From Gammaproteobacteria bacterium (lineage in GTDB: Bacteria; Pseudomonadota; Gammaproteobacteria; Pseudomonadales; Litorivicinaceae), in NCBI GenBank assembly GCA_002731015.1, contig PBZM01000004.1, positions 2,246 to 46,684 of the forward strand: 44,439 nt of DNA, given 5' to 3'. A model generated the notes under the pieces. That model did no database searches, was not told where the DNA came from, and was given only the letters and a program-made list of their open reading frames with translations. A program made the translations under genes and the position numbers. Shown here piece by piece: positions 1 to 44,439 of this stretch (the stretch's first letter is position 1; every line of letters starts with the position of its first letter).

Positions 1-206
1 AGATCCTTGCCTGCCATTGCGTGAACGCGGTCGACATATGCCTGCGCGTTCTCAAGGAAAATACCGCCACCCCAGGCTGCCTGCACTTTCAAAGTTGTAC
101 CACCGTGACCACCGGCGTTGACAAGTGCTGGGAAACCGAGACTGGAGGCCGCTGCTGTTGCCGTAGCTCCCTTTAGGAACGAACGGCGATCGAGTTTTTT
201 GCTCAT
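1..206 (-). CDS. TRAP transporter substrate-binding protein (DctP/TakP-like) with Tat signal; runs off the left edge
   Basis: Not in the ORF track. Manual translation from ATG at 206: MSKKLDRRSFLKGATATAAASSLGFPALVNAGGHGGTTLKVQAAWGGGIFLENAQAYVDRVHAMAGKD. It has a twin-arginine RRSFLK motif, a DctP-like N-terminus and an upstream AAGGTAG RBS. Confidence 0.8.
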   Translation of the reverse strand, partial: MSKKLDRRSFLKGATATAAASSLGFPALVNAGGHGGTTLKVQAAWGGGIFLENAQAYVDRVHAMAGKD

Positions 207-419
207 CGGACTACCTTTTTATCTATTTTTTCTTGCGCTAATCCATATCTGCCGGGGCAGTGCGCTCTGCGTTTCCATCCGTAGAACAGTAAATAGTGAT
301 GATTTCGCATCCATCTTGCAAGGTTTTTGAGAACAAAGTTTAGTATGGCACATCTCTTTGTATTGAAAGTCATTTCCAAAAAAGCCACTGTTACAGCGTT
401 CGAAATGGGAAAAACAGAG

Positions 420-1376
420 ATGAACTATCTGAGTATCACACGGATTCTTGTTGAGCCTGTGCTCAAACGCGCCCGGCGGGACTATTCCACCTGGGTGAAT
501 GAGGATGATCACATAATGTCAGGTGACGAAATAGTTGCGCGGAGCTTCGAATCCGATGCACTAATGATCTGTCACTCTGAAGTACTGTCTAAGGATATTG
601 TCTCTCAGTTATCGGATCGTCTGAAAGTCGTCGCGAATTATTCTGTTGGGGTCGATCACTGTGATCTTGGAGCCCTGAAAGAGCGAGGTATCGTCGTTAC
701 GAATACACCAGATGTGTTATCAGATGCCACGGCAGAGATTACTATTCTATTATTACTCGGAGCCTGTCGTCGGGCGTATGAGGGTGATCAGATGCTCAGA
801 ACCGGTACTTGGCTACATTGGGCACCGTCTGCAATGAACGGGATCCAACTGACCAAGAAAAAACTCGGGATTGTCGGGATGGGTCGTGTGGGTCAAACAG
901 TAGCTAGGCGCGCGCGTGGGTTCGATATGGAGATCCACTACACGAATCGAAGACGACTACCTCCAGAACTGGAGGCAGGGGCGATCTTTCATCCGACCGT
1001 TAGGGCTTTGTTCGGGGAAGTGGATATGATTTCGCTTAATTGCCCAGCCACTCCGGAGACAGATAGCTTGATCAATACTGATTCAATTGGATGGATGAAG
1101 CCCGGGGCGGTTTTCGTAAACACCGCGCGTGGAAGTCTTGTTGACGAGGCCGCACTGATCGATGCACTAAACTCAGGACAGATTGCTGCGGCGGGACTGG
1201 ATGTCTTTCAGGTTGAGCCAGGTGGAAACCCTGCATTCGCTAAATGCCCTAACTTGTTAATGTTGCCGCACCTCGGTTCGTCGACACGCGAGACCCGCAA
1301 AGCGATGGGTGATCGCGCTCTGGACAACCTCGATTCTTATTTCGCGGGTTTAGAACCAAGAGACAGGCTCGTTTAA
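420..1376 (+). CDS. D-isomer-specific 2-hydroxyacid dehydrogenase (glyoxylate/hydroxypyruvate reductase-like)
   Basis: Motifs VANYSVGVDH, TNTPDVL, GIVGMGRVG (Rossmann), NTARG, GLDVF.EP and LPHLGS. The start is probably ATG 420 or 405 rather than TTG 327. Confidence 0.9.
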   Translation: MNYLSITRILVEPVLKRARRDYSTWVNEDDHIMSGDEIVARSFESDALMICHSEVLSKDIVSQLSDRLKVVANYSVGVDHCDLGALKERGIVVTNTPDVLSDATAEITILLLLGACRRAYEGDQMLRTGTWLHWAPSAMNGIQLTKKKLGIVGMGRVGQTVARRARGFDMEIHYTNRRRLPPELEAGAIFHPTVRALFGEVDMISLNCPATPETDSLINTDSIGWMKPGAVFVNTARGSLVDEAALIDALNSGQIAAAGLDVFQVEPGGNPAFAKCPNLLMLPHLGSSTRETRKAMGDRALDNLDSYFAGLEPRDRLV

Positions 1377-1388
1377 TCATTTGCGCTC

Positions 1389-1424
1389 TTTGGTCTGACC
1401 AGTTACCCTATTGGTCAGACCACT
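1389..1424. promoter_or_regulatory. Two tandem PdhR/LldR/GlcC-type (FadR-subfamily GntR) operators
   Basis: TGGTCTGACCA (1391-1401) and TGGTCAGACCA (1412-1422) match the core of the PdhR box (AATTGGTnnnACCAATT) and lie directly upstream of the GntR gene. Confidence 0.8.
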
Positions 1425-1451
1425 TATTACGGTAGGGGCAAGGAAGCAACA

Positions 1452-2219
1452 GTGACTGGATATTTGTCGATTCCACGAGTAATTCGCGCAGCCGATGCGA
1501 TAATGGATCAAGTAGAACGACTGATCCTTGAGGGAAAAGTGCGTCCGGGTCAAAAGCTTTCCTCGGAGAGAAGTCTGGCGGAAGAATTTGACGTTTCCAG
1601 ACCGACCGTCAGAGAGGCAATCCAGAAGCTTGAGGCTCGTGGGTTAGTGCAAAGAAGGCACGGTGGTGGAACTTTCGTTACCGAGCATGTCGGATCAACT
1701 TTCGTCGACCCGATGATGACGATGATTCAGCGATCTTCGGACGGTGCGTTCGACATTTTGGAGTTGCGTTTCGCCTTAGAGAGCGTTGCAGCGTGGTTAG
1801 CGGCCGATCGCTCAAGTGACCGCGCGCGCGCGAATGTCCAGCGTCGTTATTACGAGCTACAGGCCGCCGCTCGTTCGCACGATTTACACCGCGAGGCGAG
1901 GGCTGATGCGGAGTTTCATTTGGCGGTTGCTGAGGCATCGCAGAATGGTGTGATTTTACACATCATGCGGTCCACCTTTGTTCTGCTCGAGGAATCGATT
2001 GCGAGGAATCTAGCGGAACTAAACTTGGACCGGATGAAGAAACAGGACCTAGCACTTCAGCGCGAGGCAATTTATCGAGCCATCGTGATTGATCGTGATC
2101 CGTTGGGCGCGAGGAACGCGGTCCGCCAACACATGCTAACGGTCAGCGAATCACTGGACCGTGAACGGCTAGCAGATACGAAACCACGTCGTCTAAAAGA
2201 GTTGACACAATCGGCTTAA
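1452..2219 (+). CDS. pdhR: GntR-family FadR-subfamily regulator, PdhR-like
   Basis: HTH motif LSSERSLAEEFDVSRPTVREA..L...GLV...HGGGTFV plus an FCD domain (D.EFHLAVAEASQN). First gene of the aceEF operon, with matching operators upstream. Confidence 0.75.
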   Translation: MTGYLSIPRVIRAADAIMDQVERLILEGKVRPGQKLSSERSLAEEFDVSRPTVREAIQKLEARGLVQRRHGGGTFVTEHVGSTFVDPMMTMIQRSSDGAFDILELRFALESVAAWLAADRSSDRARANVQRRYYELQAAARSHDLHREARADAEFHLAVAEASQNGVILHIMRSTFVLLEESIARNLAELNLDRMKKQDLALQREAIYRAIVIDRDPLGARNAVRQHMLTVSESLDRERLADTKPRRLKELTQSA

Positions 2220-2262
2220 TTTAGGCGACGTTGATCACCAACCAACCCGAAGAGGTGAAAAG

Positions 2263-4932
2263 ATGGCGAATACGCCAATAACAACAGACCAAGATCCGGT
2301 CGAAACAAAAGAATGGCTCGAAGCTTATGAGTCGGTACTGCAACACGAAGGGGCTGATCGTGCCGCTTTTCTGTTAAATCAATTAGTCGCACGTGCTAGT
2401 CAGGAGGGAGCCAGTCTCCCGGTCGCTATGACGACGCCTTACCGAAACACTATTCCAGTTCAGAACGAGGCTCGTATGCCCGGAGACTTGTTCATGGAGC
2501 GTCGTATTCGTAGTTTGATTCGCTGGAACGCGCTGGCAATGGTGATGCGTGCGAATAAATCTGGTGATGATCTGGGCGGTCATATTGCTACTTACCAGTC
2601 AGCCGCCACGCTTTACGAGGTTGGGTTCAATTATTTTTGGAAAGGTCCCGACCATCCGAATGGACAAGATCTGTTGTACATTCAGGGTCACGCGAGCCCG
2701 GGGATTTATGCTCGCTCATTCCTAGAGGGCCGCCTGTCTGAAAAACAACTCGATAACTTCCGTAGAGAGGTGGACGGTGGCGGCCTGTCATCCTATCCAC
2801 ACCCTTGGCTGATGCCCGATTACTGGCAGTTCCCGACAGTATCTATGGGACTGGGGCCGATCCAGTCGATCTATCAGGCCCACGTGATGAAATATCTCGT
2901 GAACCGGGGGCTATCAGATCAGCCGGATCGCAAGGTCTGGGCTTTTTTAGGAGACGGCGAGATGGATGAGCCCGAATCCCTCGGTGCAATCGGTCTCGCT
3001 GGACGCGAGCGTCTCGACAATCTAATTTTTGTAATTAACTGTAATCTCCAGCGTCTGGATGGTCCCGTGCGAGGTAACGGGAAAATTGTCCAGGAGCTCG
3101 AGGGACAGTTCCGCGGTGCGGGTTGGAACGTGATCAAGGTCCTCTGGGGCGGGCAGTGGGATCCGTTATTCGCAAGAGATCGACATGGCCTGATGCAAAA
3201 AGTGATGGATGAGGTCGTAGACGGCGAACTTCAGAACTGTAAAGCAAAGGGTGGCGCCTACACCCGCGAGAATTTTTTCGGGCAATACCCTGAGCTCGGA
3301 GAGATGGTGGCAGATCTTACCGATGACGATATCTATAGTCTGAATCGCGGCGGGCACGATCCAAAGAAGGTGTACGCAGCCTATCACGCCGCGATTAATC
3401 ATACGGGACAGCCAACGGTGATTCTGGCACAGACCGTCAAAGGCTACGGCATGGGGTCCTCCGGTGAGTCTGCAAACCCGTCTCACCAAGTTAAAAAACT
3501 CGACTTGGATAATCTGAGGCTATTCCGCGATCGGTTCGCAATCCCGATAAGTGATGACGATCTTGCGGATGTTCCATACTACGACCCGGGTACTGACAGT
3601 CCTGAAATCAAGTATTTGCAGGAACGTCGCCAGGCTCTAGGGGGTTATTTGCCATCACGTTGTGCCTACAAACAGCCCTTGGGCTGTCCGGAGCTCGAGG
3701 CATTCAAGCAGCAGACCAAGGGCACAGGTGATCGTCAAATCTCGACCACGATGGCCTTCGTTCGGATGCTGTCGACATTGGCAAAGGATAAGACCATTGG
3801 GCAACGTATTGTGCCAATCGTTCCGGATGAGGCTAGGACTTTCGGCATGGAAGGGATGTTCAAGCAGTTGGGTATTTACACAACCGAAGGCCAAAAATAC
3901 ATCCCTCACGACGTCGATCAGGTACTATCTTATCGTGAGGACAAAGCAGGCCAGATTCTCGAGGAGGGAATCAATGAGTCGGGTGCTTTCTCGGCCTGGC
4001 TCGCCTGCGCGACGTCCTACGCGAACCATGACCAACCATTGATTCCATTTTATATCTATTACTCGATGTTCGGACATCAGCGAGTGGGTGACTTGGTCTG
4101 GGCGGCTGGTGATATCCAAGCAAAAGGGTTCCTGTTGGGTGCGACCTCTGGCCGCACGACATTAAATGGCGAGGGCCTACAGCATCAGGACGGTCACAGC
4201 CATATTCTGGCCGGAATAGTTCCGAATCAGCGCTCCTATGATCCGACCTACAGTTATGAGGTCGCCGTAATCATTCAGCACGGTTTGAAGCAGATGTACG
4301 ACGAGAATCAGAGCGTTTTTTATTACATTACGTTGATGAACGAGAATTATGGTCACCCGGACATGCCTAAGGGCGCAGAAACCGGCATCATCAAGGGAAT
4401 GTATCTGCTGAAGCCGGCGAATGTGAAAATGAAGAATACCGTCCGGCTACTGGGTTCGGGGACGATCTTGAGGGAGGTTGAGGCGGCCTCTGAAATGCTT
4501 GCTGATTTTGGAGTGGCGGCCGAGGTTTATAGCGCGACTAGTTTCAACGAGCTGCGTCGTGATGGCCAGTCAGTAGCTCGTTATAACCTGCTCCATCCCG
4601 AAGAGAAAAGGGCGCGTGTTAGTCATGTCGAGGCACTGCTTGGTAGTTCGGATGCTCCCGTGGTTGCCGCGACCGATCACATTCAGTTGTATTCGGAGCA
4701 AATTCGCCCGTTCCTCGGCCAGACTACCTATATCACGTTAGGGACAGACGGTTTCGGCCGTTCGGATTCGCGAAAGAAATTACGTGAGCACTTTGAGGTG
4801 GATCGTCGATTTGTGACGATAGCCGCGCTTCGAGCGTTATCGATAGACGGTAAGATCGAACCGAAGATCGTCACTAAAGCGATCAAGGAATTCGGTATTG
4901 ACCCTGATCGTCTCGATCCGGTGATATTGTAG
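2263..4932 (+). CDS. aceE: Pyruvate dehydrogenase E1 component (homodimeric type)
   Basis: Motifs DQDPVETKEW, SSYPHPWLMP, FPTVSMGLGP, ThDP motif GDGEMDEPES..N, and TTLNGEGLQHQDG; 889 aa. Confidence 0.98.
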   Translation: MANTPITTDQDPVETKEWLEAYESVLQHEGADRAAFLLNQLVARASQEGASLPVAMTTPYRNTIPVQNEARMPGDLFMERRIRSLIRWNALAMVMRANKSGDDLGGHIATYQSAATLYEVGFNYFWKGPDHPNGQDLLYIQGHASPGIYARSFLEGRLSEKQLDNFRREVDGGGLSSYPHPWLMPDYWQFPTVSMGLGPIQSIYQAHVMKYLVNRGLSDQPDRKVWAFLGDGEMDEPESLGAIGLAGRERLDNLIFVINCNLQRLDGPVRGNGKIVQELEGQFRGAGWNVIKVLWGGQWDPLFARDRHGLMQKVMDEVVDGELQNCKAKGGAYTRENFFGQYPELGEMVADLTDDDIYSLNRGGHDPKKVYAAYHAAINHTGQPTVILAQTVKGYGMGSSGESANPSHQVKKLDLDNLRLFRDRFAIPISDDDLADVPYYDPGTDSPEIKYLQERRQALGGYLPSRCAYKQPLGCPELEAFKQQTKGTGDRQISTTMAFVRMLSTLAKDKTIGQRIVPIVPDEARTFGMEGMFKQLGIYTTEGQKYIPHDVDQVLSYREDKAGQILEEGINESGAFSAWLACATSYANHDQPLIPFYIYYSMFGHQRVGDLVWAAGDIQAKGFLLGATSGRTTLNGEGLQHQDGHSHILAGIVPNQRSYDPTYSYEVAVIIQHGLKQMYDENQSVFYYITLMNENYGHPDMPKGAETGIIKGMYLLKPANVKMKNTVRLLGSGTILREVEAASEMLADFGVAAEVYSATSFNELRRDGQSVARYNLLHPEEKRARVSHVEALLGSSDAPVVAATDHIQLYSEQIRPFLGQTTYITLGTDGFGRSDSRKKLREHFEVDRRFVTIAALRALSIDGKIEPKIVTKAIKEFGIDPDRLDPVIL

Positions 4933-4943
4933 GGAGGTATGAC

Positions 4944-6854
4944 ATGACAATGATTCGTATACCAGACATTGGTGATACCTCAAACGTGACCGTGATTGAG
5001 GTCGCAGTAGCACCGGGTGACCATGTGACTGAGGGTGATACGCTGATTATTCTTGAATCAGATAAAGCATCGATGGAGATTCCAGCGGGTGTGTCCGGTG
5101 TGGTGGGGAAAATCCACCTCTCTGAAGGTTCAGAAGTTAATGAGGGGGATCCGATTTGCGAGGTTGTGGGGGCTGAATCGGCCACCGAGGCGGTGGCTGA
5201 GGCGCCAAAAGACCCTGCTCCAAGCGAGTTGGTGGATGAACAGATTTCCGGCGCATCGCAGCTTGTCTCTGTTCCGGATACTGGCAGCGCAGATGGTGTC
5301 ACGGTTATTGAAATCTCCGTATCAGTCGGCGATAGCGTATCCGAAGGAGATATATTGATCGTCCTAGAGTCTGATAAGGCCTCCATGGAGATTCCTGCGC
5401 CAGCGTCTGGCGTAGTGTTGGCTCTGAAAGTGTCAGAAGGACAACGAGTTGTTGAAGGCGATCCGATTTGCGAGATGAGCGGCGGTGACACTCCTGCATC
5501 TGCGGAGCTTTCACAAGCGTCGGCCCACTCTGAGCCTCTAAAAAAAGCACCGGCGGAGCAGGCTGGCACTCAAACAGGCGGCGACATTGAAAAAGTTGTC
5601 GTACCTGACACCGGAAACGCCGACGGCATAACTGTGATCGAGGTGGGTATCGGTGTTGGTGACATGGTCTCGGAAGGAGACACGGTAATCGTTCTGGAAT
5701 CGGATAAAGCCTCAATGGAAATCCCATCACCAGTCGATGGTAAAGTGGTTGCGCTTTCCGTTAACGAAGGCGACTCCGTCACGCAAGGTGATCCGATTGC
5801 TGAAGTTGAAGTAACAGCTAAATCCGCGCCACAAGCTATCAGGCCTTCAGTGACGTCTGAACAGAATGCTCCCCGGCCCACAGCAGCTCCCGCTCCAATC
5901 CCCGATTCTCCCGTAGTAGCAGAGCCTACTGCATCATCGGTCGCGTCTCGCGTGCACGCTGGTCCAGCCGTCCGCGCGCTTGCCCGAGAGCTTGGTGTCA
6001 ATTTGACAAAGGTCCCACCTTCAGGACCTCGCGGACGGATCACGAAGGATGACTTGCATAACTTTGTGAAGGCGAAGCTCGAAGAAGTTGAGTCAGGCAC
6101 AGGTGTTGCCAGTGGGTCGGGTATACCCGCGATCCCGGTGGTTGATTTTGAGGACTTCGGTCCGGTAGAACGGGTTCCGATGACCAAAATTCACAGACTG
6201 ACCGCGGACAATATGACCCGTTGTTGGCTCAACGTTCCTACAGTCACCCAGTTTGATGAGGCGGATATTACTGAACTGGAAGCTTTCCGTAATTCGATGA
6301 AGGCAGAAGCCGAGAGGAGGGGGGTTAGGCTGACACCGTTACCCTTCTTGATTAAGGCTTCTGCCCATGCGCTGACTGAGCTTCCGCAAGTGAATGCCTC
6401 GATTGATCCTGTCACAGACGAGATCGTCCTAAAACAATACGTACACATCGGTATCGCGGTCGACACACCGGATGGGCTTATGGTGCCCGTAATTCGTGAT
6501 GTGGATCAAAAGGGAATCTGGGAAATTGCTGCTGAAGCTTCGGAACTGGCGGATAAGGCGAAGAGTAAGAAACTGAAGCCCGCTGAGATGCAAGGTGCAA
6601 CCTTTACAATTTCGTCGCTGGGCTCGATCGGTGGGACCGCATTCACGCCGATAGTTCCTTCGCCACAAGCGGCAATCCTCGGAATCTCCAAAGCATCGAT
6701 TCAGCCCGTTTGGGACGGCTCATCGTTCCAACCAAGGCTGATGTTGCCCTTATGTCTTTCCTATGATCACCGTGTGATTAACGGCGGAGATGGTGCGCGC
6801 TTTGCGGGAATCTTGGGTAAAGTGTTGGGTGATATTAGGCACTTAGTTTTTTAA
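4944..6854 (+). CDS. aceF: PDH E2 dihydrolipoamide acetyltransferase with three lipoyl domains
   Basis: Three LESDKASMEIP lipoyl motifs, an E3-binding segment (HAGPAVRALARELGV...GPRGRI) and the catalytic DHRVING motif. Confidence 0.97.
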   Translation: MTMIRIPDIGDTSNVTVIEVAVAPGDHVTEGDTLIILESDKASMEIPAGVSGVVGKIHLSEGSEVNEGDPICEVVGAESATEAVAEAPKDPAPSELVDEQISGASQLVSVPDTGSADGVTVIEISVSVGDSVSEGDILIVLESDKASMEIPAPASGVVLALKVSEGQRVVEGDPICEMSGGDTPASAELSQASAHSEPLKKAPAEQAGTQTGGDIEKVVVPDTGNADGITVIEVGIGVGDMVSEGDTVIVLESDKASMEIPSPVDGKVVALSVNEGDSVTQGDPIAEVEVTAKSAPQAIRPSVTSEQNAPRPTAAPAPIPDSPVVAEPTASSVASRVHAGPAVRALARELGVNLTKVPPSGPRGRITKDDLHNFVKAKLEEVESGTGVASGSGIPAIPVVDFEDFGPVERVPMTKIHRLTADNMTRCWLNVPTVTQFDEADITELEAFRNSMKAEAERRGVRLTPLPFLIKASAHALTELPQVNASIDPVTDEIVLKQYVHIGIAVDTPDGLMVPVIRDVDQKGIWEIAAEASELADKAKSKKLKPAEMQGATFTISSLGSIGGTAFTPIVPSPQAAILGISKASIQPVWDGSSFQPRLMLPLCLSYDHRVINGGDGARFAGILGKVLGDIRHLVF

Positions 6855-6882
6855 AAAGTGCCTTGGCTTGGCGGGCATTTTT
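6853..6882. terminator. Probable bidirectional intrinsic terminator between aceF and pduO
   Basis: AAAAAGTGCC...GGGCATTTTT hairpin, flanked by A and T tracts, between convergent genes. Confidence 0.65.
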
Positions 6883-7436
6883 CATTGTATTCTCGTCGAT
6901 TGCCAAAAGACTTCCTGGCCGCCATCACGTCGCGCCAGTTGGCGGGCCATCACAAATAATACGTCTGATAACCTATTGATATACCGTCTTAGATCGTCCG
7001 CAACGGCTTCCTCTTTTGCTAGAGTGACAACGGGGCGTTCTGCACGCCTCGCTACCGCTCGCGCCATGTGACAGAGACCTGCTGCCCTCGAGCCGCCTGG
7101 CAGAATGAATTCTTTAAGCGGAGGCAATGTTCCGTTCAACTGGTCGCACAAGGCCTCGAGATCTGAAACCATTTCTTTCTTGATTAGCTGAAAGCCGGGG
7201 ACGGCGAGTTCGCCACCTAAGTCAAATAACCGGTGTTGAATTTCCGTTAACGCCTCGGTCAAAGGTTCATCGATAGGCAGCTCGGCGATCAGTAAGCCGA
7301 TCCAAGAGTTGAGTTCATCAATAGTACCAACCGCTTCAATACGGGCTCTATCTTTTGCAGTCCGTGACCCGTCACCTAGGCCGGTTGTCCCATCATCGCC
7401 AGTTTTGGTGTAGAGCTTTGTAAGTCGATTACCCAT
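6882..7436 (-). CDS. pduO: ATP:cob(I)alamin adenosyltransferase, PduO type
   Basis: Motifs KLYTKTGDDGTTGL, GTIDELNS, FILPGG, RAVARRAER and YINRLSD.LF. Confidence 0.93.
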   Translation of the reverse strand: MGNRLTKLYTKTGDDGTTGLGDGSRTAKDRARIEAVGTIDELNSWIGLLIAELPIDEPLTEALTEIQHRLFDLGGELAVPGFQLIKKEMVSDLEALCDQLNGTLPPLKEFILPGGSRAAGLCHMARAVARRAERPVVTLAKEEAVADDLRRYINRLSDVLFVMARQLARRDGGQEVFWQSTRIQ

Positions 7437-8766
7437 TTATTTGATCCGCTTGAAGGGCCTTCACACGATCCCGGATTACAATTAAAAGAACTAAACCAGG
7501 TATCACAAGTATGGTTGTAAGTACGAAGAACAAGACCCAGCTGCCGGTTACATCTACGAACCAACCACTACCGCTTGCCAAAGTGGTCCGTCCAAGATTT
7601 CCGATCGAGGCAAGTAAGGCATACTGGGTTGCCGAAAAAGCTCGTCCAGTAAGTGCGGTCAAGAAACTGACGAAGGCTACGCTCGAAAATGCTGTTGTGA
7701 AGTTGTCGACGATAATAGTTGCGGCAAACAACCACTCTTTCGGGCCGGCGATTGCTATCCAAGCGAACATCAGATTACTCAGAGCCATCGCCGCTCCACC
7801 GATCAGTAGTCCCTTAACAATGCCAAGACGGACGTTAATGATTGAACCCAGGAGGGTAAATGCCACGGTGGCAAGCCATCCGAGCATCTTTGTGTATTCA
7901 GCTATCTGCTCATTTGTGAAGCCAACTTCCTTATAGAAAACGATAGACATGCGCCCCAGAAAAGCCTCGCCAATCTTAAATAAGAAGACAAACAAGAGTA
8001 TCGCGAGAGCAGTCTTGACGCCGTTTCGACGCATGAATTCAGCGAGTGGTTCCCAAACGGTCACAGTTAGCCAACGTAAAATTTCCCCGGACCTTGAGGT
8101 TCCGAATGTGACGTACCTGGATTCGAGGGCAGTCTGAAGCTTTTTCCGGTCTAATCCTGGTTCTTGAACTATTAATGTTAAACCAATCAGGCACACGATG
8201 AATCCCGCGAGGATCCAATAGACCCCAGACCAGGTCAGGGTATCTGCGTAGCGGAAAGCTACGTAGCCGGGTAGTGAATAACCTGTCCACCAGCCGATCA
8301 CCGCCATCGCTGAGGCCGCTGGCAGTTGATGTTTGGGGCTGTCAGCAAAGTGATCTATTCGGTACGCGTCAACCGCAATATCTTGGGTCGCCGACGCACT
8401 AGCGATACCTAGTGCTAGTACCGAAGTCAGCATAAGAGAGTTAGCTGGATCTACAGTCGCGATAGAGACAGTCAGAGCCAGCATGGTCAGTTGGGTACCG
8501 AGTATCCACCCTCTTCGTTGCCCCAGCACCCCAAGTATTGGGACCCTCACGCGGTCGATTAGAGGCGCCCAGAGAAAATTAATCGCGTATACGGCAAAAA
8601 TTGATCCAAAAAGACCAATAGCAGTGCGGGTCAGTCCCGCATCTTTGAGCCATCCTGACATCGCTGAGCCAATAAGAACCCAGGGGAAGCCACTGGCACA
8701 TCCCATAAGAAAAACCCAAAGCATACGTTTGTCTAGGTACGTTTTAAAAGTGTCGTTAAGTGTCAT
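7429..8766 (-). CDS. ampG: AmpG-family muropeptide MFS permease
   Basis: Motifs G.ASGFP, NFLWAPLID, GQRRGW, SATQDIAVDAYRI and FSATQYALL. Start uncertain (8766 or 8790). Confidence 0.88.
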   Translation of the reverse strand: MTLNDTFKTYLDKRMLWVFLMGCASGFPWVLIGSAMSGWLKDAGLTRTAIGLFGSIFAVYAINFLWAPLIDRVRVPILGVLGQRRGWILGTQLTMLALTVSIATVDPANSLMLTSVLALGIASASATQDIAVDAYRIDHFADSPKHQLPAASAMAVIGWWTGYSLPGYVAFRYADTLTWSGVYWILAGFIVCLIGLTLIVQEPGLDRKKLQTALESRYVTFGTSRSGEILRWLTVTVWEPLAEFMRRNGVKTALAILLFVFLFKIGEAFLGRMSIVFYKEVGFTNEQIAEYTKMLGWLATVAFTLLGSIINVRLGIVKGLLIGGAAMALSNLMFAWIAIAGPKEWLFAATIIVDNFTTAFSSVAFVSFLTALTGRAFSATQYALLASIGNLGRTTLASGSGWFVDVTGSWVLFFVLTTILVIPGLVLLIVIRDRVKALQADQING

Positions 8767-8822
8767 AATCCTCCCGGATTTCGTTCTCATTGTGTGAGGA
8801 ATGTTCCGAAAGGCAAGTTTTT

Positions 8823-9584
8823 TTACACCCGAAGACCGCCGTCGACCCCAATTACGCGTCCATTGACATAGTCATTCTCAAGAATGAATTTAACGGTTTG
8901 AGCGATCTCATTGGGATGGCCTAGACGCTGCGCAGGGATACCCGCAGCAATTTTTTCTAGCGCCTCTGGCTTCATGTTCAGAACCAACTCAGTATTGATA
9001 TAACCCGGTGCGATCGCTACACAGCGTATTCCCTGTCTTGCTAACTCTTTGGCCCAAGTAACGGCCATTGCGGCTACGCCTGCCTTGCTGGCCGTGTAAT
9101 TTGTTTGGCCCGTATTACCGTGGCGTGATATGGACGAAATGTTAATGATGCAGCCGCCATTTCCGGCCTTTACCATTTCAGTTGCAGCCGCCCGACCACA
9201 CAAGAATGTCCCCGTCAAATTCACGTCAACAACCTGTTGCCAATCCTTGAGGCTCATCCGGCTGGTAACCGTACCCTCTTTAACTTTGAGGAGCAACGCA
9301 TCCCGGGTTATACCGGCATTATTGACAACAGCATCTAGGCGACCAGTCTGCTTAGCGATTTGTGTGAAAACGTCATCGACCGCTTCCTCTTCAGAAACAT
9401 CGCACTCCCAAACGGAAACCGAGGCTCCAGCGGATTCAATCGTTTCTTTGGCTTCAGCTAGTTGATGCGGATTCATGTCGACCAGCGCGATATGAGGTTT
9501 CTTTGGCACCAAGAGAAGGGCCGTTGCCAACCCCAAGCCCTGAGCTCCGCCTGTAATTACGACCACTTTATTTTCGAGAACCAT
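8823..9584 (-). CDS. SDR oxidoreductase, FabG-like 3-oxoacyl reductase
   Basis: TGGAQGLG, NNAGITRD and the catalytic Y...K (NYTASK). Start set at ATG 9584. Confidence 0.9.
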   Translation of the reverse strand: MVLENKVVVITGGAQGLGLATALLLVPKKPHIALVDMNPHQLAEAKETIESAGASVSVWECDVSEEEAVDDVFTQIAKQTGRLDAVVNNAGITRDALLLKVKEGTVTSRMSLKDWQQVVDVNLTGTFLCGRAAATEMVKAGNGGCIINISSISRHGNTGQTNYTASKAGVAAMAVTWAKELARQGIRCVAIAPGYINTELVLNMKPEALEKIAAGIPAQRLGHPNEIAQTVKFILENDYVNGRVIGVDGGLRV

Positions 9585-9732
9585 AGTCTGTCCCTGGTGT
9601 CTGTCTGTGAGAAATCGCGTCAATAAATTGTTGCGACGCAATATCATTACATGGAGTTTGGTTGCACTGCAAAACTACTTCTCTGTTTTTGTAATCGATA
9701 AATTCGGTATCCTTTTGCGAGGAGGATTGGTT

Positions 9733-10128
9733 ATGCCGTTATTTGCTTTCATGTTGGTACCCATCGCAGAGATGTGGATCTTGATCGAAATCGGCGGTTG
9801 GATCGGTGCCCTCCCAACAATTGCGCTCGTTGTCGTGACCGCTACCTTGGGCTTGTCGCTTCTGAAGAGACAGGGTCTATCGACGTTATTGAGTGCTCGT
9901 CAAAAGATGAAGGAGGGCTCCATACCCGCATCTGAGCTTGTCAGCGGAGTCATGCTAGCCGTCGGCGGTGCACTGTTGTTGACACCAGGATTTGTGACTG
10001 ACGCGGTAGGATTCGTGTTGCTTATTCCAAAGACTCGCCAATGGGTTCTCTTCAAGTTGATCGACCGTTTCCGTGACAAGATCATAATCGAAGGAGAGTT
10101 CCGCCATCTTGACGACAGAAATTTTTAG
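9733..10128 (+). CDS. fxsA: FxsA family membrane protein
   Basis: Motifs VPIAEMWILI and GGALLLTPGFVTD.VG. GGAGGA RBS before ATG 9733; usual position upstream of groES. Confidence 0.9.
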   Translation: MPLFAFMLVPIAEMWILIEIGGWIGALPTIALVVVTATLGLSLLKRQGLSTLLSARQKMKEGSIPASELVSGVMLAVGGALLLTPGFVTDAVGFVLLIPKTRQWVLFKLIDRFRDKIIIEGEFRHLDDRNF

Positions 10129-10136
10129 TTCGACCG

Positions 10137-10161
10137 TTGAAAAACGTAAATATGTCCTCAT
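10137..10161 (+). promoter_or_regulatory. Sigma32 (RpoH) heat-shock promoter of groESL
   Basis: TTGAAA (10137-10142), 13-bp spacer, CCTCAT (10156-10161); the consensus is TTGAAA-N13/14-CCCCAT. Confidence 0.75.
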
Positions 10162-10308
10162 CATCCGGCATGTTCAAGGGACGCGTAGTCCCTGACGTTA
10201 AAAGCCCCTCGCCGATTGAGCCAAGGAAAGCGTTCCAACTCACCAGGTTGGGGGAATGGGATTGGGCCAAAGCCCGAGTTCATTGTCAAAAACCGGAGAT
10301 GTAAGCTA

Positions 10309-10602
10309 ATGAACATTCGTCCACTCCACGATCGCGTCGTAATACGTCGCATGGAAGAGGAATCAAAAACATCAGGCGGCATCGTGCTTCCTGGGTCAGC
10401 GGCTGAGAAGCCAAACCAGGGGGAAATTATTGCCGTCGGAACAGGCAAACCACTCGATAATGGAGAAATCCGCGCGATTACGGTGGCCGTTGGCGATACC
10501 GTAGTATTCGGCCAGTACTCGGGCTCGAATACGATCAAAGTAGACGGTGAAGAGCTTCTGATTATGAACGAATCAGAGATTCTTGGCGTAATCGAAAAGT
10601 AA
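10309..10602 (+). CDS. groES: Co-chaperonin GroES
   Basis: [14 protein letters not shown] and [15 protein letters not shown]. Start at ATG 10309 after a GGAG RBS. Confidence 0.98.
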
Positions 10603-10628
10603 GACCCCCCTGAAGAAAGGATTATTAA

Positions 10629-12260
<1,632 letters not shown>

Positions 12261-12264
12261 TGAT

Positions 12265-12303
12265 AGGGATGGGTCTGGGCCACTGCTCAGACCCCTCTCT
12301 TTA
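12265..12303 (+). terminator. Intrinsic terminator of groESL
   Basis: GGGTCTGGGC-CACT-GCTCAGACCC hairpin (12271-12294) followed by a pyrimidine-rich tail. Confidence 0.75.
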
Positions 12304-12417
12304 TGTCTTTAAGTCAGATGTGGTAGCGAATGTAGGATAGAGCTACAGTGAACCATTAGTAACTGTAAGGGTTACGGCACAGTTCAGTGAAACGATGCAT
12401 GGTAGGAGAGAGATTTG

Positions 12418-12909
12418 ATGCATAGGTTTTTTAGTAAAATAGACGAAACGGTTCACTTTGAGAAATATTCCGCTCATTGTGATATCCCTTGTAAAATTTA
12501 TGATCCGATTATTTCTCAAATTGCCGCGCTGTCGGTTGTTAGGCTCATTGATATAATCGCTGAAGCAGAAATGGATATGAGTAGCCATGAGGCTTTGAAC
12601 CTTGTTACGCGCTGCGTTGCCCGGAAAGAGGAAGAAGCGGAGAAGGTTAAGACAGAAATTCGAACGATCTGGGGGGATTATTTTAAAGCTCCTCAATTCG
12701 AGAAGTACCCGGGCGTTCATGGGTTAGTTCACAGCATTATGATGAAAGCCAGTGCATGTAAACAGTCGACTGATCGTAATAATGCCCTCGAGCTAGTTGA
12801 TCTGGTCAACGAGTTTGCTGCAGCGTTTTGGGACACGAAAGGGGTCTCAGTTGAGCGGAAGGTGAGCCCGTATCCACCAAGCCTACCTACGGTATATCCG
12901 GTGTTGTGA
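12418..12909 (+). CDS. sodN: Nickel superoxide dismutase precursor
   Basis: Ni-hook HCDIPCKIYDP after a short leader peptide (mature His1 codon at 12475), plus IWGDYFK. AGGAG RBS. Confidence 0.95.
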   Translation: MHRFFSKIDETVHFEKYSAHCDIPCKIYDPIISQIAALSVVRLIDIIAEAEMDMSSHEALNLVTRCVARKEEEAEKVKTEIRTIWGDYFKAPQFEKYPGVHGLVHSIMMKASACKQSTDRNNALELVDLVNEFAAAFWDTKGVSVERKVSPYPPSLPTVYPVL

Positions 12910-12919
12910 TGCAAGGCCT

Positions 12920-13312
12920 GTGATTAGGATAGTACGAGTGTGCGGCCGCAGTATGAGTCCGCTATTACATGACGGCGATTATTTACTAGTGAGAAACGTG
13001 TTGCAGTCCAGCGGTATACGGGACGGAAACATCGTAACCTTAAAACATCCTCGGTTCGGCAAAATTGTTAAAGCAGTCATTGGTGTTACGCCTGAGACCG
13101 TTAAATTGACGGGCATTTCAAGGTTGTCTACCCCAGCCGATGCTTTGGGGGATATAAAAAAGCAGAGTATTGACGGTGTGGGTGTTGCGGTCATCCCACG
13201 TAGCTCTAGGCACGGTAGCGAGAGGGCTTGGTTTAGATTTCTGAAGAATGATGACGTTCAAAATTTATTGGCACGACTTAGGTCAAAAGGACCGTCAATC
13301 ATGGTTGGTTGA
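12920..13312 (+). CDS. sodX: NiSOD maturation protease (S26-like)
   Basis: V.G.SMSPLL.DGD and HP.FG.IVK give a Ser/Lys dyad. Immediately downstream of sodN. Confidence 0.85.
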   Translation: MIRIVRVCGRSMSPLLHDGDYLLVRNVLQSSGIRDGNIVTLKHPRFGKIVKAVIGVTPETVKLTGISRLSTPADALGDIKKQSIDGVGVAVIPRSSRHGSERAWFRFLKNDDVQNLLARLRSKGPSIMVG

Positions 13313-13332
13313 GTGTCTGGGAGGTTATCTGC

Positions 13333-13926
13333 TTAGCCTAGGTTATCATCCACAAATTGCGCTTGAACATATTCCCAATTAACTAACTCGAAAAACGCTT
13401 TCACGTACGCTAACCGAGAGTTCCTGTAGTCAAGGTAATAGGCATGTTCCCAAACATCACAAGTTAGCAAAGGGACCTTTTTGTCAACCATTGGATTTCC
13501 TGTCCCTGCACTAGTCACCAGTTCTAGGGTTCCATCATTTGCCCGTACTAGCCATCCCCATCCGGAGCCGAAAATTGAGACTGAGGCCCGAATGAATTCT
13601 TCTTTTAAATATTCGAATGATCCGAATGTTTGATCTATAGCATCTGCAAATGCTCCGGAGGGCCTCATGTTTGAGTTCGGGGTCATGCAACGCCAATAAA
13701 ATGAATGATTCCACACTTCGGCAGCATGATTAAAAATACTGCCTGTTGAAGATCGGATGATTTCGTCTAACGACTTTCCCTCAAACTCACTGCTGATAAT
13801 TAAACTATTTAAATCATCAACGTGCGATTTATGATGCCTGCCGTAATGAAGTTCTATTGTTTCTTCTGAAATATTTGGTGCCAAGGCATTTTCCGCGTAA
13901 GGCAGAACTGGCAATTCAAATGCCAT
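13333..13926 (-). CDS. sodB: Fe-SOD-family protein with atypical active-site second sphere
   Basis: MAFELP.LPY, H-YG-HH, WNHSFYW, FGSGW.W and DVWEHAYYLDYRN. Metal ligands are intact, but the Tyr34 and Gln69 equivalents are His and Glu. Confidence 0.85.
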   Translation of the reverse strand: MAFELPVLPYAENALAPNISEETIELHYGRHHKSHVDDLNSLIISSEFEGKSLDEIIRSSTGSIFNHAAEVWNHSFYWRCMTPNSNMRPSGAFADAIDQTFGSFEYLKEEFIRASVSIFGSGWGWLVRANDGTLELVTSAGTGNPMVDKKVPLLTCDVWEHAYYLDYRNSRLAYVKAFFELVNWEYVQAQFVDDNLG

Positions 13927-14052
13927 GGTGACCTCCAAGATCTCTTTATGGGAAAGAGTTGGGGACTACCTAGAACAAATCAATCTTTTCGTCACTAGTG
14001 GGTTCGTTTTGTCGAAGGATTCGGTACACTCCAATCTCAAGAAGGCGAGTGT

Positions 14053-15015
14053 ATGACGCGTAAAGAACCTAAATTTGATGATAACTTGACAACTTCTGTC
14101 TCGATCGCTCTGCCAAAGGAACCAGTTAGGGATCAATCTAAATCCTCATCGCAACGGTCGGCCAGGCCCGAAAACGGAGCGAGATCGGGTTCTAATTGGT
14201 TGTTATGGTTGTTTGTATTGGCGAGTTTGTGTGTGTCCTTTGGTACAGCTTTTTTTGGGTTGGAGGAAGCTGGTCGTTATCAAGCTGCGCTAACAAAAGC
14301 AGAGGCGCAGGCCGAGGATCTTGAAGCAACAATACAAAGATTAAACAAAGCACAAACTCAGGGCATTGGCGAGCTCGCTCAGTCGGATGCGCAAATGCGG
14401 AAGATGGTGCAGTCTGTGGAATCGCGATTACAGTCTGATATCAACTCCGACTTGAGTGCTCTGGCTAAGCAGGTAGAGAACCTAAAGCAACAGGCCGCTA
14501 AGACTGATGGCAATGCATCGAAGCAAGCCCTGGCGATCGAGCGGCTATTTGATGCATTAGCGGCAAAATCAAAAACATTGAAAGCTAATCTCGATGAGTC
14601 TATCGCTCTCTTGAGCGAACAAATCAATATGGAAAGAACGCGTATCGATGCATTCGCTGGCACCAGACAGGCCATAATTTCTGTGAACGAAAAAGTATCA
14701 GATGTCAAACAACTTTCATCTGATCTTGAAGCGCAGATAAAGCAGATCATTACAGATCAAGGGGCTTATGAGTTAAGTTTTAAAGACATGCAACTTGTTG
14801 TTGAGGGTATTAATGAAAAACTCGCACAACTTGCGAGCGCGAATAATGCGCTTTTGGGACTAGAGGTATTGTCTGAGGAGATGGACCGTTTGTCACAGCA
14901 AGTATCTCAGCAACAGCAGATCATTGAATCGGTCGATGCGAGTCGACAACAACTGACACAGCGAATTATTGATCTTGATGGCAGGGTGAATCTAGCCTTG
15001 TCGTCGAAGGAGTGA
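14053..15015 (+). CDS. Membrane-anchored coiled-coil hypothetical protein
   Basis: One hydrophobic helix (WLLWLFVLASLCVSFGTAFFGL) followed by about 250 aa of heptad-rich Q/E/L/A sequence. Confidence 0.75.
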   Translation: MTRKEPKFDDNLTTSVSIALPKEPVRDQSKSSSQRSARPENGARSGSNWLLWLFVLASLCVSFGTAFFGLEEAGRYQAALTKAEAQAEDLEATIQRLNKAQTQGIGELAQSDAQMRKMVQSVESRLQSDINSDLSALAKQVENLKQQAAKTDGNASKQALAIERLFDALAAKSKTLKANLDESIALLSEQINMERTRIDAFAGTRQAIISVNEKVSDVKQLSSDLEAQIKQIITDQGAYELSFKDMQLVVEGINEKLAQLASANNALLGLEVLSEEMDRLSQQVSQQQQIIESVDASRQQLTQRIIDLDGRVNLALSSKE

Positions 15016-15095
15016 AAATGCATCGGGTATCGTTCAGCTGTAATGCTCACTATAACGGCTACGAAATTGTTTTAAACGTAGTCTGAGACTCAGCG

Positions 15096-15424
15096 TTGAT
15101 AAATCGACAGACTGCTACGATCATAGATGCCCTAAATTCGCTCGAGCTCGGCCTTAGGGAATTGGGCTTATGGTCAGACAAGCGGCCCGATGCCGAATCA
15201 CTGTCGAGCACGTTGCCCTTTTGCTACGACACACTGGAAATTGAGCAGTGGTTACAGTTTATTTTCTTGGGGCGAATGCGAGAGCTACTCGAACAGGACG
15301 ATGAACTGCCGGTGAATTGCTCTATTTATCCATATATCGAGATGTTGGCTGGTGTGGGGAAACAAATCGATCCCCGGCTCGCTGAGCTAGTGAGGCAGGT
15401 TGACGAGAAAATGACGTGCAATAA

Positions 15425-15446
<22 letters not shown>
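15096..15446 (+). CDS. yqcC: YqcC family protein
   Basis: LGLW...P....L.S..PFC.DTL..EQWLQFIF..RM signature. Confidence 0.85.
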
Positions 15447-15501
<55 letters not shown>

Positions 15502-15513
15502 CTTGAGGCGCGT

Positions 15514-15542
15514 ACTTTAAATAACAGCAGTTGTTTCGTCAA
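15514..15542 (-). promoter_or_regulatory. Sigma70 stable-RNA promoter of tRNA-fMet
   Basis: TTGACG-17 bp-TAAAGT on the minus strand, followed by a GC-rich discriminator (ACGCGCC). Confidence 0.75.
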
Positions 15543-15587
15543 GTGAACCTTGGGCAGCATGAACTATTTTTTTGACGTGGTGAGTGA

Positions 15588-16271
15588 ATGAGGCCAGTAC
15601 CCCAAATTCGTTTGAATCGTTACAGCGTGATGACACTTGAATGGCCGAAAGATAGCGAATCTCTCGAGAATTGGCTGAGAAGGCAGCGTAAGATGGCGCC
15701 CTCTCTGATGCAGGAAATCGCGATTATTTTGAAACCGTCGGTTGAGCATCGGACCGAGGATATTCGGCAAGCGGTCGATACCTTGGGTCGATTAGATGTT
15801 AGATTGATTGGTTTAACTGGAGACCCTTGTCATCGTGTTGCCGCCGCGACCCTCGGGTTGTCTTGGTTATCATCCAACACTAGTAGTGCGGAGTCAGAAT
15901 TAGGCTCCTACCAGAAAGCGGAGGATTCAGTACGAGAAATGGCTCTGGTGATCGAGGGCCCCGTTCGGTCGGGTGTACAGATTTACGCCAAAGACCGCGA
16001 TTTGGTGGTGATCGGTCAGGTAAGTGAGGGCGCCGAGATCATGGCAGATGGACATGTTCATGTGTATGGCCGCCTCCGTGGTCGCGTCGCCGCCGGCGTC
16101 GGTGGTCAGACTGGTTCCGAAATATTTTGTGTCACGTTCGGGCCTGAACTAGTTTCAATTGCAGGTACTTATTGCGGGTTCGATCAGATACCTAGCAATC
16201 TTCGGTCTGCTAGAGTGCGGGTGAAATTAGATGCAAACGCACACGTATTGGCATTTACTTCTATGGGATAA
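15588..16271 (+). CDS. minC: Septum site-determining protein MinC
   Basis: PVRSGVQIYA, DLVVIGQVSEGAEIMADGHVHVYG.LRGR and ELVSIAG. Confidence 0.93.
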   Translation: MRPVPQIRLNRYSVMTLEWPKDSESLENWLRRQRKMAPSLMQEIAIILKPSVEHRTEDIRQAVDTLGRLDVRLIGLTGDPCHRVAAATLGLSWLSSNTSSAESELGSYQKAEDSVREMALVIEGPVRSGVQIYAKDRDLVVIGQVSEGAEIMADGHVHVYGRLRGRVAAGVGGQTGSEIFCVTFGPELVSIAGTYCGFDQIPSNLRSARVRVKLDANAHVLAFTSMG

Positions 16272-16283
16272 AGGAGAAAAAAG

Positions 16284-17099
16284 TTGGCTATCGTTGTCAC
16301 TGTCACCTCAGGTAAAGGTGGGGTTGGGAAAACTACCTCGTCGGCAGCAATTGCCGCTGGGCTGGCTCAAGCAGGACATAGGACTGCGGTGATTGATTTT
16401 GATGTTGGGCTTCGAAATCTCGACCTCGTTATGGGAGTCGAGCGCCGCGTAGTTTTCGATTTCGTAAGCGTAATCTCCGGTGAAGCGAGTTTAAATCAGG
16501 CCCTGATACAGGATAAGCGGCTAGAGCAATTATCAATCCTGGCCGCAAGCCAAACGAAAGATAAGGACGCGTTAACCGAGGACGGTGTTGGTCAGGTGAT
16601 TAAGCAATTAGCTGATATGGGTTTTGAATATATCATTTGCGACTCTCCCGCGGGCATCGAAAGAGGCGCAACGATGGCCCTTCATTTTGCAGATCATGCG
16701 GTGATTGTTACGAATCCAGAAGTTTCATCGGTGCGTGACTCAGATCGTATCCTAGGCATTCTGCAATCGAAGTCAAAGCGCGCCAAGGAGGGCGGTAAGG
16801 TTTACGAGCACCTCTTGATCACGAGATATGACCCCGTGCGCGTCGATTATGGTGAGATGCTCTCAAAAGAAGATGTCTGTGACATTCTGGCTGTGAAACT
16901 CATGGGCGTAATTCCTGAGTCTAAAGCGGTGCTGAAGGCCTCAAATACTGGATTTCCGGTTATTCTTGATACCGAGTCAGATGCGGGAATGGCCTACAGT
17001 GACGCGGTGGCGCGTTTTCTTGGTGAGGATCGTCCTCTTCGATTCGTGACACCCAAAAAGCAGGGTTTGTTGAGTCGTTTTCTGAGTGGGGGTGATTGA
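16284..17099 (+). CDS. minD: Septum site-determining ATPase MinD
   Basis: SGKGGVGKTT, DFDVGLRNLD, DSPAGIE and a C-terminal amphipathic GLLSRFL. Confidence 0.97.
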   Translation: MAIVVTVTSGKGGVGKTTSSAAIAAGLAQAGHRTAVIDFDVGLRNLDLVMGVERRVVFDFVSVISGEASLNQALIQDKRLEQLSILAASQTKDKDALTEDGVGQVIKQLADMGFEYIICDSPAGIERGATMALHFADHAVIVTNPEVSSVRDSDRILGILQSKSKRAKEGGKVYEHLLITRYDPVRVDYGEMLSKEDVCDILAVKLMGVIPESKAVLKASNTGFPVILDTESDAGMAYSDAVARFLGEDRPLRFVTPKKQGLLSRFLSGGD

Positions 17100-17350
17100 T
17101 GCGGATATTTGGGCTATTCGGAAGGAAAAAAAAGTCGTCGGCCACCGCCGCTAGGGAGCGGTTACAAATATTGATTTCACACGAACGCCAAAATCGACTG
17201 GGCCCCGACTTCCTGCCCGACTTGCAACGTGAAATTCTAGAGGTAGTCAAAAAATATGTTGCGGTCCGCGATGATCAGGTCTCAATCCGTTTGGATCGCG
17301 AGGGTGACGCAACTGTGTTGGAATTGAACGTGATATTACCCGAGAGTTAG
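17099..17350 (+). CDS. minE: Cell division topological specificity factor MinE
   Basis: SA..ARERLQILISHER and LELNVILP; coupled to the minD stop. Confidence 0.96.
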   Translation: MRIFGLFGRKKKSSATAARERLQILISHERQNRLGPDFLPDLQREILEVVKKYVAVRDDQVSIRLDREGDATVLELNVILPES

Positions 17351-17351
17351 A

Positions 17352-18809
17352 GTGCAGATTCTTTGGTACGATTATGAGACGTCGGGCAGGGACGTGGCCG
17401 CGGATCGACCGGTTCAATTGGGTTGGCAGTTCACGGATCCTGGGATGGAACCACATGATGATTGCCGATCACTGCTGGTGAGATTACCAGATGATGTGCT
17501 CCCGTCTCCGGGGGCGATGCTGGTCCACCAGATACTTCCAGAAGTCCATCAACGAGACGGTATTTCCGAAGCTGAGTTGGCGAATCATCTTGATGAGTTG
17601 ATATCTCCAAAGACAGTGGTCGCTGGATACAACTCGCGAGCCTTTGATGACAGGTTTACTCAACACATATTCTATCGATCATTGCGGGATCCCTACGCTT
17701 GGCAGTACGCAGACGGGCGAGCTCGTTTAGATCTCTATCCTGTTGTTTTAAGTTATTTCGTGATGACTCCCCACGCGATACGTTGGCCAGAAGATCATGA
17801 CGGACGGCCCCGGTTCAAGCTTGACCGTATTGGCCCATTAAATCAGCTAGATCAGGATTTGAAGAGGGCACACGACGCATCTGCAGATGTGGCGGTAACC
17901 GCGCGACTTGCGCGGCAGCTCGCGCTTCACGACGCTGATTTCTTCTCTGCATGTCTGAAGCGGATCGATAAGCATTTTGTGACCGATCAGATTCGGGCAG
18001 ATGGACGAAGTGAGGGTCTCATAGAGATAACGCCGTTTGCGGGATGGGAGCAGGGATTTACGCGCGATCTTTGGATACCATTCCGGTTGTCTGAGCGTTC
18101 AAATGACTATGTCGCGTTTGATCTCAGAAATGAGCCAGAAGCGTTAATGAACGGATTAAGCTCACTGATTGAGTCCACGAACCTCTCAGCTATTGATCTG
18201 AAGAAACAGGCGGGGGAGCTTGGGTTGCATACTGTCCGTATTAACTCACAACCCATGCTGTTTCGTCGGGCTACATTGGAACCGGAGGTGAGGGCTAGAC
18301 TTCAAGCATTTGGTCGCGATGAAGACATACAAAATCGGCACCTAGATATCTGGCACCATATTCAGGATTCACCAGCGTTTAAACAATTGTACCAACTAGC
18401 TCTCAGGGTGCTGCGAGAACAACCACAGTCGCCGCCAGATGATGTCGACTTTGCATTGTATACCGGCGGCTTTCTATCTACGGCCGATAGGGATCTGTTA
18501 GCCGGGTTACCGCTCATGGATCCCGAAGCACTAGCTCAAGTTGGCCCTGTGTTTGATGATCCCAGATACGGGGAACTTCTGTTCCGGTACCGCGCGCGAA
18601 ACTTTTCATACTCGCTTACACAAGCGGAATGGCGACGGTGGCAAAAAATACGAAGGGATAAATTTACTGGATTTGGTAATCTCAAAACCTCCGTCAAGCG
18701 GATCGAAGATGAATTACTCGAGCTAAGTCAGCGAGGAGATCTTGAGCCCCATCAGACAGAGCAGTTGCAACGCTTTGCGAGTTGGTTAGATCACCAACCA
18801 CCCGTCTGA
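17352..18809 (+). CDS. sbcB: Exodeoxyribonuclease I
   Basis: DEDDh motifs YDYETSG, GYNS..FDD and AHDASAD, plus LY.GGF and LLFRYRARNF. Confidence 0.9.
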   Translation: MQILWYDYETSGRDVAADRPVQLGWQFTDPGMEPHDDCRSLLVRLPDDVLPSPGAMLVHQILPEVHQRDGISEAELANHLDELISPKTVVAGYNSRAFDDRFTQHIFYRSLRDPYAWQYADGRARLDLYPVVLSYFVMTPHAIRWPEDHDGRPRFKLDRIGPLNQLDQDLKRAHDASADVAVTARLARQLALHDADFFSACLKRIDKHFVTDQIRADGRSEGLIEITPFAGWEQGFTRDLWIPFRLSERSNDYVAFDLRNEPEALMNGLSSLIESTNLSAIDLKKQAGELGLHTVRINSQPMLFRRATLEPEVRARLQAFGRDEDIQNRHLDIWHHIQDSPAFKQLYQLALRVLREQPQSPPDDVDFALYTGGFLSTADRDLLAGLPLMDPEALAQVGPVFDDPRYGELLFRYRARNFSYSLTQAEWRRWQKIRRDKFTGFGNLKTSVKRIEDELLELSQRGDLEPHQTEQLQRFASWLDHQPPV

Positions 18810-18901
18810 TCTCGACAAAGATTGAGCTCAAAAGGCCTAAACGTTCAGAGTGGAGTGTTCAGCATCGAAAAGGTCAATTCGGGGATTAGTATTAACGGCT
18901 A

Positions 18902-21631
18902 CTAGCTCCCTGCGTGATAAGCCTTTAAGACTATCGGATCTTGAATACGTTGTCTGATATAAGCCACGAACCGGTCTTTCGTTAGCGTCTCCAGTGCCTG
19001 AGCCCGCATCATCCGGTCGTTGAACGGTCTCCTTAAACCGATAGCACTCCATATAGTATTGGATAACTCCGCCTGCGTTGATGGTGGGTTCATGACTCGA
19101 TCAAGTAGACCTAAGCGTTGGCTCTCAAACTGTTCCGACGGCATGGATTCAACCATATCTGCAAATCTCCGAAACTCGGCTTCGATGGCCAGAGCCAGTT
19201 CATTGGGGTCAACCGTCGGCGACTGGACCGCTCCGGCCAGCACGGGTGTATTAAATAACGAAAACGCGGAAGCAAATGTAATGTAGCCCAGCTGCTTTTC
19301 TGTCCTTAGGCGTGTGTAAAACGGAGCCTCTATTAAATTGCCGGCTAGCTGGTTGAGTATTCGAGATGCTGGGTCCTTGTTTTGATCCACGTACAATACT
19401 ACGGCAGCTTGATCTGGATGCTGGTACTTGAAAATCCTCGATCGCTCACCTGGCCACGAACTGGCAGAGATTTCGACATCGGGTATGTTCCCATCGACAG
19501 GCAATCGGCTGACCCAGTCTAGTATTAGTACCTCGCCATCATCTCTTAAGATAGGCCCGTGCAAAAATACTTCTGTTTTAACGCCCGAGAAGAATGCTTT
19601 TTGGTACTCATGAAAAGTCACCCTGTCAATGCTCGCCAAGACCTCATTAAGTTCTGTCTGTGGGTAAGCTAGAAGCATGAGTTCGGATGTCATCTCGTCA
19701 AACAGACGGCCAGATGGCCGTTGCGTTTGAACACTCGCAAGGCTCTGTGATTTTAGTTGGTGTAGTCGAGTCCAAGTTGCCTCATCGACTAATGGGATAG
19801 GTAGTGTATCAAGAACGCGATCTACCAGAGGTATCAGTGAGTTATGAAAACCCGAAAATTCAAGCGAGATCCCAGATTGTGATGCTCGAGCGATGAATCC
19901 AACTCCAGCGAGAGCTGCCTCATAGCTCAGGCTGTTGAAGTGCTCATTGATCGCGTCTGCGAGAAGGTCACGCATGAGGGCCGCTTCTGGTGAGTTCGAT
20001 CCCAGAGGCGTCCTGAGCCGAATAAATAGATCGCTACGGGGCTGCCCATACCGGTTCTCGGTCAGGACATAACCCATCGCTCCATTTGCAATGAAAAGTG
20101 GATGCGGCTGGGTGTCTATCGTTGCTTTACGGACAGCTAAAAGTGGCTTACCGGGATCATTTATGAATGGATTTGGCCTTGGAAGTTCCACCACCGATGA
20201 GGACTCCGACCGGGCAGCCTTAAATCGAGTTAGCCGGTATTTTTCGAGAGAGAATCGATGAATGGGGGTCGGATAGTATCGAGTAACTTCACTTGGTTCG
20301 ACCTCGGGTGCAGTGACTCGCATGAGCATCTCTTCGGGCACTAACCAGGTTAGGATATCCTTCACTAACTTAGATTTATATTGAGTAAGCAGCCTGCCTC
20401 GCGTGAACAATTCGGGAGCCGGGACCCGATGCAACTTCTCAGAAAGATAGGTCACCAACGACTGGGGATCGGTCTCTTCCTCAAAACGGTAGTTAGCGTC
20501 AGCGATCGTCTTCAATTCGTCAAATCGCCATTGTTCTACGCCGTGTTGCTCGATGAGTCGAATGGTTTTAAAGATTTCCTCGACAATATGATCCCGATTA
20601 ACAAAGCCTTTTGCAGTCAGGCTTAGGCTTATCGAGAATGAGCGACTCTCGCCCATACCGATACTCTCACCTGCCACGAGACCATTGGCGTAACCCGCTT
20701 CTTTGAGATAGGTCAATAGGCTCGTTTCTCCCTCATGGCCGATCAAATGTCCGATGAACCTAAGGGTCCCAGATCCAATAAATGCGTCTGTATCAGGTAC
20801 AGGGAATAACAGTGTCAGTTGTCTTGCTTCGGTTAGTGGCCGAGAGTGAACCACATAAGGTAACCGTTCTCGATCGAACAGTGGTGTGTCCACCGCTCCT
20901 CTAGGAAGGCCATGGTTCGGAATATCAGCAAATCGTTCACGTACCATTATTTCTAGATCATCGAGTGATTCTTCCCCCAGAACCACCAGAGCCATTCGGT
21001 TGGCGGAATACTCACTGTCATAAAATGTTTTCAGGGCATCGAGTAGTCCCGGTTTTTTCAGTGTATCCAGGTTACCGGCACCGAACCGGGTGAGCGGATG
21101 TTTCGGATTCAGCCCCTGTTTAGTCGCCTCAAAACCGAGTCGCGCTGGATCACGCAACTTAGATTGGTACTCCGCATGCACCGCATTGATCTCTCGATCA
21201 ACATAGTCCGGGTCAAACGTTGGGGCTATGAAAAAACGACAGAACCTGTCGAGAGCTGGCGAGAGTGCTCTTGGATTCACAGAGAAGAAATAATTGGTAT
21301 GTTCGGGCGCTGTAAATGCGTTATTAGAGCCCGCTTGATTCGAAATAAACTGTTGGTAGTCCCCGGCATCGGGAAATTTATCTGTACCAAGGAATAGCAT
21401 GTGTTCGAGGAAGTGCGCGAGGCCAGGAAATTCTTCTGGATCATAATTTGTTCCAGTATGGACGTCCATTGAGGCGGCGGCTTTGTCAGTGCTTGGGTCT
21501 GAGATTAGTAGAACTTTAAGCTCATTCGCGAGAGTCAGATATCGATAGTCGCGATCGCTCAAACCCGGAGTTTCAATTGAAGCGCCCGAGAGTGTTGGGA
21601 GGAGCATAAGCACCAGAGCGATCAGTCGCAT
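18902..21631 (-). CDS. ptrA: M16A insulinase/pitrilysin-like periplasmic zinc peptidase
   Basis: Signal peptide MRLIALVLMLLPTLSGA, inverted zincin motif HFLEH, REINAVHAE and LRTEKQLGY. Start moved to ATG 21631, just after the upstream stop. Confidence 0.85.
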   Translation of the reverse strand: MRLIALVLMLLPTLSGASIETPGLSDRDYRYLTLANELKVLLISDPSTDKAAASMDVHTGTNYDPEEFPGLAHFLEHMLFLGTDKFPDAGDYQQFISNQAGSNNAFTAPEHTNYFFSVNPRALSPALDRFCRFFIAPTFDPDYVDREINAVHAEYQSKLRDPARLGFEATKQGLNPKHPLTRFGAGNLDTLKKPGLLDALKTFYDSEYSANRMALVVLGEESLDDLEIMVRERFADIPNHGLPRGAVDTPLFDRERLPYVVHSRPLTEARQLTLLFPVPDTDAFIGSGTLRFIGHLIGHEGETSLLTYLKEAGYANGLVAGESIGMGESRSFSISLSLTAKGFVNRDHIVEEIFKTIRLIEQHGVEQWRFDELKTIADANYRFEEETDPQSLVTYLSEKLHRVPAPELFTRGRLLTQYKSKLVKDILTWLVPEEMLMRVTAPEVEPSEVTRYYPTPIHRFSLEKYRLTRFKAARSESSSVVELPRPNPFINDPGKPLLAVRKATIDTQPHPLFIANGAMGYVLTENRYGQPRSDLFIRLRTPLGSNSPEAALMRDLLADAINEHFNSLSYEAALAGVGFIARASQSGISLEFSGFHNSLIPLVDRVLDTLPIPLVDEATWTRLHQLKSQSLASVQTQRPSGRLFDEMTSELMLLAYPQTELNEVLASIDRVTFHEYQKAFFSGVKTEVFLHGPILRDDGEVLILDWVSRLPVDGNIPDVEISASSWPGERSRIFKYQHPDQAAVVLYVDQNKDPASRILNQLAGNLIEAPFYTRLRTEKQLGYITFASAFSLFNTPVLAGAVQSPTVDPNELALAIEAEFRRFADMVESMPSEQFESQRLGLLDRVMNPPSTQAELSNTIWSAIGLRRPFNDRMMRAQALETLTKDRFVAYIRQRIQDPIVLKAYHAGS

Positions 21632-21632
21632 A

Positions 21633-22088
21633 TCACCACCAGTACCGGTTCCAGTTTTCAGGGTTCGCCCAAAACTTTGGGTTATTCCAAACGCGGACAT
21701 GATTGTAGCTGGCGAGGGAGTAGTGAAAACTGGACAATGAAGATGTTTTTTCTTGGCACTTCTCACCGCATTTAAATGCCAGAGCGTAAAGTGCCTCTGG
21801 GGCCAGCTTATGACTGGCGAAACATAGGATATCAGCGATAAGTAGGTTGCGTAGCTGTCCCGCGACCAATAGGTCTTTTTCCGTTATCAAAGGCTGAGCG
21901 ACTAGGGCTGCCTCTGGCATTTCATGACTCGAGCAAATCTCAGCGGGATTAAGGACAGCTACCTCGTTGGCAGCATGAGCTTTATAGTCACCAACCACAG
22001 ACGGGGAACTTGTGCCAATGACCCACAGCCGCTTTGGTTGAACGGCCTCAAGCCAGGGTGCAATGATCGAGTCTGGAGAGAGCGTCAA
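21633..22088 (-). CDS. Conserved hypothetical protein (DUF6231-like)
   Basis: Aromatic C-terminus YSLASYN....WNNPKFWANPENW.RYWW resembles my recollection of this family. Overlaps the yaaA stop. Confidence 0.65.
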   Translation of the reverse strand: MTLSPDSIIAPWLEAVQPKRLWVIGTSSPSVVGDYKAHAANEVAVLNPAEICSSHEMPEAALVAQPLITEKDLLVAGQLRNLLIADILCFASHKLAPEALYALAFKCGEKCQEKTSSLSSFHYSLASYNHVRVWNNPKFWANPENWNRYWW

Positions 22089-22855
22089 CGCGCCTCCGGA
22101 TCACGGATGAAGCACGGCGAATCTGGGTTTGAAAATGCTGGGGCAAACGTATAGCCGTCATAGTCAAAACTATAAAGATCATCAACCGACTGAGCATCTG
22201 TTTCAACAATGAATCGCGCCATTAAACCGCGGGCCCGTTTGGCGTAAAAACTTATAATCTTGTAGTCCCCATTCTTCAGGTCTTTAAAGACAGGTGAGAT
22301 CACTGGAGCCTCTATCGATTTCAGGTCTACCGCTGCGGAATACTCGTTACTAGCCAGATTGACAAGGGGACGCCCAATAAGAAGATCGTTTAATGCGCTG
22401 GTCACATTTGCCTTCCAAAAATCGGGAAGTGATTGAATGGTTTTGCCTTTCAACTTAGTGCCCATCTCAAGTCGATAGGGACGCAACGCATCAAAAGGCC
22501 TCAACAGCCCATAGAGACCCGATAATATGCGCACGCTGTCTGCGAGTCTGGCGAGCGCCCCAGCGTCGAGTGTTTGCACGTCAAGGCCTCGGTAAACGTC
22601 GCCGTTGAAAGCGAAGATCGCTGGTAGTAACCCATCAACCTCATGATTCGGTGTCCATTCCTCGAAACGCGCGGCGTTCAGAGCCGACAGCTTGTCCGAT
22701 AACTTCATCACACCGGCAAGCTCTGATGGACTGAACTCTCGCATCAATCCTGCAAGTTTCGTTGCTTGGTCGAGGAACTGTGGTGTCGTCGTACCTGAAT
22801 AATCGACACTCAGATTGGTATTCAGTGATTTGGCTGGCGATAAAATTGCTAACAT
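22085..22855 (-). CDS. yaaA: Peroxide stress protein YaaA (UPF0246)
   Basis: ILSPAKSL, F.GDVY.GL, ILSGLYGLLRP.D...PYRLEMG, NLASNEY and ISFYAKRARG. Confidence 0.96.
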   Translation of the reverse strand: MLAILSPAKSLNTNLSVDYSGTTTPQFLDQATKLAGLMREFSPSELAGVMKLSDKLSALNAARFEEWTPNHEVDGLLPAIFAFNGDVYRGLDVQTLDAGALARLADSVRILSGLYGLLRPFDALRPYRLEMGTKLKGKTIQSLPDFWKANVTSALNDLLIGRPLVNLASNEYSAAVDLKSIEAPVISPVFKDLKNGDYKIISFYAKRARGLMARFIVETDAQSVDDLYSFDYDGYTFAPAFSNPDSPCFIRDPEAR

Positions 22856-22916
22856 TGGTCCCTCTTTTCCTTGCGTCGGTCCGGATGAAACTGGACACTG
22901 TCTTTAGATGTAATAT

Positions 22917-24389
22917 TTGGACAAATGGACTGTGATCCAAGTCACCCCTGAAATTGCGGCCGGACAATTTTTCGACGAGCTGATAAAAGCAGACGGTCGA
23001 GCGAGACCCGGTGCGGATAGTTTACTGAATTTTTTGAAAGACCTCTCGCCGGAAGTACTATCTGAAAAAAGAATGGCGCTGGAGGCCGCCATCAAAAGCC
23101 AAGGCATATCCTTTTTGGTCTATTCTGATTCGATGAATATTGATCGATCGTGGCCCTTGGATTTAGTTCCGAGGGTAATGCGCGCATCAGAATGGCTTCA
23201 TACCGAAAGGGGTCTGAAGCAACGTCTTGAAGCGCTTAATCTATTTCTAAATGATGTATATAACGATCAGTTGGTTATCAGGGACGGGATCGTTCCAGAA
23301 GAGCTCGTTACAGCGAGTCCTCATTTTATCGAGCTAGCGCGCGGCGTCCGTCCGCCGTTTGATACGTGGGCTCATATCTGTGGATCTGACCTCGTTAGAG
23401 ATCACACGGGTAAATTATTTGTCCTTGAAGACAACCTACGTGTGCCTAGCGGGGTTTCCTATATGCTTGAAAACCGGTCGGTTATGAAACAGGTATATCC
23501 TGAGCTCTTTCGTAACCACCAAATTCTACCGGTAAGTCAATACGCGTCTGACCTTCTCGATATGTTGAACGCGTTATCGCCTAGGCCCGTTGATCACCCT
23601 GTGATCGTTGTATTGACCCCGGGCATATATAACTCTGCCTACTTTGAACATAGCTATCTAGCGCAGCAGGTTGGCGCCGAGCTTGTACAAGGATCAGATT
23701 TGTTCGTGGACACCGACGACTGTGTTTACATGAAAGCGGTGGAGGGTGTTAGTCGTGTAGATGTGATCTATAGGCGCATCGACGATACGTTTCTAGACCC
23801 GGAATCGCTGAATCCAGACTCTGTACTAGGGGTGCCTGGACTTTTGCGAGCATGGCGGGCAGGCAAGGTCGCCATCGCCAACGCACCAGGGAGTGGTGTC
23901 GCGGATGACAAGGTGCTCTATGCGTACGTACCTGAAATCATCCGATACTACTTGGGTGAAGAACCTCTGTTGCAAAACGTACCGACCTACCTTTGCTCAG
24001 ATCCGGAACAGCGAGCCTATGTCCTCGATCATATGGATGAATTGGTCGTAAAACCGGCTGATGCATCGGGTGGTTATGGAATCATTGTCGGGCCCCATGC
24101 GACGGATGAGGACTTGGTAGCCCGTCGGGCAGCGGTTCTCGAGAATCCGCGAGTCTGGATCGCTCAGCCGACGCTTGCTATTTCGACTACCTTAACTGTC
24201 ACTGATGTTGGTGACCTGGCGCCGCGCCACGTCGATCTCCGGCCTTTTGTGCTCCAAAGCTCGGATCAGTGGTGCTCGACGGGCGGACTTTGCAGAGTTG
24301 CACTTAAAGAGGGTTCATTGGTGGTGAACTCGTCACAGGGTGGTGGGTCGAAGGACTTTTGGGTGGTTGCGGATGAGGGTCTCGTCTGA
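22917..24389 (+). CDS. Circularly permuted type 2 ATP-grasp protein
   Basis: VLEDNLRVPSGVSYMLENR, LTPGIYNSAYFEH, RVDVIYRRIDD, SGGYG, HVDLRPF and VVNSSQGGGSKD. Confidence 0.93.
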   Translation: MDKWTVIQVTPEIAAGQFFDELIKADGRARPGADSLLNFLKDLSPEVLSEKRMALEAAIKSQGISFLVYSDSMNIDRSWPLDLVPRVMRASEWLHTERGLKQRLEALNLFLNDVYNDQLVIRDGIVPEELVTASPHFIELARGVRPPFDTWAHICGSDLVRDHTGKLFVLEDNLRVPSGVSYMLENRSVMKQVYPELFRNHQILPVSQYASDLLDMLNALSPRPVDHPVIVVLTPGIYNSAYFEHSYLAQQVGAELVQGSDLFVDTDDCVYMKAVEGVSRVDVIYRRIDDTFLDPESLNPDSVLGVPGLLRAWRAGKVAIANAPGSGVADDKVLYAYVPEIIRYYLGEEPLLQNVPTYLCSDPEQRAYVLDHMDELVVKPADASGGYGIIVGPHATDEDLVARRAAVLENPRVWIAQPTLAISTTLTVTDVGDLAPRHVDLRPFVLQSSDQWCSTGGLCRVALKEGSLVVNSSQGGGSKDFWVVADEGLV

Positions 24390-25318
24390 TGCTCTCTAGG
24401 GTGGCGGAGCATTTGTATTGGTTAGCACGTTACATTGAGCGTGCTGAAGCCACTGCCCGACTAGCTATCGCCGCATCGGACACAATCCTAGATCTGCCTG
24501 ACGGTGTTCCTTATGACTGGGAGTCCTTGATGCAAGTTTTTGGGTCCGGTGATTCTGGTCCAGGTATTTCTGAGGCCGAGGTCATGGAACAGCTCGTTCT
24601 GAGTCTTGAACATCCGGGCTCAATACGCGCCTCCATTGCATCGGCCAGAGAAAACGCGCGGGTCACTCGTGACCTGATTCCAAAGGATGCCTGGATTGCT
24701 TTGAACGAATTACACGGTTTCATCGAACGGCAATCATTCGCAGGGTTTGATCGATCCACTCGGATCCGGTTACTCAAGCAAGTGATCTCGAATTGTCGAC
24801 TCTGGCATGGGTGCTTGGTGGCAAGTCAGGCGCCGGACCTTGGCTCTTTATTTTTGCGTCTCGGTGACCGTTTGGAACATGCTGATATGGTGTCCCGATT
24901 GGTTGACCCCCGCGTCACACAGATGGTTCCCGGTGTTCCCACCCGCTGGAGTAGCTATGAGTCTATTGGGTGGCAAAATTTATTGTTAGCTCTAGGCGGT
25001 GTCGAGCTATATCGTCACAGTGCGCGCAATCGAATGCGTGGCATTGATGTTTTGGATTTTGTTTTGCGAGATAACAACTTTCCGCAGTCGATGGTGGCAG
25101 CACTTGCACAAGTGGACCGCTTATTGACTCAATTACCGCATCAACGTGTGTCAACAGACTTGTTGGATACTATTGTTGATGGTCTAAAAAAAATGGATCT
25201 AAAATGTTTGACTCCAGACCTTCTTACACAAAGTATGGATTGGATTCAGCAGGGACTGGTTACATTGCATGGAAACATCAGCTCGGAATATTTCTTTTTC
25301 CAACCGAACAATCGCTAA
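24389..25318 (+). CDS. Alpha-E domain protein (DUF403)
   Basis: MLSRVAEHLYWLARYIERAE..AR and ARENAR..R; TGATG coupling to the ATP-grasp gene. Confidence 0.92.
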   Translation: MLSRVAEHLYWLARYIERAEATARLAIAASDTILDLPDGVPYDWESLMQVFGSGDSGPGISEAEVMEQLVLSLEHPGSIRASIASARENARVTRDLIPKDAWIALNELHGFIERQSFAGFDRSTRIRLLKQVISNCRLWHGCLVASQAPDLGSLFLRLGDRLEHADMVSRLVDPRVTQMVPGVPTRWSSYESIGWQNLLLALGGVELYRHSARNRMRGIDVLDFVLRDNNFPQSMVAALAQVDRLLTQLPHQRVSTDLLDTIVDGLKKMDLKCLTPDLLTQSMDWIQQGLVTLHGNISSEYFFFQPNNR

Positions 25319-25380
25319 TGCGTGGGTTTGCAGGAGGGAATGTTGTATTCTTCAGGCATTCTTGGGGATGAGTTTCTAAT

Positions 25381-26940
25381 TTGACTGAGTCGGTTGCAAA
25401 TACGAAACGTTTGTCTGCTTCGTCGAGGCAGTGCCTAAGTGTGCGTGGGCTGACAAAATATTTTGGCGATTTTGCTGCTAATAGAGGGGTCGATTTGTCT
25501 GTCGATCAGGGCGAGATCCATGCGTTGCTCGGTGAGAATGGCGCGGGTAAATCTACCCTCGTTAAGATGGTTTATGGGGTTTTGAGGCCTGATTCTGGTG
25601 ATATGGAACTCCACTCAGAACCACATTCGCCCGATGACCCAAGTCATGCGAAGCGTGCCGGTGTTGGCATGGTTTTTCAACACTTTGCGGTTTTTGATGC
25701 TCTGACTGTTCTAGAAAATATCGCCCTCGGCTTGGAGGGGCGTTATCCCGGTGCAGAACTAGCCGCTGATATTTTAGAACTTTGCGAGCGCTACGGGCTA
25801 CATGTTGAATTAAGTCGTCGGGTGCATGATCTAGGTGCCGGAGAAAGGCAGCGCGTGGAAATCATCCGGGTCCTGATGCAAGATCCGCGTTTATTGATCC
25901 TCGATGAGCCCACCTCGGTATTGACGCCACAAGAGACAGAACAACTGTTTGCAACACTCGGTCGACTCTCTGATGAAGGACGCTCAATTATTTACATTTC
26001 ACACAAACTCGAGGAGGTGAGAGTGTTGTGTGACCGAGCTACGTTGATGCGTGCGGGCAAAATTATAGATGTAGTCGATCCGAGGCAAGAGAGTACTCGC
26101 TCCCTCGGTGAAAAAATGATCGGTGAGCGTTTGAAGGACACAAAACGCAGCAAGGTTAAAAAGTCATCGGATTCAAAACCTCGTCTCACAGTGCGAGTGG
26201 GTGATGTGTATCCAGATTCTATTAGAAGTGTTGCGCTGAGTGATCTGTATTTATCAGTTGCCCCTGGCTCGATCCTCGGTATATCTGGTGTCGCTGGAAA
26301 TGGTCAAGATACGCTATTTGATGTTCTTTCTGGGGAGGTTACCTTACCCAATCCCGACAGTATTATGCTTGACGATACGCCAATCGGACGCATGGGCGTA
26401 GAGCAGCGCAGGATTTTGGGTCTGCTGGGCGCTCCGGAAAATCGTTTGGGACATGCTGCTGTCCCTGACTTAACGCTGTGGGAGAACATTATTCTAACTG
26501 CTCGGCATACTCGCGGTATCCTGAAAAATAAGCATTTGATTAGTGGTCCGGCGGCCAAGGGGTTTGCTGATGAAGTGATTCAGACGTTCGACGTGAGAAC
26601 ATCGTCCGTCAATGCAAAGGCGTCTAGCTTGTCAGGTGGTAACTTGCAGAAGTTTCTTATCGGGCGTGAGTTATTGGGTAACCCCAAGGTTTTCATAGTA
26701 TCGAATCCGACCTGGGGAGTTGATGCAAAAGCACAGCTTTTTATTCACGAAATGCTTATTAAGATGGCTGACGCCGGTGCTTCGATTGTTATGATAAGTC
26801 AGGATATTGACGAGCTGTTGTCTGTCAGCGACCGTATTTGCGCGATTTGTCATGGTCGTTTGAGCCGAACTTATCCAACCGAAGAGACAACCCCCGATTA
26901 TTTAGGTGCACTGATGCTTGGTCAGGAAGTTGAATCGTGA
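25381..26940 (+). CDS. Nucleoside/purine ABC transporter ATP-binding protein (tandem domains)
   Basis: LLGENGAGKSTL, GMVFQHF, ILDEPTSVLTPQE, LSGGNLQKF and PTWGVD. Confidence 0.92.
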   Translation: MTESVANTKRLSASSRQCLSVRGLTKYFGDFAANRGVDLSVDQGEIHALLGENGAGKSTLVKMVYGVLRPDSGDMELHSEPHSPDDPSHAKRAGVGMVFQHFAVFDALTVLENIALGLEGRYPGAELAADILELCERYGLHVELSRRVHDLGAGERQRVEIIRVLMQDPRLLILDEPTSVLTPQETEQLFATLGRLSDEGRSIIYISHKLEEVRVLCDRATLMRAGKIIDVVDPRQESTRSLGEKMIGERLKDTKRSKVKKSSDSKPRLTVRVGDVYPDSIRSVALSDLYLSVAPGSILGISGVAGNGQDTLFDVLSGEVTLPNPDSIMLDDTPIGRMGVEQRRILGLLGAPENRLGHAAVPDLTLWENIILTARHTRGILKNKHLISGPAAKGFADEVIQTFDVRTSSVNAKASSLSGGNLQKFLIGRELLGNPKVFIVSNPTWGVDAKAQLFIHEMLIKMADAGASIVMISQDIDELLSVSDRICAICHGRLSRTYPTEETTPDYLGALMLGQEVES

Positions 26941-27998
26941 TCTTCGTTGAGGCTCGCTCCGAGACACATTGGTACCACGAATGGGTTGCTGTATTTGCTG
27001 CCTTGAGTCTGACCGTGGTTACGGCGTCAATTCTTCTTGCTGTTATGGGACTCGAACCAGTTTCGAGCCTCCAGAGGATCTTCATAAGGCCTCTTAACTC
27101 GGTCTATGGAGTGAGTGAACTGATTGCGAAGGCCACCCCACTCATTACGATTGGCGTTGCCTTGGCGCTTGGTTTCCGAGCAGGTGTTTGGAACATCGGC
27201 GCTGAGGGTCAACTGGTGATGGGAGGGCTGTGTGGCGGTGCTGTGGCTCTTGGTTTTTGGGGAATTGATGGGTTTTGGGTTATGCCGCTCGTGTTGTTGG
27301 GCGGGAGTCTTGGTGGCCTGCTGTGGGGTGCGATTCCAGCATTCTTAAAGGTTCGATTTAATGCGAACGAGATATTGGTGTCGTTGATGCTGACCTATGT
27401 CGCGATTTTGTTGCTCAGCGTGATGGTGCATGGACCGCTTCGAGATCCAGACGGGTTTAATTTTCCTGAAAGTCGGCTGCTCCACGAGGCGGCGACGTTA
27501 CCAAAATTATTTCCCGCAGGTAGAGGTCATTTCGGATTTATCTTTGCAATTTTCTTTGCATTACTTGGGACATGGATCGTCAAGCGCTGGCACTTGGGAT
27601 TCGAAATGCGAGTTACGGGACTCTCTCTGAATGCCGCAAGGTTCGCCGGTTATAGCCGTGATCGAACGATTTGGACGGCGTTACTTATCGGTGGTGCTGT
27701 TAGCGGATTTGCGGGCGTAGTTGAGGTTACCGGAAATATCGGACAACTGGTGCCGAATATTTCACCGTCCTACGGATTTACAGCGATCATTGTGGCGTTT
27801 CTTGCGAGACTTCATCCAATGGCAGTAATCCCAGCCGGTCTCTTAGTGGCTTTATCCTATTTGGCTGGGGAGGCCGCACAGCTGTCACTGGGTATTCCTG
27901 CTGCCAGCACACAAGTATTTCAGGGTTTGTTATTATTTTTCTTACTCGGAACATCACTGCTGGTGAATTATCGCGTTCGCTTTGGGCGGGCAACCTGA
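26937..27998 (+). CDS. Nucleoside/purine ABC transporter permease
   Basis: WNIGAEGQ, NEILVSLML.YVA and YGFTAIIVAFL. Confidence 0.9.
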   Translation: MIFVEARSETHWYHEWVAVFAALSLTVVTASILLAVMGLEPVSSLQRIFIRPLNSVYGVSELIAKATPLITIGVALALGFRAGVWNIGAEGQLVMGGLCGGAVALGFWGIDGFWVMPLVLLGGSLGGLLWGAIPAFLKVRFNANEILVSLMLTYVAILLLSVMVHGPLRDPDGFNFPESRLLHEAATLPKLFPAGRGHFGFIFAIFFALLGTWIVKRWHLGFEMRVTGLSLNAARFAGYSRDRTIWTALLIGGAVSGFAGVVEVTGNIGQLVPNISPSYGFTAIIVAFLARLHPMAVIPAGLLVALSYLAGEAAQLSLGIPAASTQVFQGLLLFFLLGTSLLVNYRVRFGRAT

Positions 27999-28921
27999 TG
28001 GATTACGGATTACTGTCATCAATTCTGCACGCGGTATTGGTCGCCTCTACGCCACTGGTATTTGCTGGTTTGGGTGCATTGATTCAAGAACGGGCTGGTG
28101 TTTTGAATCTGGGTATTGAGGGCCTAATGATTGTGGGGGCTTTGGCCGGTTTTGCGACAGCGCTCTCGGGTTTCCCACTATTAATTTCTATCATAGCTGC
28201 CGCTCTAGCAGGTGCTTTGCTGGCATCAATTTTCGCTCTGCTCGTGTTGAGATTGTATGCGAATCCAGTTGCTACCGGGCTTGCCTTGACGCTTTTTGGC
28301 CTTGGCTTGAGTGCACTGGCGGGTGCTCAATATGTGGGTCAGGCTGCACCTCAAGTCGATGCATGGAATATTCCAATATTGAGTCATTTACCAATAGCAG
28401 GTCATGCGCTCTTTTCTCACGATCCACTTGTTTATTTGTCCATCTCTCTAGCTGTTTTAATGTGGTGGTTTATTACAAAATCACGCGCGGGCTTGATCCT
28501 TCGGGCAGTTGGTGAGAATCACTCCGCAGCCCATGCCCTTGGATTTTCGGTGACGAGAATTCGTTTTTTAGCCATAATCACTGGTGGTGCGCTTGCCGGG
28601 ATTGGTGGTTCGTACCTAACGCTTGTCCAGACGCCACTTTTCGTCGAAGGCATGACAGCAGGCCGGGGTTGGATTGCACTGGCGCTTGTGGTGTTTGCTT
28701 CTTGGCGTCCGCTACGGGTGATTGTTGGGGCCTATCTGTTTGGTAGTGTCTCTATTATCCAGTTGCACGGTCAGGCGCTTGGTGTTTCTGTGGCCTCTCA
28801 GTGGTTGTCAATGTTGCCATATCTGGTCACTATTGGGGCGCTAGTAATTATCGCTGGGCGAGGAAATTTTTCGCACAAGGCTCCTGGATCATTGGGAGTC
28901 ACTTTTAGAGAGAGTAAATGA
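27998..28921 (+). CDS. Nucleoside/purine ABC transporter permease
   Basis: ERAGVLNLGIEG, RAVGEN, AGRGWIALALVVF and MLPYLVTI. Confidence 0.9.
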   Translation: MDYGLLSSILHAVLVASTPLVFAGLGALIQERAGVLNLGIEGLMIVGALAGFATALSGFPLLISIIAAALAGALLASIFALLVLRLYANPVATGLALTLFGLGLSALAGAQYVGQAAPQVDAWNIPILSHLPIAGHALFSHDPLVYLSISLAVLMWWFITKSRAGLILRAVGENHSAAHALGFSVTRIRFLAIITGGALAGIGGSYLTLVQTPLFVEGMTAGRGWIALALVVFASWRPLRVIVGAYLFGSVSIIQLHGQALGVSVASQWLSMLPYLVTIGALVIIAGRGNFSHKAPGSLGVTFRESK

Positions 28922-28939
28922 GGAACGGTGGAACTACCC

Positions 28940-30043
28940 ATGAAGAAATCAAATCTGGTAATTGGTTTATTGGTACTTGTGGCTGTGATCGCGGCCATAG
29001 TGTCTTTCGAACCTAGTGAAACGAAAAAGACGGCGGCAGTCTCGGACAAGGTTAAAATTGGCTTTGTATACGTGGGACCCGTTGCCGATGCAGGTTGGAC
29101 ATATGAGCACGATCGAGGTCGTCTCGCAGTTGAGGCTGAGTACGGTGGTAAGGTTGAGACGGTCTTCGTTGAGAGTGTGTCTGAGGGCCCCGACGCTGAG
29201 CGTGTAATCGCTCAGATGGCATCAGATGGGGCAAACGCGGTATTTACAACTTCGTTTGGATACATGAACCCGACTATAAAAGTGGCGCAACAGTTTCCGG
29301 ATGTGAAGTTCGAGCATGCGACCGGGTATAAGCGGGCTGATAATGTTGCGACGTATTCATCGCGCTTTTACGAGGGTCGCCACGTACTTGGTCTGATAGC
29401 AGGAAAAATGACTAAGTCAAATACGATCGGTTATATTGCATCCTTCCCGATTCCGGAAGTTGTGCGCGGGATTAATGCGGCATACTTGGCCGCCAAGAGT
29501 GTTAATCCTGACGTAAAGTTTAAAGTGATTTGGGTCTCTACTTGGTTTGATCCAGGTAAGGAGGCCGATGCGGCGAAGGCACTGATTGACCAAGGCGCAG
29601 ATATTTTGATGCAGCACACTGACTCCGCTGCTCCGATGAAGATCGCTGAAGAACGAGGCATCTATGCGTTTGGCCAGGCGTCAGATCAGGCAGCTTATGG
29701 ACCAAATGCGCAATTGACCGCCATTATTGATGACTGGGCACCCTATTACGTGAGAAGAGCAGGTGATCTGATTAATGGAACTTGGTCGTCCACAGACACT
29801 TGGGGAGGCTTTGACACTGGAATGGTTGCTTTAGCTCCATATGGTAAGGCCGTTCCAGATGATGTCAAAGCCATGGCTGAGGAGGCTCGAAAGGCGATCA
29901 CCGAGGGCCGACTGCACGCATTCACGGGGCCGGTTAATAAGCAGGACGGTTCGCCATGGTTAAAGTCCGGTGAGACGGCGGACGATGGTACCTTGCTCGG
30001 AATGAACTTCTATGTGGAAGGCATTGAGGGCTCGCTGCCATAA
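28940..30043 (+). CDS. BMP-family ABC substrate-binding protein (purine/nucleoside)
   Basis: GFVYVGPV.D.GWTYEH, FTTSFGYM, FEHATGY, IPEVVRGINA and QHTDS. Hydrophobic N-terminus without a lipobox Cys. Confidence 0.92.
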   Translation: MKKSNLVIGLLVLVAVIAAIVSFEPSETKKTAAVSDKVKIGFVYVGPVADAGWTYEHDRGRLAVEAEYGGKVETVFVESVSEGPDAERVIAQMASDGANAVFTTSFGYMNPTIKVAQQFPDVKFEHATGYKRADNVATYSSRFYEGRHVLGLIAGKMTKSNTIGYIASFPIPEVVRGINAAYLAAKSVNPDVKFKVIWVSTWFDPGKEADAAKALIDQGADILMQHTDSAAPMKIAEERGIYAFGQASDQAAYGPNAQLTAIIDDWAPYYVRRAGDLINGTWSSTDTWGGFDTGMVALAPYGKAVPDDVKAMAEEARKAITEGRLHAFTGPVNKQDGSPWLKSGETADDGTLLGMNFYVEGIEGSLP

Positions 30044-30063
30044 ATGGAGTAATACAGCTCAGA

Positions 30064-30810
30064 TTACACATTGGCTGTATACTTTTGATCGAACCGGAGA
30101 GTTATCCGGTTCGACACACTCCAGATTATTAAAGCTTCCGCGCATAACACTACCAGAGCCGCGAACATCAGATCGGTCTGACCCCGAGCATTGGCATGCA
30201 ACATCAGATAACCCAGCCCGCTTGATGAGCCAACCCACTCCCCCACTATCGCGCCTATGGGCGCGACCGAAGCAGCTACCCGAATACCTGATAGGGTATA
30301 GGGGATTGCAAGCGGAAGTCGCACATAGAAAAATAACTTTGCTCTGCGGGGCCGGAGCGTTTGAAAAGTGGCGTCCCAGGAGTCCGGTAGAGCTCTAAAT
30401 CCGGCTAGGGTGCTAGCGGTCACCGGAAAAAAGACAATTAGCGTAGTCATGGCGAGTTTGGATGCGAATCCATAACCGAGCCATAGCATGAGAATTGGCG
30501 CGATCGCGAATACTGGCAGGGCTTGACTGATGATTAACGCCGGCATGGTGATTGACTGAAGTCGTTTGGAATCACCAATCAGACACGCGACGGTAAATCC
30601 CATTATGGAACCTAAGAGTAGACCACAGATGATCTCCAGCGCCGTTGTGGCCGCGTGAGCACTGATCAAGGCGAACCTATCGAATAAGACAGTAGCGACC
30701 CGATCAGGTGCGGGGAGTATAAAGTGCGGGATATCGAACAGGATAACGATTGACCACCAGACCGCGATTAATAGCGTCACGGGCAAAAAGTAGCCAATGA
30801 TCCGGTTCAT
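30064..30810 (-). CDS. NitT/TauT-family ABC permease (ThiX-like)
   Basis: SQALPVFAIAPILMLWLGYG and APIGAIVGEWVGSS.GLGYLML.AN. Confidence 0.85.
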   Translation of the reverse strand: MNRIIGYFLPVTLLIAVWWSIVILFDIPHFILPAPDRVATVLFDRFALISAHAATTALEIICGLLLGSIMGFTVACLIGDSKRLQSITMPALIISQALPVFAIAPILMLWLGYGFASKLAMTTLIVFFPVTASTLAGFRALPDSWDATFQTLRPRRAKLFFYVRLPLAIPYTLSGIRVAASVAPIGAIVGEWVGSSSGLGYLMLHANARGQTDLMFAALVVLCAEALIIWSVSNRITLRFDQKYTANV

Positions 30811-31502
30811 AAGTCACCATCCAGGGCCTGAATCAGAGCGTGATCGTTTTGGAAGTCAGCGAGATTGAATGGACCTCTGAGCCCACGCGATGTCAGAACC
30901 ACTGCCATGTCTAACCAGCCTAGTGCGTCTCTGGGATCGTGTGTAACCAGGATCACTGTTTTGTTTGCGAACAATTTTTTACAGAGCTTTGTCATTTGAA
31001 TTTTGGTTGATCTATCGAGGGCTGCAAAGGGCTCGTCTAGTAACAGAAGATCAGCGTCCTCGAGTAGTGCCCGTGCCAGCGCGACACGGGACCTCTCGCC
31101 ACCACTGAGATGATTAGTCTTGTGGTACTGAAAACCGCAGAGTTCCACATCTGTCAGGAGTTGGTGGGCGCGCTTCAAATGTTTCGAGACGATCGTCTCT
31201 CCTCGTAACTTAAAGCCTAGAAGTATGTTGTCGAGAACGCTGACCCAGGGCAGCAGGGCTGGCTGTTGGGACAAATAAGCGACTCGCTGAGTCTGACACT
31301 GAATCGACGACGAACCGCGGATAATTCTATTCAAAAGAGTTGATTTTCCGGACCCAGATTTTCCGAGGAGTGCGATCTGTTGCCCACGATGTATAGCCCA
31401 TGAAATCGTTGCGAGCGGATCCTGTTCGGGGAATCCGAGAGTGAGTTGGTCAATGGACAGCACTGTTTCGTTTATTTGGACTTCTTTAATTGCTTTTGTC
31501 AC
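30807..31502 (-). CDS. NitT/TauT-family ABC ATP-binding protein (ThiZ-like)
   Basis: GKSGSGKST, LLPW.SVLDN, LSGGE, LLDEPFAALD and LVTHD. Start uncertain. Confidence 0.85.
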   Translation of the reverse strand: MTKAIKEVQINETVLSIDQLTLGFPEQDPLATISWAIHRGQQIALLGKSGSGKSTLLNRIIRGSSSIQCQTQRVAYLSQQPALLPWVSVLDNILLGFKLRGETIVSKHLKRAHQLLTDVELCGFQYHKTNHLSGGERSRVALARALLEDADLLLLDEPFAALDRSTKIQMTKLCKKLFANKTVILVTHDPRDALGWLDMAVVLTSRGLRGPFNLADFQNDHALIQALDGDL

Positions 31503-31626
31503 AGTATTTTGAAGATGCTCGGGTGGTCGAAAACGGGTACTCTAAGACAATACTCTTAGATTAAACGACCTTGGTGATATTTGTCGCGTAAGATTGATGG
31601 CGTCATTAGGTGCACGGAAATAGTTT

Positions 31627-33015
31627 ATGGTGACAGAAGAAGATCTACGCAGTGATATCAAATTCTACTTCGATGGCCAAGTAAGAATACTGGACAACGT
31701 CCGCGCGACGGATATGGTTATGCCCTGGCTCCGATCCGAAGCAATGCAGACCGGCACTAAAGAGGGCTGTAATGAGGGTGACTGCGGTGCCTGTACCTGC
31801 CTGGTCGGCTCTATATCCGAGTCCGGTGATCTTCGGTTTAGCGTAATTAATACATGTATTTATCCGCTCGCATATCTCGATGGGGCGTGGCTGATCTCTG
31901 TAGAGACTCTCAGCAGGTCAGGGTCATTATGTTCAGCCCAAAGCGGAATGCTGCCCCTTAACGCGTCACAGTGTGGATTTTGTACGCCTGGTTTTGTGAT
32001 GGCGATGGTGTACGCTCAGATAACAAAAAAAGACCAAACACCAGAACAGGCGTTGGCTGGGAACTTATGCCGATGCACCGGCTATGGCGGTCTGATTGAG
32101 GCAACTCGACTTGCCCAGAGTCAGCCTCTCGATAGAGCCTTTGTCGATGAGATCGAGGGCGCTACGGCGGTCCTAAGACAGTTGTCTCGAGGCGGATTTT
32201 CCATTGCCAATCACAACTCGAGGATTGACGCACCAAAAACGCTCGAACATCTGCTGGATCTTAGAAAAAATTTTCCATCCGCTACACTTGTTTCTGGGGC
32301 CACCGATTTTGGGCTGTGGATAACGAAGCGCTTAGATAGGCCTTCCCACATCATCCTCACAAAATTTTGTGAGCAGCTCCTTTTGAGAGAAATACGGTCC
32401 GACATTATAGAAATCGGTGCCGCGGTAACGATTGAAGAACTTGAAAATAGTTTGGTATCCGAATATCCCGAGCTTCAGGAATGGTTTCAAAGATTCGGGG
32501 GGCCACAGGTTCGCTGTAGCGGAACGCTCGGCGGCAATATCGCCAACGGTTCGCCGATAGGTGACTCGGCCCCGGTTCTGATTGCTCTTGGCGCCTCATT
32601 GACGATACATTCGTGCCGCGGCCATCGAGTTATCCCGATTGAAAATTTCTTCATTGAGTATGGAAAGCAAGACCTGCTTCGTGACGAGGTGTTGGTCTCC
32701 GTTCTAATTCCCAGACGAGCACGCATCAGGCGTCTTGCGGTTGAAAAAATCAGCAAGAGATACGATCAGGACATCAGCATCGTTCTAGCAGCGATGGCTG
32801 AGATTTCCGGTGATAAGCCCAGCTATCGGTTCGCTTTTGGAGGAATGGCGGGCACACCAAAACTCGCCGAGAAAACAATGGAGTCTCTCAATCCCGATGA
32901 TCTAACCTCTGACTTCAGTCCTCTGTCAGATCACAGAGCAGAGGCCTGGTATCGCCTCGCTGTATCGAAAAATTTAGTGCGTGACTTTTTGGATGGGGAT
33001 GCTTCTCGTGAATGA
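31627..33015 (+). CDS. xdhA: Xanthine dehydrogenase small subunit (2Fe-2S/FAD)
   Basis: GTKEGCNEGDCGAC, QCGFCTPGF, GNLCRCTGY, GGNIANGSPIGD and KISKR.DQDIS. Confidence 0.95.
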   Translation: MVTEEDLRSDIKFYFDGQVRILDNVRATDMVMPWLRSEAMQTGTKEGCNEGDCGACTCLVGSISESGDLRFSVINTCIYPLAYLDGAWLISVETLSRSGSLCSAQSGMLPLNASQCGFCTPGFVMAMVYAQITKKDQTPEQALAGNLCRCTGYGGLIEATRLAQSQPLDRAFVDEIEGATAVLRQLSRGGFSIANHNSRIDAPKTLEHLLDLRKNFPSATLVSGATDFGLWITKRLDRPSHIILTKFCEQLLLREIRSDIIEIGAAVTIEELENSLVSEYPELQEWFQRFGGPQVRCSGTLGGNIANGSPIGDSAPVLIALGASLTIHSCRGHRVIPIENFFIEYGKQDLLRDEVLVSVLIPRRARIRRLAVEKISKRYDQDISIVLAAMAEISGDKPSYRFAFGGMAGTPKLAEKTMESLNPDDLTSDFSPLSDHRAEAWYRLAVSKNLVRDFLDGDASRE

Positions 33016-35329
33016 TCTAACCAAGCCGTGGGGCACCTCGGTTATTGGGGCGCCAGAATCTCACGACAGTAACCTGGAGCACTTAACCGGCGAAGCGGTA
33101 TACTGCGACGACATACCAGAGCCAAGTGGTTGTCTGCACGGTGCTCTAGTTCTGGGCCCGGCAACACCTAGTCGGGATTTAAGCATCAACGCTCCCGATT
33201 CAGTGCAACTCGAGGGCCTATGCTTGGGCCATCACCGGTTTCTGAGCGCCGCAGATATTCCTGGTGAGAATAATGCAGGGCCTGTTGTACACGATGAACC
33301 GCTTCTGCCCTCTAATGAGACAAGTTACCCGCACCAGCCAGTGGGGATCGTTCTGTGTTCGGATCGAGACGAGGCGCGTCGGATTGCTCGAGAGTATCAG
33401 GTCAGTGGACGGCCGTTGGAACCGATAGTTTCTACCATCGCCGAAGCGGCAGGGGCAGGGCAGATCCTCCACGAACCGCTGATTCTAGAAAATCATTTTT
33501 CTGAATTATCGTTCGTTGAGTGCGACCATATAACTGAGTGTGGCATGTCGGTTGGTGGGCAGGATCATGTCTATCTTGAGGGTCAAGTTGCGCTGGCGAT
33601 GCCCTCATCGGACGGTATCCATGTCGTAAGTTCAACCCAACACCCGACAGAGGTTCAGGATCTGATTGCCAACCTTCTTGGCGTCAGCGCGGCGAATGTG
33701 ACCGTCGAGGTCCGACGGATGGGCGGGGCATTCGGTGGGAAAGAGACTCAGGCAGCGCATTTCGCAATATTAGCCGCATTAGGAGCTCATGTAACAGGTA
33801 GACCTGTCAAGGTTCGGCTGGACCGAGATGACGACATGCGTGTGACAGGAAAGAGGCATGATTTCCTAGTGAACTATAGGGTCGGGCACGACGCCGAGGG
33901 CCTTATTACGGCAGCGGATATTGAACTGAACTCTCGCTGTGGTTGGAGTTCTGATCTGAGTCGATCTGTAAACGATCGGGCCCTATTTCATGCTGAGAAC
34001 GCGTACTTTATTCCATCTGTAAAGATCGTCTCGAACCGATTTAAGACCAATACTGTGTCGAACACTGCGTTTAGAGGTTTCGGCGGTCCACAGGGAATGA
34101 TCGGTATCGAGCGCTGTATGGACGTAATCGCTAGGGTTACAGGCAAAGATCCGCTTGATATTCGGTTGCTCAACCTATACGGGACATCTGGTACAGAAAC
34201 ACCGTACGGTATGTCCATTGATGAGGGTGTTCTTCCAAAAATAATTAGGAATCTTGCGGAGACGTCGGACTATCGTAATCGAAGGGAAGAGATTAATTTG
34301 ACGAACGATCAATCAAAACGTATCAAGAGAGGGATCGCGCTCACTCCTGTAAAGTTTGGTATCTCGTTCACCGCTAGCTTTTTGAATCAGGCCGGCGCAT
34401 TACTCAACGTCTACAAAGATGGTTCGGTCTCCCTGAATCATGGTGGAACCGAAATGGGTCAGGGGCTGCATACAAAAATCAGACAAGTTGTCGCAAATCA
34501 TCTGGGCATAGACCAGGAAACGATTCAGGTCACGGCTACCAGGACGGATAAGGTTCCCAACACCTCACCGACAGCGGCCTCCAGCGGTTCTGATCTAAAT
34601 GGGATGGCCGCCTTGACGGCTGCCCGAAAGATCAGGCAAAGATTAGAGATTTTTCTCCGAGAGACCTACCAAACCTCCGCTGAAGTTCGATTCTCTCGTG
34701 GGTTGGTTAGGGTTGGAGGTAACGAAATTACCTTCAGTGAGTTAGCTAGGAGGGCGTGGTTCGCGCGTGTCCCGTTAAGTGCGACCGGGCACTACGCGAC
34801 GCCGGATATTGGTTGGGATCCGAAGACAGGTAAGGGTCGTCCATTCTATTATTTTGCCAACGGAGCTGCCGTAACAGAGGTGGCGATAGATACCCTGACC
34901 GGCGTTCCTAAGGTCTTGCGAGTGGATATACTCCACGACGTTGGGAAGAGCCTCAATCCAGCCATTGACTTAGGTCAGATAGAGGGAGGTTTTGTTCAGG
35001 GGATGGGCTGGTTGACGTCAGAGGAATTGGTCTATTCGAGCGCCGGCGAATTGTTGACGCACGGCCTCAGTACGTACAAGATTCCGACCGCCACTGATCG
35101 GCCGAAGATGCATATTCATTTGTGGGATGGTGCGAATCCTCGGGAGATGCTTTATCAGTCAAAAGCGGTCGGGGAACCACCCTTTATGCTTGCAATCAGC
35201 GTGCATTCGGCGATCTGTCACGCGATTAGCAGCGTTAGCTCAGACAGCAAGTTTTGGCCACAGCTCAACGCGCCGGCAACTCCTCAAGAAATCCTAAGGT
35301 GTGTCCAGTGCGCGGCGAATGGATCCTAA
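33008..35329 (+). CDS. xdhB: Xanthine dehydrogenase molybdopterin subunit
   Basis: SSTQHPTEVQ, RRMGGAFGGKETQ, AFRGFGGPQG, GGTEMGQGL and catalytic KAVGEPP. Start probably GTG 33008. Confidence 0.96.
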   Translation: MNDLTKPWGTSVIGAPESHDSNLEHLTGEAVYCDDIPEPSGCLHGALVLGPATPSRDLSINAPDSVQLEGLCLGHHRFLSAADIPGENNAGPVVHDEPLLPSNETSYPHQPVGIVLCSDRDEARRIAREYQVSGRPLEPIVSTIAEAAGAGQILHEPLILENHFSELSFVECDHITECGMSVGGQDHVYLEGQVALAMPSSDGIHVVSSTQHPTEVQDLIANLLGVSAANVTVEVRRMGGAFGGKETQAAHFAILAALGAHVTGRPVKVRLDRDDDMRVTGKRHDFLVNYRVGHDAEGLITAADIELNSRCGWSSDLSRSVNDRALFHAENAYFIPSVKIVSNRFKTNTVSNTAFRGFGGPQGMIGIERCMDVIARVTGKDPLDIRLLNLYGTSGTETPYGMSIDEGVLPKIIRNLAETSDYRNRREEINLTNDQSKRIKRGIALTPVKFGISFTASFLNQAGALLNVYKDGSVSLNHGGTEMGQGLHTKIRQVVANHLGIDQETIQVTATRTDKVPNTSPTAASSGSDLNGMAALTAARKIRQRLEIFLRETYQTSAEVRFSRGLVRVGGNEITFSELARRAWFARVPLSATGHYATPDIGWDPKTGKGRPFYYFANGAAVTEVAIDTLTGVPKVLRVDILHDVGKSLNPAIDLGQIEGGFVQGMGWLTSEELVYSSAGELLTHGLSTYKIPTATDRPKMHIHLWDGANPREMLYQSKAVGEPPFMLAISVHSAICHAISSVSSDSKFWPQLNAPATPQEILRCVQCAANGS

Positions 35330-36024
35330 TCGAAATTGTCAGGGTGTTAGGAAGTACCCCACGAGGTGAGGGTACCAAGATGTGGGTGAATTCTGACTCT
35401 CAGGTTGGTTCGATTGGTGGCGGTCAGCTGGAATTTTTGGCGACCAAGAGGGCCCGGGAAATGATAGCCGAGGGATTAACCGAGGCCGTGGCCAGCCTAC
35501 CTCTGGGCCCCGTCTTGTCTCAGTGTTGTGGTGGGATTGTAGACTTGGCTTTCAACGCTGCTGAGCGACCCGAAACCCCGCCGGATCAAGGGTTTCCGAT
35601 GGTTCTGTACGGGCTGGGGCACGTGGGGTCTGCGGTGTCTAGGATTATGGAAACCGTTCCTTATCCTCTGGTGACATTCGACGATAGGGAAGATTTGGGG
35701 GCTTCTCACATAGATGCCTCAGCCGTGATTGATTCGATTCCTGAAAAGGCATACCACTTGGTTATGACCTACAGTCACGAGTTGGATTTTGAGATATGCA
35801 GGCGGCTTGTTGAGCGGAATGCGGAGGGCTCTATCAGCTTGATCGGTTCAAAATCAAAAAAAGCTAGATTTGCGAGTCGACTGCGAAAGCTCGGGCTGAA
35901 CTCGGAGAGGATTAATTGTCCAGTAGGTGTTGTTGGGATACGTGGCAAGGAGCCCGCAGTTATTGCGGTCTCAGCGGTGGCCGAGTTTCTTCTTTGGCAA
36001 AGTGCAGAGGCTTTGTCCGAATGA
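35308..36024 (+). CDS. xdhC: Xanthine dehydrogenase accessory protein
   Basis: GSTPR, GSIGGGQLE, LGP.L.QCCGG, VMTYSHELD, LIGSKSK and KEPAVIA. Start probably GTG 35308. Confidence 0.92.
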   Translation: MRGEWILIEIVRVLGSTPRGEGTKMWVNSDSQVGSIGGGQLEFLATKRAREMIAEGLTEAVASLPLGPVLSQCCGGIVDLAFNAAERPETPPDQGFPMVLYGLGHVGSAVSRIMETVPYPLVTFDDREDLGASHIDASAVIDSIPEKAYHLVMTYSHELDFEICRRLVERNAEGSISLIGSKSKKARFASRLRKLGLNSERINCPVGVVGIRGKEPAVIAVSAVAEFLLWQSAEALSE

Positions 36025-36070
36025 GAATGGATCGCGACCTTTTCAAGGTCCTCCTTCGGTTTGGTGGTTT

Positions 36071-37405
36071 ATGACGAATGATTCTGATGCGGCAGAACTA
36101 TGCGAGCCGTTTGTCGTTCAAGGCCCACTATTTACGCTTCTCAATGATAGGAGTGTAGGCACGTATACTTACCTTGATAACGGTTCTATGGTGGTGGGTG
36201 ATCAAGGTAAGATTCTGTATGTTGGTCCGAGCGTCCCAGCGGAGTATTCACATTATCAGGTTAAGAAAACTCGGCATCTTATTTTCCCTGGGTTCATTGA
36301 TGCTCATGTTCATTATCCGCAGCTACCGGTGATTGCGTCCTACGGGGCGTCGTTGCTTGAGTGGCTCGATAAATATACGTTTCCTGAGGAGGCTAAGTAC
36401 AGCCAAAGACCCTACGCTGAGAAACGCGCTCGCCAATTTTTGGAGCTGATGCTGAAGAGAGGGGTCACCTCAGCAGCCGTATTTTCAACGATTCACGAAG
36501 AAGCTTTCGACGCGCTGCTGGGTGCGGCCTCGTATTCAGGCTTTAACCTTGTCTCGGGAGTCACGGCTATGAACCGGGGTGCTCCAGATAATGTACTAGT
36601 TGACGTCGGTTTGTTCAAAGAGGTTAGCGCAAAGGCTATAGAATCTGGACGGTGTGTCGAGAGATTTCGTTACGCAATTACGCCCCGCTTTGCTATCTCC
36701 TGCACAGAGGGAATGCTGGAATATTGCGGCCGACTACTGGAGTCCAATCCAAGTTTACTGATGCAGACGCATATCAACGAGACAAAAGAAGAGGTCTTAG
36801 CCACATCAAATTTATTCCCCCATGCTACTGACTATCTGGATGTGTATGACGCATTTGGATTGCTAAGTGATCGATCATTATTTGCGCACGGGATCTACAC
36901 GACCGAATCTGAATACGAGAGGTGGGCAGCGTCTGGTGCTTCTGTGATTCATTGCCCCACGAGCAATACGTTCTTGGGGTCTGGTTTGTTCGATGCCTCT
37001 GGATATATATCAAGAGACATTAATGTAGGGATGGGAAGCGATGTTGGAGGTGGCGTCTCGTTAAATCCGTTCGTGACGATGTCGGAGGCTTACAAGGTAG
37101 CCAAGTTGGGTGGCCGAGTATTGGATCCCTTTCAGTTGGTTTATTGGCATACTTTGGGAGGTGCCAAGGCTATCAACCAAGCAGGTTTTATTGGTTCTTT
37201 AGAGCCGGGTAAATGGGCTGATTTTTGTCTGATTGATATCACTAGTGACGATTTAGGCTTCGAGGCGTGGGAAAGATCTAATAGTGTTCAAGAGAAATTA
37301 TTCGGGTTGACGTTTTTGTCGCATGACTCGATGAACAAAGTGGTTGAGACCTATGCTGGCGGTATCTCACGCTGGAAAGATGCAACTTGTCAAGGACCTG
37401 AATAA
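36071..37405 (+). CDS. guaD: Guanine deaminase
   Basis: PGFIDAHVHYPQ, LLEWLDKYTFP.E, AITPRFA, QTHINE, HCPTSN.FLGSG and GSDVGGG. Start probably ATG 36071. Confidence 0.94.
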   Translation: MTNDSDAAELCEPFVVQGPLFTLLNDRSVGTYTYLDNGSMVVGDQGKILYVGPSVPAEYSHYQVKKTRHLIFPGFIDAHVHYPQLPVIASYGASLLEWLDKYTFPEEAKYSQRPYAEKRARQFLELMLKRGVTSAAVFSTIHEEAFDALLGAASYSGFNLVSGVTAMNRGAPDNVLVDVGLFKEVSAKAIESGRCVERFRYAITPRFAISCTEGMLEYCGRLLESNPSLLMQTHINETKEEVLATSNLFPHATDYLDVYDAFGLLSDRSLFAHGIYTTESEYERWAASGASVIHCPTSNTFLGSGLFDASGYISRDINVGMGSDVGGGVSLNPFVTMSEAYKVAKLGGRVLDPFQLVYWHTLGGAKAINQAGFIGSLEPGKWADFCLIDITSDDLGFEAWERSNSVQEKLFGLTFLSHDSMNKVVETYAGGISRWKDATCQGPE

Positions 37406-37469
37406 GATACTGCGGGTAAGAACCTTGCTAAAACCAAGATGGTTTCAGTGAGTACGCCTAGAGGTAAGA

Positions 37470-37568
37470 ATGTCGCGATATTTAGATTGGCTTTTGCTGG
37501 TAATCATCGTCATCATTAGTTTAGCTTCGCCTCTCGTAGTACTCGAATTCGTCAGCGGGAAATACTAA
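37470..37568 (+). CDS. Putative 32-aa small membrane protein
   Basis: Below the ORF-track cutoff: MSRYLDWLLLVIIVIISLASPLVVLEFVSGKY. AGAGGT RBS just upstream; a single hydrophobic stretch; the stop abuts the convergent gene. Confidence 0.55.
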   Translation: MSRYLDWLLLVIIVIISLASPLVVLEFVSGKY

Positions 37569-38126
37569 TTAGATACGAGATTTCAGCGCCTTCTCTTGCA
37601 ACCGTAGTATTCGCTTCTCGATCAGCTTGTTGTTTGGCATGAGTCTGAGTAGTTGCTGTTCTGCACGAATTGCGCGCTCATATTGTTCTGTAGTTTCAAA
37701 AATCATCGATAATCCACTGAGCGCTCCAAAATGTCTTGGCTCTAAAATTAATGTTTGACGGATATCCAGTAGCGATGACTCGAAGTCACCTAGCACAAAA
37801 TATGTGGTTGCACGTCTGTTCCATGCCTCAGCGAAGGCAGGCGCTGCATCAATAACCTGGCTGAATTGGGTAATAGCATCCTGAGCCTGCCCCGACTGTA
37901 GAGCCTTAACGCCTTGATCAAAGACAGACTGTAGCGGACGAGCGTTCCCAGGAAGTTCATACCAGTGGGACCAAATCTTATTTTGGATTTGAGAAATTTC
38001 GACAAGGTTATCGGACTCTCGGAGTGCATTGAAGAGTTTGCCGAGCTCGGATTTTGTCTGATCAGCCTCGGCGGTAGTAAAACAGGCTACCAACAACGCT
38101 GTTACAACTTTTGCGAAAAAGCGCAT
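37569..38126 (-). CDS. Exported tetratricopeptide-repeat protein
   Basis: Signal peptide, then P.FAEAWNRRAT..F and LEPRHFGALSGL; GGAGG RBS. Confidence 0.85.
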   Translation of the reverse strand: MRFFAKVVTALLVACFTTAEADQTKSELGKLFNALRESDNLVEISQIQNKIWSHWYELPGNARPLQSVFDQGVKALQSGQAQDAITQFSQVIDAAPAFAEAWNRRATTYFVLGDFESSLLDIRQTLILEPRHFGALSGLSMIFETTEQYERAIRAEQQLLRLMPNNKLIEKRILRLQEKALKSRI

Positions 38127-38757
38127 GTCTACCTCCGTCTTCCTACAGATTAGGACGAATCACTCGATATAAAAAGTACTTCTGTGTGCGGATTGAAGCT
38201 TGTGATGGTGGAACTGGACAGCTTGGGTGGAACAAACACTAGAGCGCAAGGGACAGAAAGCATTTTTCATATTCAAAGGGTTTTCCGTGCGACATGGATA
38301 CCCGGCTCATTTGGGTGCATAAAGCTATGGATCCAGATTCGCGAGGAGATTCAGACAGTTTCCAAACTGCCCTTGGATTTCTATAACTTAATTCTTGTGG
38401 GCCTTAAATGTCGACGAACGGGGCATCTTATCAGGCGTGACATCTCATAGTGTTCCTAGATTTTCCGACAACTGGTGCAGTGCCGGAGCACATGGATATG
38501 GCGCCTGTGTTCATCCTTACAAACCACAAACTTTTTTGCTGACTCTGTTTTGAGCACCCACCTCAAACTCGACTCAGAAATCCAACACTCTATAGATTGT
38601 GCTGATATTGAATGACTCTATGGACCGACTATTGGTGTGGTCTCAGAGATCATAAGCAGTTACTGGTCCGTCCACTATAACCAGGGCCCGAAATATTGCT
38701 ATCCGCTGGGGTGTGGTGGTCTTTCCGGCTTAACTAATTTGCTCGGGCAGCTTGATA

Positions 38758-39336
38758 TCATCGATCACCATCAGCACCGGGGACGACCGGGATCATGTCC
38801 TCTTCAAGGTTAAGTGTAATGATCTTAGACGCTGCCAGACTGTAGCCGCTATCGGCTATCTCGAAGCTCTGAGTGCCGACAGACAGTCGGCCCCAGACGA
38901 TGATGGGCTGGTAGAGATCTCGTAATGGTGTCGGTGTAGTGGTCGTGTCTACAAGCAGTGTCTGATTCAGCGGTGGTGGTGGGACATGAATACACTGTCC
39001 CGCCTCCGGGACAAGCAAGAATTGTAAGACATTCTCCTCCCGCACCTCTATCGGGACCATGAAGCCCGCGATCTCGACAGATTTACCCTCAAGAAGAGGA
39101 TTGATCACCCTACCTGCTTCATCGAGTTGACTCTGGAAGGTGGGATTAAACAATAGCTCGAAGTAAAAATCTTTCGGCACAAAATCGTAGGCGCCGGGTG
39201 GAATCAAGCTGTCCCAAGCGGTTTCCCAGCGAACAAAGTCTTCCTCAGTAGCCTCATAGCCGGAGGCAACGGCGCAGACCACGGAGATTGCGTTGAAAAA
39301 AATGAGTGTGGCTAAAAGACCTACTATTCGTATCAA
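38758..39336 (-). CDS. DUF3299 family protein (ZrgD-like)
   Basis: I.GFMVP, FLLVP..GQCIHVPPPP.NQ; last gene of the zrg-type operon. Confidence 0.88.
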   Translation of the reverse strand: MIRIVGLLATLIFFNAISVVCAVASGYEATEEDFVRWETAWDSLIPPGAYDFVPKDFYFELLFNPTFQSQLDEAGRVINPLLEGKSVEIAGFMVPIEVREENVLQFLLVPEAGQCIHVPPPPLNQTLLVDTTTTPTPLRDLYQPIIVWGRLSVGTQSFEIADSGYSLAASKIITLNLEEDMIPVVPGADGDR

Positions 39337-40580
39337 TTAGCGAATCCCCTGTGCAATGAGCGTCTGTATACCATACCCGCGGGTATGAGGCTCGCTCCTA
39401 GCCCCGCTAGAACTATGATCATTAGCGTCACCAGCTCGTTGCCGGCTAACCACGTGAGTTGCACGCGAATACCTGCCCACTCGCCCAATAAGTCTGCGGC
39501 GCCGAGCGTCAGGATCCGGACTAAAATGACAGCAGACAGGATCGCAGTAAGACTAATCACAAATGTTTCTAGGAGGACGAGGCAGGCCAGCTTGGGCGGC
39601 GAGGCCCCGAGCGCGCGGAGTATTGTCATCTCACGCGTCCGGCCGTCTAGTCCCGTTATCATCATCGTTACCATTCCTATTATGCTGATGCCGATAATCA
39701 GCCAGTTGACGAGCTTGAACACCGAATCTACTGTGCCGACCATTGACCACAGTTGGGCAAGCGCAACACCGGGGATGACGGCACTGATGGCCTCCTCAGG
39801 GTAGTCGTTGATCTTCCGGATAAATTTAAATATGCCCAGCTTAGATTTCAGTCCGAGATAGACCGCGGTTACTGTTTCGGGATATAAACGATCTCTGGGT
39901 ATTGCGTCTATGTCGAGGCCCTTTAGGCTTATGGCCTTACTACCATTCCTCCATCCGAGATGAATCAATTCGTAGCCTTCTAGGCTTACGAAAACCGCTC
40001 GATCCGTTGGAGTACCCGTGGGTGCAAGAATCCCGGCGACATTAAACGAAAAGTCATCATGTAACTCACCGAGCATCTCAGAACCATGTGTCACAAAAAT
40101 TGTTGTCCCCAGGGTGTAACCTAGTGCCTCTGCTACACCACTGCCTAGGACAACCTCGTCAAGATCGCTGAATGCATTCCCCTGTGCAAACACCAGTGGT
40201 TTATCGCCGGCAAATTTGATGCGATCGAAGTATGCTTTAGTCGTCGAGATGACCCTGAAGCCACGATGGCTGTCTCCAAGCGCTACTGGTACTGACCACT
40301 CGACCATCGGATCGCTGGCGATGTCTGATACCGTTGCTGTTGTGATGTTGTTTGTTGGCTTCCCCAGATGGAACACGGTGTAGAGGACCAATTCCAGTCC
40401 GCTTCCTCTTGGTCCAAGTACTAGATCTACCCCGCTCAGGCTTTGGTTAAATCCGCTCTTTGTACCCTGTTGGATTCTGTCGAAGCTGAGAAGAAGTGCC
40501 ATAGAGGCTGAGAGAGCAACGACGACGAGACCAACCGGGATCAGCCTCGAGCGCATCGATGCTAGTGCTAGCCGAAACAT
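39333..40580 (-). CDS. FtsX/MacB-type ABC permease (ZrgC-like)
   Basis: SGVDLVLGPRGS..ELVLY.VFH.G, PVALGDSHRGFRV and R.REM.ILRALGA. ATG 40580 overlaps the upstream TAA. Confidence 0.88.
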   Translation of the reverse strand: MFRLALASMRSRLIPVGLVVVALSASMALLLSFDRIQQGTKSGFNQSLSGVDLVLGPRGSGLELVLYTVFHLGKPTNNITTATVSDIASDPMVEWSVPVALGDSHRGFRVISTTKAYFDRIKFAGDKPLVFAQGNAFSDLDEVVLGSGVAEALGYTLGTTIFVTHGSEMLGELHDDFSFNVAGILAPTGTPTDRAVFVSLEGYELIHLGWRNGSKAISLKGLDIDAIPRDRLYPETVTAVYLGLKSKLGIFKFIRKINDYPEEAISAVIPGVALAQLWSMVGTVDSVFKLVNWLIIGISIIGMVTMMITGLDGRTREMTILRALGASPPKLACLVLLETFVISLTAILSAVILVRILTLGAADLLGEWAGIRVQLTWLAGNELVTLMIIVLAGLGASLIPAGMVYRRSLHRGFAN

Positions 40581-41236
40581 TATTCTCGCCCGATCCTGAC
40601 CACCCGGTCGAACCATGGGATGATCTCGGGGTTATGACTGACAACGATAATAGCCTGAGCCGAGGCCTCGACTGAGCTGTTCAGTTCTGACATAAATTCC
40701 TTAGTTGCAGCAGGGTCCAGTGCTGAGGTCGGCTCGTCTGCAAGAATAAGCTCAGGGCTTCCGAGCAGCGCCCTGATGACTGCGACCCGCTGTTGTTGTC
40801 CTACACTGAGCTTGTTTGGTCTCTTCTCAAGAATATCGGGCATTAGGCCCAGCTGATGTCCTAGTGAGTAAGTTTGGTAGGTGACGTCATCTATCTTGGC
40901 CCGACGTGTTTTTGAGAACTCCAGTCCGAGGACCGCATTCTCAAAACCAGTTAAATAGGGAATGAGATTCAGCGATTGAAAAATGACTCCAATGTGATCC
41001 GCGCGAATTTTGTCGAGTCGGAGTGGGCTCAGATCATTATAAGAATGGCCGAGAAGCCGAATCGATCCAGATTGGATGGGCAGCACGCCGGAGAGCAAGT
41101 TTAAGAAAGTTGATTTCCCGCTACCAGATGCCCCCACTAGTGCAATTTTTTCGCCTGCAGCTACTTTGAGGTCTGGGAACTGGATTTTTTCACCAGACCC
41201 GTAGTCGTAACTCAGAGCGTTGGTCTCGACAATCAA
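40580..41236 (-). CDS. ABC ATP-binding protein (ZrgB-like)
   Basis: GASGSGKST, LSVGQQQRVA and LADEPTSALD. Confidence 0.9.
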   Translation of the reverse strand: MIVETNALSYDYGSGEKIQFPDLKVAAGEKIALVGASGSGKSTFLNLLSGVLPIQSGSIRLLGHSYNDLSPLRLDKIRADHIGVIFQSLNLIPYLTGFENAVLGLEFSKTRRAKIDDVTYQTYSLGHQLGLMPDILEKRPNKLSVGQQQRVAVIRALLGSPELILADEPTSALDPAATKEFMSELNSSVEASAQAIIVVSHNPEIIPWFDRVVRIGRE

Positions 41237-41829
41237 ATTGAGGTTAATACTCTTTCTCGTGTTAGCGAGTCTGATAATGACTGATCCCCGACCAAACCTT
41301 CAACCTGAATCATTGCAAGATCGTCAAATCGCTCGAAGGCCGGCCCGAAATCGAACGACGTAACCTTATCCGGATGCCCACAGGTTAGGTCAGCCTCAAT
41401 GACCACGTCCTTATGCCCCGAGTCTCCGCTAGTTTCTCTGTCTAAAACGACGTCCCTCACTGATTGGTCTATCTTTTTTTGAACACATTCAGCAGAGTCA
41501 GGTAGGCGCACGAATTCGAATATGCTGGCGATTTTTTTTAGATCTTCGGCTAGGTGGGCGTGATCCTTGTCACCCTTGTGTTCGTTGTGTTTGTGCTCAT
41601 CGTGCTTGTGTTCGTCGTGCTTGTGTTCGTCGTGCTTGTGTTCGTCGTGCTTGTGTTCGTCGTGCTCTCGAAGTTGTGCGATTGGGAACTCGTAGACAAC
41701 TTGTAGCGTTGCCCCTTCTAAAACTATCTTTACGTGGTTAAGACCGTGGACGTGTGCCCCAGCGTGCCGTTTTTCTGCGTGCACAAAGCCAGAGATTAAG
41801 ATAAGAGCCAAGGTCAAAGCGATCCGCAT
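41233..41829 (-). CDS. DUF2796/ZrgA-like periplasmic zinc-binding protein
   Basis: Signal peptide, AHVHG motif, His-rich insert, Cys pair and H.D motif; GGAG RBS. Confidence 0.85.
   Translation of the reverse strand: MRIALTLALILISGFVHAEKRHAGAHVHGLNHVKIVLEGATLQVVYEFPIAQLREHDEHKHDEHKHDEHKHDEHKHDEHKHNEHKGDKDHAHLAEDLKKIASIFEFVRLPDSAECVQKKIDQSVRDVVLDRETSGDSGHKDVVIEADLTCGHPDKVTSFDFGPAFERFDDLAMIQVEGLVGDQSLSDSLTRERVLTSI
41575..41664 (-). repeat. 15-bp coding tandem repeat (HDEHK)x5 + HNEHK
   Basis: Four perfect CTTGTGTTCGTCGTG units (41605-41664) and two diverged units. Confidence 0.95.
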
Positions 41830-41851
41830 GGATTACTCCTAACGACTTGTG

Positions 41852-41887
41852 AAAACGTAATAATATTGCAACACAAACCCGCGTCAA
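41852..41887 (-). promoter_or_regulatory. Zur box overlapping the sigma70 promoter of the zrg-type operon
   Basis: AAACGTAATAATATTGCAACA resembles the proteobacterial Zur palindrome (AAATGTTATAnTATAACATTT). It overlaps the -10 of a minus-strand TTGACG-16 bp-TATTAT promoter. Confidence 0.72.
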
Positions 41888-42246
41888 GGTCTTGTTTCAT
41901 AACTTTTTTGGCGACACGATCTACACTTTTCAGGCCGAGATGTAATCTATTTATTACAATGTTGCGAACGCGGCAAGTTGAATAAAAAAATTGTCTCGCC
42001 CATCAGAATGCCAATTTGTGGTTGCCTTTTCCGTGGGATAAATCAATACCTTAAAATAAGGGTCATCACTTCCCTTACTTTCCTCATATCTGCCGACCAA
42101 TGCGTTACCGCCCCAAATTAAAATCGGTAAAAATCTGGCCTCACGAATCTGTGGCCCAGCGAAATAGGAAATTTTTTGTCCTCCAAAAGAGTAGCTTGAT
42201 CCAAATGAGTCACAAATACCTCCCGAGGCGAGACGGCACAATCGAC

Positions 42247-43965
42247 TCATGCAACCAGCCAAGCTGGAGGCTCGTGCGCCGCGAAACCCGAAATCGCTGC
42301 GTCCACACAGTCCCTTAACGACCCCAGTCTAGAGTGTCTGTTGCTTAAACCGTAGGCGTAGTGGGCGTACTTACCGGAGTTGGTCATTAGACCTTTCGCC
42401 TCTGGCGGGAATATAGGCTCAACAATTGAGCACCAGCAGAGGTCGGGCATTATCTGTACTCCCGCATCTTCCAATTTTTTGGCAATTCCTTCAGCCTCTG
42501 CACGTTGAATCGTGTGGCGAGCAGCAGTAATTTTCATTTGAGTCTGGACGTGGCGTCGTCTGTCAGCAAAAAGAGCGCTTATCTTTCTTATTTCTTCGAT
42601 CGATGCGTGTGGGCTTCCAACAGCGACTAAATCTATTTTTTCGAGTCCACGGTTAAGCTCGAACCAAGCATCCTTTAGGTTTTCAGGATTGATCAGGTAT
42701 ATCGGAAGTCGTTCAGCATTCTGGGTAGATGATTCAGGTGTTTGGCCGAGAATATGTAGCATTGGTGCACCGGAAGTTGTTCCGAAAGCAGCGCATAGAG
42801 ATTTTAAATCATCGATTGTTGGTGACAGACTTTCTAGCCCGGTAATCAAGGGGACTGAATCAGGCGACAATTTACCAGCGAGCCAACCAATTAGCGGCCA
42901 CAAGACCTCATCATCAGATGACCACTTCTGAGGAATCGTTACCTCGATTTTTACTCGAGCTTTTCTGCCAAGCGTTGAATACATTCCAACGGACGGTGCC
43001 CGTCCCGTTATCGCTATAAATAGATCGAGATAGTCAGGATGTTTTTGGGTTCGCGCACCGAGAACGGTATTCGCGAAAATCACTGCGTTTGATTCCGACC
43101 AACCTATGTTTTCCCCGAGTTGAGGTTTGTCAGCCAGAAGATATGGTGCACAGGTAAATGTCGGTTTGACCCCCATCTCAATGTATGCATCGGCCAAACG
43201 GCTTGCGCGTTTACCGAAGTCCTCATCGAGCCCCGAGTTCTGCCAATTCTCACGATCGACCGAGATGGCATTAATTGTTGTTGGTATGATCACTTTAGCG
43301 CCGAGCTCAGCCATTCTCTCAGCAAAAATGAGATTAGCGTCGTGTGCCAAGATACAGCCATCGATGTGACCTCTATCCACATCGATCAAACTCGATGCGT
43401 TTTCGACGGCTGCCATCACGCAAATCGTTTCCATCGCAGCTTTTGCGACATCACCATGGTCGCCCTTCAAATAGGCGTGATCGTTTTCAGATAAGACGAG
43501 TAGATCTTTTGATATTAGGTCTAGGCCGATAGTTTGGTTAGCTAGAACGAGCTGATGATCGTGAAGTTCAACTAACTTTTCTCTCGCGACAGCATAATAG
43601 TTTTGCCGAGAAAGACAGATTATAGGAACCGGGACCCCAAATATCCGGTCGCATACGATTGACCCCAAAGTCAATACTTGTTCTAGCTCGTTAAAAATAA
43701 TCATCGCAGGAGCACGCTCATTGAGGGCCAACTGCAGTAAAACACCGCTCCCACTGCATGAGCCTCTGGATGTTGGCATTAATAAACATTTGCCGGATAC
43801 AGAATCTCCGTGGTTGGGGTGGTGTGCGTCGATAATTGCCCCAGTGTGTGGATCGACGCCTCCCCAGAAACTCAATCCTTCTTCACAGACTAGAACTTTA
43901 CCGCTGGCGGATCCTTCCACAATCAATTGATTTTTTTCGATCGAACCGTCGTGTTTATTTCTCAT
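42247..43965 (-). CDS. lhpI: Aconitase X, fused type (cis-3-hydroxy-L-proline dehydratase-like)
   Basis: N-terminal swivel domain (LSFWGGVDP.TG.IID.HHP, RGSCSGS) fused to the catalytic domain (HIDGC, PTFTCAPY, WSESNAV.FAN, GSPH.S, DLCWC, TNSGKYAHY). Confidence 0.88.
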   Translation of the reverse strand: MRNKHDGSIEKNQLIVEGSASGKVLVCEEGLSFWGGVDPHTGAIIDAHHPNHGDSVSGKCLLMPTSRGSCSGSGVLLQLALNERAPAMIIFNELEQVLTLGSIVCDRIFGVPVPIICLSRQNYYAVAREKLVELHDHQLVLANQTIGLDLISKDLLVLSENDHAYLKGDHGDVAKAAMETICVMAAVENASSLIDVDRGHIDGCILAHDANLIFAERMAELGAKVIIPTTINAISVDRENWQNSGLDEDFGKRASRLADAYIEMGVKPTFTCAPYLLADKPQLGENIGWSESNAVIFANTVLGARTQKHPDYLDLFIAITGRAPSVGMYSTLGRKARVKIEVTIPQKWSSDDEVLWPLIGWLAGKLSPDSVPLITGLESLSPTIDDLKSLCAAFGTTSGAPMLHILGQTPESSTQNAERLPIYLINPENLKDAWFELNRGLEKIDLVAVGSPHASIEEIRKISALFADRRRHVQTQMKITAARHTIQRAEAEGIAKKLEDAGVQIMPDLCWCSIVEPIFPPEAKGLMTNSGKYAHYAYGLSNRHSRLGSLRDCVDAAISGFAAHEPPAWLVA

Positions 43966-44041
43966 GCATGTCGAGCCCTGTATGAAAAGTTCCTCTTTAT
44001 GTGAATCACCTAGGTAAGGTGGGAAATGAAGCTAAAGGCGA

Positions 44042-44439
44042 TTACTCAGCTCCTAAGATGTGACCCCTAGTCGTCCCACCGCCAATTCTGCATTACTTGA
44101 AAGGCAGGCGTCGAGAATCGCTACATGCTCTTGTTTAGCTATATCTATACCATCAATTACTACCAGTTGGCTTCTGATGGAACGATTTAATCTGTACATA
44201 GCGTTGTCAGCGACTTCTTTGGTGGGAGTTCCGTCACTATCAGCATAGAGCGTGCGATGAGAAAATCAATTGAGGCCACCCCGTGCAGAAGGATCGTTCG
44301 ATTCAGAGAAATCATTGCACTGAAAGGCGGCCAGCTTTTTTGTTGAGTCGTTAATCTGCGGACCCGAGTCCGTCAAGGCATCACGTGTCAGCAAACCCCT
44401 GAGATTGAAGATTTCGGAGGCTTCATCGGCTGATAGCAC
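44042..44439 (-). pseudogene. Disrupted GntR-family regulator (FCD domain); 5' part lies beyond the right edge
   Basis: Manual translation: VLSADEASEIFNLRGLL...GGLN*FSHRTLYA...SIRSQLVVIDGIDIAKQEHVAILDACLSSNAELAV. There is an in-frame TGA at 44266-44268, and the conserved TRGHILGA tail lies in another frame. Confidence 0.72.

Follow-up and report, generated by a model that had tools for sequence, protein, structure and literature searches.

The E. coli iron superoxide dismutase (FeSOD) engineered to carry glutamate in place of glutamine 69 (Q69E) is reportedly inactive and isolated as Fe(II). The Gln-to-Glu change is described as raising E0 by more than 0.66 V (PMC5901066), and the Y34H mutant of human MnSOD is listed with a k1 of 0.07 against 1.5 and a k2 below 0.02 against 1.1 (PMC9208312, Table 1). 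The hallmark of the SodFM2 (FeSOD) class is given as an N-terminal water-coordinating Gln; the MnSOD and cambialistic classes (SodFM1/3) are described with a C-terminal water-coordinating Gln or His and with Gly at position 69 (PMC10172142). A predicted-inactive FeSOD has already been published from Xanthomonas citri: XAC2677 combines Tyr35Glu with His31Cys, changes that its authors took to be confined to Xanthomonadaceae, and its Gln69 goes unmentioned in the excerpted text of that paper (PMC6322740). In S. maltophilia, growth was poorer in a triple mutant than in the sodA double mutant, a sign that SodB may have some residual role (PMC6479884). The SOD fold has also been kept outside the role of a free dismutase, in the inactive PsaSOD1 that forms a structural bridge in Chromera photosystem I (PMC12830998) and in the plastid proteins PAP4 and PAP9, which are RNA-polymerase subunits (PMC8278866). 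For a natural Q69E SOD we found no report in searches of the open-access literature, which gave no match for the Y34H/Q69E double mutant either.

Here we analyze a natural gene that carries both changes, sodB*, in a window of 44,439 nucleotides (the whole stretch of DNA under study). Source labels assign its host to uncultured Gammaproteobacteria, and most of the runs in which it occurs are marine; the same sources label the sodB* clade ‘superoxide dismutase [Fe]’. The features used below are as follows.

10632..12260, plus strand: groEL, left landmark of the groEL-(sodN-sodX)-sodB locus
12415..12909, plus strand: sodN, nickel SOD (NiSOD) precursor with its HCDIPCKIYD hook intact (TIGR02753, 153.6 bits against a cut-off of 90)
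12920..13312, plus strand: sodX-like S26 maturation peptidase (TIGR02754, E 3.6e-13, 49.8 bits, short of the cut-off of 63.25; PF10502)
13333..13926, minus strand: sodB* (SodFM2, Fe-SOD fold; protein P0001, 197 aa), at the genus's ancestral sodB locus
13444..13458, minus strand: DVWEH motif with ligands Asp157 and His161 and the dimer-bridging Glu160
13501..13506, minus strand: Gly141-Thr142, outside the derived change
13705..13707, minus strand: His74, metal ligand (E. coli His73)
13717..13719, minus strand: Glu70 codon GAA (E. coli Gln69)
13822..13824, minus strand: His35 codon CAC (E. coli Tyr34)
13846..13848, minus strand: His27, metal ligand (E. coli His26)
13926-13924, minus strand: ATG start of sodB*
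13932..13936, minus strand: GGAGG ribosome-binding site of sodB*, 5 nt upstream of the ATG and kept in aligned relatives
14053..15015, plus strand: coiled-coil gene, divergent from sodB*, with no Pfam match; it serves as the right landmark of the locus

In most of the genus loci examined, sodB lies between groEL and the coiled-coil gene, and in four genomes with sodN the sodN-sodX pair sits between groEL and sodB, convergent with sodB. The neighbors of sodB* are thus those of an ordinary NiSOD cassette, a sodN and a sodX-like peptidase; the difference is that the cassette adjoins a resident sodB that was retained rather than deleted. The sodX-like gene and sodB* converge with 20 bases between their stop codons. 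We see no terminator-like site in these bases (window 13313-13332), and canonical relatives have a hairpin with T-runs 3' of sodB; antisense read-through between sodX and sodB* is possible. The upstream region of sodB* is conserved among aligned relatives along with the ribosome-binding site, and a promoter scan returned four sites against 3.4 expected by chance. RNA contigs reach well inside sodB* in one of four RNA runs and cover sodN in all four, although contigs cannot rank expression; the run X5 has one 159-base RNA piece over the 5' part of sodB*, together with pieces of other weakly covered genes, so that this piece does not demonstrate transcription, and a lack of coverage elsewhere carries no meaning. 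Codon usage gave no sign that sodB* has lost a high-expression bias, being indistinguishable in this respect from the canonical genes of G006 and G013.

Several further observations concern the surroundings. The coiled-coil protein (320 aa, with a hydrophobic stretch) is fast-evolving, and its gene is divergent from sodB across the genus. In the gap between groES and groEL, one base at window 10605 is missing in the RNA contigs of three of four runs, either a strain difference or an assembly slip. A tRNA-Met(CAT) gene at window 15425-15501 (minus strand) overlaps the 3' end of a DUF446 gene (15096-15446) by 22 bases. Farther along lie ordinary neighbors: a YaaA peroxide-stress gene (in 22085-22855), a xanthine dehydrogenase cluster (31627-37405), a ZrgA-type zinc ABC cluster (38758-41829) and a fused aconitase X (42247-43965).

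The HMMER alignment of P0001 to E. coli FeSOD chains has no gaps and an offset of 1, so that His35 is the counterpart of Tyr34 and Glu70 that of Gln69 (below, residues are in E. coli numbering unless they are named for P0001 or its cluster). A preliminary description of the locus had read both substitutions by eye, together with a full-length ORF, a GGAGG ribosome-binding site and four retained metal ligands, and all of this was borne out, with the ORF lying on the minus strand. It had also counted Asn140Gly and Ala141Thr as part of the rewiring, which does not hold: Gly141 of P0001 (Asn140) is common to the canonical SodBs of the genus and to solved Pseudomonas FeSODs, and Thr142 is polymorphic: in P0001's own 90% cluster, of which 15 of 30 members were listed, 13 of the other 14 have Ala at this site. 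The near-invariance of Tyr34 that it cited is matched by our count, in which Tyr34 and Gln69 are each conserved at about 100% among 115 canonical homologs, so the change of both exceeds what chance would give. Both codons have been compared across independent assemblies, as contigs rather than raw reads. The independent metagenome contig L071 differs from sodB* at 3 of 594 bases, none of them in either codon, and contigs from three of four DNA runs (X1, X2 and X3, of which X1 or X2 may be the source sample) span both codons with no other letter there, while those of X4 stop short of them. Assembly error is thereby ruled out.

By fold, P0001 is an Fe/Mn-SOD (SodFM) with both PF00081 and PF02777, and by descent it belongs to SodFM2, since a tree with sites 34 and 69 masked nests it among the canonical SodBs of the family (support 0.93) and it shares their synteny. 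Its identity is 63-67% to the syntenic SodB orthologs of the genus and 56-58% to the FeSODs of Pseudomonas ovalis (1dt0) and E. coli (1isa), with TM scores of 0.94-0.95. The structure model (pLDDT 93.8; TM 0.95 to 1dt0 and 0.94 to the engineered E. coli Q69E enzyme, 2nyb) is silent on metal and activity. In common with these enzymes it keeps all four ligands (His27, His74, Asp157, His161) as well as His31, Glu160, Tyr164 and Trp123, which correspond to the network and dimer-bridge residues His30, Glu159, Tyr163 and Trp122, although 2 of the 28 cluster proteins have Cys in place of Tyr164. It differs from them in the two residues that a competent FeSOD has, Gln69 and Tyr34. Lacking the hallmark Gln of SodFM2, P0001 should not be filed as a working FeSOD; its score against NCBIfam PRK10543 is 268.8 bits, under the cut-off of 348, a comparison made for P0001 alone. 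Conserved catalytic residues have been lost from a fold retained under selection, as in a pseudoenzyme. Assignment to the MnSOD or cambialistic SodFM1/3 was rejected on position 142 (Thr or Ala) and position 70 (Glu), and a switch to a MnSOD-type second sphere on the lack of a C-terminal Gln or His in P0001.

The closest engineered counterpart, Q69E FeSOD of E. coli (2nyb, 2bkb), has Glu at the same position in near-identical local sequence; sodB*, by contrast, is natural, is fixed across species and adds Tyr34His and other substitutions. XAC2677, as described, is likewise an FeSOD homolog with a destroyed hydrogen-bond network in a genome with a second SOD, predicted to be inactive or to have an unknown function, but it carries Glu for Tyr35 and Cys for His31, whereas P0001 keeps His31 and has His35; the two are of separate origin and clade, and the partner enzyme of XAC2677 is a MnSOD rather than a NiSOD. 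We therefore rejected P0001 as a Xanthomonas-type inactive FeSOD. Among our own loci, L290 (Xanthomonadaceae, beside purK) matches the X. citri description, with Glu34, Cys30 and Gln69 kept, so that here a different substitution brings a carboxylate into that network. From PsaSOD1, which is described as having lost a ligand and as bearing an anchor extension, sodB* differs by its intact ligands and by the lack of an extension or a known complex.

Within the family, 34 of 37 genomes have a SodB match and 4 of 37 have sodN. We read 33 SodBs, leaving out the G050 copy, which is split over two contigs; 30 have Tyr34 and Gln69, and three (G000, G023 and G018; 86% and 74% identity to P0001) have His34 and Glu69. 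The sodB of G008 (L026) is interrupted by an internal stop where the sequence is garbled, around residues 50-65, which is likely an artefact of assembly or a frameshift. The three variant species, at 74-86% identity, all have sodN-sodX next door; co-occurrence with sodN-sodX and conservation of the pair in related genomes were two of the checks that the preliminary description had proposed. Counted by genome, His34/Glu69 occurs in three of the four with sodN and in none of the 29 without, an association that traces to a single origin and so admits no statistical test. The fourth sodN genome, G024, has Tyr34/Gln69 in a SodB that is nevertheless faster-evolving. In G000, G023 and G018, sodB* is the sole Fe/Mn-SOD detected, and no second Fe/Mn-SOD or Cu/Zn-SOD was found in these three or in G024, in genomes that are 56-91% complete and so leave room for missed copies. 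A Cu/Zn-SOD is present at G006:C29:5606-5983, in a close relative without NiSOD. All 28 of the 28 cluster proteins have Glu70, all 27 of the 27 that extend over position 35 have His35, and the ligands, His31, Phe119, Trp123, Glu160 and Arg171 are invariant wherever covered, with the proviso that protein clusters cannot reveal broken copies, which makes this a partial test of retention. The carrier genomes are only 1.2-2.1 Mb in size.

We quantified selection on 193 codons from 11 taxa with a codon model of our own (F3x4 with branch classes; no PAML benchmark). Omega is 0.025 on canonical sodB branches and 0.203 among the three variant genes (the crown), which answers the preliminary description's proposed check for dN/dS below 1; omega of 1 is rejected for the crown (p 4e-19), equality with the background is rejected as well (p 4e-18), and the species topology gives similar values. 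Drift private to one genome is thus excluded by dN/dS together with fixation in three species and the cluster proteins. Neighboring genes in the same three species have omega between 0.068 and 0.219 (sodN 0.074, sbcB 0.163, fabG 0.174, the coiled-coil gene 0.219), and since these are similar, a value of 0.2 is no sign of special function. The ratio of foreground to background omega is 8 for sodB and about 1-5 for the neighbors. In short, sodB* has given up the strong constraint of a canonical sodB for that of an ordinary conserved gene, which is still not neutrality.

The crown is about 0.7 synonymous changes per codon deep. The stem on which both changes arose is saturated at synonymous sites (t 5-8) against all canonical copies, which makes dN/dS there uninformative; for 10 of 10 neighbors the synonymous change on this stem is near zero. 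In 13 of 14 flanking gene trees, G006, which has a canonical SodB, nests among the variant carriers (in one at support 0.16); the remaining tree groups the carriers and has no support value. Synonymous identity between G018 and G006 is 0.44 for sodB and 0.60-0.90 for flanking genes. From this discordance we infer that the sodN-sodX-sodB block is probably old and has moved by recombination. Either the variant cassette was imported into the carriers, or G006 and G041 lost sodN and regained a canonical sodB; on the latter course, the variant would be unable to serve alone. In the protein tree the closest partners of the variant are the SodB of G024 and five metagenomic relatives (support 86; 0.68 in another tree), one of which, P0038, has Glu69 with Tyr34. 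The G024 gene (L044) and P0036, P0040, P0041, P0026 and P0038 share Thr117Ile, Arg170Lys, Pro171Ala and Trp178Phe with Tyr34 kept, and this sister group is possibly an intermediate stage.

Is the change peculiar to this clade? We scanned 185,579 genomes for an FeSOD helix whose position 69 is Glu and obtained 33 stretches, a floor given the strict pattern, which detects Glu only. Four are chance matches outside SOD, two (L168, L169) come from the sodB* clade, and 27 are SOD-fold genes from outside it, among them one partial gene and one with a stop; these 27 come from Xanthomonas, Pseudoxanthomonas, other Lysobacterales, Halomonas and a related genus, Arenicella, alphaproteobacteria and others. 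At least two Fe/Mn-SOD matches occur in 25 of these 27 genomes; we read an intact-looking second Fe/Mn-SOD in 23 (18 of MnSOD type, 5 canonical FeSODs), and among the other four, two partners were not fetched and two genomes had none that we saw. We found sodN in 0 of the 27, by the same search that gave it in four family genomes, and so what Glu69 goes with is redundancy of any kind rather than nickel. The earlier proposal that the gene may have been freed by NiSOD is accordingly supported in its redundancy part, and its nickel-specific part finds no support outside the family. The Glu69 genes occupy unrelated neighborhoods (purK, ugd-tamA, groEL). Two of them, L159:2620-4476 (Arenicella) and L165:1557-3426 (a gammaproteobacterium), adjoin a DUF502 gene and a ferritin-like gene, a possible iron-storage link. 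At L156:169-1502 we find tandem divergent SOD-fold genes, one Tyr34/Gln69 with an odd helix and one Cys34/Glu69, with a canonical FeSOD elsewhere in the genome.

With sites 34 and 69 masked, trees place the marine variant in its own family (0.93) and the Halomonas variants with Halomonas SodBs (0.88), and in Xanthomonadaceae three Glu69 groups stand apart among Gln69 sequences. Judged from these trees, Glu69 with loss of Tyr34 arose separately in the marine clade, Halomonas, Xanthomonadaceae and others, the exact number of origins being soft with FastTree and long branches. Among 68 Xanthomonadaceae best matches, a less biased sample than the scan, 60 are canonical, four are Leu34/Glu69 (one from the query's own genome), and His34/Gln69, Glu34/Gln69, Tyr34/Leu69 and Cys34/Thr69 occur once each. 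For Halomonas we drew 81 genomes and read 50 loci (the 30 best matches and 20 picked mostly from the low-scoring tail), and these form a series from canonical sequences through replacement of Tyr34 by His or Cys with Gln69 by Glu, Lys or Arg to ligand-less, near-full-length frames. Three or four ligands are lost in 5 of 20 loci fetched with such frames kept; their persistence means that metal binding is not required for retention there. Six copies at the Halomonas ugd-sodB-tamA locus (L271, L274, L276, L277, L278 and L279) lack three or four ligands and keep the core tryptophans, and are candidate metal-free pseudo-SODs.

The best 150 cluster representatives, found with a profile that itself had Glu at column 69, contain 152 SOD domains. 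In these the non-Gln residues at 69 are Glu (12) and Gly, Lys, Ser and Thr (1 each), and Glu69 is present in 8 of 14 domains without Tyr34 against 4 of 138 with it. A region-limited protein search found only seven candidates. In 30 Glu69 proteins dereplicated at 70%, Trp122, Trp124, Trp183 and Pro16 are kept in all, the ligands in 25-27 (His73 being partly fixed by the search pattern), Glu159 in 28, His30 in 19, Phe118 in 14 and Tyr34 in 6; the 24 without Tyr34 have Cys (9), His (7), Leu (5), Phe (2) or Gln (1). With position 34 this varied, His34 looks like one of several exits from Tyr34 rather than a designed partner, though His34 with Glu69 does recur in Halomonas, Pseudoxanthomonas and L165. 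Glu69 itself is thus the convergent change. The clustered, multi-part rewiring once proposed for this gene finds no support, with Gly140 ancestral, Thr141 polymorphic and His34 one of several replacements; the case is broader and less specifically rewired than the preliminary description held.

What, then, does sodB* do? By analogy with the engineered enzymes, its dismutase activity is very probably largely gone. We tentatively favor, without giving it even chances, a dismutase-dead, folded pseudoenzyme that may be kept for holding redox-locked Fe(II). In this proposal Glu69 would reverse the hydrogen bond to the metal-bound water and make the potential of the Fe(III)/Fe(II) couple over 0.66 V higher, as in engineered mutants; bound iron would stay Fe(II) and the cycle would not be completed. 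Loss of Tyr34 would, again from such mutants, remove the proton relay, superoxide removal would have passed to NiSOD, and the retained dimer would buffer a little Fe(II) in a redox-quiet form; on this proposal, that is how the metal site comes to outlast the catalytic residues. The retention of ligands in 25-27 of 30 Glu69 proteins, against Tyr34 in 6, and the ferritin-like gene beside L159 and L165 speak for such a role. On the other side, if NiSOD is favored because it spares iron, a dead enzyme that holds iron would cost it. Within the clade, moreover, the variant has changed at 14 of 74 family-conserved sites, so that four given sites escape with a probability of about 0.43 and retention of the ligands there is not significant by itself; some Halomonas descendants have lost the ligands yet keep near-full-length frames; and a paper on the equivalent MnSOD mutant is titled as stabilizing the apo-protein and disfavoring metal binding. 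The RNA contigs that reach well inside sodB* in one of four runs, against four of four for sodN, belong on this side too, within the limits of contigs given above.

The conservation order of fold over ligands over catalysis is also what misfolding avoidance would give, and it fits a slow decay in which catalysis was released after NiSOD arrived, only selection against misfolded product of a gene that is still transcribed remains, and Glu is a near-isosteric, one-base change that a buried Gln69 tolerates. The eightfold rise in omega, the graded Halomonas series and the prevalence of one-base steps at position 34 (Cys 9, His 7 and Phe 2 of 24) point the same way. We still hold decay to be rather unlikely, since the gene has stayed intact in genomes of 1.2-2.1 Mb, both along the saturated stem and throughout a crown about 0.7 synonymous changes per codon deep, with its ribosome-binding site and upstream region conserved and with His30, Glu159, Arg170 and Phe118 in every covering cluster protein. 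The persistence of ligand-less Halomonas copies fits a metal-independent moonlighting role, the dimer serving as scaffold or binding partner, with Glu69 stabilizing the apo form and also sparing iron. PsaSOD1, PAP4 and PAP9 are precedents, and for S. maltophilia SodB a marginal part in superoxide stress is reported, with other functions possible (PMC6479884), a comparison drawn from that description. Against it stand the lack of a partner gene, extension or fusion at sodB* and the unrelated neighborhoods of the Glu69 genes, the ligands kept by most Glu69 proteins, and the 29 family genomes in which the canonical enzyme alone suffices; we consider it unlikely.

A working, perhaps weak SOD seems improbable to us. 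Here His34 would neutralize the Glu69 carboxylate and restore the potential, and the enzyme would stand in at times of nickel shortage. In its favor, fixed changes affect no more than two catalytic residues, His30, Glu159, Arg170 and mostly Tyr163 are kept more than in other Glu69 families, and the His34/Glu69 pair recurs outside the clade. But either single change is crippling in engineered enzymes (for Q69E FeSOD, reportedly so), Glu69 also pairs with Cys, Leu and Phe at position 34, so that His is not required, and in close relatives that lack sodN the sodB is canonical and its ancestry discordant. Most improbable of all is a nickel buffer or chaperone for the adjacent SodN, or an enzyme for a new substrate. 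It would account for sodN-sodX adjoining sodB* in all three carriers and for the tree that joins the variant to G024, the only other sodN carrier, yet sodB* lies on the strand opposite to sodN, which rules out a single operon, G024 has sodN with Tyr34/Gln69, no sodN was found in the 27 other Glu69 genomes, and HupE/UreJ-type genes are present in carriers and a non-carrier alike.

To return to Fe(II) holding, its extension to all Glu69 SodBs as an unrecognized, repeatedly evolved class of redox-locked Fe(II)-binding proteins is doubtful. If true, another SOD (Ni, Mn or a second Fe enzyme) would free the iron enzyme, selection would convert it by one base into the state engineered as Q69E, and the SOD fold would provide a Fenton-quiet ferrous buffer or sensor. 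The Glu69 genes offer natural, selected versions of the classic redox-tuning mutant, in which Glu69 with varied residues at 34 becomes measurable on real proteins. Labels such as ‘superoxide dismutase [Fe]’ can hide a missing catalytic network, which affects genome-based counts of antioxidant capacity and iron demand. For this marine heterotroph, the locus records one fate of a resident FeSOD on the arrival of NiSOD: it was apparently disarmed and kept, not deleted.
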